Below, piece by piece: positions 1 to 64,000 of a DNA stretch of 64,000 bases. Position 1 is the stretch's first letter. Each line of letters opens with the position of its first letter. The notes under the pieces are model-generated. The model saw only the letters and a list, made by a program, of their open reading frames with translations. It ran no database searches and had not been told where the DNA came from. This stretch comes from Synergistales bacterium. GTDB taxonomy: Bacteria; Synergistota; Synergistia; Synergistales; JAFGMB01. The position numbers and the translations under genes were made by a program. Location of the stretch: positions 832,001-896,000 of the forward strand of contig OY762654.1 in assembly GCA_963666205.1 (NCBI GenBank), in the 5' to 3' direction.

Positions 1-309
1 TATCCAGAGGGAAGTGAAGGGAAACAACCTGAGAGTTCCTATCCTGAACAGAAGAGCAAGAAGCATAGCAAGGGCTATCCGCTGTCTCCCGTAAAGAGAA
101 TAAAGCCTTACGATTATTTCCAGCACTAAGGATATAATTACAGCCGAAAGAAATGAAAAGATAATCGCTCCAGGATAGGCAATATTTACAGCTATTAATC
201 CGGGCGTGATTATCCCTCCACAGGACCACCCTGTCTTATGATAATAAAGCATACCCCAGAAAATCCCTGTCCCCAGGACAAAAAGTTCCATATAAGACAT
301 CCCTGTCAT
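1..309 (-). CDS. pgsC: PgsC/CapC poly-gamma-glutamate biosynthesis membrane protein (3' end beyond window edge)
   Basis: Not in the ORF track. Manual translation gives MTGMSYMELFVLGTGIFWGMLYYHKTGWSCGGIITPGLIAV...LYGRQRIALAMLL, with the GGxIxPG and LYGR motifs of CapC. Its ATG overlaps the pgsB stop (ATGA). Confidence 0.85.
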   Translation of the reverse strand, partial: MTGMSYMELFVLGTGIFWGMLYYHKTGWSCGGIITPGLIAVNIAYPGAIIFSFLSAVIISLVLEIIVRLYSLYGRQRIALAMLLALLFRIGTLRLFPFTSLWI

Positions 310-1298
310 TCCTCCATTCCAAGAACAAACTCCAGGGGCAGACCGGCTACATTCCCGCAGCCAAAGACCCGCATCCCCAGACTGGAGCTCGTTAAAAGAT
401 CAGACAAGTTTTTAGAACGCCTGTAATATTTCAGAGTCCATGGGAAAAAAGGATAATCCCCGATCACACATATGGATCCCCAGGGATTGTCTAGAATCCA
501 CTTCTTAAAACTCTTCAACCTGCTGGATCTATCTCTCCTATGGTTATAAAGAACCATAGTTTCTTCAAATGGCCACTCCAGGAGCCTGAATAATTCCCCG
601 GTACTTTCAATATCATTGGCAGAGAAGGCAAAGGCAAGTTCACAGCTTCCCCTACTTATTACTCTGAAGTCTGCTATGTCCGGAGGGGTATTCCTCATAG
701 CTCTTTCAGCTATATCCATATCAAGGTGAAGGAACTCACATAACCTGGATGCGGTAAGAATGTTCTTCTCTCTGAAATCAAGGATATTTTTCCCAGACCT
801 GGATTTCATGATTTTACAATTCTTGAAGTCCAGGACCTCCAGCAGGAATTTTTTATTTTCAAGGCCAGGTCCCAATATTACCCTCGCCCCAGGCCCGATA
901 CCCCTTAAAAGGGCAAGGGCTGCATCTATCTCATCTGGTCCCCATGCTTCCTGGTGATCAGGATGGATATTCGAAAGAAGAGTTATCCCTGGAGAAAACC
1001 ATTTTGAGGCAAGGGACTGGAGATCAGGTGAAACAGCGCTGTTCTCCATCACAACGGCTTGAACATCTTCGGGAATAGAAGAAAGCCACCATTTCATCTC
1101 CTCCACATGACCTCCGCTGCTACGAAGGATCTGGACTTCTCCATCAGGTTTCAGTTCCCTCGGAAGAACACCGGTTATTCGTCCATAAGCCTTTATTCCA
1201 TTTGCCAAAAGAGCTGAATGGACAAGCCTTACCAGAGAGCTTTTGCCTCTGCTCCCGGTAATCATGATTTTAATGGGATATTCTCTATTTACTTCCAT
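306..1298 (-). CDS. pgsB: PgsB/CapB-like poly-gamma-glutamate synthase (Mur/FolC-type amide ligase)
   Basis: P-loop ITGSRGKSS, ENSAVSPDLQ, NIHPDHQEAWGP, AFSANDIEST, RRDR and GCGN; translationally coupled to pgsC. Confidence 0.8.
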   Translation of the reverse strand: MEVNREYPIKIMITGSRGKSSLVRLVHSALLANGIKAYGRITGVLPRELKPDGEVQILRSSGGHVEEMKWWLSSIPEDVQAVVMENSAVSPDLQSLASKWFSPGITLLSNIHPDHQEAWGPDEIDAALALLRGIGPGARVILGPGLENKKFLLEVLDFKNCKIMKSRSGKNILDFREKNILTASRLCEFLHLDMDIAERAMRNTPPDIADFRVISRGSCELAFAFSANDIESTGELFRLLEWPFEETMVLYNHRRDRSSRLKSFKKWILDNPWGSICVIGDYPFFPWTLKYYRRSKNLSDLLTSSSLGMRVFGCGNVAGLPLEFVLGMEE

Positions 1299-1335
1299 GA
1301 AGACGATTTTAACATCTTTCCAGAGAAGAAACCTG

Positions 1336-1383
1336 CCAGGAGAAAAGAGGAGAGCCCTTAAGGGCTCTCCTCTTTTCTCCTGG
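1336..1383. terminator. Perfect 48-nt palindrome (24-bp arms) between ggt and pgsB; terminator or RNA-stabilising hairpin
   Basis: ccaggagaaaagaggagagccctt/aagggctctcctcttttctcctgg. Confidence 0.65.
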
Positions 1384-1430
1384 TGATCTGCTGACCAGGA
1401 ATACTCCGGTTACAAAATCCTTTACGGGAT

Positions 1431-3155
1431 TTAATACCCTACAGGTACACCAAGACGTCTTCCATCAGCTCCACCATCCATCGTTCCGCTTTCAACATCA
1501 AAAAGGATACCCTGTGCTGTACCGAAATAGCCGCCTCTGGGTCTGACTTCCATTTTATGACCTCTCCACTCAAGGAATTTAACAGTCATCGGATCCATTG
1601 TATCCTCGACTCTGAGGGGACCTCTTTCACCATTGGAGGAATAACAGAATATCCTGGGCTGTTCAATTGCTTCATCCATGGTCATTCCGAAATCAACGAC
1701 ATTCATTACTATCTGGCTCACCGCTGTGATTATTCTCCATGCCCCAGCTGCTCCTATAGTCATAAAGGGACGGCCTTCAGGATCAAGGACTATACTGGGA
1801 GACATTGAAGAAAGAGGTCTTTTACCTGGTTCCGGAGCGTTAACGCTTTCCGGATTCTGCGCGAAATCATCCATCTGGTTGTTCAGCACTATACCATATT
1901 CCGGTTCCACTATTCCCGAACCAAAGAAATAATTTACGGTATTTGTAGAGGCGACTATGTTACCTTCCTTGTCGACAACGGAGAAATGACTGGTGGACAG
2001 GTGTATGTCATCTGTACCTCCAGTATAGGACGAAGCGACGGAACTCTCATTATATGGCCATGGATCACCCGGCTGCACTTCGACCATTACTTTATTTTTC
2101 CCGATCCTGGAAGCGAGCATCTTTGCATATTCCTTACTGGTCAAGCCTGTAAGAGGAACATTTACAAAAGCCGTATCAGCCATATATTTCTGTCTATCGG
2201 CAAAAACCAGTTTCATACTTTCTGCAAGATAATGAAGATATTCTGGTGAATTATGTTTCAACCGGCTTACAGGAAAGTTCTCCATTATGTTGAGAAGCTG
2301 GACGATGTGAGTACCTCCGCTTGAAGCGGGGGGAGTTGAATAAATACCATATCCTCTGTAAGTCCCATGTACGGGTTCACGAAGAAGGACCTTGTAGTTG
2401 CGGAGATCTTCCATGGACATATTCCCGCCAGCTTTATTAACAGCTTTGACAACAGCTTCACCTATGGGACCATTATAGAATGCTTCCGGGCCTTTTTCAG
2501 CAATCATTCTAAAGGCCTTCGCGATACCGGGAGATTTAAGGATCTCTCCTTCTGAAACCGGAAGTCCGTCCTTCAGATAAACGTTGTTCTCGCTGTACTT
2601 TACGAGTTTATCGAAATTATCTGTGATGATCTGAGTCTGCATGGGGTGGACCTTGAAACCTTCCTCTGCAAGCCTTATGGCTGGTTCGGCTACCTCGCCG
2701 AAACTCATGGTTCCATATTTCTGAAGTGCTGTCCAGATACCCATAAGTTCTCCAGGTACTCCTACAGCCCTGCCCCCAAGCTGTGACCACTTCTCTTCTT
2801 TGGATTTTTCTGAGGCATACATATCTTTTGTGGAAGAGCCCGGAGCCACCTCACGATAATCCAGTTCTACAACTTCACCGGTTTTTGCAAACCTTATGAC
2901 CATAAACCCGCCTCCGCCTATACCAGATGCATTGGGCTCCGCCACATTGAGAGCAAGCATGGTAGCACAGGCCGCATCCACCGCGTTACCGCCTTTCTTC
3001 AGTATCTCTACTCCGGCTTCTGAAGCCAGCTCATGGGCCGAGGAAACCATACCGTTACGAGCAGTAACATCATTTACTTCTAAAGCAACGGCCATACCGG
3101 TAAATCCAAGCAGGATCACAGTAACAACAAGACAAAGTATCTTTTTCATCTTCAT
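1431..3155 (-). CDS. ggt: Gamma-glutamyltransferase (Ntn hydrolase, exported)
   Basis: GGNAVDAA, SGIGGGGF, DYRE, autocatalytic TSHFSVVD..GN, NNQMDDF, PGKRPLSSMSP; signal peptide MKMKKILCLVV. Start at 3155 or 3149. Confidence 0.95.
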   Translation of the reverse strand: MKMKKILCLVVTVILLGFTGMAVALEVNDVTARNGMVSSAHELASEAGVEILKKGGNAVDAACATMLALNVAEPNASGIGGGGFMVIRFAKTGEVVELDYREVAPGSSTKDMYASEKSKEEKWSQLGGRAVGVPGELMGIWTALQKYGTMSFGEVAEPAIRLAEEGFKVHPMQTQIITDNFDKLVKYSENNVYLKDGLPVSEGEILKSPGIAKAFRMIAEKGPEAFYNGPIGEAVVKAVNKAGGNMSMEDLRNYKVLLREPVHGTYRGYGIYSTPPASSGGTHIVQLLNIMENFPVSRLKHNSPEYLHYLAESMKLVFADRQKYMADTAFVNVPLTGLTSKEYAKMLASRIGKNKVMVEVQPGDPWPYNESSVASSYTGGTDDIHLSTSHFSVVDKEGNIVASTNTVNYFFGSGIVEPEYGIVLNNQMDDFAQNPESVNAPEPGKRPLSSMSPSIVLDPEGRPFMTIGAAGAWRIITAVSQIVMNVVDFGMTMDEAIEQPRIFCYSSNGERGPLRVEDTMDPMTVKFLEWRGHKMEVRPRGGYFGTAQGILFDVESGTMDGGADGRRLGVPVGY

Positions 3156-3168
3156 TCCCCCTCTTTGA

Positions 3169-4308
3169 TTATATTTCACCATTTTTAAGGAAAGAACCCA
3201 CACCCTTATTGATGACATCATCATATTCAGGTATCCCCTCCACCATCACTCCCTTCTCTTCATCTATAAATTCCAGATTTTCGAGAAAAAGTTTGACTGC
3301 CGCAGTATGCCTTGCAACCCGTAGGGAAAGGGGTTGATCCCCTTCATAGGGTATATATAGTTTGCCCAGTTCAAATGCTTTGGAATAGCATTTATCTTCT
3401 CCGGTAACCACAAGATCACCATTTGTCCGTCCCCTTAGCCGCCCCTGGCTTGGATTACCTGTTTCCATAAGAATGGGCATAGTATCAGTAAAATCTCCCC
3501 ACTCCCTATGGCTAAGGCCGTGAAGATTTTTAGGAGATGGCTCAAGCCTGATGGGAATTCCCATAGCCTCGATCTCCATCGTTACCATTGCCGCTAGCTC
3601 CATACTTTTTTCATGGGCAACTATGGCGTTTACCACAGGATATTCAGGAGAAGCTTCATGAAGATCAAAGGCAAGGTCCACATTTTCCTTCTTGATCATT
3701 TCAACTATTGCATAGGCCATTTTTTCAGTTATGGAACCGTCAGGTCGCCCCGGGTAACACCTGTTCAGATTGCTTCTTTCTTTTCCCGACAGGTTCTGAC
3801 CTGATGTGGGATGAATGTAGATATCCGGGTCCGGCCACTGGTAGATGGGATTTGATAACCTGTTGCCATAGGGAAACCACCTCTTACTTCCATCGGAAAG
3901 GTCAATGAAGTATCCCTGGGGATGGCCTTCCTGGGGGCCATTGTGACTGAAACCCATTATGTTGGCAGTCGGGATAACGATAAGTCTTCCTCTGTGTACT
4001 TTTGCATTCTCAAGAAATAGAACTCCTGTAAGGTTGCTTGCCGGTTCGTTCGGGTGAGTTCCACAAAGCAGAAGTACTGTACCTCCCTTTTCCGGACCTT
4101 CCTGAATAAACACCGGCTGATCAGCAGGTGTTCCTTTTATACCCGAGAAATAATCCGACAATTTTTTCTGCTGAAATTCCTCCACCGGATAGATAGTCTC
4201 CGCTATCCACATGGATGTAAAACTTTCAGCAGCAGCGAAACATACAAGGCAGGATAGCCCCAGCAGTATAAAGGCGGTTAACCTGTTTCCCTTAATTTGA
4301 TATTTCAT
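3169..4308 (-). CDS. Exported M14-type Zn carboxypeptidase (succinylglutamate desuccinylase/aspartoacylase family)
   Basis: GTHPNE (HxxE), NLNR, DLHE; N-terminal signal-like segment. Confidence 0.8.
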   Translation of the reverse strand: MKYQIKGNRLTAFILLGLSCLVCFAAAESFTSMWIAETIYPVEEFQQKKLSDYFSGIKGTPADQPVFIQEGPEKGGTVLLLCGTHPNEPASNLTGVLFLENAKVHRGRLIVIPTANIMGFSHNGPQEGHPQGYFIDLSDGSKRWFPYGNRLSNPIYQWPDPDIYIHPTSGQNLSGKERSNLNRCYPGRPDGSITEKMAYAIVEMIKKENVDLAFDLHEASPEYPVVNAIVAHEKSMELAAMVTMEIEAMGIPIRLEPSPKNLHGLSHREWGDFTDTMPILMETGNPSQGRLRGRTNGDLVVTGEDKCYSKAFELGKLYIPYEGDQPLSLRVARHTAAVKLFLENLEFIDEEKGVMVEGIPEYDDVINKGVGSFLKNGEI

Positions 4309-4317
4309 AAGAACACC

Positions 4318-4461
4318 TCATTTAAACATCAGGACCCGCAGGATCAGGGGTATAACTACAAGGGCAGCAGTGACCTGTTTCCAGAAATCCTTTTCTTTAA
4401 ACAGGCACCTGATAACCAGGGCAAGAACAATGAACACTATACCTCTATAGATAAGGGTCAT
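4318..4461 (-). CDS. 47-aa two-helix membrane microprotein
   Basis: GGAGG RBS then ATG. MTLIYRGIVFIVLALVIRCLFKEKDFWKQVTAALVVIPLILRVLMFK* fills the gap between two operon genes. Below the ORF-track cutoff. Confidence 0.75.
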   Translation of the reverse strand: MTLIYRGIVFIVLALVIRCLFKEKDFWKQVTAALVVIPLILRVLMFK

Positions 4462-4473
4462 TTATCCGACCTC

Positions 4474-5766
4474 CTAATAAGGGAGAATGGAAGCGATGTA
4501 GTTTGCTCCCAATATAACTGCTATACCCCAGATGGCTGTAACGATCCCGGGGATAAGACAATATTTCAGGACCTTGAAGTAATTCTTCTCTCCTACTACC
4601 TGCGCGGCAAAGATGCCAGCTAGAGCAGTAGGCGGCATAAGGTCTCCAAGACCTGCTATAAGGCTCAGAGCAGAACCCACCATGATCTCGTTTCTTCCAA
4701 GCAGTGCGAGAAGAAAAGGTACTCCCAGCACGGAAGCGGATCCAAAGGCAGATACGGCTCCAAAAAGGGGCATGGACGTGGCTATTCCCACATAGAGAAG
4801 CCATGCCGGAAGAGCAAGGGCTGAAACAACAACAAAACCTCTTACTCCGATGAGGGTCATTACCTGGATGAACATTCCCACACCCATAAGAATACCCATA
4901 ACCGGCAAAGCATCATTGACAGCTTCAGTGGCAGCTTCCACGGGATTCCATTGGCTCCCCGAAAGAAGACCGCATAGTGAAGCTATAAGGAAATCCAGAG
5001 GCATTCCCAGAGATGGCCAGAATGCAGGGAATGTCCGTTCACCCACCATAAGTACGATAAGAATAAGTATGGGAAGGAATAGTCGAAAAGAGAGTTTTGT
5101 CCTTTCCATTCTCTTCAGTTCATCCTCAAGAGCCTTTTCGTCCATATTTCTTGATCTGAAATGAGGATAGACCAGAAGAAGGGAAGAAAAAATGGCAAGG
5201 GGGATGGTGCAGACGAGAAGAGGCAGACCAAAACCCACATAGGGCATATCTATGCCGCCTCCTATTATCATTGCAGGAATATTGATTGGAGGAGCTATCA
5301 TTCCATAAATGGCACCCATGGCTATAACTGCCGCTGTTTTCACCGCCGGAACTCCAAGTCGAATAAGCACGGGAGCAACAAGGGCACCGGTCGTCAGCAC
5401 TGCTGCGGTTGAAGAACCTGTTATCATCCCTGGTATCATGATCAGAAGCATGATACCAAGACTTAGAAGCAGGGGAACCCTGCGAAATTTCCGGATAACC
5501 CAGGCCGCTATCGCCTCCAGAAGGCCTATTTTCTGGACAGTCTTCATAAAGATCATCGCCGTAGCTATAATAAGGATAGTATCAAGGTATCCGAAAGTAC
5601 CTTCTACCAGATGCCTGAGTGGAATGCCCGATCCGGACAGAAGGGCACCAACAATAGCCGCCAGGGACATAGCCACAGCAATGGGAAGACGGAAGCCGAA
5701 AGCTCCGATGGCAAAACTCCCCACCATTGCTATGGTATAAAAACCTTCAGGCCAGAACCAGTCCAT
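4474..5766 (-). CDS. TRAP DctM-like / ion transporter superfamily permease
   Basis: About 11-12 hydrophobic segments; PGMITGSSTA, GMIAPPINIP, GDLMPPTAL; start MDWFW at 5766. Confidence 0.8.
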   Translation of the reverse strand: MDWFWPEGFYTIAMVGSFAIGAFGFRLPIAVAMSLAAIVGALLSGSGIPLRHLVEGTFGYLDTILIIATAMIFMKTVQKIGLLEAIAAWVIRKFRRVPLLLSLGIMLLIMIPGMITGSSTAAVLTTGALVAPVLIRLGVPAVKTAAVIAMGAIYGMIAPPINIPAMIIGGGIDMPYVGFGLPLLVCTIPLAIFSSLLLVYPHFRSRNMDEKALEDELKRMERTKLSFRLFLPILILIVLMVGERTFPAFWPSLGMPLDFLIASLCGLLSGSQWNPVEAATEAVNDALPVMGILMGVGMFIQVMTLIGVRGFVVVSALALPAWLLYVGIATSMPLFGAVSAFGSASVLGVPFLLALLGRNEIMVGSALSLIAGLGDLMPPTALAGIFAAQVVGEKNYFKVLKYCLIPGIVTAIWGIAVILGANYIASILPY

Positions 5767-5771
5767 AGTCT

Positions 5772-6329
5772 TTACTCTACCGTTACTCCCCATCCGCCAA
5801 GAACTTCCTTAAGAGGTTCAGAAGTTGATCTGACGTTGGGTACCATCCTTATCCCTATATCCTTGCCTTCTATAAGGCTGTCAAAAAGACCATCCTCGTT
5901 GGCACCTTCAACCACAATAAGTTCATCAGCAAAAGGAACAGCGGTTACAATAAAGGCATCTGAGAGCTTGCCTCTCCTTCCTGCTCCGCCAACGTGCATT
6001 ATCAACACCCTGATCCCTTTGTCCCTGGCCGATGAAAGAAGGTCTGTGGCTCTCTGGTTTTCCTGGTCCTTGTCTATCCCCGCAGCTCCAAGTCCCTTGG
6101 AACTGCCTCCAACAACAGCTATAAGGATCTCCTTTCCTTCGAGCCCCTCAGCCTTAAGCAGGTTATCTGTATCGGGAGATACTTTCATTTTCTTAAGGAC
6201 GACCTTAACCATCATTGCATCAGGGCTCTGCCCTATGGTTGTAAGTGCTATATTGCCGGCCCAGGCACTGCCGGCAATTAATAACAGCGTAATCGCCAAC
6301 AATCCGAACATAATTCTTTTTGTTCTCAT
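5772..6329 (-). CDS. Exported DUF6305-like protein
   Basis: Signal peptide; TTIGQSPD, VGGSSKGLGAAGID and HVGG..RRG.LSD motifs. Confidence 0.7.
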   Translation of the reverse strand: MRTKRIMFGLLAITLLLIAGSAWAGNIALTTIGQSPDAMMVKVVLKKMKVSPDTDNLLKAEGLEGKEILIAVVGGSSKGLGAAGIDKDQENQRATDLLSSARDKGIRVLIMHVGGAGRRGKLSDAFIVTAVPFADELIVVEGANEDGLFDSLIEGKDIGIRMVPNVRSTSEPLKEVLGGWGVTVE

Positions 6330-6530
6330 TCAGAACGCCTCCTTGTTAAACATTAACTACGATCAAAGTCTATAATGTGTCGGTAAATTGTCCATATTTT
6401 TTATCATTTATTTTATGAACCTGTGCTGCACATAAAGTACTGTCGAATAGATAAAGGAGACTCACCAGAGTCCCCTTTATGTTTGAATAAGGCATATTGA
6501 AAAACTTCGTAAAAACATGGTAACCCGGAG

Positions 6531-7340
6531 TTATCCCAAGGCAACATCCAGTATCATCATAATGGTAAATCCCAACATAACACCCGCTGTAGCAAGATCT
6601 CCGTTGCCGCTGTGCTGCGATTCGGGAATGACCTCCTCTACGACAACAAAGATCATGGCACCCGCGGCATAGGCAAGAGCATAAGGGAGAAGAGGTCTTG
6701 AAACAATTACAAGTGCAGCCCCTATAACTCCAAAGATCGGCTCGACTATTGCAGAAAGCTGACCATACCAGAGACTTTTCCCCGCAGAGAGACCTTCCCT
6801 TCTCAATGGCATGGATACTGCGAGTCCTTCAGGGAAATTCTGGATACCTATTCCAATAGCAAGAGCAATTGCACCGGATAGAGTGGCTGAAGGGATACCG
6901 TAAGCCACGGCCCCGAAGGCAACTCCCACCGCCATCCCCTCGGGGATATTGTGGAGTGTAATGGCCAGTACAAGCAGAGTTGTCCTTTTCCACGCGGTCG
7001 GGACTCCCTCGGCATCTTCCATGGGGAGCCCCAGATGAAGGTGCGGAAGAAATCTGTCTACAAGCCTGAGGGAAGCACCGCCTAGGAGGAATCCGATAGC
7101 TGCAGGGAACCAGGGTATTGCACCCATCTGTTCAGACATTTCTATGGCTGGAGCAAGAAGGGACCAGTAACTTGCGGCTATCATAACTCCAGCCGCAAAA
7201 CCAAGCATTACATCAAGCATCTTCTGACTTGGTTCTTTACGTACAAAAACGAGAGATGCACCTAACGCTGTCATTGCCCATGTGAAGAGAGTGCCTAAGA
7301 AGGCCTGCACAACAGGATGAAGATCGGCAAAGGCTTCCAT
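6531..7340 (-). CDS. zupT: ZIP-family metal transporter (ZupT/GufA)
   Basis: [29 protein letters not shown]; likely start MEAFADL at 7340. Confidence 0.9.
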
Positions 7341-7469
7341 GACGAAATAATCCTCCAGATATTTTTTTGAAAAACAAAAACACTCATTGAACATAATAAT
7401 ACATTAAATCTATATCACGTGTCATTTTTTTTCAAATTGTCTCCGGCTTTCAGAAAAATCAGGAACTAT

Positions 7470-7498
7470 TTGACAATCAGTCACCTAAAGAATAAAAT
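7470..7498 (+). promoter_or_regulatory. Sigma70-type promoter of rlmN
   Basis: TTGACA-N17-TAAAAT. Confidence 0.55.
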
Positions 7499-7621
7499 CT
7501 GGTCTCCCATTCAATGGTAAAGATATATAATGAAGAACATTATGATTCAGATTCATATACTTCAATCTTTGATCATTTCCGATCCGGGAGAATAAAGAGA
7601 AGACAGGCAGGTGACTAGATA

Positions 7622-8653
7622 ATGACCGATATAATAAATACCCTAGATCTCGATTATGAGGAATGGGTCAAACTATGCACAGATAAGTGGAAACTTCCCC
7701 GTTACAGGGCAGATCAGATCTGTCAATGGATCTACCAGAAAAAGGTCTTTAATATTCCCGACATGACCAATCTTTCCAAGGAACTGAGAAATGACCTGAC
7801 ATTAGAGATGTTCATTCTTCCTCCTTCTTTAATGAAAGAAGAAGTTTCTTCCATCGATGGTACTACCAAATATCTATGGTCTCTTCTTGACGGAGAAACC
7901 ATAGAATCAGTTGTCATTTTTCACGGGAACCATACCACTGCATGCATTTCCAGCCAGGTAGGATGCCCTCTCGGGTGCGGCTTCTGCGCCACAGGTCAAT
8001 CAGGTTTTGCGAGAAACCTTTCTGTTGCAGAGATAGTGGGACAATTCCTCGCTATGGAAAAAAGAGTAGGAAGGGATATCAATAATATCGTTTACATGGG
8101 AATGGGAGAACCCCTCCTTAATATCGATAATGTACTTAAGAGTATAAAAATACTTAATCACCCGAAACAGCGAAAGCTGGGCATCCGTAACATCTCAGTT
8201 TCAACATCAGGGATAATTCCTGGTATAGAGACCATCGCTGAATTTGACCTTCCTGTCAGATTGTCAATATCCCTTCATGCACCCACTGACAGGATCAGAA
8301 GCAGACTCATGCCTGTGAATAACAAGTATCCTCTTAATCCCCTGATAGGATCACTGAAGAATTACCAGGAAAAAACAGGAGAGCGCATCACTATTGAATA
8401 TATTATGATCGACGGGATCAATGACAGTAAAGATATGGCCTACGAACTCATCTCTCTCTTATCCGGCCTTGATGTCTTCGTCAACCTGATCCCCTGTAAC
8501 CCCGTAAATGACAAGTATCGACGATCTTCACCGGAAACAGTAAAAGCCTTTTCCCAAATACTGAAGAAACTTGAGATTGAAGTCGAGATAAGGAAAGAAA
8601 AAGGTACAGACATAAATGCTGCCTGCGGCCAATTAAGAAAAACACTCAGGTAA
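7622..8653 (+). CDS. rlmN: 23S rRNA m2A2503 / tRNA radical-SAM methyltransferase
   Basis: CISSQVGCPLGCGFC, MGMGEP, ISLHA, AACGQL. Confidence 0.95.
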   Translation: MTDIINTLDLDYEEWVKLCTDKWKLPRYRADQICQWIYQKKVFNIPDMTNLSKELRNDLTLEMFILPPSLMKEEVSSIDGTTKYLWSLLDGETIESVVIFHGNHTTACISSQVGCPLGCGFCATGQSGFARNLSVAEIVGQFLAMEKRVGRDINNIVYMGMGEPLLNIDNVLKSIKILNHPKQRKLGIRNISVSTSGIIPGIETIAEFDLPVRLSISLHAPTDRIRSRLMPVNNKYPLNPLIGSLKNYQEKTGERITIEYIMIDGINDSKDMAYELISLLSGLDVFVNLIPCNPVNDKYRRSSPETVKAFSQILKKLEIEVEIRKEKGTDINAACGQLRKTLR

Positions 8654-8702
8654 AAAAAGAAAGATGGGGGATAACTCCCATCTTTCTTTTTGATACAGAC
8701 TA

Positions 8703-8720
8703 TGTTAGACTTGACTAACA
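8703..8720. promoter_or_regulatory. DtxR/MntR-like operator upstream of feoAB
   Basis: Palindrome TGTTAG-acttga-CTAACA overlapping a TTGACT -35-like hexamer. Confidence 0.55.
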
Positions 8721-8769
8721 AAATGATAAGAGTTATTTATTTCTTTTAACAAGGAAAAGAGATGAAAAT

Positions 8770-9006
8770 ATGACAACCACCCTTCAACTTCTACCGAGCG
8801 GATACAAGGCCACCATAATTTCGATTCCCGGTGGAGAATGTCTTCATCGCCTTGAAGCTCTGGGACTGAGAAAGGGAAAAATCATATCGAAAGTATCGGG
8901 TATGCCCTTCAAAGGACCCGTTACCATAATTCTGGATGGTAGACAGATAGCCATAGGATGCAAAATCTCCGGAAAGATCCAGGTAGCACCCATTGAAAAA
9001 GAATAA
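8770..9006 (+). CDS. feoA: Ferrous iron transport protein A
   Basis: RLEALGLRKG, GPV, IAIG; directly upstream of feoB. Confidence 0.9.
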   Translation: MTTTLQLLPSGYKATIISIPGGECLHRLEALGLRKGKIISKVSGMPFKGPVTIILDGRQIAIGCKISGKIQVAPIEKE

Positions 9007-9027
9007 CAGAAAAAGGTGAAACCTTAA

Positions 9028-10794
9028 ATGAGATGCTGTACGACAGACTCCCCGAAGAACCAGAACCTCCCTGAAAAAAAGATCCTTCTCATCGGTAATC
9101 CAAACGTAGGGAAAAGTGCTATATTCACGAGACTGACAGGGGTCCATGCTCTTTCTTCCAATTACCCGGGGACAACTGTTGGCTTTCTGGAAGGATGGCT
9201 CAGGGCTGGAGATGCACAATACAGACTTATAGATGTTCCAGGAGCCTATACTCTTGAACCCACAAATGAGGCAGAAGAGGTAGCTAACAGGATAATTGAC
9301 GAAGGGGCCGATCTGGCAGTAGTAGTTCTGGATGCCACTGCTTTGGAACGGAACCTTTACCTGGCCTTTCAGGTCCTGGAAAAAGGGATCAACGTTATCG
9401 TAGCCCTTAACATGATAGATGAAACCCGTCACAAGGGAATAAGCATTGATACAGAAACCCTGGAAAAACTTCTGGGAGTCCCTGTTGTCCCTACCATAGG
9501 TGTTACAGGGCAAGGCATACGGACTGTTCTTGAACGTATGCCGGAAGCAAGAACTTCATTTTTCCCCCACATGTCAAAGGAAGAACGCTGGACAGAAATA
9601 GGAAATATCATCGAAAAGGTCCAGTCCGTGGTTCACCGTCATCACACTCTGAAAGACAGATTGGAAGATTTTTCAGTGGATCCGGTATGGGGTGTAGTAC
9701 TCGGTCTTTTTATACTCGCTACAAGCTTTTACCTTGTAAGACAGGTTGGTGAGGGTCTTATAAACTACATTCTGGATCCTCTTTTTGCAAGACTATGGGT
9801 TCCTTCTCTTGAAGGTCTTTCTGACCTGTTAAAGCAGGAGGGGGTGCTCCATCAGGTTCTTATCGGTACTCTGTTTGATGGCTCCATAGATCTCGAGCAG
9901 AGTTTCGGGTTACTCTCCACCGGCCTTTATGTACCTGTTGTCATGGTTCTTCCCTACGTAATATCCTTTTACGGGGTACTGAGTTTTCTGGAAGACTGGG
10001 GCTATCTCCCCCGTATGGCTGTTATTTTTGACTCACTGATGCATCGCCTTGGACTTCATGGTTTTGCCATCGTTCCGGCGTTACTTGGCCTTGGCTGTAA
10101 CGTGCCCGGTATAATCGCAACAAGGATCCTTGAATCTCCACGGGAAAGGTTCATTGCAGCGACCCTGATATCAGTAGCCGTACCATGTGCCGGACTTCAG
10201 GCTATGATAATTGGTGTCCTTGGAGATATTGGTCTCAAGTACGTTATCATAGTATACGTATCACTGATAATCGCATGGATAGTTATAGGCAGGATCCTGC
10301 ATCTTTTGCTTCCCGGGTACAGTCCGGAACTTATCGTTGAGATCCCCCCATACAGGTTACCCTCCTTCAAAGGGCTTTTCTATAAGCTATGGTTCAGAAC
10401 AAAGGGGTTCCTGATAGAAGCGATCCCTCTTGTTATGGTAGGAGTTCTTATTGTGAATTTCCTTTACATGACAGATCTTATGGGACATCTGGGAATCATA
10501 CTCAGTCCGGTTTTCAATGGGCTGCTTGGGTTACCTGTAGAAACAGCAGGCCCTATCCTGCTGGGTCTTCTACGAAAAGATGTAGCAGTGGGAATGCTTA
10601 TGCCCCTGGGACTCACTCCGGATCAGCTTGTAATAGCAACGGTGACCCTCGCAATGACCTTCCCCTGTATTGCGACGTTTGTGGTCCTGTGGAAAGAACT
10701 GAGGGCCAGGATGTTTGCAAGTCTCCTGATAATGGTCTTATCTGCACTCACCACTGGTATCCTTCTTCGCATTTTTCTTTCTCTGGAATTCTGA
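9028..10794 (+). CDS. feoB: Ferrous iron transport protein B
   Basis: GNPNVGKS, NYPGTTV, DVPG, NMID, LEDWGYLPR, GLGCNVP, ELIVEIPPY. Confidence 0.95.
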   Translation: MRCCTTDSPKNQNLPEKKILLIGNPNVGKSAIFTRLTGVHALSSNYPGTTVGFLEGWLRAGDAQYRLIDVPGAYTLEPTNEAEEVANRIIDEGADLAVVVLDATALERNLYLAFQVLEKGINVIVALNMIDETRHKGISIDTETLEKLLGVPVVPTIGVTGQGIRTVLERMPEARTSFFPHMSKEERWTEIGNIIEKVQSVVHRHHTLKDRLEDFSVDPVWGVVLGLFILATSFYLVRQVGEGLINYILDPLFARLWVPSLEGLSDLLKQEGVLHQVLIGTLFDGSIDLEQSFGLLSTGLYVPVVMVLPYVISFYGVLSFLEDWGYLPRMAVIFDSLMHRLGLHGFAIVPALLGLGCNVPGIIATRILESPRERFIAATLISVAVPCAGLQAMIIGVLGDIGLKYVIIVYVSLIIAWIVIGRILHLLLPGYSPELIVEIPPYRLPSFKGLFYKLWFRTKGFLIEAIPLVMVGVLIVNFLYMTDLMGHLGIILSPVFNGLLGLPVETAGPILLGLLRKDVAVGMLMPLGLTPDQLVIATVTLAMTFPCIATFVVLWKELRARMFASLLIMVLSALTTGILLRIFLSLEF

Positions 10795-11075
10795 ACAGTA
10801 CAAACCGGAAACCTGTTTTCCTGTTGTACAAAGTTCTCTTTATGCTCTCCATATTTTTTATGATCCACAGGTTCAACCATATCCCCTTCCCGGAGGAAGT
10901 TTTCGGGGAATTACCCATATTCAGACTCATGAGCAGGATGTTATCCCTCATTAAGATGGTCAGTTCTGATCAGTTTCTACATACTCATTTTACTAAAAAC
11001 AGCTATCACTGAAAGGTAACATCTATTATGAGGATGGATCCAGAAGCAGATCAGTCCCTCCAATAAAGAGTATTC

Positions 11076-12449
11076 TCAATGCCTTGAAAATCCGGTTTTT
11101 CTTTTCAGAAAATTACCCCTACCCATGTCGCCGATAAATTCACCTTTATAAAAGATCATTTCACCACGGGATATAGTTGCGATGACCCTACCTTGTACGA
11201 TCAGCCCTTCATAGGGAGAAAAATCTGTTTTCATATGGAGATCACTGGCATGGATGGTCCATTTTGAAGAGGGGTCAAATATAACCAGGTCCGCATCAGA
11301 ACCAATTGCAAGAATTCCCTTTTGAGGGAACAGGCCATATACTTTTGCCGCATTTTCCGACAGGATTTTTGTAAGATCCTCCAGGGATAATCTATTTTTC
11401 ATTATCCCCTCTGAAAAAATAAGGGGTAACATCGTTTCAGTTCCCGGTAACCCTTTGGGCAATCTGGAAAAGGAACCCTGCCATTTCTTCTGTTCTTTTC
11501 TATACTGGCAATGATCGGAAGCGACAAAGGATAAGGTCCCCTTTGAAATAGCATCCCACAAAGAAGCCCTGTCCTCTGTTTTTCTCAACGGGGGAGCTAT
11601 GGAATACAGATATCCATGATCTGTTTCATACAGGCTATCATCAAGAAGAAGATACTGGGGGCAAGTCTCGCCTGTTACTGATACACCCTCACGCTGGCCT
11701 CTTCGAAGTTCCTCAAGTCCCTGAGAAGAACTCACATGAACGATATGCAAATTGGATCCAGTAATTCTGCCATAGAATATGACCTGTGCGATCGATGAAG
11801 CTTCAGCTGCTGGTGGTCTGGAATACGAGAATTTTGACATTCTGGACAAGTCCTGGGGAGTCATTCTATTGAGAAGTCCTTTTATAAGGTCATCATCCTC
11901 ACAATGGACCAGGGCCAACGCTCTCATATCAGCTATCTCTCTGAAAGCATGGTATAGGACATCCGAGCCGGATCCCCTCCCCGAATCAGAGTATGTAGTA
12001 AAGAATTTAAAACTCGAAACCCCCATTTCAAGAGCTTTTCGGAATTGCCATTCATCTCCCGGCAACCAACCTGTTACTTCGGCATGAAGACCAAAATCGA
12101 TCACACTTTCACTTGCAGATTGGAGCCTGGCGTTAATATCCTCGGGAATGGTTCTATGAGGGGAAGATGAATTGGTAAAGTCTATAATTGTCGTTATTCC
12201 TCCTGCTGCTGCTGCTACTGTGCCATTATAGAAATTATCACTGGTCACAGTCTCCCCTGTTTCAAGGTCCATATGGGTGTGGGGGTCTATGATCCCGGGT
12301 AGAACATACATTCCACGTGCTTCTATTTCCTCTTTCCCTCGAAAACCGGTTCCTATAGCTGCTATTCTTTCTCCCATAACCGCAAGATCCGCTTGGATAA
12401 TGCTTCCTGATAAGTGTAGTTGCCCGTTCCTGATAACAAGGTCATACAT
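11076..12449 (-). CDS. hydA: Dihydropyrimidinase / D-hydantoinase
   Basis: PGIIDPHTH, GGITTIIDF, SFKFF, VHCED, VHVSS, GETCPQYL, SDHC; start MYDLVI at 12449. Confidence 0.85.
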   Translation of the reverse strand: MYDLVIRNGQLHLSGSIIQADLAVMGERIAAIGTGFRGKEEIEARGMYVLPGIIDPHTHMDLETGETVTSDNFYNGTVAAAAGGITTIIDFTNSSSPHRTIPEDINARLQSASESVIDFGLHAEVTGWLPGDEWQFRKALEMGVSSFKFFTTYSDSGRGSGSDVLYHAFREIADMRALALVHCEDDDLIKGLLNRMTPQDLSRMSKFSYSRPPAAEASSIAQVIFYGRITGSNLHIVHVSSSQGLEELRRGQREGVSVTGETCPQYLLLDDSLYETDHGYLYSIAPPLRKTEDRASLWDAISKGTLSFVASDHCQYRKEQKKWQGSFSRLPKGLPGTETMLPLIFSEGIMKNRLSLEDLTKILSENAAKVYGLFPQKGILAIGSDADLVIFDPSSKWTIHASDLHMKTDFSPYEGLIVQGRVIATISRGEMIFYKGEFIGDMGRGNFLKRKTGFSRH

Positions 12450-12549
12450 TTTCCCAACCTCCATGTCTGTTCTCGAGATGTACAGATACATATTACTGGC
12501 GGGAAGAAATAAATGTAAATGATGCAAAAGGCTGACAGGTAATAAGGCG

Positions 12550-12576
12550 ATTATACTGGAGAGGGTCTCCTGTCAA
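12550..12576 (-). promoter_or_regulatory. Promoter of the dihydropyrimidinase gene
   Basis: TTGACA-N15-TATAAT on the minus strand (perfect hexamers, short spacer). Confidence 0.5.
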
Positions 12577-12577
12577 C

Positions 12578-12626
12578 AATACACAAGCCGGATCAGCTGA
12601 AAATGAGCTGATCCGGCTTGTGTATT
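12578..12626. terminator. Hairpin with 21-bp arms downstream of folD
   Basis: aatacacaagccggatcagct-N7-agctgatccggcttgtgtatt. Confidence 0.7.
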
Positions 12627-12645
12627 TACCGCCTGTCTAATTTAG

Positions 12646-13491
12646 TTATTGTGCTTTAAAAGCCTCGAGGGTATTGAGTAGGAGCATGGCGATGGTCATG
12701 GGTCCTATTCCCCCCGGTACAGGTGTTATCCAGGAGGCCTTTTCCTTCAGGGCCTCGAAGTCCACATCTCCCACGAGTCCCTCTTCCAGCCGGTTTATCC
12801 CCACGTCAACTATTACTGCTCCCTCTTTGACCATTGGTGCGGTGAGGAACTTTGCCTTTCCTATGGCTGTCACTATGATGTCCGCCTCTTTCGTGTAACT
12901 GGCCATGTCCTTCGTCCTGCTGTGACAGACGGTCACCGTGGCGTTCTGCGCCATGAGCATGGAGGCTACGGGCTTGCCCACTATGTTGCTCCGGCCCAGC
13001 ACAACGGCCCTTTTCCCTTCAAGTTCTATCCCATACTCCCTTAGAAGGTACATGATACCCTTGGGGGTGCACGGTTCCGTCCCCTTAAGCCCCGTAACGA
13101 GCTTTCCCATGTTTATGGGGTGGAATCCGTCCACGTCCTTTTCCGGCCTTATGGCGGCTATGATGCTGTCGCTGTCCATGTGCCGGGGAAGGGGAAGCTG
13201 CACCAGGATCCCGTCTATGCGGGGGTCGTTGTTCATCTCTTCCACAAGGGATAGGAGTTCCTCCTGGGTGGTCTCCTCGGGCAGGCGGTGTAGAATGGAG
13301 TCAAAACCTGCTGCCCTGCACGCCTTCTCCTTCTGTCCCACGTATACCCTGGATGCGGGGTTCTCTCCCACTATCACTACGGCAAGGCCGGGAACTCCCC
13401 TGCCTTCTCCCCTTAGCCTTTCCACTTCCGCCGCTATCTTCTCCCTTACCAGGGCGGCTGTTTTCTTTCCGTCAAGAAGCCGGGCTGTCAA
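12646..13491 (-). CDS. folD: Methylene-THF dehydrogenase / methenyl-THF cyclohydrolase
   Basis: LLDGK, GILVQLPLP, KDVDGFHP, PCTP, GRSNIVGKP, TPVPGGIGPMT; TTG start. Confidence 0.96.
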   Translation of the reverse strand: MTARLLDGKKTAALVREKIAAEVERLRGEGRGVPGLAVVIVGENPASRVYVGQKEKACRAAGFDSILHRLPEETTQEELLSLVEEMNNDPRIDGILVQLPLPRHMDSDSIIAAIRPEKDVDGFHPINMGKLVTGLKGTEPCTPKGIMYLLREYGIELEGKRAVVLGRSNIVGKPVASMLMAQNATVTVCHSRTKDMASYTKEADIIVTAIGKAKFLTAPMVKEGAVIVDVGINRLEEGLVGDVDFEALKEKASWITPVPGGIGPMTIAMLLLNTLEAFKAQ

Positions 13492-13642
13492 TATAAAGAC
13501 ACTTCCTTTCAGTTTCCTCGTATTTCAGTTATCTCTTTCCTTATTTTCCTGGTTTCTTACTTCTTTCTCTGGTCCTTCTATTATTTTTTTGCGGTTTCCC
13601 CTGACCGCTCTTTCATGTTCCCCTCCGGTCCAGGAGGCTCCT

Positions 13643-14188
13643 TCAGCTGGTGGTTCCCCTCAGGGGTGACGCCACTTTTCCTGCTATCCTCTCTGCAAAG
13701 AGGGCATAGAGGGGTACGGTGAAGCAGAAGGATATGGCCCTCGGCGGAAGGGTGGTCCACAGGGGTATGCCGAAGAGCATCTTCAGAAAACAGGGCACCA
13801 GTACCATGGATGTGACGAAGAGGCCCGCTCCGCTGGCTATGGCCAGGCGGATAAAGGTCACCCTCTCCCTGCCCATAAGGGTCAGTACGAGGCCGGGGAT
13901 CATTCCGGTGAGGGCGGCGCTGAGGGTGAAGTGGGGCATGTAGACTCCCATGGGGTTCAGGATGAAGCCCAGTATGTCTCCAAGGGCTCCTGCCATACCT
14001 CCTGCCGCGGGTCCGAGGAAGAGCCCCGCAAATACCACGGGAAAACTTCCCAGTCCTATCCTTATCCCTTCCACTCCCCCTATGCTTATCCTCACACTGG
14101 CAAACCTCACCAGGATTATGTTAAGACCCACCAGCAGCCCCAGGGTCACCAGTCTGTGGGTGTCCATTCTTTTCATGGCTTCTTTCAT
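13643..14188 (-). CDS. folT: Folate-family ECF transporter S component
   Basis: About 6 TM segments, RIGLG, GP..GGMAGALGDILG, Y.PHFTLSA.L.G; lies between fhs and folD. Start may be 14176 or 14167. Confidence 0.8.
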   Translation of the reverse strand: MKEAMKRMDTHRLVTLGLLVGLNIILVRFASVRISIGGVEGIRIGLGSFPVVFAGLFLGPAAGGMAGALGDILGFILNPMGVYMPHFTLSAALTGMIPGLVLTLMGRERVTFIRLAIASGAGLFVTSMVLVPCFLKMLFGIPLWTTLPPRAISFCFTVPLYALFAERIAGKVASPLRGTTS

Positions 14189-14356
14189 TGCTCCTTTGTC
14201 TTCTTTAATAAAGGAAGGGGAGATCCGCCTAAGGAGGTGTAATCCTTTGAAGGGGGGGTCGGGGGATCTCCCTGCGCAGTAATGGCTCGTTATGTTATGC
14301 TGCTGTTTCTGTTCTGTTACTGTCCGCTTTCTGCTGCTCTATGGTCCATGCTCTTC

Positions 14357-16024
14357 CTAGAAGAGACCGGAGATGTTACCTTCGTTGTCTATGTCTATCT
14401 TCAGGGCTGCGGGTTTCTTCGGCAGGCCGGGCATGGTCATTATGCTTCCCGTTATGGGTACAAGGAAACCGGCTCCTGCTGAAAGCCTCACTTCCCTCAC
14501 CGTGAGGGTGAAGCCTTCCGGCCTTCCCAGCTTGGCGGGATCATCAGATATGGAGGACTGGGTCTTGGCCATGCATATGAGAAGGTCGTCCATTCCCTGT
14601 TCGTGGATGGCCGCAAGGTCCTTCTCAGCCTTGTCCGTGTAGGTAACGGCTCCTGCTCCGTAGATCTTCTTCGCTATGGCTTCTATCTTCTCCTTTGGCG
14701 TCGCCTTGGCGTCGTACTGGTAGTGGAAGCTGTTCTCCTTCTCGCATGCCCTTACCACTTTCTCCGCAAGGTCTACGGCTCCTTCCCCGCCTCTGGCCCA
14801 TACTTCGGACAGGGATACGGTGGCTCCAAGCCTTACGCAGTGTTCCTCCACGAGCTTCAGCTCGGCTTCGCTGTCGGTGGGGAATCTGTTTATGGCCACC
14901 ACTACGGGTACTCCGAAGGAGCTCAGGTTCTCTATGTGCTTCTCAAGGTTGGGGATCCCTGCTTCAAGGGCCTTCAGGTCCTCCCTGCCAAGGTCGGTCT
15001 TCGGCATGCCTCCGTGCATCTTCAATGCCCTCACTGTGGCTACGAGAACCACTGCGCTGGGATGGAGCCCTGCCATGCGGCACTTGATGTCCAGAAACTT
15101 CTCCGCTCCAAGGTCGGCTCCGAATCCCGCTTCGGTGACGAAGTAGTCCGAGAGCTTCAGTCCGTACTTCGTTGCCTGGACGCTGTTGCATCCGTGGGCT
15201 ATGTTGGCGAAGGGGCCTCCGTGGACGAAGGCGGGCACTCCTTCAAGGGTCTGGACCAGGTTGGGCTTCAGGGCATCCTTGAGCAGAACTGCCATGGAGC
15301 CTTCGGCCTTCAGGTCCCCTGCTGTAACGGCTTCTCCGCTGTATGTATAGGCTATTACCATCCGGGACAGCCTTTCCTTCAGGTCGGCTATGCTCCCTGC
15401 AAGGCAGAGGATGGCCATCACTTCACTGGCTACGGTGATGTCAAATCCCGATTCCCTCGGTATTCCGTGGGGTTTGCCTCCAAGGCCCACTATCACGTTG
15501 CGAAGGGCCCTCTCGTTCATGTCCATGACCCGCCTCAGAACTATCTGACGGGGGTCTATGCCCAGCTCGTTACCCTGCTGGAGATGGTTGTCAAGCAGGG
15601 CTGCCAGAAGGTTGTGGGCGGTGGATACGGCGTGGATGTCGCCTGTGAAATGAAGGTTTATGTCCTCCATGGGCACCACCTGGGAGTAGCCTCCTCCGGC
15701 TGCTCCTCCCTTGACTCCGAAGCTGGGGCCGAGGCTGGGCTCACGAAGGGCTATGGATACCTTCTTTCCTATCTTTGCCAGTCCCTGGCTGAGGCCCACT
15801 GTGGTGGTGGTCTTTCCCTCTCCTGCAGGGGTGGGCGTTATGGCCGTCACCAGAATAAGCTTGCCGTCCTCGTTCCCCTTGACCCTTTCCCACAGGTCGT
15901 AGGATACCTTAGCCTTGTACCTCCCGTAGAGCTCCAGCTCCTCTTCCTTTATTCCCAACCCTTCAGCTACCTCCACTACCGGCTGCATCTTCGCTGACTG
16001 GGCGATCTCGATGTCACTTAACAT
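14357..16024 (-). CDS. fhs: Formate--tetrahydrofolate ligase
   Basis: [56 protein letters not shown]. Confidence 0.97.
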
Positions 16025-16066
16025 TCTCGGTTCCTCCTGTTCTGTTATTTACAGCTATAAAAAATA

Positions 16067-17692
16067 TTATTCGGTTGATCGGGCCGATCTTTTAAGGATC
16101 CTGCCCGGTCGAGCCTGGGTAAATCTTCCTTTCTCCACCACTGCTGATCCGTTAACAATAACGTAATGTATTCCTTCAGGGAAATGGTGTGGTTCCTGGA
16201 ATGTAGCCCTATCGATAATAGTTTCAGGATCAAAAATCACGATATCCGCCCAGAAACCCTCCTTGAGAAGGCCTCTGTCCTGAATACCCATTTTTGATGC
16301 AGGCATAGAAGTCATCTTTCTTACGGCTTCCTCGATAGAAAGGACCTTTTCATCCCTCACGTATTTTCCAAGAACTCTTGGGAAAGAACCATAGGCTCTT
16401 GGATGGGGTTTACCTCCGGAATCTGGAGAGGTTACCCATGAATCCGATATTATTGCAGAAAAAGGGCTTGCTATGACTGTTTTGACATCCTCTTCGCTCA
16501 TCGCAAAGACGACCATTGTGGCATTTCCATCTATCTCCAGAAGGAGATCCAAAAACTTTGAATAGATTTCCCCGTCATGGGGAACACAACGAAATATCTT
16601 ATTAAGAGAAAGCCCTTCATAATCAGTTCGTGAAGGACATTCTCCAATGAATATCCTGTCAATTCCAAGTTGCTTTATAAGACTGTCATTACCACCTTCA
16701 GCTCGTGCAAGGGCACAAATTATAGATTCTCTTGCATCCGGATCATTCAGTCTTTGAAGCATACTCTCTATTCCGCCTTCAAGAGCCCAGGTCGGAAGAA
16801 GGGATGTAATAGTGGTGCTTATAGCAGTATATGGATATACATCACAACTTACATCCACACCATCTTCTCTGGCCCTTGCTATCATAGCCAGGGAATCATG
16901 GACTTTCCCCCAGTTCCTGTTTGACATTGCCTTGTGATGAGATATTTCTACTGCAATACCATTTGCACGACCGATATCAATAGCCTCCTGTACTGATTCG
17001 AGAAGATCATTTCCCTCATCTCTCAGATGAGTCGCATAAATTCCACCATATTCGGTTAAAACAGAAGCAAGTTCAATTAACTCATCTTTTCGGGAATAAG
17101 TCCCAGGGGGATAGATCAGGCCCGTTGACATGCCAAATGCTCCATCCTCCATGCTCTGTTTAAGAAGAGACTTCATTTCCTCCATTTCAACCCTTGAAGG
17201 GTCGCTTCCTTTAAAACCCATGACTGCAACTTTCAAGGTTCCATGGCCGACAAGGGGCACAAGATTCAGGGCAATGCCTTTTTCAATCACTCTTTCATAA
17301 AAATCCCCAAGGCTTTTCCAGTTCCACATATAGTTATAGTGTTTAGCCAGAAATGGAGAATTGTATTTCTTGAGCTGTTCAAGTCTTTCTGGATTCACAG
17401 GAGCCATGGAAAGACCACAATTACCAACTACAGAAGTTGTCACTCCCTGCATGGTATAAGAATCACCCAGTGGAAATGCCAGAATACCCTGGTCCACATG
17501 ATTATGAAGATCGATAAAACCAGGCGATACGACAAGTTTATCCGCATCTATTTCAATTTTTCCCTGCTCATGGATCTTTCCTATTTTTGCAATCTTTTCA
17601 TCTTTTATTCCAATGTCCCTGAAAACAAAGGGGTTCCCGGTGCCGTCAACGATTTTTCCGTTCCGTATTATCAGATCATATCGTGCTTCCAT
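16067..17692 (-). CDS. D-aminoacylase-like amidohydrolase (copy A)
   Basis: PGFIDLHNH, GNCG, STGLIYPPG, THLRDE, SHHK, DVYPY, HPRAYGSFPR; start MEARYDL at 17692. Confidence 0.88.
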   Translation of the reverse strand: MEARYDLIIRNGKIVDGTGNPFVFRDIGIKDEKIAKIGKIHEQGKIEIDADKLVVSPGFIDLHNHVDQGILAFPLGDSYTMQGVTTSVVGNCGLSMAPVNPERLEQLKKYNSPFLAKHYNYMWNWKSLGDFYERVIEKGIALNLVPLVGHGTLKVAVMGFKGSDPSRVEMEEMKSLLKQSMEDGAFGMSTGLIYPPGTYSRKDELIELASVLTEYGGIYATHLRDEGNDLLESVQEAIDIGRANGIAVEISHHKAMSNRNWGKVHDSLAMIARAREDGVDVSCDVYPYTAISTTITSLLPTWALEGGIESMLQRLNDPDARESIICALARAEGGNDSLIKQLGIDRIFIGECPSRTDYEGLSLNKIFRCVPHDGEIYSKFLDLLLEIDGNATMVVFAMSEEDVKTVIASPFSAIISDSWVTSPDSGGKPHPRAYGSFPRVLGKYVRDEKVLSIEEAVRKMTSMPASKMGIQDRGLLKEGFWADIVIFDPETIIDRATFQEPHHFPEGIHYVIVNGSAVVEKGRFTQARPGRILKRSARSTE

Positions 17693-17711
17693 AACTCTAT
17701 CCTGTTGGTCC

Positions 17712-19043
17712 TCACCATGGACCAACTATCTGATGACCCAGGGCAATTGTAGGCAGCCAGCAGGATAGGAATGGAATATAGGTTGTAAGGAGCAGGACAG
17801 GAATTCCTACAAGAATCAGGAAAAGCATCATAGGTTTGATCAATTCTCCTGCCGGCACTCCGGAAAGTCTCGATCCTACAAAAATAGACATTGCAAATGG
17901 AGGTGTCATTACTCCCAATCCTATATTAAGTATTATCATGGAACCAAGATGTACAAGATTGATATTCAGTTCCTTGGCAAGTGGAAGGATAAGAGGAACG
18001 GCAAGGATGAGGATCGGTATTCCATCAAGGAACATCCCCAGAAGAAGCAGAAAGGCATTGATCGATATGAGGATCAGGTATTTACTGTGGAAAAGACCAA
18101 GCATAAATGCTGCCAGACTCTGAGCTACACCCTGGCGTGTCAGGAACCTTGTCAGGACAGTTCCTCCACCGAGCAGTAGAGCTATCATTCCGAGAGTAAT
18201 CACTGTGCTGGTCATGGCTTTCACGAAATTCCCCAATTTCAGATCCCGGTAAATAAAGAAGCCTACTGCCATGCAATAGAATACTGCAATGGCTCCAGCT
18301 TCGTTGGGAGTACAGATACCACCATAAATTCCCACAAGAATCAGCAATGGACATCCAAGGGCCGGAAGAGCCGCCCATGTTGCTGATACAAGCTCTTTCA
18401 TTGAATCTCTGAATGTTTCTGGCATGTCCGGAACTTCCGTACTTGGAATAGTGTATTTATCAACTATAAAATAGTTAAGGATACCGTAACCTAGAGCCAG
18501 AAGAAGCCCTGGAAAAACTGTAGCGAGGAAAAGAGCGGCAACTGACTGCTGCGCTACCAGACAATATATCAAAGCAGGTACGCTCGGAGGAATAAGATAC
18601 CCCAGAAAACTTGAAGAACAGAGGACTGCCGTAGTATAGCTTTTTTTATACCCGTACTTTTCAAGTCTTGGAACCAGCAATGGAATGAGAGCCGAAATAC
18701 ATGGTACAGATGAACCTGTAAGAGCACTCATAAAAAGAGTAGCTATAATACCGACCACTATAAGACCACCCTTGACCTTACCAACAAGGGCGTACGAAAA
18801 ACGTACAATTCGATCTGCCAGACCCGCCTCAGAGATCAGAGCACCTGCAAAAACAAAAAACCCTATTGCCATTACCACCGGAGTAAACAGGGAATGGAAG
18901 AAAGTACCAGCGATGAACGACAGGGGTGCTTCAATAAGGAAGAGGCCCAGTGCTGTACTTGCAAGGAAAACCCATCCCAGGGGAAGGCCTATCATTATAA
19001 GGACAAGAAATGAGATTAGAGAAATAATGATCCCGGTTTCCAT
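17712..19043 (-). CDS. dctM: TRAP transporter large permease
   Basis: ALTGSS, LIPPS, GGICTPNEAG, GVMTPPF; about 12 TM segments. Confidence 0.9.
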   Translation of the reverse strand: METGIIISLISFLVLIMIGLPLGWVFLASTALGLFLIEAPLSFIAGTFFHSLFTPVVMAIGFFVFAGALISEAGLADRIVRFSYALVGKVKGGLIVVGIIATLFMSALTGSSVPCISALIPLLVPRLEKYGYKKSYTTAVLCSSSFLGYLIPPSVPALIYCLVAQQSVAALFLATVFPGLLLALGYGILNYFIVDKYTIPSTEVPDMPETFRDSMKELVSATWAALPALGCPLLILVGIYGGICTPNEAGAIAVFYCMAVGFFIYRDLKLGNFVKAMTSTVITLGMIALLLGGGTVLTRFLTRQGVAQSLAAFMLGLFHSKYLILISINAFLLLLGMFLDGIPILILAVPLILPLAKELNINLVHLGSMIILNIGLGVMTPPFAMSIFVGSRLSGVPAGELIKPMMLFLILVGIPVLLLTTYIPFLSCWLPTIALGHQIVGPW

Positions 19044-19568
19044 TTACTTATTTCCTCCTTCTATCTGTTCCCATCGCTTTTTCTGAATCTCATGAATACC
19101 GTTGAATACATGGTAAAGAAGGTGTATTGCTGAGAGAACGACAACTCCAAAAAGGATATACACCAGCCAGCTTGTGTTGAACCAGCGAACAAGAGTACCG
19201 TACTCCGGATATTTAATCGATCTTAGAAAGAATTTGTACACTGGCTGGGCAAAAACCAGTATTACGACAAGGGAAATAATATCCATTACAAGTAGATAGA
19301 CACGAAGCCCCCATGGTTTACCAGCAAATACTTTTACCTGGATCATTTCTACAGCTATATGGCCCTTGTTTGCTGCTGTAAAAGCTATAGCCAGGATATA
19401 GGAACTCACAAAAATATAGAGAGCAAGATCACCTATCCACATAACTTCAAAATGAAGCCAGTAACGGTTTAATACCTGAGCAAAAACCAGGGTTGTAGAA
19501 ACAAGCAACCCTATGGAACATATCAGGTTTTCGATCTTTGCAATTCCATTCTGGATATTTTTGAACAA
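19044..19568 (-). CDS. dctQ: TRAP transporter small permease
   Basis: 4 TM segments, QVLNRY, GHIAVE; between dctP and dctM. Confidence 0.85.
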   Translation of the reverse strand: MFKNIQNGIAKIENLICSIGLLVSTTLVFAQVLNRYWLHFEVMWIGDLALYIFVSSYILAIAFTAANKGHIAVEMIQVKVFAGKPWGLRVYLLVMDIISLVVILVFAQPVYKFFLRSIKYPEYGTLVRWFNTSWLVYILFGVVVLSAIHLLYHVFNGIHEIQKKRWEQIEGGNK

Positions 19569-19780
19569 CTTTTATCACTCTCCTCGTGATGAAGGATATG
19601 GGATATTGAAGGTTTGACTTGAATTGAAGATACCGAGTCGGAAATTCATATACCGATGTGTGCTCAAATAATTACGACTTCAGTTATAACAGGACCTTAA
19701 CCTTAAATTTAATGCAACACATATACCCTGATTAAACAAAGACAGTTAAAATAAGGATCTTTCATAAATCTTTCCAGGAT

Positions 19781-19822
19781 TCCAGCCACGTATCCGGAGT
19801 TAAGTCCGGATACGTGGCTGGA
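19781..19822. terminator. Hairpin with 18-bp arms between dctP and dctQ
   Basis: tccagccacgtatccgga-N6-tccggatacgtggctgga. Confidence 0.6.
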
Positions 19823-19865
19823 GGTAATAGAGATTCGATCTGACGAAAATAAAAAAGGTTAAAGC

Positions 19866-20951
19866 TTAAAGAGATCCTGTTTTTTCTACCCTGACTCTGA
19901 TAGCATCCAGCTCGTCAAGGATCTTCTGTGTCATGTTCTGACCGGGATAATGTTTGTCAAGCCATGGTTTGCATAGCTCTTCCCATATGGAAAGCATTTC
20001 GGCCTTATCCCTGAAAGCGGCTCTTTCTGCTGCTGAAGGATAGTAAATCTCGAAATTATCTTCATTGGCAAGCTGTTCCTGCATTTGCCTTACAGCCCTG
20101 CGAGCCAGCTCGTACTGGTGAATTTCAGCTGTTTTGGCTGCTCTTGTAATGGCATCCTTCATATCCTGGGGAAGGGCATCCCATTTCTCTTTGTTGACAG
20201 CGATCTGGTTACCATCCCACATCCAGTCAAGGGATGTGTAATATTTCAATACTTCGTAGTGTCTCTCTTCAATAAGGGAAGGCCACATGTCCCAACAACC
20301 ATCAACAACACCTCTGCTAAGGGCATTGTAAAGCTCGCCCCATGCAACGGTTTCAACGGTCATACCGGTACCTTTACCCATATTAACAAGGGCCATTACG
20401 CATCCAAGGGAGGAAGATACCCTCATCTTCAGATTCTTCAAATCTTCAGGAGTCTTGATGGGTCTTTCATTATTACCAAGGCCGTAGGGGCCCTGGCTGT
20501 TCGTGTAAAGGGTGTGCATTCCCACTTCGTTGTAGGCTTCTTCCATGACTTTGTAAAGAATTCCGTCCGGCTGTGAAAATGCGATGATAGCTTCGTCCCA
20601 TGATGAAAGGGTCCAGGGCATCCAGTTGAACATTCCACCAGGAACAAGATTTACGTAGGGAGCAAAGTTACCGATCTCTATGCTGCCCTCCTGAACGGCA
20701 TGGAATATCTCGTTATGACTTCCAAGAATTCCATTTTCGAAGAATTTGATCTCCATACGACCATTTGTATAGGCCTTGACCAAATCACAGAACAGCTTCA
20801 TTGATTCACCCTGGGTAGCTCTAACTGTCGTTTGAGCAAATTTCCACTGGTACTCCGGACCATCCTTTGCCATTACCGGAGCACTTGACAGGGTAAATAC
20901 CAGACCTGCTACGAGCAGAAGACAAATCACATATTTCATCGTATTTCTCAT
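19866..20951 (-). CDS. dctP: TRAP substrate-binding protein
   Basis: Signal peptide, TNGRMEIKFF, PEDLKNLKMRV, ELYNALSRGVVDG; start MRNTMKY at 20951. Confidence 0.9.
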   Translation of the reverse strand: MRNTMKYVICLLLVAGLVFTLSSAPVMAKDGPEYQWKFAQTTVRATQGESMKLFCDLVKAYTNGRMEIKFFENGILGSHNEIFHAVQEGSIEIGNFAPYVNLVPGGMFNWMPWTLSSWDEAIIAFSQPDGILYKVMEEAYNEVGMHTLYTNSQGPYGLGNNERPIKTPEDLKNLKMRVSSSLGCVMALVNMGKGTGMTVETVAWGELYNALSRGVVDGCWDMWPSLIEERHYEVLKYYTSLDWMWDGNQIAVNKEKWDALPQDMKDAITRAAKTAEIHQYELARRAVRQMQEQLANEDNFEIYYPSAAERAAFRDKAEMLSIWEELCKPWLDKHYPGQNMTQKILDELDAIRVRVEKTGSL

Positions 20952-21138
20952 ATTGAAGCCTCCTCTTCTTAAAGTGCACATTTTAGTGATGCAGACTTTT
21001 GCCAAAGATCCAACCTGAAAAACCAACAAAGAATCTCCTTCCTACCCCTCCTTTTACAGTCATATAATCAGGAAATAGTGTTGCAACTCTTGATTCCAAT
21101 ATAAAGAACATCAGTTATTAATACTCTAAAGGCTATAA

Positions 21139-22737
21139 TTACGTTCTTTTAGTGAAGCGAATTACCTTACCTGCTTTTTGAGGGGTGTGATTTCCCTCAC
21201 GTACAAGGACCTTCCCGTTAACAAGAACATACTCGATACCTTTCGGGAACTGTATCGGATCAGCATAATCTGCCGTATCGACAACACTTTCCGGGTTAAA
21301 AACAACGATGTCTGCCGCATATCCTTCTTTGATAAATCCTCTGTCGCAGATCCCGAGCATGGAAGCGGGTTTCCCCGTCATCTTGTGAATTGCAGTAGCC
21401 ATATCCAGAACATTTTCATCCCTAACATATTTACCCAGTATTCTGGGGTAAGTCCCGTATACTCTGGGATGTGGCTTCCCTCCCAGGATCCCGTCTGTAC
21501 AGATATTCTGTTCCGGTCTTTGAAGAATCCTGATAACATGTTCCTCCAGGCCATAAAAATCAACAAGTCCTGCGGTGCACTCCTCTTCAAGAAGAAGGTC
21601 ATAGGTTGCCTCCAGAGGTTCCTTGCCCCTCATCTCACCAAGTTCAACCAGACTTTTACCAACGGCATTCTGATTCTTTTCTGTCTTCACAAATGTTACG
21701 TAAATCCCGTCAAGACCAGCAAAATCAACAAAGTTATCCCAGCCATGAATCCCATTAATAATGTCATGGGTCATTCGTTTCCTTGCTTCAGGATCTTTCA
21801 GCCTTTCGAGAAGTTTTTCAGTTCCTCCGTCATGGACCCAGGGAGGAAGTATTACACTCAGGGTAGTGCTCCCTGCGACATAGGGGTACTGATCAACGGA
21901 AACCTTTATTCCCTTCTGTGAACATAAATCCAGCTTCTTGAGAACTGCGTCAAAGTATTTCCAGTTTTTCTTTCCAGCAACTTTAAAATGAGAAAAATGG
22001 ATTCTACAACCACTCTGTTCGCCTATGGAGATGATCTCATCCATGGAATCAAGGATAGTATCGGCTTCGCTTCGCTGATGGGTCACAAAAACTGCATCAT
22101 TTTTCTTCAGGACTTTCGAGAGCTCTACAAATTCGCGGGTATGGGCAAAACTGCAGGGGGGATAGATCATTCCTGTAGACATACCAAAACAGCCTTCATC
22201 GATACATTTCTGGAGGAGTTCTTTCATTTCAAGGAGCTCTTCAGATGTGGGCTCCCTGTTATCCAGACCCATAACACATAATCTGACATTGCTGTGTGGA
22301 GCAAGATAGGCAAAATTGGGACCAAGATCCATAGCATCCAGTCTGTTAAAATAATCTGTCACAGACCTCCATTCCCAGTCTGCCTTATAATCCCCTTCAA
22401 GACCAGCCATTGATTTTTTCCAGGATTCCACGTACTTGTCAACGATAGGAGCAAGCCCCATTGCATCCTGTCCGACCAGACAGGTGGTTATTCCCTGCAT
22501 TATATTATGCGGCGTCTGGGGATGGACCAGAGCTTCCAGTCCTGAATGACTATGGGTATCAATAAAGCCCGGGGATACTACCATTCCTTCAGCATCGATA
22601 ACGGTCGCGGAATGTGACCCCGAAAGGTCCCCTAGAGCTTCTATATTGCCTTCCTTGATCCCGATATCTGACCGGGATCCTTCATTACCCGTCCCATCAT
22701 AGATTAAGCCATTTTTAATAATTACATCAAACAACAA
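21139..22737 (-). CDS. D-aminoacylase-like amidohydrolase (copy B)
   Basis: PGFIDTHSH, GQD, STGMIYPP, THQRSE, SHFK, DQYPY, HPRVYGTYPR; TTG start near 22737. Confidence 0.88.
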   Translation of the reverse strand: MLFDVIIKNGLIYDGTGNEGSRSDIGIKEGNIEALGDLSGSHSATVIDAEGMVVSPGFIDTHSHSGLEALVHPQTPHNIMQGITTCLVGQDAMGLAPIVDKYVESWKKSMAGLEGDYKADWEWRSVTDYFNRLDAMDLGPNFAYLAPHSNVRLCVMGLDNREPTSEELLEMKELLQKCIDEGCFGMSTGMIYPPCSFAHTREFVELSKVLKKNDAVFVTHQRSEADTILDSMDEIISIGEQSGCRIHFSHFKVAGKKNWKYFDAVLKKLDLCSQKGIKVSVDQYPYVAGSTTLSVILPPWVHDGGTEKLLERLKDPEARKRMTHDIINGIHGWDNFVDFAGLDGIYVTFVKTEKNQNAVGKSLVELGEMRGKEPLEATYDLLLEEECTAGLVDFYGLEEHVIRILQRPEQNICTDGILGGKPHPRVYGTYPRILGKYVRDENVLDMATAIHKMTGKPASMLGICDRGFIKEGYAADIVVFNPESVVDTADYADPIQFPKGIEYVLVNGKVLVREGNHTPQKAGKVIRFTKRT

Positions 22738-22943
22738 GAAAAAGACCCCTTCCTCTTTGTGCCAGGATCCTGATATCACACAGGTATATCGCTTCCCTTA
22801 CATGAAGATTTTTCTCGTTACACTGCCTGGAGCGTTGCACATCAGCAATCCAGCATCCATCTTTTCTTCAAAATGTTCTTGAAGACATATCTATAAATCA
22901 GGACGAGGCAGAGGTTCCTGAAAGAAACCCCTGCCTCATCCAT

Positions 22944-24407
22944 TTAAAGTAATCCTGTCATCTTGTTGAATTCATTGATTTTTTCGTCGATGCTTGAAGC
23001 CATTCTGTGAATGCTACCCCAATATTCCTCTGCATCGTACCACTGGGCGTTAAGCTCATCAAGCTCTTTTCCCTGCTGTTCGATCCATGTATAGTACTTG
23101 AGATTATGAACAGTCTTTCTGTCGTAATAAGTGAGTTCCTTCATCCAGTCAGTACCGAGACCGAGAATATGCTGGTGATAGTCGACGGCAGCATCTATTT
23201 CCCTGTACTCTCCATACTCCTCTTCCATTTCCTGAAGCCTTGAACCATAGAGTTCCATGGAATCAGTAAACACAGTGAAGATAAGGTCATTCTCTGTAAG
23301 CTCATAATACTTGGCCATCTTGATGGCCATGATAACGTTGGCAGCACTGGAAATGCCCATTAACGGGAGCTGCTCCATCAGTTCCGGTGATACTCCCTTT
23401 TCCTTGAGGTAAGCCCTGCCTGCAGGTTCATTGAAAAGGCGGATCATGGCCATACTGTCTGCATCATCTACATCTATTACCATATCTGTATTCTTGACAT
23501 TGTGGATCCAGGGAACATGTTTGTCGCCTATACCCTCTATCCGATGGGCCCCAAATCCGTTATAAAGAAGGGTTGGACACTGAAGAGCCTCTCCTACTGC
23601 GATCTTGCTGGTGGGGTATAGATCTTTCATATAATCCCCAGAAGCAAGGGTCCCACCGGAACCGGATGTGAGGGTTACACCAAAGAACCTGTCCTTGGGA
23701 CCAGCTATCTGCTTGAAAACTTCATCCATGGCACTTCCAGTAACTTCATAGTGCCAGAGGTGGTTTCCAAACTCTTCGAACTGGTTGAAAGCTACCACAT
23801 TATCCCTTGTCTTTTTGAGTTCCCAGGTTTTGTCAAAGATCTCCTTTACGTTGCTCTCACTTCCCGGAGTAGCTATGACCTCTCCGGCCACTTTGGCCAG
23901 CCATTCAAAGCGTTCTTTGCTCATTCCTTCAGGAAGGATAGCGATGGACTCACATGCAAGCAACTGGGAATTATAGGCACCTCCACGACAGTAATTACCG
24001 GTGGATGGCCAGATAGCCTTCTGGGTTGTCGGATCAAACTGACCAGTTACAAGACGGGGGACAAGACATCCGAAGGTGGCACCAACCTTGTGTGCCCCAG
24101 TGGGGAACCATTTACCAACAAGAGCAACTATTCTGGCATCTACTCCTGTTATCTCTTTTGGAAGCTCTACAAAGTTAACCCCGCCGTAAAGTCCGCCTTT
24201 CTTAACAGGTTCATTTTTCCAGGTAATCCTGAAGAGGTTAAGGGAATTAACATCCCATAGGCCTACATCCTTTAACTGATCCTTGACCTTCCGGGAAATA
24301 AGATCAGGATTTTTCATCTGTTCAAAGGTGGGAATTGCAATTTTCCTTTCCCTGGCCCGCTGAACAGTCCTCTTAAGCTGTTCCTCATTAATGGTAAGAT
24401 CGATCAT
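22944..24407 (-). CDS. Fold-type II PLP-dependent enzyme (beta family), substrate unknown
   Basis: FPTGAHKVG (PLP lysine), PSTGNY, TSGSGGT, HRIEGIGDKH. Confidence 0.8.
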   Translation of the reverse strand: MIDLTINEEQLKRTVQRARERKIAIPTFEQMKNPDLISRKVKDQLKDVGLWDVNSLNLFRITWKNEPVKKGGLYGGVNFVELPKEITGVDARIVALVGKWFPTGAHKVGATFGCLVPRLVTGQFDPTTQKAIWPSTGNYCRGGAYNSQLLACESIAILPEGMSKERFEWLAKVAGEVIATPGSESNVKEIFDKTWELKKTRDNVVAFNQFEEFGNHLWHYEVTGSAMDEVFKQIAGPKDRFFGVTLTSGSGGTLASGDYMKDLYPTSKIAVGEALQCPTLLYNGFGAHRIEGIGDKHVPWIHNVKNTDMVIDVDDADSMAMIRLFNEPAGRAYLKEKGVSPELMEQLPLMGISSAANVIMAIKMAKYYELTENDLIFTVFTDSMELYGSRLQEMEEEYGEYREIDAAVDYHQHILGLGTDWMKELTYYDRKTVHNLKYYTWIEQQGKELDELNAQWYDAEEYWGSIHRMASSIDEKINEFNKMTGLL

Positions 24408-24474
24408 TACAGCACATCTCCTTAATCAAGTATTAAATAATAGTCTCGTATATTAATTCAGGTTTTACTGATAT

Positions 24475-25731
24475 CTAATAACCGGCATACAGTGGAAATC
24501 TGCCGCATAGATCCATAACTTCGGCTCGTATCTTCGCCAGGCCAGTTTCATTCTCAATATTTACTACCGTCCGGTCTATCCAGTCTGCCAGAAGGTCCAT
24601 CTCGGGTTCCCGGAACCCCCTGGTCGTGACTGCCGGGGTTCCTACCCGGATACCGCTCGTCACAAAGGGGCTCTTCGTCTCAAATGGAACAGTATTTTTG
24701 TTCACTGTTATTCCAGCCTTGTCCAGAGCCTTCTCCAGATCCTTACCTGTAACTTCCCTGCTGGTGAGGTTGATCAGGATAAGGTGGTTATCCGTTCCCC
24801 CTGACACAAGATGGAAATCCCTCTTCAGCAATGCTTCAGCGAAGGCTTTCGCGTTCTTTACAACCTGCTCCTGGTATTCCTTGAATCCAGGCTGAAGAGC
24901 CTCCCTGAAAGCTACAGCCTTTGCCGCGATAACGTGCATCAGGGGACCTCCCTGCATACCCGGGAAAATAGCCTTATCAACAGCCTTGGCATATTCCTCC
25001 CTGCACATTATCATTCCGCCCCTGGGACCGCGCAGGGTTTTATGGGTCGTTGTTGTTACGAAATCACACCATGGAATGGGATCCTTATGGAAACCGGTGG
25101 CTATTAGCCCTGCTATATGGGCTATGTCGAACATTAAATAGGCTCCTACCTTGTCAGCTATGTCTCTGAACTTTTGTGCGTCAATCTCCCGGGGATAGGC
25201 ACTGGCACCGCAGACTATCATCTTCGGTTTGTGCTCAAGGGCCAGACGCTCCACTTCTTCAAAGTCTATGGTCTCTGTTTCATGGCTAACTCCGTAAGGT
25301 ACTATGTTGTAGAGCTGGCCCGAAAAATTGACGGGGCTGCCATGGGTGAGATGACCACCATGGGAAAGGTTCATTGCCAGTAGTGTATCCCCTGGTTTCA
25401 GTACTGAAAAATAGACGGCCATGTTTGCCTGGGAACCGGAATGGGGCTGGACATTGACATGGTCACAGCCGAAAAGCTCCTTTGCTCTGTCCCGGGCAAG
25501 ATCTTCGGCCTTATCAACTACTTCGCAGCCTCCGTAATATCTTTTGTGAGGATAGCCTTCCGCATATTTATTGGTAAGAACTGAACCCATAGCCGCCAGG
25601 ACAGCCGGGGTCACCACATTCTCCGATGCTATAAGCTCTATCCCGTGTCTTTCTCTCTCCAGTTCTTCACTGATCACTTCGAATATGGCCGGGTCGATAC
25701 TCTGGAGACACTCTCCTGCTTTACCGAACAT
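24475..25731 (-). CDS. glyA: Serine hydroxymethyltransferase
   Basis: [36 protein letters not shown]. Confidence 0.97.
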
Positions 25732-25767
25732 TTTTATTCCACCTTTCTCTTCAATTATTGATTCTCT

Positions 25768-27009
25768 CTAGTTCATTTCACCAAGTTTACGTGTAAGATC
25801 TTTCATATCGGGATCAGCCAGGATGGGAGACCCAACAGCTTTTTGGGCACTTACAATATCTTTAAGGCCATTCCCAGTTACGATAAAAGCTATTCTCTCA
25901 TCTGGTCTGATATCACCCTGGAGGGCCATTTTTTTAAAACCGGCAAATCCCGTAACGCCTGCAGGCTCTCCAAAAACTCCAGTCTCTCTTGCCAGTTCGG
26001 GCATAGCCTCAAGTATCTCCTGATCAGAAACGGTTATCATATCTCCTCCGCTTTTTCTTACAGCTCTAAGTGCTTTGGCCCAGTTCCGGGGAGAACCTAC
26101 AGAAATGCTGTCAGCAATAGTATCTGCAGAGGTAAATGTAACCCTTTCAGTTCCAGACTTCACTGCGTTGTATATGGGCGACGCCCCTTCAGCCTGAACT
26201 CCTGTAATTCTTGGAATTCTCTCTACAAGACCAAGCTGGAAGAGATCAAAAAAAGCTTTATAAACACTGCTGATAATGCATCCATCTCCGACCGAGACAA
26301 ATATCCTGTCTGGAACATCCCAGTTCAACTGTTCGGCAATTTCAATAGCACAGGTCTTCTTGCCTTCAACAAGATAGGGATTTATGGCACAGTTACGGTT
26401 ATACCATCCCCATTTCTCGATAGCTGCAGTAGCCAGGTTAAAAGCGTCTTCGTAATCTCCTTTAACCAGTATGACCTGCGCACCGTAAACAAGGAGCTGG
26501 GTCACTTTGGCCGCTGGAGCTTTTTCCGGTACAAAGATATAGGATCCAAGACCTGCACATGCAGAAAAACCTGAAAGGGAACTTGCAGCATTACCCGTTG
26601 AAGCACATGCTACAATCCGCTGGTTGAAATCAAGGGCTTTTGCCACTCCGACAGCACTTGCCCTATCCTTGAGCGATCCGGTTGGGTTTCGTCCATCGTC
26701 CTTGACATATACATTTTTTACACCATATTTTGAAGCAAGCTTGGGGCTATCGTAAAGCGGAGTCCAACCCACCTCCAGACAGGGAATATTCCTTTCATCT
26801 TTAACAGGAAGAATAGAACTGTAACGCCACAGGCTTCTTTGCTGAAGCTTTGAAAAATAATCCCTTGAAAGCTTCTTCTTATTCTGGTCATAATCATAAA
26901 GAACATCCAGCGTTCCATCCAGACCACAGGATGGACATGTATACATGACTAAATCAGGATCATATTCTTTTCCGCAAAGAACACATCGTAAAGTACTGGG
27001 AACGGCCAC
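25768..27009 (-). CDS. thrC: Threonine synthase-like PLP enzyme with N-terminal Zn ribbon
   Basis: CxxC...CxxC, NPTGSLKDR, ASTGNA, VSVGDG, TGNGLKD. Confidence 0.8.
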   Translation of the reverse strand: MAVPSTLRCVLCGKEYDPDLVMYTCPSCGLDGTLDVLYDYDQNKKKLSRDYFSKLQQRSLWRYSSILPVKDERNIPCLEVGWTPLYDSPKLASKYGVKNVYVKDDGRNPTGSLKDRASAVGVAKALDFNQRIVACASTGNAASSLSGFSACAGLGSYIFVPEKAPAAKVTQLLVYGAQVILVKGDYEDAFNLATAAIEKWGWYNRNCAINPYLVEGKKTCAIEIAEQLNWDVPDRIFVSVGDGCIISSVYKAFFDLFQLGLVERIPRITGVQAEGASPIYNAVKSGTERVTFTSADTIADSISVGSPRNWAKALRAVRKSGGDMITVSDQEILEAMPELARETGVFGEPAGVTGFAGFKKMALQGDIRPDERIAFIVTGNGLKDIVSAQKAVGSPILADPDMKDLTRKLGEMN

Positions 27010-27026
27010 TGTAAATATCCTCCTGC

Positions 27027-28214
27027 CTACTCAAATACAGAACGGACTATACCGTAATAGCCCTCACAAGCTTTAACCAGCTGTTCTATTTCTATATATT
27101 CATCATCAACATGGGCTAGTGTTTCAAGGGAACCTCCGTAACCCAGGGTCGGGATTCCAGCCTTGCCTGCGTAGTAACTTCCATTAGTACAGAAATAATA
27201 ATGGGAAAGGACAGGATCCTGACCTGCAGACCTGAGGCCCTTGAGTGCAATCTGTACAAATTCATGGTCTTCAGGAAAGAGCCAGCCGGGCGCAAATCTT
27301 GTTGCTTTTATCGGCTCTCCGGTATAACACATGTCTTTACCCACTGCGAGATAGAGCCTTGTCTTCAGTTCAGGATCAGATAAAGCGACTTCATCAATTA
27401 TCTGCTGTACCTGCTGCAGGACTATCTCTTCGCTTTCCCCGACAAGCAGCCTCCTGTCAAAAGTCACTCTGCATTGATCAGGAACTACACTGGCACCCGG
27501 ATATGGTGAAGATATGATATCCGTGACCTCCAGGATGCCTTCTCCCAGAACGTCGTTCGATGCTGGAACAAATTTCTTCTCTATCTCTAAAAGGACTTTC
27601 ATCATCTTCTTGACAGCGTTAAGACCCACAGAAGGGTTTGAGGAGTGGGCAGTCTTGCCCAATGTTTCAAGAACCACCTCTGCTCTGCCCCTCTGTCCTC
27701 TTTTCAGGGTAAGATTGGAAGCCTCTCCGATTATTACAAGATCAGGCCGATATCGCTCTCCTATCAGCTCCGATGCAACACCCTCAAAACATTCCTCATG
27801 AACGGAACCGGCAACGATAATTTCACCATCAAGATCATCTCCATGATCTTCCTTCAGGTAAGCTGCTGCCTGGATCATAGCTGACAGGTTTCCCTTCATG
27901 TCTGAAGTAGCTCTGCCATATATCTTTCCGTCTACTACCTCCGCTCCAAAGGGGTCATAGTTCCATTTGGAAGGATCACTGATATCAACGTGATCCATAT
28001 GACCTTCCAGAAGGATTTTCCGGCCCCCTTTTCCAAGGATTATCCGGCCTATAACATTACCATAGGTATCTACTTCCACACTATCAAACCCCAGATCCAC
28101 CATTCTGGACCGGACGAGTTCTGCTACATTCTTTTCCTGGCCGGACAAGCTTGGCTGCTGGATCATTTTCCGGCAAAAGCAAACGAGTTGTTCCTTTCTC
28201 TCCTGTGTGATCAT
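27027..28214 (-). CDS. M20 metallohydrolase, YgeY-like (intact active site)
   Basis: GHMDHV, GRATSDMKG, VHEE, IGEA, RGQRGR, AHSS, FCTNG, AH..DE. Confidence 0.88.
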   Translation of the reverse strand: MITQERKEQLVCFCRKMIQQPSLSGQEKNVAELVRSRMVDLGFDSVEVDTYGNVIGRIILGKGGRKILLEGHMDHVDISDPSKWNYDPFGAEVVDGKIYGRATSDMKGNLSAMIQAAAYLKEDHGDDLDGEIIVAGSVHEECFEGVASELIGERYRPDLVIIGEASNLTLKRGQRGRAEVVLETLGKTAHSSNPSVGLNAVKKMMKVLLEIEKKFVPASNDVLGEGILEVTDIISSPYPGASVVPDQCRVTFDRRLLVGESEEIVLQQVQQIIDEVALSDPELKTRLYLAVGKDMCYTGEPIKATRFAPGWLFPEDHEFVQIALKGLRSAGQDPVLSHYYFCTNGSYYAGKAGIPTLGYGGSLETLAHVDDEYIEIEQLVKACEGYYGIVRSVFE

Positions 28215-28244
28215 TATGAACTCAACCCCTATGCAAAGATTTTT

Positions 28245-29438
28245 TTATTTTGACAGGACTTCCCTGGCTATACCATAGTAGCCAAGGAACCCTTTCAAGA
28301 GCTGATCAATCTCAATATACTCATCTGTAATATGGGCGAGGACTTCTCTGGATGGACCAAAAGCAATTGTCGGTATATCGGCTTCTCCTCCATAGTAGCA
28401 ACCATTGGTTCCGAACCCGGCTCTATTCGATAGTACTGGTTCAAGTCCCACATTTTCCAACCCCTGAAGAGCTGTCCTGATAAAATCATGGTCATCAGGA
28501 AAAAGCCATGCTGGAGCAAAATGCTCCCCCCTTATAGGAACTCCGGTATAACATGAATCTTCAAACCTTGAAAGCCTGACATTTACCTTCATATTCGGGG
28601 TTTCCCTCGAAGCAATTCCAATAATTTCTTTTATCTGGGCGAGAACTCCATCCCTTGTATCGTTCAATAAAAGCCTGCGATCGAAGACTGCCCTGCATCT
28701 GTCGGGAATAGCGCCAGTGTTGCGCTCCGGAAAAGAGAGAAGGTTTGTCAGCTCAAGAATGCCCTCCCCCAGAAAGTTATGATTTTGAGGAACAAAGTAC
28801 TTCTGAATGGCAGAAAGAAGGGATATCATGTGCATCGCAGCATTAATTCCATAACCCGGGTTGGCTGAGTGGGCCATTTTCCCCATGGTCTCCAGAATAA
28901 TTTCAGCTCTGCCCCTCTGCCCTCTTTCCAGCTTGAGATCTGAAGCTTCTCCGATCACCACCATGTCCGGACAATATTTTGAGGCTATAAGATGAGATGA
29001 AACTCCCTCAAAACGTTCCTGATGAACCGTTGCTGCAACAATAAGTTCACCTTCCATTTCGTCCTGGCGATCCTCCTTGAGCGATGCTCCGGCAAATATC
29101 ATGGCGGAGAGACTGCCCTTCTGATCGGACGCTCCTCTGCCATAGATTCTTCCATTTTCAAGAAATGCGCCGAAGGGATAGTAAGTCCATTCAGATGGAT
29201 CCCGCACCTCCACCTGATCCATCTGAGCTTCCATGAGGAGTGTTTTCCCGGGTCTGGGAAATTTTATTCTACCAATTACATTACCGTAATAATCCACATC
29301 AACCGAATCATAATCAAGGGAGAACATTGTTTCTCTAACGAAAGAAGCAACTTTTCTTTCATGGCCGGAAACACTGGGATATCTTATCAGGTCCTGGCAT
29401 AGTCCAATTATTTCTTCTTCTCTCTTCTGATTAAGCAT
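28245..29438 (-). CDS. M20 metallohydrolase, YgeY-like paralog with altered catalytic motifs
   Basis: Colinear with the neighbouring paralog, but AQMDQV replaces GHMDHV and VHQE replaces VHEE. Confidence 0.8.
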   Translation of the reverse strand: MLNQKREEEIIGLCQDLIRYPSVSGHERKVASFVRETMFSLDYDSVDVDYYGNVIGRIKFPRPGKTLLMEAQMDQVEVRDPSEWTYYPFGAFLENGRIYGRGASDQKGSLSAMIFAGASLKEDRQDEMEGELIVAATVHQERFEGVSSHLIASKYCPDMVVIGEASDLKLERGQRGRAEIILETMGKMAHSANPGYGINAAMHMISLLSAIQKYFVPQNHNFLGEGILELTNLLSFPERNTGAIPDRCRAVFDRRLLLNDTRDGVLAQIKEIIGIASRETPNMKVNVRLSRFEDSCYTGVPIRGEHFAPAWLFPDDHDFIRTALQGLENVGLEPVLSNRAGFGTNGCYYGGEADIPTIAFGPSREVLAHITDEYIEIDQLLKGFLGYYGIAREVLSK

Positions 29439-29559
29439 TAGCTATCTCCCGTAAGATAGTGACATAATGTAAAAACCTGAACTATTAACAATTATAGATG
29501 GGTATGTATTATTTTCAATAAACATTTTCTGATATAATTGATAGTAAATTTCTAATGTC

Positions 29560-30483
29560 ATGGGGGGGGTAAGCTTGATCACTTTTTATCAACTGGAATC
29601 TTTCTGCAAGATCGTGGAAGAAGGTTCCTTTCGCTCCGCAGCTGAAAAACTTTTTATTTCACAGCCCTCCATCAGTCAGCATGTAGCCAGCCTTGAAAAA
29701 CACTTCCAGATCCAGCTTTTTATAAGACAGGGAAGAAAAATAAGACTCACACCCGAAGGAAGGTTACTCTACACTACTGCAATTCAGATAATCGAAAAAA
29801 TCGGGACCCTGGGAGAAAGATTCAAGGATCTGAAAAACCTGAAATTTGGAGAACTCAAGATCGGATGCTCGAACTTTACCGGTTCTTACATACTCCCCCA
29901 TGCCCTGGACTTTTTCCGCCATAAATACCCTCTGATAAAGGTATCAATAATATCTGGAAGGGTCCGGGAGATACTCCAGAACTTGAATGACAATAATCTG
30001 GAACTGGTCATTCTCGGGAAAAACCTGAATTGGGCAACTGAACCTCAACTGACTTATAAATCCATAGGTATGGACGAACTGGTTTTCGTCGCAAATTCCG
30101 CCCATCCACTTGCAAACAGTACCGTCAAGGTCCGAACCCTTGAGAAAGAAACTCTTATAACCTATTCCGAAAGGAACAACCTTAATTCCTATATAAAAGA
30201 TTTCATTTTGAGATACGAACTGAGACCCACTAATATCATAGAGGTGGATGACCTGGGCATAGCTAAAAAGCTCACTCTTCAGGGTCTGGGTATAACCCTG
30301 GCCAGTAAACTGGCTGTTGCGGAAGAGATAAAAGAGGGAACTCTCAGCCTGATCGATCTGGAAGACAGGGAAAGACTGACATGGGAGATAAATGCCATTT
30401 ATCACTCCAGCAGGGGACTTACTTATGCAGGATGGGAAATGCTGAAGATCCTTGAAAAAATGGCTGGTCTCACTCTCACTTAA
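29560..30483 (+). CDS. LysR-family transcriptional regulator, divergent from the catabolic locus
   Basis: SFRSAAEKLFISQPSISQHVASLE HTH, LTPEG; start may be TTG at 29575. Confidence 0.93.
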   Translation: MGGVSLITFYQLESFCKIVEEGSFRSAAEKLFISQPSISQHVASLEKHFQIQLFIRQGRKIRLTPEGRLLYTTAIQIIEKIGTLGERFKDLKNLKFGELKIGCSNFTGSYILPHALDFFRHKYPLIKVSIISGRVREILQNLNDNNLELVILGKNLNWATEPQLTYKSIGMDELVFVANSAHPLANSTVKVRTLEKETLITYSERNNLNSYIKDFILRYELRPTNIIEVDDLGIAKKLTLQGLGITLASKLAVAEEIKEGTLSLIDLEDRERLTWEINAIYHSSRGLTYAGWEMLKILEKMAGLTLT

Positions 30484-30586
30484 GGCAAATTATGATAATT
30501 ATCAGTTCGTATCCCCATTTCAAAATGATTTATTCTCTATAAAAAGGTACAATTCTGAATGATTCCATTGAAAGAGGAGGTATAAA

Positions 30587-31636
30587 ATGAAAAGCATTTT
30601 TGACGACGACAAATTCTTTGATGAAGAGAAAGGGGAAAAACAGAAGTTCAACAAAGAGGAAATGAAAAAATTCTTCAACATGAAGTTAGGATTCCTTAAA
30701 TATATAGTTATCCTCTTAATATTGGCCTTGGTTGCCAAACAGGGATTTTACATCGTTCCCGCTGCTTCAAGAGGCGTAGTTTTCAGACTTGGAAAAGTAA
30801 TAAAGGTCGCAGACCAGGGAGTTAATTTCAAGATACCCCTGATCGACATGGTTACAATAGTCAATACTGAACAGATCCAGCGTTTTGAATATGGTTATCG
30901 AACTGTCTCCGTTGGACCTCCTGCCCGTTATACTGACAGGCCGGAAGAATCCAAGATGCTTACGGGTGATAACAAGATAGTCGAGATAGACTGGGTACTC
31001 CAGTTCCAGACGGGAGACCCGGCAGCCTTTGTCGTTAATGTTCCCAGTGACAGGGACTCACAGGTAAAGATGATCCGGGATATAGCCGAAGCGACCCTCA
31101 GGGAGGTAATTGCATCTCGCAAACTTGACGATGTTCTTACCACGGAGAAGGAAGCTTCCCAGACGGAAGCCAAGCAGCTCATCCAGCAAAAGATGGATGA
31201 ATTGAAAACAGGTGTTTTTGTAGTAGCTGTACAGTTTCAGGATGTAGTCCCCCCCAAAGCTGTCCAGGCTGCTTTCAGCGAAATAAATTCTGCCCGTGCG
31301 GAAAAGGAAAGATTTATTCTTGAAGCCGATAAATATACCAACGAAGTACTCTCAAAAGCCGCCGGTGAAGCCGAGAGGGTACTTAACGAAGCAGAGGCCT
31401 ACAAATTCCGCAGGATCAACCTTGCAGAAGGGGAAGCAGCCAGAATAACATCCCTCAACAAGGTCTACAGGGAAAACCCGGACCTGGTCCTTAAAACCCT
31501 CTGGCTTGAGAACATGCAGGAGGTATGGCCGAAACTGAAAGTAGTCATAGTGGACGGAGGAAGTGATTCCCTTCAGATACTTCCCATCGAGCAGTTACTG
31601 CAGATGCAGGGCGAAAAAGCCCCGCAGCAGAATTAG
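30587..31636 (+). CDS. hflK: FtsH modulator HflK
   Basis: One TM segment plus SPFH domain; MLTGDNKIV, QDVVPP..VQAAF; paired with hflC. Confidence 0.88.
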   Translation: MKSIFDDDKFFDEEKGEKQKFNKEEMKKFFNMKLGFLKYIVILLILALVAKQGFYIVPAASRGVVFRLGKVIKVADQGVNFKIPLIDMVTIVNTEQIQRFEYGYRTVSVGPPARYTDRPEESKMLTGDNKIVEIDWVLQFQTGDPAAFVVNVPSDRDSQVKMIRDIAEATLREVIASRKLDDVLTTEKEASQTEAKQLIQQKMDELKTGVFVVAVQFQDVVPPKAVQAAFSEINSARAEKERFILEADKYTNEVLSKAAGEAERVLNEAEAYKFRRINLAEGEAARITSLNKVYRENPDLVLKTLWLENMQEVWPKLKVVIVDGGSDSLQILPIEQLLQMQGEKAPQQN

Positions 31637-31654
31637 GAAAAGGAGGGTGCAATT

Positions 31655-32512
31655 ATGAAAGATATGAAGAAGATCATTTTCTACCTTGTATTAATAGTCC
31701 TCCTTATGGGAATGACTGGCTCTTTCTACCTTTTGAGACAGGACCAGCAGGCAGTAATTCTTCGACTGGGGAAAGTCGTTGCCTCTAAAACAGAACCCGG
31801 GTTGTATTTCAAGATCCCCTTCATGGACAAGGTCACGAAATACACAAAGAAACTCATCGAATATGATGCCCAACCCGTTGCCGTAGTTACAAGTGATAAA
31901 AAGAGCCTTGTTTTTGATACCATAGCTCTATTCAGGATCTCCGATCCTGAGACTTTCTATCGAAGGGTACGAACTGTGGCTTCTGTTCAACAGCGGCTGG
32001 ACGATTCCGTATATGCAGCAGTCAGGATAGTGGCAGGACGATTTAATCTGGAAGCCCTGGTAAGACAGAGCCGCCAGCTGGCCATTGAACAGTCTACGAA
32101 CATAGCCAGAGCACAATCAAGGGAATATGGAGTTGAGATACTGTCCGTATCCTACAAAAGGGTATTCCTCCCCGAGGACAATGAACAGGCAGTTTACCGG
32201 TCCATGCAGGCAGAAAGGAACCGGGTGGCTGGTCAGCTCAGGGCAGAAGGACAGGCTGAAGCAATTCGCCGAAGATCCCTTGCAGACAGAAAACAGATCG
32301 AAATGATAGCAGAAGCCCAGCGAAAAGCCCAGGAGATAAAGGGTGAAGGAGACAGGACTGCCCAGGAAACCCTCGCTGAAGCTACTATAGAAGCGAAAGA
32401 TCTGTACGTTTTCCTGAAAACCATGGAATTTTACAAGGAGGCACTCCCTGGGACACCCATACTTCTCAGACCTGGCGAAGGAACTTTAAAATATCTTAAA
32501 GGTATAGAATAA
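31655..32512 (+). CDS. hflC: FtsH modulator HflC
   Basis: PGLYFKIPF, TSDKK, MQAER...LRAEG. Confidence 0.88.
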   Translation: MKDMKKIIFYLVLIVLLMGMTGSFYLLRQDQQAVILRLGKVVASKTEPGLYFKIPFMDKVTKYTKKLIEYDAQPVAVVTSDKKSLVFDTIALFRISDPETFYRRVRTVASVQQRLDDSVYAAVRIVAGRFNLEALVRQSRQLAIEQSTNIARAQSREYGVEILSVSYKRVFLPEDNEQAVYRSMQAERNRVAGQLRAEGQAEAIRRRSLADRKQIEMIAEAQRKAQEIKGEGDRTAQETLAEATIEAKDLYVFLKTMEFYKEALPGTPILLRPGEGTLKYLKGIE

Positions 32513-32592
32513 GACAACTATTGTATAAATAACAGGATCATGTTACTCCCTATTTCCCTCTGCCAGCGTCTCCGGAGGGGGAAATTATTGGG

Positions 32593-32637
32593 AACACTAA
32601 AGGAGATCCCTGAAAAACAGGGATCTCCTTTAGTGTT
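32593..32637. terminator. Hairpin with 20-bp arms between convergent hflC and pepF
   Basis: aacactaaaggagatccctg-AAAAA-cagggatctcctttagtgtt. Confidence 0.7.
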
Positions 32638-32670
32638 ATGGTCCAATTACAGGATAAACTGGATATGGAC

Positions 32671-34515
32671 TTATAACAAAGCCTCAAGCTCCGTCAGTTT
32701 ATCCCTGAAAACAGCAATGGTCTGTTCCAGCGGACCAGGTAATGTAATATCCACCCCGGCCTGTTTCAGGATGTTAACGGAATAATCGGAACTTCCTTTT
32801 TTGAGGAATTCGAGATAGCCCTTCCGGGATCCTGGTTCTCCAGAAAGGATCTTTCTTGAAAAGGAAGTAGCTGCAGCATAACCTGTAACATACTGATAAA
32901 CATAAAAAGAAGAATAGAAATGGGGTATCCTGGCCCATTCGATATCGATATCTTCATCTACCACAATACCGGAACCATAATATCTTTCGTTGAGTTCATG
33001 CCATAGACCGCACATCAGATCCCTGGTAAGGGCCTCTCCCCTCTCTGCAATATCATGAGCCTTCTTCTCAAATTCTGCGAAAAGGGTCTGCCTGTAAACT
33101 GTTGTCCTTATCTGTTCCAGGTAGTAATTCAGTAGATATTTCTTCTCTTCAGGATCATCGCTGCGAGAAAGAAGATGCTCCATCAGAAGTGCCTCATTGG
33201 TTGTAGATGCTACCTCCGCAAGAAAGATTGTATAGTCCCCGTAAATATAGGGCTGGCTGGAATGTGAAAACCAGGAATGGAGGGCGTGACCCATTTCATG
33301 AGCCAGGGTAAAGGCATCCCTCAATGTGGAGTTGTAGTTAAGGAGAACGTAGGGATGGGTACCATAACTTCCCCAGGAATAGGCCCCTTTGCGCTTGCCG
33401 CGATTTTCGTAAATATCTATCCAGCCTTCAGTGAATCCCTTTTTCATAAGGTCCTGATAACCTTCTCCCAGGGGAGCAACCCCCTCGAGAACCATCTGCA
33501 TGGCTGTTTCATAGGAAATATCTTTATTGACCTCTTCCACAATAGGCACATAAAGATCATACATATGGAGCTTGCTGAAACCCAGAACCTTTTTTCTAAG
33601 ATTTACATAATCATGAAGAGGGGCAAGATTGGCACTCACAGTATCAATAATATTGGAATAGACATCCAGCGGGATATTGTTGGTATCAAGGGCTGATTCA
33701 AGTGATGAGGAGTATTTTCTGGTTTTTGAAGTGAAAATGTCTGTTTTCACATTTGAGCTATACATGGCAGCAAGAGAATTTTCATATTTTCTATAGGTTC
33801 TGTGCAGAGCCCTGAAGGAAGCCTTTCTTACCTTCCTGTCCTTTGATTGTATCAGTGAGAAATAACGTTCCTCAGTTAATTCCACCTTTTTGCCATTTTC
33901 ATCCCGGACTTGAGGAAATTTCATATCCGCATTTGTAAGCATGGAAAAAATATTCTCCGGAGCATGAGCCATTTCTCCCGTCCTGGCCATTATTTCTTCT
34001 TCTGCCGTTGACAATACATGTTCCTTCATCCTGAGGATATTTTCAAAGAAAAAACTATACTCAGCCAGTTCTTCGCTCTTCATGTATCCGTTTATTATTT
34101 CTTCAGGAAAACAGTTTATCTCTGGAACGATAAAAGATGTGGCAGTAGAATACCGGACCATAAGTGACATCGCTCTGTCCGCAAGAGCTTGAAATTCTGT
34201 AAGGGATGTATCTTCATGGCTTTTCATGTTGGCAAAGACCAGGACCTTCCCCATGGAAATACCCAGGTCTTCCTCCAATCCAAGACAATCAGCCATTATC
34301 TTCCTGGAAGAATCAAGATTTCCTCTGTAATTGTTAAATTCAACAAGTCCTCTTTCAATCCGATGGTAATCCTGTTCCCATTCTTTGACAGATGGATAAA
34401 TATTCTCAAGTTTCCATTTATAAAGGCTATCTATCTCATCTCTTGCAGGAAGTTCACTCTTTCGGGGTTTCCCTTTTGTTGTTCTTTCTTTATCTTCCTT
34501 GACCTTTCGGGGCAT
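32671..34515 (-). CDS. pepF: Oligoendopeptidase F (M3B)
   Basis: WKLENIY, GKRKGAYS, HPYVLLNY, HEMGHALH, AEVAST, WARIPHFY; start 34515 or 34533. Confidence 0.95.
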   Translation of the reverse strand: MPRKVKEDKERTTKGKPRKSELPARDEIDSLYKWKLENIYPSVKEWEQDYHRIERGLVEFNNYRGNLDSSRKIMADCLGLEEDLGISMGKVLVFANMKSHEDTSLTEFQALADRAMSLMVRYSTATSFIVPEINCFPEEIINGYMKSEELAEYSFFFENILRMKEHVLSTAEEEIMARTGEMAHAPENIFSMLTNADMKFPQVRDENGKKVELTEERYFSLIQSKDRKVRKASFRALHRTYRKYENSLAAMYSSNVKTDIFTSKTRKYSSSLESALDTNNIPLDVYSNIIDTVSANLAPLHDYVNLRKKVLGFSKLHMYDLYVPIVEEVNKDISYETAMQMVLEGVAPLGEGYQDLMKKGFTEGWIDIYENRGKRKGAYSWGSYGTHPYVLLNYNSTLRDAFTLAHEMGHALHSWFSHSSQPYIYGDYTIFLAEVASTTNEALLMEHLLSRSDDPEEKKYLLNYYLEQIRTTVYRQTLFAEFEKKAHDIAERGEALTRDLMCGLWHELNERYYGSGIVVDEDIDIEWARIPHFYSSFYVYQYVTGYAAATSFSRKILSGEPGSRKGYLEFLKKGSSDYSVNILKQAGVDITLPGPLEQTIAVFRDKLTELEALL

Positions 34516-34889
34516 ATTCTGCACCACCTTCATTAAAAGTTAGAAATATTATCTTCAGAAATTTTCAATACTATCTTCTGGATAGCTGCTCAGAACAGGG
34601 AGGAAATGAATAAAATCGTATTCACTCCATATTTCAACTTTCCGGCATTGGATCATATTATCTTTTAAGGGTAACATAATTCAATAAATGCAACACAGTT
34701 GTCATGATTTCTGAACAGCAGGCCCATCTGTTTCCGGATATTCCCCATTCTGATAGACCAGAAGAAACCCACTTTAGCATAATGCCCTGAGGTCCGTACT
34801 AAATCTGATAGCCAACTTTTCTGAATCAGATAATATCTCTCTAACATTCCGGAATCAAGAATGCTAGATTATTCTGTTTTTTCTTGCAA

Positions 34890-34970
34890 TTGACCCCAGA
34901 AACGTATATTGTATAATTCAGTCAGTTGTTTTTTTGGATATAAATAAAATTGATATTTATATCCAAAAAA
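34890..34970 (+). promoter_or_regulatory. Promoter plus 17-bp inverted repeat upstream of the TAXI operon
   Basis: TTGACC-N16-TATAAT (34890-34917), then ttttttggatataaata-N7-tatttatatccaaaaaa (34930-34970). Confidence 0.6.
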
Positions 34971-35013
34971 GGAACTATGCATCTCACACAAAACTCATAG
35001 AGGAGTGAAAAGG

Positions 35014-35994
35014 ATGAAGAGACTCGTTATTTTACTACTTGCCCTTACGTTAGTGATAGCGGCCATCGGTCCTGCTGCTGCAGCGAAACAGGATTGGCCC
35101 GATCAGCTGAGATTTATGGCCGGACCTCCTGGCGGAAACTGGTTTGCACTGGGCGGCGCCCTTGCTGATATGTGGACCAAGAATGTGACCTCGTCCACAA
35201 GCGGAACAGGCGGCGGTGTTTCAAATATAATAAACACAGACAGGGCCAAGGGAGATATGGGATTCTCGGTAACAGCACTTGTTGGCGCTGCATCCAAGGG
35301 AGAAGCACCCTTCAAGTCCCCTGCAAACAATACGGCAGTTCTCGCTAACCTTTATCGTCAGTACACATATTTCATCATGCGCAAAGACTATGCCGAAAAG
35401 AACGGTGTAAAATCGGTAGGCGATATCGTTGCGCAAAAACTTCCCATCCGTTTCGCAACTCTTAAACCTGGGACAGCATCTGAATTCACCATCCGTTCCA
35501 TCTTTGAAAAAGGTTTCGGCGTAGGCTGGGATGACGTTAAATCCTGGGGCGGTTCTGTCGAATTCGCTTCATACTCAGACGGGGCCAATCTTCTTGCTGA
35601 CAACCACCTTGACTGCTTCGCATTCTCCGTCGGCAGTGTGGCATCCATTGTCATGAAGATAGAAAGCCAGACCGATGTGGTCATTCTTCCTGTTGATGAA
35701 TCAGCCCTGAAGGCCATGACAGAAGCTCTCGGAACCGTGACCTTCCAGATCAAACCGGAAATCTACAAAAGTATTGATGAACCCGTTCCTACTGTTGGCG
35801 ACTATACCTGTGTGGTAATTCGCAAGGATCTTCCTGAAGATCTTGTTTACGAATTGACCAATGCCCTCTGGACAAATAAGGCAGATCTTGTCAAAGCTGT
35901 TAAAGCGATGGAGGAACTCAATCCGGAAGAAGCTGTACCAGTTTCCGCTCCAGCCCATCCCGGGGCTGTCAAGTTCTGGAAAGAAGCAAAATAA
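35014..35994 (+). CDS. TAXI-family TRAP solute receptor
   Basis: Signal peptide, GPPGGNW, TGGGVSN, LPEDLVYELT, HPGAVKFW; start 35014 (AGGAG RBS) or 35005. Confidence 0.9.
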   Translation: MKRLVILLLALTLVIAAIGPAAAAKQDWPDQLRFMAGPPGGNWFALGGALADMWTKNVTSSTSGTGGGVSNIINTDRAKGDMGFSVTALVGAASKGEAPFKSPANNTAVLANLYRQYTYFIMRKDYAEKNGVKSVGDIVAQKLPIRFATLKPGTASEFTIRSIFEKGFGVGWDDVKSWGGSVEFASYSDGANLLADNHLDCFAFSVGSVASIVMKIESQTDVVILPVDESALKAMTEALGTVTFQIKPEIYKSIDEPVPTVGDYTCVVIRKDLPEDLVYELTNALWTNKADLVKAVKAMEELNPEEAVPVSAPAHPGAVKFWKEAK

Positions 35995-36073
35995 CAAGAC
36001 TTGAAAAAGAGAAAATAATCAAATAAAGGGTGGTGCAATGCACCACCCATTTTAGTATCTGAGGAGATAAGAG

Positions 36074-37948
36074 TTGAGAAAGCTAACTGGACAAATTCAG
36101 AAAGTTATATATCTCTATGTTCTGGCAATGGGTATATTCCACCTCTACACTGCTGTTTTCGGTACTTTTGAAGCGTATCTGCAGAGAATGATCCATCTCA
36201 CATGGGTACTTCCCATGGTCTTCATTCTTTACCCCATGAAGAAAGGTTCCGATAGCAGTTCTGTACCCTGGTACGACTGGATTCTGGCAGTTATATCAGT
36301 TCTTCCGGGTTGTTATGGCATGCTGCACTACGAAGATATAACAATGAGGATTATACAGGTTGACCCTGTAACCACTCCCCAGCTGATCCTTGGCATTATA
36401 CTCCTTTTTGTACTACTTGAAGCGACGAGACGTATAGTGGGATGGCCCCTTGCCATTATTGCGGGATTTTTCGCGGGATATATGTATTTCGGACACTTTA
36501 TGCCAGGCATAATGAGGGGTCTCTCATTCACTCTTCCAGAGGTCATTGAAGAGATCTACCTGACAGATGAAGGGGTTTTCTCCATACCCCTTGGAGTTTC
36601 TGCCACCTTTGTCATGATATTTCTTATTTTTGGCGGTTTTCTTGAAAAAAGCGGTATCGGAGAATATTTCATGGAATTCGCCCAGGCCTTTACCGGCACG
36701 GCTGCTGGAGGCCCGGCGAAAATAGCGGTTGTAAGCTCAGCCCTTTTTGGATCAATATCAGGAGCCGCTGTGGCAAACGTTTATGGCACAGGTACTTTCA
36801 CCATACCCCTGATGAAAAGGATCGGATATCCCCCCTTTTTTGCAGGGGCGGTTGAAGCTGTAGCCAGTTCTGGTGGACAGATAATGCCACCCATTATGGG
36901 AGCTGGAGCTTTCATAATGGCGTCCCTTCTGGGAATTCAATATAAAGAAGTAATGATAGCCGCCATTCTACCTGCACTGCTCTATTACGGGGCAGTTCTG
37001 CTCATGGTGCACCTTGGCGCTCTCAAGAACGGACTTAAAGGACTCTCCCAGGAAGACCTTCCTTCAAGGAAAAAAGCCCTTAGGGATATCTACAAGATGC
37101 TTCCCATCATAGGCCTTGTATACCTTCTCCTTACAGGATACACGCCCATGCTCGCAGCTGTGATAGGAGTCGTAATGGCATGGCTTATTTCCCTTCTTGA
37201 CAAGGATTACCGAATGGGACCAAAAGCCATCTGTGACGCCATATATACAGGGGCAAAAAATATCCCTGTTGTCTGCATTGCCTGTGCTGCTGCAGGTATC
37301 GTGGTAGGTTCCGTGTCCCTGACAGGATTCGGATTCAAGTTTGTAGGACTGGTATTTACCCTTGCGAGGGATATCCCATTCCTGGCCCTTGTCCTAATCA
37401 TGCTGGTATCGCTTGTCCTCGGCATGGGGCTACCGACAACGGGAGCATATATCCTGGCCGCTGCCCTTGGGGTACCTGCCCTTGCAAAGCTGGGATTCGA
37501 CCCCCTGGCTTCCCACATGTTCGTCTTCTACTTTGCCATAATCTCCAACATTACTCCACCCGTCGCCCTTGCAGCCTATGCAGCCAGCTCCATAGCAGAC
37601 TCAGAACCTAACAAGACGGGCTTCGCAGCCATGAAACTGGGCATCCTGGCTTTTATCGTACCCTACGCCTTCATGTACGATAAAGGGGTTATCCTCCATG
37701 GAGGACTCATTGCCAACCTGGCAGCAGTAGGAGGCGGATGTGCAGCCATCTTCGCGATGGGGTTTGCCATGATGGCTTATATCCGCAACAAAATAACCGG
37801 ATGGCAGAGACTTGTATTTATCGCGGCTGGCTTTCTGTGCTTCTTCCCTGTTCTTGTTATCAAGGGAATCGGCATCGCAGCAGTACTGGGTGGATATCTG
37901 CTGTTTCGGGGGAAACCGAAAAATACTCTGAATCAGGATGGAGTCTGA
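36074..37948 (+). CDS. TRAP 4TM/12TM fused permease
   Basis: LLEATRR, GGPAKIAV, GSISGAAVAN, GGQIMPPIMGA, GMGLPT, TPPVALA. Confidence 0.92.
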   Translation: MRKLTGQIQKVIYLYVLAMGIFHLYTAVFGTFEAYLQRMIHLTWVLPMVFILYPMKKGSDSSSVPWYDWILAVISVLPGCYGMLHYEDITMRIIQVDPVTTPQLILGIILLFVLLEATRRIVGWPLAIIAGFFAGYMYFGHFMPGIMRGLSFTLPEVIEEIYLTDEGVFSIPLGVSATFVMIFLIFGGFLEKSGIGEYFMEFAQAFTGTAAGGPAKIAVVSSALFGSISGAAVANVYGTGTFTIPLMKRIGYPPFFAGAVEAVASSGGQIMPPIMGAGAFIMASLLGIQYKEVMIAAILPALLYYGAVLLMVHLGALKNGLKGLSQEDLPSRKKALRDIYKMLPIIGLVYLLLTGYTPMLAAVIGVVMAWLISLLDKDYRMGPKAICDAIYTGAKNIPVVCIACAAAGIVVGSVSLTGFGFKFVGLVFTLARDIPFLALVLIMLVSLVLGMGLPTTGAYILAAALGVPALAKLGFDPLASHMFVFYFAIISNITPPVALAAYAASSIADSEPNKTGFAAMKLGILAFIVPYAFMYDKGVILHGGLIANLAAVGGGCAAIFAMGFAMMAYIRNKITGWQRLVFIAAGFLCFFPVLVIKGIGIAAVLGGYLLFRGKPKNTLNQDGV

Positions 37949-38009
37949 TTACAAATCGGGCGCCCTTGAGGGCGCCCGTCATTCACAGTTCGATCCATTA
38001 TAACCTCAG

Positions 38010-38591
38010 CTATTCAGGAGAAACCATAAACCTTTTTCCAAGAGAAAATCCATCTCCAAGATAATTTCCGATCCCATAATACTTTCTTAAAACGGGTGCA
38101 AAGATCAGAGGTCTTAGAAGTTCGGGGTCAGGTAAACCCTTCTCTCCCAGCATCTCTTCATCCACCTTTATGTCCTTAATTTCACCTATCAGCTCGTAAT
38201 GAGACCCCAGGTCAATACTTCTGGAAAGCCGACATTCGAGAACCAGTGGAAATTCCCTTATGAATGGGGCATCTACATTCTCTGCTCTTTCATAACCAAG
38301 ACCGGTTGCAGCGAACTTGTCAACTTTTCTCCCGGAGACCATCCCGAAATAATCCGCTTCAGCAACATATGCCTCCGAGGGGATATTAACGGTAAAGGCT
38401 TGTCTGGCCTGGATTGACTCAAAGGAATAACGGGATTGCCTAAGTGCTACCATCAGGGCAGGAGGCTCGGAATTACATATACCACCCCAGGCAGCCGTAG
38501 CAGCATTAGCTCTTCCCTCTTTATCATAACTCCCTATAACCAGCACAGGTGCCGGATACAGGATGGTGTTGGCACCAACAGATCTCTTCAT
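38010..38591 (-). CDS. Flavin reductase-like FMN-binding protein (flavoredoxin family)
   Basis: LYPAPV, AAWGG, FTVNIP, GMVSGR..DKF, GSH. Confidence 0.85.
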   Translation of the reverse strand: MKRSVGANTILYPAPVLVIGSYDKEGRANAATAAWGGICNSEPPALMVALRQSRYSFESIQARQAFTVNIPSEAYVAEADYFGMVSGRKVDKFAATGLGYERAENVDAPFIREFPLVLECRLSRSIDLGSHYELIGEIKDIKVDEEMLGEKGLPDPELLRPLIFAPVLRKYYGIGNYLGDGFSLGKRFMVSPE

Positions 38592-38710
38592 GGATTTGTC
38601 CTCCTCTTTTCAATTTATGAAGGTTCACCCTTCAGGCACTTTAAGTATTTAATGACGGAGAAACGGGGAACGAAAATACTCTCTGTATATTAGCAGAATT
38701 TCCAAGAAAA

Positions 38711-38846
38711 GGTGAGTATTGATCAGACAGAAAACAGTTAATCACTATTATTCAGAGTTATTTCTTTTTATTGACCAATAATCAAACTTGCCTGACCAAT
38801 ACTAACCTTTATAATAAAGACAACAAACAGATCAGTATTGGTCAGT
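38711..38846. promoter_or_regulatory. hsp20 promoter with CtsR-like direct heptad repeats
   Basis: TTGCCT-N16-TATAAT (38788-38815). Heptad pairs GGTGAGT-att-GATCAGA (38711), GGTTAGT-att-GGTCAGG (minus strand, 38791-38807) and GATCAGT-att-GGTCAGT (38830). Confidence 0.6.
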
Positions 38847-38877
38847 AATAATATATAAATTTATGGAGGTGTCTAAT

Positions 38878-39363
38878 ATGACAAGGTGGCTGACTAGAAG
38901 GACCAACAATTCTTTACCAACATTTACTCCATGGACAAACACTGTAGACAGGATGATGGATGATATGCTGAGCGTATTTAATTCATGGCCTTCAGACATG
39001 CTCAAACCATATGATGAGGGAGAATTCGTAATTCGTCCAAGGGGTGATTTTTACCGTGAAGACGGTAAAATCATTGCAGAATTCGAAATCCCGGGGATCG
39101 ATCCGGAAAACGTAGATCTCAAGATCTATAAGGACAGGATGGAACTTAAGGCCGAAAAGAAACGGGAAAACAAGATCGAAAAAGAAAACTATCTGAGATC
39201 TGAAAGATATTATGGAAGTGTTTCAAGGACTATACAACTTCCCTTTGAGATCGATCCTGATTCCGTTAAAGCATCTTACAAAAACGGTATCCTCAAGGTA
39301 GAACTGAAAGAGATAGTGGAGGCAGACGTTTCAACTAAAGTAAATATTGATATAGAACAATAA
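38878..39363 (+). CDS. Hsp20/alpha-crystallin small heat shock protein
   Basis: EIPGIDPE, ERYYGSVSRTIQLP, ASYKNGIL. Confidence 0.93.
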   Translation: MTRWLTRRTNNSLPTFTPWTNTVDRMMDDMLSVFNSWPSDMLKPYDEGEFVIRPRGDFYREDGKIIAEFEIPGIDPENVDLKIYKDRMELKAEKKRENKIEKENYLRSERYYGSVSRTIQLPFEIDPDSVKASYKNGILKVELKEIVEADVSTKVNIDIEQ

Positions 39364-39385
39364 ATAAACAAATCCTTAAAAGGGC

Positions 39386-39426
39386 ATGGGGGGAAGATCA
39401 CGTTTAAGATGTGATCTTCCCCCCAT
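39386..39426. terminator. Hairpin downstream of hsp20
   Basis: atggggggaagatcac-N9-gtgatcttccccccat. Confidence 0.65.
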
Positions 39427-39445
39427 TAAACTATTCGCTCAATCA

Positions 39446-39715
39446 TCAACAATCCCATGTTCCAGATAGAAAACTGCGAATTCTTCTGATAGTGTAACTA
39501 TTTTTTTCCACTTCAGACTCAATTTCTTCAGAATAATTATCAGAAAAATCATTATTATCTAATCGCAGAATACCATGGGAGTTTAATGTATTTATAACAG
39601 CCTTTCTAGATGAAGATCTGCAAGATATTTTACATCCCCCCCCTTCAAAGCAACTACTTTGGTCTGTACTAGCGGAATGTAACAACATCTTAACCTTAAA
39701 ACCTGACTCTCTCAC
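39446..39715 (-). CDS. Hypothetical protein (89 aa, AT-rich)
   Basis: ORF fills the gap downstream of trkH; no recognisable motif. Confidence 0.35.
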   Translation of the reverse strand: MRESGFKVKMLLHSASTDQSSCFEGGGCKISCRSSSRKAVINTLNSHGILRLDNNDFSDNYSEEIESEVEKNSYTIRRIRSFLSGTWDC

Positions 39716-39792
39716 TTACCATTAGCCCAATGTTGATGGGACTTATTAATTATTCTATATGGGTATTTCAGATCATTTTTGCTCGGGAAATA

Positions 39793-41244
39793 TCATCGAC
39801 GCCATGTCCCCGGAACCATCAACATGATCACAGTGTATATCTCCAGGCGTCCAAGAAGCATACACAGTGATAGAACCCATTTACCGAAGAGAGGAACAGT
39901 AGCATAATTTTTCACGGGTCCCACTATTCCCAGACCCGGGCCAATATTTCCAAGTGTTGCTGCTACACTTGCAAGAGCAGAAATAACATCGAGACCCAGG
40001 CCAGCCATGACAAGTGTGAAAATGGCGAAAAGTCCTATATAAAGGATGAAGAAGGCTGTAACTGAGCCGATAACTTCCTTTCCGACCACATTTCCTCCAA
40101 CCTTGACCTGAACCACTGACCTGGGATGAAGCAGACGGTAAAGCTCAGCCTTCACATGACGTATCAGAACCATGATCCTGAGATTCTTTATTCCTCCACC
40201 GGTTGATCCGGCACACCCTCCTATGAACATAAGGGCCAGGAGAAGATACTGGGCATAAAAGGGCCATTGTTCATAATCAGCTGTCACATAACCTGTTGTA
40301 GTAGTGATACTGACAACCTGGAAAGCAGCATAACGAATGGAATCCATAATATTGTCGTAGGTTCCGCTGAAAACCAGAAAGGCTGTCACCGTAGCAACAC
40401 TGAAAAGGATTACCCATGAATAGAATCTGAATTCCTCATCTCTCCACCAGGCTCCAAATTTTCCTCTCAGGACAAAGTAGTGAAGGGCAAAATTTGCCCC
40501 TGCCAGAAACATGAAGATTATTATAACCCAGTCAAAATACGGACTGTTATACTGGCCAATGCTTGAGTTCAATGGAGAAAAACCACCAGTTGCCATGGTT
40601 CCAAAGGTATGGGTAAGAGATTCAAAGAGATTCATTCCTCCGAGCATAAGAAAGCCCGTTTCCATGGCTGAGAGGATAACATAGACACCCCAGAGCAAAA
40701 GGGCTGTCTGCTGAACCCTGGGAGTCAATTTTTCGGGGATTGGACCGGGAACCTCCGCCTTGTAGAGCTGCATTCCACCAACTCCAAGGAAAGGTAAAAT
40801 AGCCAGGCTCAGGACAATGATCCCCATTCCTCCAAGCCAATGGGTAAGGTCTCTCCAGAAAAGGATCCCCCTGGGATTGGACTCGATATCTGTAAGGACG
40901 GATGCTCCAGTTGTAGTAAAACCTGACATAGCTTCAAAAAATGCATCTGTAAAAGTTGGAACAGTTCCATTAAAGAGGTAAGGAAGACCTCCAATTACAG
41001 AGGCAAGGATCCAGGACAGAGAAACGACAGCAAAGGCTTCTTTAATACCAAGATCATCATATGCAGTCCTTCTACCAATGCAAAAAAGCACTCCGGCTGA
41101 AACCAGACCACATCCAATGGACTGCAATATGGGAACAAAATCTCTGCTTCCATCTACGTAGGCCCACCAGAGAGGCCATAACATGGAAAAGGAAATGATC
41201 GCGGCAAGTAAGGCAAGAACCTTTGATACTATTCTGAGTTTCAA
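39793..41244 (-). CDS. trkH: Trk potassium uptake permease
   Basis: SGFTTTGAS, ATGGF, TTTGY, GGCAGSTGGGIK, GNIGPG, GRLE. Confidence 0.95.
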   Translation of the reverse strand: MKLRIVSKVLALLAAIISFSMLWPLWWAYVDGSRDFVPILQSIGCGLVSAGVLFCIGRRTAYDDLGIKEAFAVVSLSWILASVIGGLPYLFNGTVPTFTDAFFEAMSGFTTTGASVLTDIESNPRGILFWRDLTHWLGGMGIIVLSLAILPFLGVGGMQLYKAEVPGPIPEKLTPRVQQTALLLWGVYVILSAMETGFLMLGGMNLFESLTHTFGTMATGGFSPLNSSIGQYNSPYFDWVIIIFMFLAGANFALHYFVLRGKFGAWWRDEEFRFYSWVILFSVATVTAFLVFSGTYDNIMDSIRYAAFQVVSITTTTGYVTADYEQWPFYAQYLLLALMFIGGCAGSTGGGIKNLRIMVLIRHVKAELYRLLHPRSVVQVKVGGNVVGKEVIGSVTAFFILYIGLFAIFTLVMAGLGLDVISALASVAATLGNIGPGLGIVGPVKNYATVPLFGKWVLSLCMLLGRLEIYTVIMLMVPGTWRR

Positions 41245-41245
41245 C

Positions 41246-42610
41246 CTACTTTACCCCCAGAATATCAACAGCCCTGGGTAATATCTTCGAGTTGGAGAAT
41301 ATTATTACCTTGTCTCCTCCCTGGATAACCGTTTCACCGTATGGAACGATAAGCTCATTATTCCGGGAAATAAGAGCCAGAAGAGCTCCCCTGGGCAGAC
41401 CTATATCCATGATCCGCTTTCCTACTACGACGCTATCCCCTGGTATGGCAACTTCAACCATTTCTGCCCCTATCTTATCAATGATAGAAAGGGAGGCAGC
41501 CCCAGAGGGGTAACGGATGTATCTCATAATGATGGAGGCAAGAGCCTCATTGGGATTAACAAGAGCATCTACTGTGATGTAATCGTCAAGGCGATTGTAG
41601 ATATCCCTTCTCACGACAGCAATGCTTTTCCTGGCACCCAGAGCCTTGCCTATCACTCCCATAAGTATATTTGCCTCGTCACTTGTTGTAGTAGTTACGA
41701 AACCATCTGCATCTTCGATTCCCTCGTACTTGAGAAGTTCGTCATCTGCGCCATCGCCTACAAGAACAATAGTGCGTTCAAGTTCCCCGGAAAGTCTTTC
41801 ACATTTTTCCCTGTCACGATCTATGAGTTTGATCTCAAGATTCCTGAACCTGTCTTCCAGGATTTTAGCCAGACGGGTTCCGATCTTGCCACCTCCGACA
41901 ATTATGACCCTTTTAAGGCTCCGGCTCTTTCGGCATTGAAAGAGTTCCTCCAACTGCCAGACCTGTTCCCGGAAAGAAACCACATAGATAAGATCTCCCT
42001 CCTCCAGGATCGTTTCGCCGGAAGGGACAAAACCATCGCTGTTCCTCTCGATAAATACCATTATGCTCTTCAGTCCTGGATACTTCTCTCTCAATTGATG
42101 AAGAGGTATAGCCTTCAATGGGGATTCAGGAGCCACCCTGAATGCATATATACCGGCCTTGCCTCCAAAGATCTCTGAGGTATGGACCGCGGAATGTACC
42201 TGAAGAAGTTCTTCTATCTGTTTGGCAACGGACCTTTCCGGAGTGGACATTACATCGATACCAAACTCTTTTGCCCAGGTATCACTGTCAGTGAATTCCA
42301 TGCCCCTGGCCCTGGAAATGACCCTTGAGACACCAGATCTCTTGGCGATCCAGCAGGCCATTATATTGACCTCGTCCCTGTTGGAACAGGCTACCAGAAT
42401 ATCAGTATTGCATCCAGGGTATACCCCTGCTTTTTCAAGTACAGAAGGTCTGGATCCATTACCCCTGACTACACTGACATCCAGTTCTCCTTCTGTCTTG
42501 GAAGCCCTTTCGTCATCCTGTTCAACAACTGTAACATCATGTCCTTCTGAAGAAAGATCCCTGGAGACGTTATATCCTACCTCTCCAGCACCAACAACAA
42601 CTATCTTCAA
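41246..42610 (-). CDS. trkA: Trk potassium uptake NAD-binding subunit
   Basis: Two RCK-N (GAGEVG, GGGKIG) and RCK-C pairs. Confidence 0.95.
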   Translation of the reverse strand: MKIVVVGAGEVGYNVSRDLSSEGHDVTVVEQDDERASKTEGELDVSVVRGNGSRPSVLEKAGVYPGCNTDILVACSNRDEVNIMACWIAKRSGVSRVISRARGMEFTDSDTWAKEFGIDVMSTPERSVAKQIEELLQVHSAVHTSEIFGGKAGIYAFRVAPESPLKAIPLHQLREKYPGLKSIMVFIERNSDGFVPSGETILEEGDLIYVVSFREQVWQLEELFQCRKSRSLKRVIIVGGGKIGTRLAKILEDRFRNLEIKLIDRDREKCERLSGELERTIVLVGDGADDELLKYEGIEDADGFVTTTTSDEANILMGVIGKALGARKSIAVVRRDIYNRLDDYITVDALVNPNEALASIIMRYIRYPSGAASLSIIDKIGAEMVEVAIPGDSVVVGKRIMDIGLPRGALLALISRNNELIVPYGETVIQGGDKVIIFSNSKILPRAVDILGVK

Positions 42611-42866
42611 GGCTCACACTCCCATCCCCACATATTGAGGCATCATAGATACAAGATGTCTCAATTTATTAACAAGGCGTTATTATATTTTTTATTCATT
42701 CTCTGACTAATCGCAAGTAAATGCAAGAAAGCGGAAAACCATGGACATATTACCAGATTTTTGAACTATTCCGAAAAACATTCCAAAAAAGTTTTTTTAC
42801 TTGACATTTTTGGAACATGTAATAGCATGGGCTGGAAATTTAGACCGTTTACCGGGAGGAATAAAA

Positions 42867-43361
42867 ATGGAAAAAACCATGAAAAATCTCGCGGCAGCTT
42901 TCGCTGGAGAATCTCAGGCAAACAGAAAATATCTGGCCTTTGCCAGGAAAGCAGATGCGGAAGGTTACCCCCAGGTAGCAAAACTCTTCAGAGCTGTAGC
43001 TGAAGCTGAAACCATTCATGCCCATTCCCACTTAAAGGAAATGGGCGGGATAGGCTCCACCGCAGAGAACCTGAAGGAAGCCCATGATGGAGAAGTCTAC
43101 GAATTCTCCACCATGTACCCGGAATTTATTAAAGAAGCAGAGGAAGAGGGTGCCAAGGCCCCTTTGCGCTCTTTTAACTTCGCAAACGAGGCTGAAAAAG
43201 CCCACGCGGAGCTTTACAGGAAAGCACTCGAAAGTCTTGAAAAGGGAGAAGAGGTAGAATACCATCTCTGTCCGATATGCGGCTTCGTAGTGGCACAGGA
43301 AGTCCCTGATGTCTGCCCTGTCTGCGGAGCAAAGGGCTCAGTTTTCAGGCACATAAACTGA
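42867..43361 (+). CDS. rbr: Rubrerythrin
   Basis: AFAGESQA, AETIHA, GEVYE...MYP, EKAH, C-terminal CPICG...CPVCG; upstream TTGACA-N16-TAGCAT. Confidence 0.93.
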   Translation: MEKTMKNLAAAFAGESQANRKYLAFARKADAEGYPQVAKLFRAVAEAETIHAHSHLKEMGGIGSTAENLKEAHDGEVYEFSTMYPEFIKEAEEEGAKAPLRSFNFANEAEKAHAELYRKALESLEKGEEVEYHLCPICGFVVAQEVPDVCPVCGAKGSVFRHIN

Positions 43362-43377
43362 GCAGTATCTTTACAGT

Positions 43378-43425
43378 ATAGACAAGAGAAGGAATCGGAC
43401 ATGTTCGATTCCTTCTCTTGTCTAT
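43378..43425. terminator. Hairpin with 20-bp arms between convergent genes
   Basis: atagacaagagaaggaatcg-N8-cgattccttctcttgtctat. Confidence 0.7.
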
Positions 43426-43429
43426 CATT

Positions 43430-44041
43430 TCACTGAACCCACTGCCGGGAGATCTTCTGCGTAAATCTAGAACAGAAACTTTCCAGGGATAAATTATTTT
43501 CCCTTGCTCTCTCCAGTTCCCAACGCCAGACAACAGATCTGAAAAAATCTCTTTCTCTTGCTAAAAAGCCTCTTTTCCTCTGTCTCACAGAAACCCTGAA
43601 ATAATGCAAAAAGAATCTTTTCGGATCCTCTATAATGTCAGTAGGAAGTGGCCCGCTGTACCTGCTTCCTGTGGCTTCGGAAAAGGCTTCTGTATCAGCC
43701 ATTAGCCAGGCCTCGATCTTTCTTTGCACTGGAACTGCCATTGCTGGGGGAAAGGAGAATGCGGCTTCCTCCAGCTTTTTAAAGTCTCCTTTTTTCAGAT
43801 CCGCCTCATCGAAGAAAAGAAGAACAGGACCCTGGAGATGGTATTGCCGGACAAGCCCTGCACTTTTCCTGACCAGACTATCGATGCCGGTCTGCACCTT
43901 AATCCGGATTTTAAGACCATACGAGTCGAAAAAAGGTTTCATTCTCTGAAGAAGAAGCCCGTCATGAGGTCCTTCACATATGCAGGTTACATAGTTACAG
44001 GTACCCTTCTCTCCCATGGCCTCCTCCGGAGAAATCTTCAA
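43430..44041 (-). CDS. DUF4276-like (TOPRIM/RloB-like) protein
   Basis: ICEGPHD, FFDEAD, IEAWLMAD, IEDPK, NLSL..F pattern; start may be 44017. Confidence 0.55.
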   Translation of the reverse strand: MKISPEEAMGEKGTCNYVTCICEGPHDGLLLQRMKPFFDSYGLKIRIKVQTGIDSLVRKSAGLVRQYHLQGPVLLFFDEADLKKGDFKKLEEAAFSFPPAMAVPVQRKIEAWLMADTEAFSEATGSRYSGPLPTDIIEDPKRFFLHYFRVSVRQRKRGFLARERDFFRSVVWRWELERARENNLSLESFCSRFTQKISRQWVQ

Positions 44042-44049
44042 CTCCCGGA

Positions 44050-45261
44050 TCAGGCCTTTTCCCCAGCCAGATAATTCGCAGCCACTCCTGCGATCAGTGC
44101 CACTCCATCAGCCAGGACATCTTCGTCGACCTGAAATTTCGGATGATGGTGAGGAGCCGTTATTCCCTTACTCTTGGCTCCTATTCCGAGGAAGAAAAAA
44201 CTCCCGGGAATCTTCTCAAGATAAAAACTGAAATCTTCCGCACCCATTGTAGGTGCTATCTCAATCACCCTGTCCTCGCCAAACATCCTCTTTGCGGCCG
44301 CTGATGCATGATCAGTAAAATCGGGATCGTTAACAGTGGGAGGGAGATTGTTGTGATAATCAAATTCAGCCTCACATCTCATAGCATTTGAAACATTCTC
44401 TACTATACGTTTCATTCTCCCTGGCAGCTCTTTTCTGAGTTCAGGGTTGAATGTCCTTGTAGTTCCAAGGAGATAAACGCTGTCCGGAATGATATTGAAG
44501 GCACTTCCTGCTTCCATTTTCCCCACAGAAACAACTATGCTTTCCAGTGGATCAGTTTCCCTGCTGACTATGCTCTGGATCATTGTTATCAGGTGACCTG
44601 CCGCGAGAGTGGGATCGATTGCCATATGGGGGACTGCTCCATGGCCGCCCTTTCCCTGAAGACGTACCTCCCACCTGTCTGCAGAGGCCATGAGAGGACC
44701 CTTGCGATAACCTATTTTACCGCTTGGGACATCCATCCAGACATGAAGACCTGTAATCGCATCAACACCATCAAGAACATTTTCTCCTACCATTGCCCTG
44801 GCGCCTGGAAAGGAACCTGACTCTTCAGATGGCTGGAAAATAAGTCTTACCTTCCATGGGAAAGAATCCCTGGTTTTTATTATCAACTCTGCAACACCAA
44901 GGAGGATAGCGATATGGGCATCATGTCCACAGGCATGCATTACTCCCTCGTTCTCTGAAGCAAAGGGGAGACCCGTCGTTTCTTGTATGGGAAGAGCATC
45001 CATGTCGGCACGCAATGCTATACATCTGCCGGGTTTATCAGAATTCAGATCCGCTACTACCCCGGTCGGCCTGCCCGCCGTGCCTATTCTGACGTTTTCG
45101 TATCCTAGATCCTCAAGGATAGCGGCAATCTTCCTGCTGGTATCCACTTCTTCCATTGAAAGCTCAGGATGGCTGTGAAAGTAACGCCTGTGACTCTTTA
45201 CCCTTTCATGAAGTTCTCCTGAAATTTTTCTGATCTCTTGAAATATCTCGCCATTATGCAT
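44050..45261 (-). CDS. M20D amidohydrolase
   Basis: HPELS, RADMDALP, MHACGHD, FQPSEE, GKGGHG, EDFS, HHPKF. Confidence 0.92.
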   Translation of the reverse strand: MHNGEIFQEIRKISGELHERVKSHRRYFHSHPELSMEEVDTSRKIAAILEDLGYENVRIGTAGRPTGVVADLNSDKPGRCIALRADMDALPIQETTGLPFASENEGVMHACGHDAHIAILLGVAELIIKTRDSFPWKVRLIFQPSEESGSFPGARAMVGENVLDGVDAITGLHVWMDVPSGKIGYRKGPLMASADRWEVRLQGKGGHGAVPHMAIDPTLAAGHLITMIQSIVSRETDPLESIVVSVGKMEAGSAFNIIPDSVYLLGTTRTFNPELRKELPGRMKRIVENVSNAMRCEAEFDYHNNLPPTVNDPDFTDHASAAAKRMFGEDRVIEIAPTMGAEDFSFYLEKIPGSFFFLGIGAKSKGITAPHHHPKFQVDEDVLADGVALIAGVAANYLAGEKA

Positions 45262-45406
45262 GCATCGTAACTCCCTTCAATGAAAAATCCTTTTGAATTC
45301 TTTTTATATTGAAAACCGGTAACCATATTCCTCCTTCTTCAGAAAGCCCCGATATCTGAAAAAGAAAAATAAAACTCCCCCCTTAGGAAAAAGGAAGGGG
45401 AAATAT

Positions 45407-45901
45407 TTATTTCAAACATTTTATGGAAAATTCTTTAAGTATTTCCTTGAGCGCTGGCCCACCTTTTTTGATCATACCGTCGGTCAGACTCAATACGGAA
45501 CGGGGGGGCTTGCCACAAAGCCTTTCCATTTCAGAAAAAGCGCGCTTATCTCCACTTCCTCCCATGGTACAGAAAAAAGCGACCTTCCGAGCCTTTCTAC
45601 CATGATCAGAGCAATAGGTTCTTATTGCCGGGCTGACTGTCCATGCCCATACGGGACCTCCAATTATTACCATATCAAAATTGCCTGCATCATTCATTGG
45701 GGGGGTAATATCAGTCAGCTTCTTCATGGCGGCATCTCTGCCGCCGATGGCGTATCCGCCAACTCCAGCCCTGTTCTTAAGGTCGACAATGGATTCGATC
45801 TGTGTGAAAACACCAGGTAACTCTTCAGATATCTCCTTCAACAGGGATGCTATTCTTTTACTGTTTCCCGTTCTGGAATAGTATGCAATAAGCACTTTCA
45901 T
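45407..45901 (-). CDS. Flavodoxin-like protein
   Basis: YYSRTGNS, GGPVWAW, FFCTMGG. Confidence 0.85.
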   Translation of the reverse strand: MKVLIAYYSRTGNSKRIASLLKEISEELPGVFTQIESIVDLKNRAGVGGYAIGGRDAAMKKLTDITPPMNDAGNFDMVIIGGPVWAWTVSPAIRTYCSDHGRKARKVAFFCTMGGSGDKRAFSEMERLCGKPPRSVLSLTDGMIKKGGPALKEILKEFSIKCLK

Positions 45902-45944
45902 CTGATCACACCTCCCACATTAGGTAGAGCCATGATCCCACTCC

Positions 45945-46697
45945 TCACCCGAGGGGCAACTCGCTCTGGATATCTTTAAGGCGGATCTTCCGACCAACCC
46001 CGGTTTCGATGTAACCGGGAAATTGATTCCTGAAGACTTCTTTTGACAGATCGCCACTGCAATGACATGGAGCAGGATGAGAAAGCCCCTTCTTTGCAAG
46101 TGTAGATGCCAGAAGTTCTATCTCGAACCTGGAACGGGCTTCCAGATGAAGACCTCCAATTATCATCAGCAGTTTATCCGGGGAAATACATTCAACCTTT
46201 TCGAGGATACTTTTCACCCCGGGATGAGCACAACCCGTCATTACGACGAGTCCTCTATCAGTCTCTATTACCATGGCTATTTCCCTGGTCATATCTCCCG
46301 TTTCTGTAGTAACGGAAACCCCGGGCATGATCTGCAGACACGATGAAACTGGCACTAATCCTGCTCCAGAGGCTAGAATTCTCTCAAGAAATCCCCTGGC
46401 AAAGGAAGAAGGAAAGTAAACTGAAATTTCATGGTTTTGTTCCAGAAGGGCATCGATCCCACCTGTATGATCGCCATGAAAATGAGAAAGCACCACTATA
46501 TCTATATCACGAGGAGAAATGCCGAGTTTTTGCATATTGGAAAGAAGGACCTCCCCCCTTGCGCCTGTATCGAAGAGGATAGTTTCTCCTGCCCCTTCGA
46601 CGAGACAGGAAAAACCCCATCCTGCCTGAAGGTCATTCTCAGCGGTTATGTTGTCATAGAGGATAGTCAGTGATATTTCAGAGGACATTATTTTCAT
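45945..46697 (-). CDS. MBL-fold metallo-hydrolase
   Basis: WGFS, LFDTG, SHFHGDHTGG, TGCAHPG, GGLH, PCHCSG; start 46697. Confidence 0.85.
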   Translation of the reverse strand: MKIMSSEISLTILYDNITAENDLQAGWGFSCLVEGAGETILFDTGARGEVLLSNMQKLGISPRDIDIVVLSHFHGDHTGGIDALLEQNHEISVYFPSSFARGFLERILASGAGLVPVSSCLQIMPGVSVTTETGDMTREIAMVIETDRGLVVMTGCAHPGVKSILEKVECISPDKLLMIIGGLHLEARSRFEIELLASTLAKKGLSHPAPCHCSGDLSKEVFRNQFPGYIETGVGRKIRLKDIQSELPLG

Positions 46698-47406
46698 TTT
46701 TCGTACACTCCTGCTCTTCATAAATGAGTTGACCTGTCCTTCTTTAAAGGAGAAATGCGGAAAATAATAATGTGAATTATCGCGATCTGTGGTCAAGCCA
46801 AGAGGTAGAAATGCATCTGGCAGAGGGATATTTGCCAGATGTGGGAATCCCCATAAGATATCTGTCCAGATCATCCGTTCCTCATTGACCGGTAATTATA
46901 ATCACCGATCTTTTTCTTATCAGTTCTTGTATTATACTCATATTTCCCTGAATGCTAAACCAGGAGTATTCTCTTCAAAGATAAACAGTGACTGTGAAAT
47001 TCTGTTACTTTCAATATTTTTCCAGGTGGCATATGATATGGCATGATAGTTTGTCAACTGGTCAGTTTCATGAATTAAGACATGATCTATCGAACCTTTA
47101 TAAATTCAGGATCCCAGAAACAGATTTGACCATACCGTGATCCCTTTATAACCCCATCGATCCACTGACCCCCCTGGCGCCTTCATAGGTCCTCTAAGAT
47201 ACGGCTTCCGGTAAGAATCTATACATAAACCATCAGGAAATAACAATGTATTTCCAGTCAAGAAAATACAAATTCCTTGAGCATTATCTCCTGAAAGTCA
47301 CTTTTCCATAGGTGCCTGTAAGGAATATCCTTGCACTAATCCTGCAGTAAGGAGTAAATTACCAATGTCTTGCCATAATCTTATAACATCAGAAAGGAGG
47401 GTTTAC

Positions 47407-47733
47407 ATGTTCTACAGAAGAGAAGACCAAAAACCGAGAATTGATCAGGATGGGTTCAGACAGACCGTTCTTGCGCGGGGTGGGAGTATGATGTTGACCG
47501 AAGGAGAGTTCAGAAAAGGAGGACTGGCACCTATCCATAGCCACCCCCACGAACAGATAGCCTATGTGTCAAGGGGGTCATTCCGTTTCAGGATAGGCGA
47601 AGAAGTAAGGGAGATCCATGAAGGAGACAGCCTGTTCGTTCCTGCCAACGTAAAACATGATTGTGAAGCACTGGAAGACGGATCCGTAATAATTGATATC
47701 TTCAGCCCGCAGAGGGAAGATTTCCTCATTTAA
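47407..47733 (+). CDS. Cupin-domain protein
   Basis: HSHPHEQ, GDSLFVPANVKH, DIFSPQREDF. Confidence 0.88.
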   Translation: MFYRREDQKPRIDQDGFRQTVLARGGSMMLTEGEFRKGGLAPIHSHPHEQIAYVSRGSFRFRIGEEVREIHEGDSLFVPANVKHDCEALEDGSVIIDIFSPQREDFLI

Positions 47734-47887
47734 ACAGGACACTAACTCTCAGGATAACCTTTCCCCAGGAGGACAAGAGATACCCTTTCAGATATCTCTC
47801 GTCCTCCTGTTTTTTCCTCTTTAACTCGATGTTTAGAAGCTGCTCATTACTGAATATATTTCAACTAATAAAAATATTTTTTACCTA

Positions 47888-47915
47888 TTGCATTTCTCCC
47901 GGAAAGGACTATAAT
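47888..47915 (+). promoter_or_regulatory. Promoter of the ATP-grasp operon, giving a ~210-nt leader
   Basis: TTGCAT-N16-TATAAT. Confidence 0.6.
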
Positions 47916-47954
47916 TCGCTCAAAATCAGTTAACGGATTGAAACCAAATTTTCT

Positions 47955-48092
47955 ATGGAAAGACACCATAAAATGGTGAAGAAAAGAAGGTTCAGTCATA
48001 TTATGTCAAGCCCAGATCCTCGTTTTCCTCCCGGAAAAAAGGGTGGGTTTTTTTTATGGGCTCAAGTGCTGGTTAGATCATCAGAGATCTGA
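47955..48092 (+). CDS. Putative 45-aa leader/attenuator peptide
   Basis: MERHHKMVKKRRFSHIMSSPDPRFPPGKKGGFFLWAQVLVRSSEI*; overlaps the leader terminator; no clear SD. Confidence 0.45.
   Translation: MERHHKMVKKRRFSHIMSSPDPRFPPGKKGGFFLWAQVLVRSSEI
48008..48055 (+). terminator. Intrinsic terminator within the 5' leader (attenuator)
   Basis: AAGCCCA..TTTTCC-tccc-GGAAAA..TGGG followed by T8, upstream of the first CDS. Confidence 0.6.
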
Positions 48093-48134
48093 TGTGAGAC
48101 AGTAAATATTTCCTCAAAAAGGAGAGGACAGAAA

Positions 48135-49190
48135 ATGTGGGAAACAAAAGAGGGAAAAGAAGAGGTTCCGCTAAGGGTAAGTAAAGTAGGAATAGCATAT
48201 AATCTCCGCCGACAGGCTGAGGTGGGTCAACCTGATGACCTTTATGAGGAGTATGACTGCATGGATACAGTACGCTCCATATCAGGTGAAATAGAACGCT
48301 ACGGTTTCGAAACATGCATGCTGGAACAGGATGAAAACTTTCTGGAAAAGATTTTCCAGAACAAGCCCGGTTTCGTCTTCAATATAGCTGAAGGAGTAGG
48401 TGGAACAAGGGGAAGGGAAGCCCAGATCCCTTCTATCCTGGAAAGCATTGGAATACCCTACTCCGGATCTGATGGAGTTTCACTTTCAATAACCCTGGAC
48501 AAGTATCTGACCCACAAGATCCTCTCTTCCTCCAACATCAGGGTTCCCGCTTTTTACCACTTTGCCGCAGAAGAAGATTTTGAGAATTCGGAAGAGATCT
48601 TTGACTATCATGAATTATGCATTGTCAAACCTCGATGGGAAGGCTCCTCCAAGGGAGTGTTCAAAGATTCCATAGCTCAAACACATGAAGAAATGAAGGA
48701 TAAAGTCAGAAGAATATGGAAGATGTACAAAGAACCGGCCATTGTGGAAGAATATCTGCCCGGAGATGAGATTACCGTCGGAATAATGGGTAACGGGACC
48801 CAGAAGGTCCTCGGAATGATGCGGATAGTTCCTTTACACAAGGAAGAAGGTCACTTTCTATATTCACTTCAACATAAACGGGAATGGGAGGAACTGATAA
48901 AGTACCAGGGACCCGAAACAATTCCCGACCATGTCCGAAAGGCTCTTTCAGATGCAGCTAAAAAGACTTTCAAGGTTATGGATCTCAGGGATGTAGCCCG
49001 TATAGATTTCCGGCTGGACACTAACGGTATCCCGAGAGTAATAGACGTCAATCCCCTGCCAGGTCTTTCTCCCAGGTATAGCGACCTGATAATTCTCCAC
49101 AGGCTTAGCGGTGGAGAATACAAGGAAATAATCAGGGGGATCCTCAAGGAATCCTTTCACAGAAACAACCTGGAATGGTCGTGGAATTGA
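48135..49190 (+). CDS. D-Ala-D-Ala ligase-like ATP-grasp protein 1
   Basis: FNIAEG, PYSGS, LDK, KPRWEGSSKG, EEYLPG, RIDFR, DVNPLPGL. Confidence 0.85.
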   Translation: MWETKEGKEEVPLRVSKVGIAYNLRRQAEVGQPDDLYEEYDCMDTVRSISGEIERYGFETCMLEQDENFLEKIFQNKPGFVFNIAEGVGGTRGREAQIPSILESIGIPYSGSDGVSLSITLDKYLTHKILSSSNIRVPAFYHFAAEEDFENSEEIFDYHELCIVKPRWEGSSKGVFKDSIAQTHEEMKDKVRRIWKMYKEPAIVEEYLPGDEITVGIMGNGTQKVLGMMRIVPLHKEEGHFLYSLQHKREWEELIKYQGPETIPDHVRKALSDAAKKTFKVMDLRDVARIDFRLDTNGIPRVIDVNPLPGLSPRYSDLIILHRLSGGEYKEIIRGILKESFHRNNLEWSWN

Positions 49191-50275
49191 TGAAAGGAAA
49201 CCCTGGCATGAAAGGTCCCCTTCTCGTAATAGCCAGTGAAGAGGAAACCGAAAGGGAGGACATGCTCGATATCCTGCGATGCCGGAACGCAGTTATGGAA
49301 GGACTTTCATCTGCTGGATATGACGTTACGGGGCTGAACATTACACCTGCCGATTTTCAGGACCTGCCGTCCATGATCAGAAGGATCAGGGGGATCAGAC
49401 CATCCTGCATATTCAACCTTTTTGAAGGGTTCAGCGGTAAGCCAGTCCTGGAAAGGGAATTCTGCAGAATACTGGAAAACCTGGATATCCCCTTCACCGG
49501 CAATACTTCGGCGACCCTTGGTAAGTGCCTTAACAAGGATGAAACAAAGAAGCATCTTAAAAAGGCAGGAATAACTGTTCCTGGTGGATACATCGTAAGA
49601 AGTCATCTACAGGTCGTCCCCTCAAGGATTCGTTATCCCCTCTTCATCAAACCCTGCTGTGAAGATGGGAGTGTCGGGATAGATCATCGATCAATAATAG
49701 TGGGACCAGAAGACCTGGCCGCAAGACTTGAGGAAAAACTTTTGCGGCATCCCTCTGGAATCGTTGTGGAAGAATTCATCCCCGGAAGGGAATTTAACGT
49801 TGCATTCCTTGGAAATGGGCCCTATGAGATGCAATCAGTGTCGGTTTTGGATTATGCCAGGTATGAAGGCGTTCAACCCTTTCTGGGATACGATTCCAAG
49901 TGGGACCCCGCTTCTCCCGATTACAGTATGACCTTTACCGAGTTGGACGAAGGGAAAGACAGGGAACTGAAAACCAGTATAGGTCGGATAGCTTCAAAAG
50001 CTGGCCATGTACTGGGATGCAGAAGCTACTTCAGGGTTGACCTGCGTGAACGGGATGGGGAAATGTACGTTCTGGATGTAAACCCGAACCCTGACATTAA
50101 TCTGGACAGCGGCTTCGTCAGGCAGAGTCGCACCCGGGGTTACTCATACCCGCAACTTCTTGAGCATATAATCAATCTAGCACTGGAAGAAAAAATGGAG
50201 AAGAACAATTATGAAATACAGCGTACAGGATTATATAAAGATAGCAGAATCGACAAAAGCCTTTACCTCTCCTGA
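49190..50275 (+). CDS. D-Ala-D-Ala ligase-like ATP-grasp protein 2
   Basis: FNLFEG, PFTG, KPCCEDGSVG, EEFIPGRE, RVDLR, DVNPNPD; TGATG coupling to the upstream gene. Confidence 0.85.
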   Translation: MKGNPGMKGPLLVIASEEETEREDMLDILRCRNAVMEGLSSAGYDVTGLNITPADFQDLPSMIRRIRGIRPSCIFNLFEGFSGKPVLEREFCRILENLDIPFTGNTSATLGKCLNKDETKKHLKKAGITVPGGYIVRSHLQVVPSRIRYPLFIKPCCEDGSVGIDHRSIIVGPEDLAARLEEKLLRHPSGIVVEEFIPGREFNVAFLGNGPYEMQSVSVLDYARYEGVQPFLGYDSKWDPASPDYSMTFTELDEGKDRELKTSIGRIASKAGHVLGCRSYFRVDLRERDGEMYVLDVNPNPDINLDSGFVRQSRTRGYSYPQLLEHIINLALEEKMEKNNYEIQRTGLYKDSRIDKSLYLS

Positions 50276-50675
50276 GATAAAAACTCTGCGGGAAGTCCTG
50301 GAAGAATGGGAAGCAAACCCCGGAAAGGACTACCTTCTTCTTCACGAAGAAGATCAGGAAGGATTGATGGGCTTTCTGATATACGGATCTACGCCTATGA
50401 CTGAAAGCGGTTTCGACCTTTACTGGATAGCGGTAAAAAAAACAGGACAGAGGAAAGGTATGGGCAGGAAGCTTGTCCTGGAAATGGAAAACCGTATTCT
50501 CGAAGAAAAGGGACGAGGTGTTATAAGGATCGAGACTTCCGGTAGGGAACAGTATAAGGGGCAGCGACAATTCTACCTTTCACTGGGATACTCCGAATGT
50601 GGACGTATCAGGAATTTCTACCATCAGGGTGACGATCTCGTAACATTTTCAAAATCCATCCAGGGAATGAATTAA
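50211..50675 (+). CDS. GNAT N-acetyltransferase
   Basis: DLYWIAV..QRKGMGRKL, IETS, FYLSLGY. Confidence 0.88.
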   Translation: MKYSVQDYIKIAESTKAFTSPEIKTLREVLEEWEANPGKDYLLLHEEDQEGLMGFLIYGSTPMTESGFDLYWIAVKKTGQRKGMGRKLVLEMENRILEEKGRGVIRIETSGREQYKGQRQFYLSLGYSECGRIRNFYHQGDDLVTFSKSIQGMN

Positions 50676-50786
50676 GGAGGGGAATCGAATCTCCTTCTTT
50701 GATCATTTCTCTGTAACTTGCAGGATTACATTCATTACAGGAAAAGGATGTAAGAAAAGGTTCCTTAACAATATGGAGGAAATTCG

Positions 50787-52529
50787 ATGTTCAGGATAAG
50801 ACGGGTACTTGATGACATTATTCCTGTCAACAGGGACGCGATCATACAGGTTCAACAGATGACAAGGGCTCAGTTTCCCGATATTCGGGAAACTGAGGTG
50901 GAAAAGATCCCTGATATGCTCAGAAATTCCCTTAAGTACGGATTTCAGACCATTCTTCTTATCGCCGAGGGAGAGGCAAGAAAGATCATGGGTTTTGCTC
51001 TTCTTCTCTATGATCCCCTTCTTCGTTATGCCTACCTTGATTTTATAGCGGCTGGACTGCCCCTCACGGGCAGAGGGCTTGGAAGCATCCTCTATGAAAG
51101 GATCCGAAAGGAATCACTGGAACTTGGTGCAAAGGGACTCTTTTTTGAGTGTCTTCCTGACGACCCTCTTTTGTCCAGAAATGAGGATACCCGAAAACAG
51201 AATGAATCCCGTCTTCGTTTTTACGAAAGGTATGGAGCCAGGCCGATCATTAACACACTTTACGAAACTCCCCTTACTGCTGAAGGCGATAATCCGCCAT
51301 ACCTTGTATTTGACCCTCTGGGCCAGGAAACCCCCTTGAGAAAGAACAGGGCTCGCCTGATCGTTCGTTCCATTCTCGAGAAGAAATACCCGGACCTGTG
51401 CACCCCTGAGTATACAGCAATGGTAGTATCCTCCTTCAAGGATGACCCGGTAAGGATCCGTCCACCCAGATATATAAAGGAACTTGCAAAAACTAATGTT
51501 CCAAGGGAAATACCGGAGGATGAAAAAATAGTCCTTGTGATCAATTCCGGTCATGAGATCCATCACGTGAGGGAAAGAGGATACGTGGAATCTCCTGTGA
51601 GGATAAGTGCAATTTTAAAGGAGATCGAAAACACAGGCCTTTTTATGACCAGAAAGGCCAGGCACTTTGGAAGGTCCTGGGTAACAAGTGTTCATGACAA
51701 AGATTTCATAAACTACCTTGAAAAGATCTGCCTCGGGGTCGATGGAGACAGATCTGTTTATCCCTATGTATTCCCCATAAGGAACAATGCCCGGCCGCCA
51801 AAGGAACTTTCTGTTCGTGCAGGTTACTACTGCATAGACACCTTTACCCCCTTGAACAGAAATGCCTATCTGGCAGCAAGAAATGCCGTAGACTGCACCC
51901 TGACCTGTGCCCAGTCTCTATTGAGTGGGACCCACCTCGCCTATTCCCTCGTCAGACCCCCGGGACACCATGCAGAAAGGAGAAGCTTTGGAGGATTCTG
52001 CTATCTTAACAGCACTGCCATAGCAGCCCAGTATCTTTCGGGAAAAGGACGAGTAGTCATCCTGGACATGGACTACCATCATGGCAACGGGCAGCAGAAC
52101 ATATTTTATAAGAGAAAGGATGTATTCACCATATCGATACATGGTCATCCATCCTTTGCATATCCCTACTTCAGCGGATTTAACGACGAAAAAGGACTTT
52201 TTGAAGGAGAAGGCTTTAATCTCAACATTCCTCTTGGAGAACAGGTCCACGGTGAAATATACAGAGAAGCCCTTAAAAAAGCACTGAAAAGAGTAAAAGA
52301 ATATGATCCTGATTTTCTGATCATAGCCCTTGGGCTGGACATATCGAGAAAAGACCCTACTGGAACGTGGGATCTTTTAGCAAAGGATTTTTTCCTTAAC
52401 GGAAAACTGGTAGGAAAATTGAATCGGCCAACCCTGGTAGTCCAGGAAGGCGGCTATAACACAAGGGTTCTCGGTCAGAACGCAAGAAATTTTTTCACAG
52501 GCCTCTGGCAGGGAGCATACAGGGATTAG
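50787..52529 (+). CDS. GNAT plus histone-deacetylase/acetylpolyamine amidohydrolase fusion
   Basis: N-terminal YLDFIAA..GRGLGSILY..RFYERYG; C-terminal RPPGHHA, GGFCYLN, DMDYHHGNG, QEGGY. Confidence 0.88.
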   Translation: MFRIRRVLDDIIPVNRDAIIQVQQMTRAQFPDIRETEVEKIPDMLRNSLKYGFQTILLIAEGEARKIMGFALLLYDPLLRYAYLDFIAAGLPLTGRGLGSILYERIRKESLELGAKGLFFECLPDDPLLSRNEDTRKQNESRLRFYERYGARPIINTLYETPLTAEGDNPPYLVFDPLGQETPLRKNRARLIVRSILEKKYPDLCTPEYTAMVVSSFKDDPVRIRPPRYIKELAKTNVPREIPEDEKIVLVINSGHEIHHVRERGYVESPVRISAILKEIENTGLFMTRKARHFGRSWVTSVHDKDFINYLEKICLGVDGDRSVYPYVFPIRNNARPPKELSVRAGYYCIDTFTPLNRNAYLAARNAVDCTLTCAQSLLSGTHLAYSLVRPPGHHAERRSFGGFCYLNSTAIAAQYLSGKGRVVILDMDYHHGNGQQNIFYKRKDVFTISIHGHPSFAYPYFSGFNDEKGLFEGEGFNLNIPLGEQVHGEIYREALKKALKRVKEYDPDFLIIALGLDISRKDPTGTWDLLAKDFFLNGKLVGKLNRPTLVVQEGGYNTRVLGQNARNFFTGLWQGAYRD

Positions 52530-52634
52530 TTGAACCCGAAAACTCAGCACTATCACCTTTTACTACAGCTGATAGTCGAGTTCCTGGCAGCATATGCCGA
52601 TAACGGGACATGATCATGGGGATGGTGCCGCTGT

Positions 52635-52852
52635 ATGTGGAGGTGGGGAGATAGTGGTTTTATGATGATCCTGCCCTTATTGCCGGTGATAATACTGTTC
52701 TATTTTTTTATGAAGGCCCGCTCCGGCAAGGAGAACGAAGTACCCAGACCTATACACCTCTGGAGATACTTAAGAAACGTTACGCACAGGGCGAAATAAC
52801 AAAAGAGCAATTCGAAGAGATGAAAAAGGAACTGCAAGGCATGGAACAATAG
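52635..52852 (+). pseudogene. Frameshifted SHOCT-domain membrane protein
   Basis: TM part MWRWGDSGFMMILPLLPVIILFYFFMK is in one frame; SHOCT part TPLEILKKRYAQGEITKEQFEEMKKEL is in another. Confidence 0.65.
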
Positions 52853-52931
52853 ATCCATTCGGGCAGTATTATTTTATATTTCGAAAACGGGGAATTCGTC
52901 TTTGCTGGTGAACTCCCCGTTTTGGTTCAAC

Positions 52932-52967
52932 AAAAAACATCCCCGGGCTTGGACCCCCAGGGATGTT
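52932..52967 (-). terminator. Intrinsic terminator immediately 3' of the GEMM aptamer
   Basis: AACAUCCCUGGG-N8-CCCGGGGAUGUU plus U-run; a second hairpin follows at about 52884-52923. Confidence 0.75.
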
Positions 52968-52969
52968 AT

Positions 52970-53121
52970 TCTTTAAAGGCAGCCCGGCCGGCCTGACTGT
53001 CGGTTTTACATTCAACCCAAAGAAACCTTACTCTTGCAAGATTCCTTTGAATATAAAATCCGTTTTAGTCCCGTGGCTTTGCGCCACCGTCTTTTGACGG
53101 CTTCGCTCTTATCTTTAAAGA
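52970..53121 (-). ncRNA. GEMM-I cyclic dinucleotide riboswitch, G20A variant
   Basis: UCUUUAAAG..AGC-GAA-GCCGUC-AAAA-GACGGU-GGC-GCAAAGCCACGGGACUAA..long P3..GCCGGGCUGC-CUUUAAAGA; promoter TTGCAA-N16-TATAAT at 53156-53129. Confidence 0.85.
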
Positions 53122-53364
53122 GTACCTCATTATACTTCTAATCTGATGAATTGCAACTGATTCACATGGATATCTCCGGGGAATAGCCTCCATTATATAT
53201 TTATATTCCACTCTAACTGTTTATCCCGTCTGTTTTCGATAAAAACAGGGAAAACCCGGCAAATCCTTTAAAAATAGAATAACTGCTACACCTGAGAGCT
53301 GGAATTTTTTTCTGAGACTTCAACACGATGATACAGACAGGTGATCCTGTGTTAAAATAATTTC

Positions 53365-53733
53365 ATGAATGACGAAGAAATGACTCTTGGACTCTTTATC
53401 AAGTTTCTGGCAAAGTACTCCAGCATTCTAGCCGTTTTATTTATCGTTATGATCTCCTTCAGCAAGGGACACATTCCTCAAAGCCCTTCAATGGATGATC
53501 TTGGGCTTTTTCTCTGTTTTCCTGTAGGTGTATCCATAGGCCTGCTTTTAGCTCTTAAATATGAAGGAATAGGCGGCCTTGTAACCATTACTTCCATCGT
53601 GATCTTTTATGCCTTTAATTCATATCTCTGGGGTAATTACCCCGATGAATCCTACTACCTGATCCTCTCCTTCCCATCTGTCCTCTCTCTTCTCTCATGC
53701 CTGTTGAACGACCCGGATTTCAGCAACAGGTAA
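53365..53733 (+). CDS. Hypothetical 4-TM membrane protein
   Basis: Hydrophobic ORF containing GLLLALKYEGIGG. Confidence 0.65.
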   Translation: MNDEEMTLGLFIKFLAKYSSILAVLFIVMISFSKGHIPQSPSMDDLGLFLCFPVGVSIGLLLALKYEGIGGLVTITSIVIFYAFNSYLWGNYPDESYYLILSFPSVLSLLSCLLNDPDFSNR

Positions 53734-53775
53734 CAGGGAATTTACCCCCCTTCATTCCAGATTGTCTGGAATGGT

Positions 53776-54204
53776 TCAACCCTGGAAAAATGCAAGGGTA
53801 AATTTGCGGCAGTAATCCATGAAGATTCCGTAGGGCCTTCCGGCGACAGCAAAGATAAGGGTCATCATTATAGTGGAAATAATGATCTGGTTAACAGAAG
53901 CATGGGCCAGTAACAGAACTAATACATAAAGGGGCAGTTGAAAAGAAATAAATGCCGCAGTATCTCCCAGGGCTGTCTGGATAAATGAGTCCACCTTCAG
54001 ATCAAACCTTGTGAAAAGCATATCCCTGTAACAGCCATACAGTCTTCCTGTGAGAAGATTTGTAGGTACAGCGGCAGCCCTTGCAACCAGTGACTGCATA
54101 ACTGTCATTCCGGCCGCAAAGATCTCGATCATCATACACATGGCAGTTGAAAAAAGGATCATGGCAACTGTATCTGCTAACAGCATTTTCCATGATCTAT
54201 TCAT
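53776..54204 (-). CDS. alaE: L-alanine exporter
   Basis: ADTVAMILFST, AVPTNLLTGRLYGCYRD, FQLPLY, GRPYGIFMDYCRK; start MNRSW at 54204. Confidence 0.85.
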   Translation of the reverse strand: MNRSWKMLLADTVAMILFSTAMCMMIEIFAAGMTVMQSLVARAAAVPTNLLTGRLYGCYRDMLFTRFDLKVDSFIQTALGDTAAFISFQLPLYVLVLLLAHASVNQIIISTIMMTLIFAVAGRPYGIFMDYCRKFTLAFFQG

Positions 54205-54607
54205 ATACTTATCACCTGCTTCCCATGACGTATAAGAGAACACAACAACCGATCCGGAACAGCAAAACACATCTATGCCGATATGATATCCCTTGATACA
54301 GATGAAGATGGGATAGATCGGGACTTAATCAATTACTATGACCAGAAGGAAGAGAAGTAAGGAAATGATCAGTTCCGATAATATCATGTAATTACAGGGC
54401 TCTCCACATCTATCCTATCGATGAATGCAAATCTGATCGGTCCTGAAGGCCAGTATATGACCTGCTATCTCCTGAATGAACCACTGGAAGATCCCGTAAA
54501 GGAATCCTGAAAATACATTACGAAAATATTCATTACCCGGGCAGAATATGTGATCGAAGAGGATAAGAATATAAATATGTATTTCTCCCTGTTTTATGCT
54601 AAATTAA

Positions 54608-55240
54608 ATGCAACTTCAGTGTAATGGTAAAATCCTTGAAGTGGAGGCCTGTCTTTACATGTCGTTAAAGAAGGAACCTATACCGGAACAGGATGCAGCA
54701 TATCTTTTTGTAAAGGAAATATTTTTCAACATTAATGAAAACTGGAAAGAAATACGAAGGTGGCTGGAAGAGCTGGGTAATTATTCTGACCTCGGTTTTT
54801 CAGATCACAGGAAAATCCTGGAGATAGGTCTGAATGACGAACAGGCCTGCTGTGAATTTTCACTTGCCATTCTTGCAATGGAGGTCATGAAGTTCCCACC
54901 TGAGGTTACAGGAGAAAGAAAAGACATAATTCTTGAGGGTATTTATAAGGAGCTGGCCACACTGGATTCAATTGAGGGAAATCCTTCCTGCCATCTGGAA
55001 CGGGTCCAGACATACCTGTTTCTTTCAGGTAGTACCGGGGAAGAATCAGGATCTGCACTCTCGAAAGAAAAAATGCTCTACTATTTTTACAGGAGTATGG
55101 GTATAAAAAATAAAAACGGCTGGGGAGATATATTCCTTGCCTCCAGACTGGAAGACCTGCTCATGGCATGCATTGGGGACAACTGGAAGATCTTCCATAA
55201 AAGTTTTGTCCCATCCAGGGAAAACAGGAACTTATCCTGA
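54608..55240 (+). CDS. Hypothetical protein
   Basis: 210-aa ORF; alternative start near 54659 after GGAGG. Confidence 0.55.
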   Translation: MQLQCNGKILEVEACLYMSLKKEPIPEQDAAYLFVKEIFFNINENWKEIRRWLEELGNYSDLGFSDHRKILEIGLNDEQACCEFSLAILAMEVMKFPPEVTGERKDIILEGIYKELATLDSIEGNPSCHLERVQTYLFLSGSTGEESGSALSKEKMLYYFYRSMGIKNKNGWGDIFLASRLEDLLMACIGDNWKIFHKSFVPSRENRNLS

Positions 55241-55594
55241 TATGCATTTTTTCAGTTCTGACATAACCATCCGGCTATCCACAATAAGGGTATAAAGAAG
55301 GACCATGTACTGGATACCGAATATGATGGATTCGAGCATGAAGAAACTTCCCGGTTCAGGGAAAAAGATCAGCAGAGGAGTCAGCATGGCCGAAAGGGCA
55401 AGTAACAGATATCGTATGACGGTGGTTCTTTTGCCATTCCTGCAACGGACCAGGTTAGCCAGTTTCAATAAACAGAAAACAAGGAAAATATCTGCCACAC
55501 TCCAGATCAGACCCTGCATGACCGTGAGCCTGATATATTCAGCCCTTGTAAAAGATCTTCCTATCAGGAGAATGAGTTTTTCAGACATCCCCAT
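55232..55594 (-). CDS. Hypothetical membrane protein (about 3 TM)
   Basis: Hydrophobic ORF overlapping and coupled to 55581-56225. Confidence 0.6.
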   Translation of the reverse strand: MGMSEKLILLIGRSFTRAEYIRLTVMQGLIWSVADIFLVFCLLKLANLVRCRNGKRTTVIRYLLLALSAMLTPLLIFFPEPGSFFMLESIIFGIQYMVLLYTLIVDSRMVMSELKKCISG

Positions 55595-56225
55595 ATCCCC
55601 TTCCCTCTTTTTTTAAAAACCTGTATATTCTCCAGCCCAGAAGAGCAACTATCCATTCAAAAAGAATCCAGAAAAACCCGCAGATCTTTATATAAAAGCG
55701 TGAAATGTTCATTACAGCTTTCCAGCCCATGGCACCTTTAAGTACTACTCTTAAAAAGGAAACTTCATAAAATATGTAGAAGAGCAGAAAAACTGTTATG
55801 AACGAAACCATCAGTGGATCCATCCTGTTGTTTGAGGGTGTTTTCATCTTTATTAATAAACCCTCTATCCTGAGAACATAGATGGTGATCGCCCCTTCTA
55901 TTAGAACCCAGAAGGTGCAGAAGAGTCGCCAGAGGGAAGAATGGTAATAAGAGCGAAGGGGGTATGATGATGCAACAGACCCTGGAAATACCTTCGACAG
56001 GATAAGGTCCTGGCTGAATGTCAGAAGAATAAGAAACAGGAACCCTGATGAAAGGACAAGGATAAACGGTTTCTGACTCCTCATGCTTTTAACAGGTATA
56101 AGGTAGTAATATCCCCACCTTACAAAAACAAGGCAGAAGGCTTCGGCAAAAAGCCAGAAAAGCCCCATGAACCTGGTGAAAATAAGGGTATCCCTGATCA
56201 TGAAAAACTTAAGCATTTCATTCAT
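55581..56225 (-). CDS. Hypothetical membrane protein with repeated FW-x3-E helices
   Basis: FWLFAE, FWVLIE, FWILFE. Confidence 0.65.
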   Translation of the reverse strand: MNEMLKFFMIRDTLIFTRFMGLFWLFAEAFCLVFVRWGYYYLIPVKSMRSQKPFILVLSSGFLFLILLTFSQDLILSKVFPGSVASSYPLRSYYHSSLWRLFCTFWVLIEGAITIYVLRIEGLLIKMKTPSNNRMDPLMVSFITVFLLFYIFYEVSFLRVVLKGAMGWKAVMNISRFYIKICGFFWILFEWIVALLGWRIYRFLKKEGRGYGDV

Positions 56226-56441
56226 ATCCTATTACTATCCTCACAATATTTACCAGCTCCTGATTCATCACTTCAGTCCAATAAAATTAATAATACCATA
56301 ATACTGATAGTACTGATCGCAGGAAGGAAAGACACGGCCATTCACGCTTCATCACGCTAGTGGTATAATGCAATAAAATAGTATTTCTAATGCTGTTTCT
56401 ATGGAGATGGGTTGTCTTTGTACGAGAAAGAGGTGGGTGGC

Positions 56442-56777
56442 ATGAAAAAAACATTTTTTATTGTTTGTTTCTTGATTTTTCTAACGCCCCTTGGTGTGCA
56501 TGCTTATGTCCACACTCCCCCTTCGGAGAAATTTGAGCTCGAAAGGCTTGCCTTCCTCATTAATTCTGAAACAGGAAACTTCAATGGCACATCCCTTCGG
56601 GCTTATGATAAATCTTTTCTTACGGTTTCCATGAGACCTTTCCTCAGCATACAGAACCAGGCCAACTTTTTCACGCAGAATCTGTTTAACACCTTCTATC
56701 CATTCGAGAACTACAGACCTGAAAGGATTGAGGTTGACTTTCATCCCTCTTCCTCCAGGCTGGTATTGACCTACTGA
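56442..56777 (+). CDS. Hypothetical exported protein
   Basis: GAGGTG RBS, signal peptide MKKTFFIVCFLIFLTPLGVHA. Confidence 0.6.
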   Translation: MKKTFFIVCFLIFLTPLGVHAYVHTPPSEKFELERLAFLINSETGNFNGTSLRAYDKSFLTVSMRPFLSIQNQANFFTQNLFNTFYPFENYRPERIEVDFHPSSSRLVLTY

Positions 56778-56791
56778 GATTCACCAGGCGC

Positions 56792-56837
56792 AAGTACAGA
56801 GGAGCCGGCAGATGATCCTGCCGGCTCCTCTGTACTT
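56792..56837. terminator. Hairpin with 20-bp arms between convergent genes
   Basis: aagtacagaggagccggcag-N6-ctgccggctcctctgtactt. Confidence 0.7.
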
Positions 56838-56861
56838 CAATATTCACATCTTTCTGGAATT

Positions 56862-57872
56862 CTACTTACCCGATTCAAGAGCATCTTCAACTCTCTCGAT
56901 CACGCCGGAATGTTCGGCAGGGATCCACTTGTGCCAGTGATCCCTGTTATTCCTTAGAAACCATCGGGCCGCAAGATCTGCATCGGAATCATTATCATGT
57001 ATGAACAGGAGGGCTGTCCTGTTCTGCTCAAGGGTTGTGGCATAATTACTTAAAAATGCCGAGACCTCAGGTTCCCTTTGAACAAAAGTGCTGTTAGCAA
57101 CAACGAAAGATGTTCCTTTTACCCATTCACAGGCATATCCCTTCTTCTCGTTCCACAGGTCCATATCAAAGGGAGGCTCCTCCAGCAATGTAAAATCGTA
57201 CAACCCCATTAGCCACGTGGGATCCCAGAAATAAAAAAGAACAGGCTTTCCCTTTTTATAATTGGACACAACTTCACCTATAAGTACAGTAGTACCTCCT
57301 GTCGGGAAAGATACAAAGTACTTATCCAGACCATAGGCCTGTAATTTAGCCATGTTAACCCCGTAGGCCATCCAGCTGGGAGGACCATTGAGGAATCGGC
57401 CCTTATTCTTCACCTCAGGGTCCCGGAAGATTTCCCAGTACTTTGCAAGATCATGGACAGATCTCAGGTCTGGAGCCATTGGTTCTATTCCCCGCTCGGG
57501 ATCACCTTTGACAACATAGGTCGGGACATACCAGCCCTGGCTTCCGCCGTCGTAATTGACTGAAAGCTTTACAACGGCTCCACTATCCCTTGCCTTATCC
57601 CACCATTCTTTACAGTTATTAGGCCAAAGGTCCATGTATATGTCAATATCACCCTTCTCCAGCCCTACAAGTCCTGCTATATGCTCAACAAAGAGCTGTT
57701 CCACCTTCTTTTCGTAACCATTTTCTATGATAAACCCCGCGACCCTGTCATGAAAACGAACGAGATCCCAGCCATAATCTGCAAAGGTTATCAATTCTCC
57801 GGGTGCAGCAAATGCAGATAAACAAGAAAGAAGAACCATCATCAATCCAATACAAATCCTTATCAGTTTCAT
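56862..57872 (-). CDS. Glycine betaine/proline-type ABC substrate-binding protein (OpuAC/ProX-like)
   Basis: Signal peptide, GWD, GDIDIYMDLW, QGWYVP, LFYFWDPTW. Confidence 0.85.
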   Translation of the reverse strand: MKLIRICIGLMMVLLSCLSAFAAPGELITFADYGWDLVRFHDRVAGFIIENGYEKKVEQLFVEHIAGLVGLEKGDIDIYMDLWPNNCKEWWDKARDSGAVVKLSVNYDGGSQGWYVPTYVVKGDPERGIEPMAPDLRSVHDLAKYWEIFRDPEVKNKGRFLNGPPSWMAYGVNMAKLQAYGLDKYFVSFPTGGTTVLIGEVVSNYKKGKPVLFYFWDPTWLMGLYDFTLLEEPPFDMDLWNEKKGYACEWVKGTSFVVANSTFVQREPEVSAFLSNYATTLEQNRTALLFIHDNDSDADLAARWFLRNNRDHWHKWIPAEHSGVIERVEDALESGK

Positions 57873-58268
57873 TAAAACACCTCCCGCTCAAGACTTAATA
57901 TTGCAACTCTTCATTGTATTAACTGATAATATAGTAACATATTTATTCCTCAAAGACTTCCAGTATTTTTCTGAAGTCTGCCATAACATTCTTAGATATG
58001 AACATTTCTTCCTGGCAGAAAGGATTTGGAGAGAACCAGGTTCATATCTGCCTGTTGTTTTGCTTAATCCGGCAGTTCTCAATCCAGGATCATGGAAACA
58101 TAAACCTGAAAATGGTGTAAAATGTCCATTTAAGAAGATATCCGAAGATCCAGACTGTAAAGATGCCCTGCATACAATGCAAAACTGCTTGTTAATGGGT
58201 AGTTCTACAGGGAATGGCATCTTTCATTGTGTAGATCATAAATCCATCTTCCAGGGAGTGAACCAGAC

Positions 58269-59390
58269 TTGAACAGATCGGACCTTAAGGCAACCAGAAG
58301 ACTGGTAATAAAGATCGGGACCAGTTCCATAACCCATGAATCTGGAAAGTTGAACCTCATGGTAATGGAAACCCTTGCCAGAGAGATGGCTGACCTCCAC
58401 AACAGGGGGATAGAAGTACTCCTTATAAGCTCAGGGGCAGTAGGGGCAGGAGTAGGGACCCTGGATTACAGGGAACCTGTTCAAACCCTACCGGTCAAAC
58501 AGGCTCTGGCCGCCGTGGGTCAGGGCACATTGATGCATATGTACGAGAAATTCTTTTCAGAATATAGTAAAAAGGTTGCCCAGGTTCTTCTGACCCGCGA
58601 CGTTTTTGATGATCGCCTAAGATACCTGAATGGTAGAAACACCCTGCTCTCTCTACTCAGCCTAGGGGTGATACCTATCATCAATGAAAACGACACGGTA
58701 GCTGTAGAGGAACTCAGATTTGGTGATAATGACACCCTTTCTTCCATGGTCGCATGTATTGTAAATGCAGAGCTTCTGGTAATCCTTTCAGATATAGATG
58801 GACTCTACGATTCAGATCCCAGGAACAATGCCCATGCCAGGCTGTTATACGAAGTCGGGGAAATCACTGAAGACATGGAAATCAATTCCAGAAGTAAGGG
58901 AAGCGCCCTTTCAACAGGGGGTATGTTTACGAAGCTGATGGCAGCCAGGATGGCCATGAGTTCAGGCATACCCATGGTAATAGCCAACAGCAGGGAAAAG
59001 GACATCATCAGGAAAATAGTAAATGGAGAAAAGAAGGGAACCATGTTCATACCCTCAGGGGACAGAATACAGGCGAGAAAACACTGGATAGCATTCGGGA
59101 GCCTTTCCCATGGTCGTATCAGGATAGATAATGGAGCTCAGGAAGCCCTTGTCCATTATGGCAAAAGTCTTCTGCCCTCGGGAATAATTGACGCGGAAGG
59201 AGAATTTGACAGGGGTACTATCATATCTGTCATCTCGGACAGATATAAGGAAATTGCACGAGGGATAGTCAACTTTTCCTCTGAAGAAATACGGCTGATA
59301 AAGGGAAAGCAGACTGATGAGATAGAAAGTATCCTTGGATCGAAGGATTATGATGAAGTAATTCACAGGGATAATCTGACCATCATGTAA
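58269..59390 (+). CDS. proB: Glutamate 5-kinase
   Basis: VIKIGTS, SSGAV, AAVGQ, INEND, FGDNDTLS, TGGM.TK, PUA domain. Confidence 0.96.
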   Translation: MNRSDLKATRRLVIKIGTSSITHESGKLNLMVMETLAREMADLHNRGIEVLLISSGAVGAGVGTLDYREPVQTLPVKQALAAVGQGTLMHMYEKFFSEYSKKVAQVLLTRDVFDDRLRYLNGRNTLLSLLSLGVIPIINENDTVAVEELRFGDNDTLSSMVACIVNAELLVILSDIDGLYDSDPRNNAHARLLYEVGEITEDMEINSRSKGSALSTGGMFTKLMAARMAMSSGIPMVIANSREKDIIRKIVNGEKKGTMFIPSGDRIQARKHWIAFGSLSHGRIRIDNGAQEALVHYGKSLLPSGIIDAEGEFDRGTIISVISDRYKEIARGIVNFSSEEIRLIKGKQTDEIESILGSKDYDEVIHRDNLTIM

Positions 59391-59417
59391 AACCCGGTCT
59401 GAAAGAGAGGTTAAATA

Positions 59418-60671
59418 ATGCTGAAAGAACAGATCTATGAACTGGGGAAAAAGGCCAGAACTGCATCCAGGGTTCTGGCTACGACTTCAACACAAATGAA
59501 AAATGAAGGTTTGACAGCAATGGCCGAAGCACTAAGAGTCCATAAAGAGGAAATATTATCAGCTAACAGACTCGATCTTGAAAATGGTCGCAGGGCTGGC
59601 CTTCCGGAACCAATGCTGGAGAGACTTCTTCTGAATGAAAAACGCATAGATGAAATGGCTTACGGGCTGGATAAAACAGCCGACCTCAAGGACCCGGTAG
59701 GCGAGGTGCTTGGTGCATGGAAAAACCGGCAGGGTCTAGAGATCGGCAGGATAAGAGTTCCCCTGGGAGTAATAGGGATTGTCTATGAGTCAAGACCCAA
59801 TGTTACTGCGGATGCTGCAGGGCTATGCCTCAAATCAGGTAATTCAGTGATACTCAAGGGAGGAAAGGAAGCCATCAACTCCAATCGTATCATAGCATCT
59901 ATCATAGGTAATGCCGCCGGATCAAGGGGTATTCCGGAGGGATCTATTCAGTTCATTGACAGTACCGACAGGGAATCAACAGCTATCCTCATGAAAATGA
60001 ATAAACATCTGGATGTCCTTATACCAAGGGGAGGGAAGGGGCTTAAGGGAGCTATTCAACAGAATGCCACTGTTCCTGTAATAATGACAGGGATGGGAAT
60101 ATGCCATATTTTCATCGATGAATCTGCCGACATGCCCATGGCAGTCAATATAGCAGTCAATGCAAAGGTCTCCAGACCATCCACCTGTAATTCTGCGGAA
60201 ACACTACTCATACATGAAAAATGTGCTGAAGCTCTTCTTCCCTCTGTCGCAAAAGCTTTAGAAGAAAAGGGCGTTGAACTCAGAGGAGATGAAAGGGCAA
60301 GAAGCATCTGTCCCGGGATGAAGATAGCATCCGGGGAGGATTGGGCAACTGAATATCTTGATCTAATTATGTCAGTTAAAATTGTAAAAGACCTGGAGGA
60401 AGCTTGTGACCATATCAACACATATGGCACCGGACATAGTGAAGCCATAATCACAGAAAATTACACCAGTTCAAGTCGATTTCTTCAAGCAGTGGACGCT
60501 GCAGCGGTTTATGTCAATGCCTCCACCCGTTTTACTGACGGCGGAGAATTCGGCTTTGGAGCAGAGATGGGTATCAGTACCCAGAAACTTCATGCAAGGG
60601 GACCCATGGGACTGGAACAGCTTACGTCCGTAAAATACATCATCAGAGGGCATGGACAGATAAGGGAATAA
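59418..60671 (+). CDS. proA: Gamma-glutamyl phosphate reductase
   Basis: VPLGVIG.VYESRPNVT, LKGGKEA, IPRGG, CNSAE, NASTRFTDG, STQKLHARGP. Confidence 0.96.
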   Translation: MLKEQIYELGKKARTASRVLATTSTQMKNEGLTAMAEALRVHKEEILSANRLDLENGRRAGLPEPMLERLLLNEKRIDEMAYGLDKTADLKDPVGEVLGAWKNRQGLEIGRIRVPLGVIGIVYESRPNVTADAAGLCLKSGNSVILKGGKEAINSNRIIASIIGNAAGSRGIPEGSIQFIDSTDRESTAILMKMNKHLDVLIPRGGKGLKGAIQQNATVPVIMTGMGICHIFIDESADMPMAVNIAVNAKVSRPSTCNSAETLLIHEKCAEALLPSVAKALEEKGVELRGDERARSICPGMKIASGEDWATEYLDLIMSVKIVKDLEEACDHINTYGTGHSEAIITENYTSSSRFLQAVDAAAVYVNASTRFTDGGEFGFGAEMGISTQKLHARGPMGLEQLTSVKYIIRGHGQIRE

Positions 60672-60695
60672 ACATAAAGAGGGGAGGCGTAAAGT

Positions 60696-61952
60696 TTGGA
60701 CCCTCTAAGGGAAAAGATAGTAAAAGATCCGATGATATGGAAATTCTGTGCCTATGGATTCCTGAAAAATCTCAAACTCTTTGAACCCTATCTTCTTATA
60801 TACCTTATGGGTCTTGGACAGGATCTCTTCTCCATAGGCATCCTCTACTCTATAAGGGAGACAGTGACGTATTTTTTAGAGATACCTTCCGGAGTCCTTG
60901 CCGATAATTACGGAAAAAAAAGGGAACTTATGGCCTGCTTTGTTTTTTACATTATTTCTTTCCTTCTCTTTTTTATTGGTTCCGGTTTTTCCGTACTAGC
61001 ACTTGCCATGGTATTTTTTGGACTGGGTGAGGCATTCCGGTCCGGCACGCACAAGGCAATGATATATTCATACCTGGAAACAAAGGACTGGTTCCATGAA
61101 AAGACCTTTGTCTACGGAAGAACAAGGTCATTCTCCCTGATAGGATCCTCCATGTCAGCATTTATTTCTATTATTTTCGTGCTTAAACTCCCCAGCCTTC
61201 GGTGGATCTTCCTGATATGCACCATCCCCTATATCCTGGACTTCCTTCTCATATGGTCTTATCCTGCTTTCCTGGATGAAAGGCAGGAGACCCCTTTCAG
61301 TTTTTCTTCCTTCTTCACCATGACCTTTGAAAGACTGTTTTCGATCATTAAAAGACCTGTGTTGAGGAATATCCTACTGAGCTCTGCCATTTTCGATGGC
61401 CTTTTCAGGACAATAAAGGATTACATTCAGCCCATTCTTGTCCTTCTTTTTCTTTCATCTTTACTCATGAACGACTCCCCTGAAGGTAATGAAACAATGG
61501 TGAAAGTATATCTTGGAATTCTTTATGGAGTTTTTTATATTTTCAGTTCCATTGCTTCCCGGAATGTCTATCGCCTTCATAAAATAGGATCATCTTCTAC
61601 CCTTATGAACTTCTCATTTACCCTGCTCGGCATTATGTTCATTTTACTTTCATTCTCTATTTCGAATAAGATGGCTATTACTGTACCATGTCTTTACTTT
61701 ATCCTCTATGTAATGAAGGACGCCAGGAGACCAATATTCATGGATATATGCGGTAACTGGATGGAGAGGATGGAGAGAGCCACTGTATTGTCTCTTGACA
61801 GCCAGATCCGGTCCGTGGTGACCATATTAACTGCACCCTTAGCAGGGTGGATCTCGGACAATTTATCTCTGGGAAGTACCTTTCTCTTCCTGGGAATATC
61901 AATTCTGATAATGGAAAGGTACCTTCACATTAGAGAAAGAACCCCTCTATAA
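60696..61952 (+). CDS. MFS transporter
   Basis: About 12 TM segments; EIPSGVLADNYGKK, GEAFRSGT, RATVLS. Confidence 0.88.
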   Translation: MDPLREKIVKDPMIWKFCAYGFLKNLKLFEPYLLIYLMGLGQDLFSIGILYSIRETVTYFLEIPSGVLADNYGKKRELMACFVFYIISFLLFFIGSGFSVLALAMVFFGLGEAFRSGTHKAMIYSYLETKDWFHEKTFVYGRTRSFSLIGSSMSAFISIIFVLKLPSLRWIFLICTIPYILDFLLIWSYPAFLDERQETPFSFSSFFTMTFERLFSIIKRPVLRNILLSSAIFDGLFRTIKDYIQPILVLLFLSSLLMNDSPEGNETMVKVYLGILYGVFYIFSSIASRNVYRLHKIGSSSTLMNFSFTLLGIMFILLSFSISNKMAITVPCLYFILYVMKDARRPIFMDICGNWMERMERATVLSLDSQIRSVVTILTAPLAGWISDNLSLGSTFLFLGISILIMERYLHIRERTPL

Positions 61953-62096
61953 CTGTATATGAACATTAAACACATTCTACCAATTCCTTACAGTAATGGT
62001 AGAATGAGAATTGAGGTCTGATCTACTTTCCTCCAGTAGATACCTTATTTCAGAATAACAGGTTGAGACAAAAAGACCTTCAAGGAGTATCTTGCG

Positions 62097-64000
62097 ATGA
62101 AATGGAACCTGGATGAAAATGTAAACCCTTCTTCCTCTATTGTAGAACCTGGCATTCCTGCAGATGGCACTATTTCATGCAACCATACGATCTACCCGAA
62201 TATAAGCGCCCCTTATCATACTGAGGAATACTTCGAAACCCTGTTGAAAGAACTTCCGGATGGAGTCCTCATAACTGACCCCCATGGGAAAATACTGCGA
62301 GGAAATGAATCATTTTATGCCATGTTCGGGTACTGTGAAGAAGATATAATTGGAAGATATATCCACGAGATCATGCCTGACTCCCATATTCAACAGGAGA
62401 TCCTTTCAAATTTCAGGAAACTTGCAAAAGCAAAACTGGATAAGGTTGAAGCGATAAGACAAAATAAAGACGGCTCTTTTCTTGAGGTTATAGTCCATGG
62501 CGGCCCCATAATGCACGAAGGGGTAATACAGGCGGTCTTTATAATTTATATGAATATCAGTGGAAGGAAAAAAGTAGAACGAACTCTTAAAGAGAGCCAG
62601 GAAAGATTCGCCATAGCCATAGAAGCAATCAATGAAGGCCTCTGGGACTGGAATCTTCTGACCGATGAAGTCTATTTCAGCCCAAGGTATTATACTATGT
62701 TGGGGTATGAACCTGGAGAATTCCCTCCTCTCCTTGGATCATGGGTAGAACTTCTCCACCCCGAAGACAGGGAAAAAGCCCTGACCGTAAACGATTTTTA
62801 CAAAAAGAATAAATCGGAAACCTTTGAGATAGAATTCCGTCTTCGCAAAAAGGACGGAAGCTGGCTCTGGATCCAGGGAAAAGGAAGAGTTGTAAGCCGC
62901 GGCGAAGATGGCACCCCCATCAGGATGGTTGGAACCCATGCAGATATCTCTGAACGCAAAAAGGCTGAAGCAGTCATAATAGAGAAAGAAGAATTCAGTT
63001 CAAGCCTTCTGGAACATGCTCCCCACCCCATAGTTGTATATGAACCAGATCTGTCCATAAAATATGTCAATCCTGCCTTCATAGAACTGACAAGGTACAC
63101 CGAAGATGAACTGATAGGCATTAGACCTCCTTTCCCATGGTGGCCAGATGACCATTCAGAATATCTTACTCTTCTGCATAGATCTATGGGAGGATCCAGC
63201 AGACTTGAGATGGTCTTCTTTACAAAGGATAGGACTCCCTTCTGGGTAGATCTTGCACCAAAAGCTGTCATATTTCAGGGAAATATCAGGTATTACCTTT
63301 CCAACTGGGTGGACATAACGGAAAGGGAAAAGGCCAGCCAGGACCTCGAGACAGAAAAACGCTACTGGCAGCAGCTTTTTGAAAACTCACCTGAAGGTAT
63401 CGTCCTTTTCGATAGCGAAGATCGGGTTCTCCGTGCAAACAGGACCTTCTATAATATTTTTGGTTACGATGAGCAAGAAGTTCTGGGCCAGATTATCGAT
63501 GATCTTGTCGCGGGCCCTGAAGACTATTACAGTAAGGCCAGGGAATATTCCCGCTCTGCACGAAATGGGGAAAAGATCTCCATGGACACGATCCGTTTCA
63601 GGAAGGACGGAACACCCATTAACGTTTCCATCTTGGGAGTCCCCCTTAAAATGAGTGACGGGACCTCCTTCGGATACGGGATATACAGGGATATCACTGC
63701 CCGAAAAAAAATTGAAGAAGCACTGGATATAGAACATAAATATCTTCTCAATCTCTTTGAAGGGGCGCCAGAAGGCATTGTCCTCTGCGATAAGGATCAG
63801 ATAGTGATAAGGGCTAACCGGGCTTTCTGCAATCTGTTCGGATATACCTGAAAGGAAGTGCTTGGAAGAGCTCTTGATGAGCTAGTTACGAATAGCGAAA
63901 AAAGATTCAATGAAGCCGTATCCATAACAGAAAGGGTGAAAAATGGAGAATTTCTTCAAATGGATACAGTCCGTAACCGAAAGGACGGTACTGAAATACC
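62097..64000 (+). CDS. Multi-PAS sensor protein with in-frame TGA at 63849-63851; runs off the window
   Basis: Five PAS/PAC repeats (N..F..MFGY, WDWN..HPED, RKDG, DIT.RK); the frame stays open and PAS-like after the TGA. Confidence 0.8.

Follow-up and report, generated by a model that had tools for sequence, protein, structure and literature searches.

Features of the locus

The window, that is, the whole 64,000-nt stretch of DNA that was analysed, carries on its minus strand a short predicted transcription unit made up of a sigma-70-like promoter, a GEMM-I aptamer, and an intrinsic terminator (Table 1). The unit faces a convergent plus-strand operon, in which a D-Ala-D-Ala-ligase-like ATP-grasp protein, a GNAT protein, a 580-aa fusion of a GNAT and a histone-deacetylase-family domain, and a small membrane/SHOCT protein are encoded in that order. 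Upstream of the aptamer one finds a plus-strand gene for a DUF7670 membrane protein and then a minus-strand gene for an AlaE-type exporter. Downstream, there is no minus-strand gene for approximately 6 kb, the next ORF of at least 110 aa being located at 45945–46874.

Two points should be kept in mind when reading the space between the aptamer and the operon. The SHOCT gene is spread over two frames: its N-terminal transmembrane part is a 54-aa ORF (52635–52799), and the SHOCT domain lies in another frame, which ends at 52852. In the sister species, this gene carries an additional base and its frame is uninterrupted; we therefore ascribe the interruption to a 1-nt deletion or to an assembly error in the window genome. 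The second point is a hairpin between an A-run and a T-run, which was read from the sequence. It is a probable bidirectional terminator closing the operon; in the sister species, the sequence of its stem (~52924–52884) differs and is still self-complementary.

Throughout the text, G000 denotes the window genome, G001 the species representative of a second species of the same genus (the sister species), and G001–G004 the other genomes of the family.

Table 1. Coordinates of the features discussed, in window positions unless a genome is named
Feature	Position	Strand	Basis or remark
Sigma-70-like promoter (TTGCAA, 16 nt, TATAAT)	53156..53129	-	Promoter scan, 10/12 matches
GEMM-I aptamer, P1 to P1	53121..52970	-	cmscan, MFE fold, consensus structure, sister species
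P1, 9 bp, A/U-rich	53121-53113 with 52978-52970	-	MFE fold
A at the position equivalent to Vc2 G20	53107	-	RF01051 alignment, model position 11
P3 extension (~60 nt) beyond the Rfam consensus: long helix and inner hairpin with a C-AAGA-G tetraloop at its tip	53002..53062	-	cmscan, MFE, RNAalifold
Intrinsic terminator: 12-bp stem (7 G-C), 8-nt loop, six U	52967..52932	-	Terminator scan
Second hairpin, between A-run and T-run	52884..52924		Read from the sequence
Small membrane/SHOCT gene, convergent, two frames, last of the operon	52635..52852	+	SHOCT PF09851, E 1.3e-11, second frame
Convergent operon: ATP-grasp, GNAT, GNAT-deacetylase fusion, SHOCT	47365-52852	+	ORFs, profile search
Long-P3 paralog L016, G20	G000:C1:2072714-2072873	-	Same genome
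Long-P3 copy L035/L096, G20	G001		
Long-P3 copy L109, A20	G003		
Long-P3 copy L155/L185, A20	G002		
Long-P3 copy L114, A20	Sediment metagenome contig		

An aptamer of the GEMM-I class

The sole Rfam match returned by cmscan in the whole window was RF01051 (c-di-GMP-I), at 53117..52975 on the minus strand. It scored 53.2 bits (E 1.4e-7) against a gathering threshold of 35 bits and covered the complete model (positions 1–87), the distal loop of P3 containing 60 inserted nucleotides. The covariance model thereby bears out the GEMM-I aptamer that a preliminary description of this DNA had placed at 52970–53121, and these limits correspond to the outer P1 helix of the predicted fold. When the whole genome was searched with RF01051, this copy scored 30.8 bits as a truncated match (885018–885117, equivalent to 53018–53117 of the window), probably as a result of the P3 insertion. 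RNAalifold, applied to the six copies with a long P3 described below, predicted 41 pairs, of which 7 are compensatory and fall in P1, the base of P3, and the extension. Because the E-value, this covariation, and the conservation in the sister species point the same way, the assignment goes beyond chance: the RNA is a genuine GEMM-I aptamer, of the c-di-GMP riboswitch class.

In the MFE fold, P1 consists almost entirely of A and U, and its two strands are copies of one palindromic word. The loops are non-GNRA on both arms, that of P2 being AAAA. Both this loop and the long P3 with its inner hairpin had been recorded in the preliminary description and are present in the sequence and the MFE fold. 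The suggestion made there that the AAAA loop may be a sign of decay does not hold up, as high-scoring aptamers with G at position 20 that lie upstream of genes carry AAAA as well (L002 in the window genome; L103 and L089 in relatives).

A predicted transcription unit without a gene

The promoter places the predicted transcription start at approximately 53125–53122, that is, 1–4 nt ahead of P1, and the terminator hairpin begins two nucleotides past P1. Aptamer and terminator coexist side by side in the MFE fold, with mean pair probabilities in the ensemble of 0.95 for P1 and 0.97 for the terminator, and the sequence of the sister species folds identically. Forcing the left arm of the terminator open costs approximately 19 kcal/mol, and the freed arm then finds nothing else to pair with. 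No antiterminator competing with the aptamer, and hence no expression platform, was found in the MFE fold, the ensemble, or the comparison with the ortholog. Since P1 and the terminator coexist without any alternative pairing, the terminator looks constitutive in these models, and the aptamer is predicted to form a free-standing promoter-aptamer-terminator unit of approximately 190 nt.

The only coupling seen between the two elements is a weak one. If the 5' half of the aptamer is unavailable, or if P1 is open, the model predicts that the 3' strand of P1, which is rich in A, lengthens the terminator helix onto the U-run; this could possibly influence termination.

Two other candidate pairings were considered and rejected. 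The first is a 7-bp antiterminator between CCGGGCU, on the 3' side of the base of P3, and AGCCCGG, in the loop and right arm of the terminator; the ortholog has a mismatch here, and the terminator stays at 0.97. The second is an alternative 5' hairpin pairing position 20 with one base of P1, for which there is apparent covariation (U:A20 in the window copy and G003, C:G20 in L016). The G002 copy has C opposite A20, so the pairing holds in 3/4 lineages only, and we make no claim for it.

Conservation and the question of decay

The orthologous region of the sister species is 89% identical over 1233 nt. Identity is 184/192 (95.8%) for the aptamer plus terminator, 147/153 for the aptamer from P1 to P1, and 352/369 (95.4%) for the neighbouring DUF7670 ORF, as against 178/208 (85.6%) for the intergenic DNA upstream of the promoter, 53/77 (68.8%) for the spacer after the terminator, and 185/220 (84.1%) for the SHOCT region. 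Of the six differences within the aptamer, five are located in the inner hairpin that belongs to the P3 extension; they leave its pairing intact and include a double change from C-G to U-A. In the terminator stem, a single change converts a U.G pair to U-A. Both promoter hexamers are identical, and the A at position 20 is conserved. Because the unit is better conserved than its flanks (95.8% versus 68.8–85.6%) and because the changes preserve pairing, the aptamer unit is under purifying selection.

These figures bear directly on the view that the RNA is a relic, namely the duplicate of a long-P3 riboswitch that has lost its gene and its P1-coupled U-run and is now transcribed and terminated without a role. 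One can see why this would be proposed: no ORF follows, no switchable platform is present, the apical tetraloop is AAGA as opposed to GAGA in two paralogous lineages, and two positions of the conserved AAA junction vary among the copies. Moreover, the SHOCT gene next to it carries a frameshift of its own, and in the genomes searched the lineage of the window copy turned up in no other genus. The AAGA tetraloop and the loss of the U-run after P1 could represent early decay. A relic would nevertheless not be expected to match an adjacent coding gene in its conservation, to keep its pairing through each of the five inner-hairpin changes, to strengthen a terminator pair, and to retain intact promoter hexamers, and we consider this explanation unlikely.

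The ligand pocket

Position 11 of the RF01051 model is an unpaired consensus G immediately 5' of a G-C pair, and in the window RNA it is A. We take this position to be G20 of the Vibrio aptamer Vc2, by our own numbering of the Vc2 sequence, anchored on A47. On this numbering, the RF01051 alignment confirms the A that had been assigned to the G20 position at nt 53107. The other two pocket bases are kept, A47 as the first A of GCAAAGCC and the equivalent of C92 within the GCU-G-CC 3' segment. The pocket thus departs from the canonical G20/A47/C92 at position 20 alone and reads A20/A47/C92, a known A variant.

Two published sources (PMC6140456, PMC5888326) give the Vc2 pocket as G20, A47, and C92; G20 reads G-alpha's Hoogsteen edge via its own Watson–Crick edge, and C92 pairs with G-beta. 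The equivalent of G20 in the Geobacter cGAMP riboswitch Gs1761 is A14. According to the same sources, Vc2 G20A binds c-di-GMP with an affinity of 53 nM and cGAMP with one of 120 nM, and the recognition of c-di-GMP in an A20 pocket involves a protonated adenine. Cbe 1-2, a natural A20 aptamer of Clostridium beijerinckii, is listed at 30 nM for c-di-GMP and 463 nM for cGAMP (PMC6140456), whereas in Gmet_0970 the single change A20G switches selectivity from cGAMP to c-di-GMP (PMC6456294). In other words, A20 is needed for the reading of cGAMP, yet is insufficient for selectivity. The proposal that A20 is the hallmark of cGAMP-selective aptamers consequently survives in part: the A20/A47/C92 signature is indeed common to this RNA and Geobacter GEMM-Ib, but selectivity does not follow from it, as both Vc2 G20A and Cbe 1-2 bind c-di-GMP.

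The comparison with the Geobacter GEMM-Ib riboswitches (Gs1761/pgcA and Gmet_0970), as these are described in PMC6456294, PMC8835794, and PMC5888326, can be taken somewhat further. In addition to the pocket, they share with the window RNA a place in transcription units with intrinsic terminators. There are three differences. Geobacter possesses the Hypr GGDEF enzyme GacA (Ser348), whereas the Hypr signature occurs in 0/10 GGDEF domains of the window genome; most Geobacter GEMM-I copies are A20 (12–13/17; PMC8835794), whereas only 2/17 are in the window genome; and in Geobacter the copies function as ON switches placed before cytochrome and pilus genes, whereas the window RNA has no gene. As A20 variants of GEMM-I are already in the literature (PMC6140456, PMC5888326), the class assignment as such is ordinary.

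Relatives with a long P3

The window copy belongs to a small subtype with a long P3, of which five further entries are listed in Table 1. Its members share a palindromic A/U-rich P1, a GGGACU...AGUC segment in P3, a capped inner hairpin, and a TATAAT promoter of their own. They also share a 7-nt AGGCCRG bulge and the AAAA loop on P2, except that the G002 copy lacks the bulge and has GAAA as its P2 loop. The closest paralogs of the window copy are L016 and its ortholog, which have G20 and a core that is otherwise nearly identical.

Besides that of the window copy, the subtype has three lineages (L016/L035, L109/L114, and the G002 copy), which differ from the window copy in what follows the aptamer. 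Their TATAAT lies 8–10 nt before P1, and a U6–U7 tract adjoins the 3' strand of P1 without a gap, so that P1 would itself serve as the terminator stem. To judge from this arrangement, the paralogs would be ligand-induced OFF switches, in which the stabilization of P1 by the ligand completes the terminator. The genes found 125–290 nt after them are mutually unrelated (a LysO-type exporter pair, a PALP dehydratase, and 2Fe-2S/Fe-hydrogenase-like genes). The window copy, by contrast, has no U-run after P1, a separate terminator, and no gene.

Scans for the subtype used exact patterns, which divergent members such as the G002 copy escaped. Among the genome contigs, 38 stretches were returned. Three are genuine (G001 contributes the ortholog and the paralog, G003 its single copy), and the rest are coincidences within coding sequences. 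The metagenome scan returned four stretches, of which one (L114) is real.

Occurrence of A20 in the order

GEMM-I was found in 19/61 sampled genomes of the Synergistales, the order of the window organism. Copy number is uneven, with 5–18 per genome in the family of the window and 2–4 in those genomes of families f6 and f9 that carry the motif; five families had no GEMM-I in the genomes searched. The window genome has 18 RF01051 matches, 16 of which are over the cut-off. Position 20 was read in all RF01051 matches retrieved, both by eye from the sequences and by a parser, and the two ambiguous parser rows proved to be non-riboswitch matches.

A20 was present in 2/17 aptamers of G000 (the window copy and L010; the 18th match has no 5' half), 3/19 of G001 (18 matches plus the ortholog, which was found by a DNA search), 1/13 of G003 (a 14th match is cut by the end of a contig), 1/12 of G002, and 0/5 of G004. 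This amounts to 7/66 for the family, compared with 0/36 in 14 genomes from other families of the order. Within the family, the long-P3 copies account for four of these (4/6) and all other copies for three (3/60). On the sequences sampled, A20 is a family-specific state that has recurred.

The three A20 copies outside the long-P3 type are all found in an array of tandem riboswitches and secreted beta-helix proteins, the remaining copies of which are G20. In the sister species, units one and three are A20; in the window genome, only unit one is (L010). Since A20 and G20 copies share their targets, and since the set of A20 copies differs between the species, base 20 appears to flip without a change of regulon, and to do so on a short time scale.

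The array of the window genome (G000:C1:1707703-1717930; L010, L005, L006, and L007) contains four nearly identical leaders, spaced at approximately 3 kb. A large secreted protein with parallel-beta-helix repeats apparently follows each of them, ORFs being listed downstream of L010 only. L010 itself reads A19 and A20, and its platform retains a UUUGCCC that matches G19/G20, so that the anti-antiterminator pairing is weakened. A further match, L017 (G000:C1:1557543-1557628; 32.7 bits, below the cut-off), is a GEMM-I remnant, which keeps P3 and a terminator platform like that of the tandem family and is without the 5' strand of P1, position 20, and P2.

Which dinucleotide is available

The preliminary description had inferred that the organism may use cGAMP signalling, and had suggested that the genome be searched for Hypr-type GGDEF enzymes or CD-NTases. 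The window genome is well suited to such a search, consisting of one contig of 2.95 Mb that is 100% complete. Hypr enzymes are marked by Ser (or Thr) at position 348 of GacA, where canonical enzymes have Asp (PMC6456294). We located the position by counting back 26 residues from the central D of the GGDEF motif (GacA S348 to D374); in an alignment with PleD, it corresponds to Asp344 and falls in the GHxxGD motif. All 10 GGDEF domains of the window genome read GHxxGD, with Asp at the Hypr position, and Ser or Thr occurs in none (0/10). In G001–G004, 30 of the 36 GGDEF matches were inspected; all 30 have Asp, and none has Ser or Thr (0/30). A profile search for SMODS (PF18144) gave no match in G000 or in G001–G004. 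The DncV-like profile PF21654 also gave no match in G000, and deserves little weight since it was silent in every control genome too.

No known route to cGAMP is, therefore, visible in the window genome, and the search lends no support to cGAMP signalling in this organism or in the four other genomes of the family. Divergent CD-NTases, or promiscuous GGDEF enzymes without Ser/Thr, would escape these profiles. Signalling by c-di-GMP, on the other hand, is richly represented, with 18 RF01051 matches and 10 GGDEF domains.

It is against this background that one should weigh the idea of a true 3',3'-cGAMP-selective sensor, with GEMM-Ib function, belonging to an A20-enriched long-P3 subfamily and served by a synthase that current profiles fail to recognise. 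The best argument in its favour is the occurrence of A20 in 4/6 long-P3 copies, in four lineages with unrelated downstream genes: A20 is non-random here and looks like the mark of a specialised subtype, which could have a different ligand, and this also speaks against the c-di-GMP reading. The Geobacter-like pocket, the Gmet_0970 precedent for a single-base swap of selectivity, and the retention of A20 in both species of the genus are consistent with it. So is the weak, A/U-rich P1, given that P1 stability has been suggested to influence ligand selectivity (PMC6140456). Against it stand the absence of the Ser/Thr signature from every GGDEF domain inspected in five genomes, the lack of any SMODS match in the same five, the G20 of L016 and its ortholog despite their near-identical core, and the preference for c-di-GMP of a natural A20 aptamer from outside Geobacter. 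On balance, a cGAMP-selective sensor seems improbable to us.

Transcripts, targets, and mode of action

Four metatranscriptome runs were compared, at the level of contigs, which carry no information on strand, ends, or level and may reflect DNA carry-over. One contig from an RNA library bridges 52587–53095, and thus both terminators, in a sister-like strain, and another spans 53020–53384; neither has a strand, and carry-over of DNA is possible for both. A search for trans targets of the 194-nt RNA in the genome with blastn-short recovered only paralogous aptamer cores and chance-level matches of 12–18 nt, the best complementarity outside the paralogs being 14–18 nt, with E of at least 0.4.

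The bridging contig would fit a ligand-controlled antisense or trans-acting RNA, in which the ligand alters termination or conformation and the effect is exerted through antisense read-through, pairing elsewhere, or buffering of the ligand. This proposal concerns output and is compatible with either ligand. The convergent geometry with the SHOCT / GNAT-deacetylase operon, which is conserved in the two species of the genus, agrees with it, as does the predicted extension of the terminator helix onto the U-run by the 3' strand of P1 as a possible weak coupling. Two tandem terminators, however, separate the aptamer from the operon, complementarity to the genome is no better than chance, and contigs of this kind cannot show strand, ends, or level. 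We consider ligand control of this sort unlikely.

Riboswitch-derived regulatory RNAs are represented by SreA/SreB of Listeria, AspocR, and EutX/Rli55 of Enterococcus. In these systems, as is predicted for the window RNA, an aptamer heads a short terminated RNA, which acts on something other than an ORF that follows it or controls an antisense RNA. For the window RNA, the complementarity search gave no target and the fold predictions gave no ligand-dependent switch. A literature search at listing level returned nothing pertinent on orphan c-di-GMP riboswitch sRNAs, and we make no claim that such RNAs are unpublished.

The reading that we favour, with slightly better than even confidence, is that the window RNA is a functional aptamer of the GEMM-I class with a bispecific pocket. 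It would meet c-di-GMP in its host, A20 would retune its affinity, and any action that it has would be that of a free RNA. Transcription from its own promoter would yield an RNA of approximately 190 nt ending at the strong intrinsic terminator. The A20 pocket could bind both c-di-GMP, by way of a protonated adenine, and 3',3'-cGAMP; c-di-GMP is the ligand most likely to be met, because ten canonical diguanylate cyclases are encoded in the genome and a cGAMP synthase could not be recognised there. The effect of A20 would accordingly be to lower or retune the affinity for c-di-GMP rather than to define a separate cGAMP regulon. Since there is no gene in cis and the terminator does not compete with the aptamer, output would take the form of the free RNA, or of occasional read-through antisense to the convergent operon. 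We think it very unlikely that the long-P3 GEMM-I subfamily of Acetomicrobium-like Synergistales senses 3',3'-cGAMP (or another adenine dinucleotide) made by a synthase of unrecognised type, with the window copy serving as a ligand-binding sRNA, sponge, or antisense/trans regulator.

Position 20 of GEMM-I is often employed as a sequence-only marker for cGAMP signalling. Because conserved A20 aptamers occur here beside G20 paralogs in a complete genome, and across its family, with no recognisable cGAMP synthase, the marker would mislead: either A20 tunes the sensing of c-di-GMP, or a synthase exists that is not yet known. The locus is also a clean natural case of selection maintaining an aptamer that has neither a gene nor a platform able to switch. 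Three features are less ordinary than the class assignment: a conserved unit with no gene and no switching; a long-P3 subtype confined to the family, with paralogs in which P1 would act as terminator; and, in a complete genome, the clear dissociation of A20 from every cGAMP synthase known.

Finally, anyone mapping RNA reads to this locus should be aware of its paralogs. Very deep metatranscriptome contigs (~600–1000, in two runs) match the conserved aptamer core at 53065–53098 only. We examined them as possible expression of the window copy and discarded them, as they run on into flanks like those of L002, another GEMM-I paralog. This L002-type paralog (G000:C1:638759-638846) may itself be abundant in RNA libraries.
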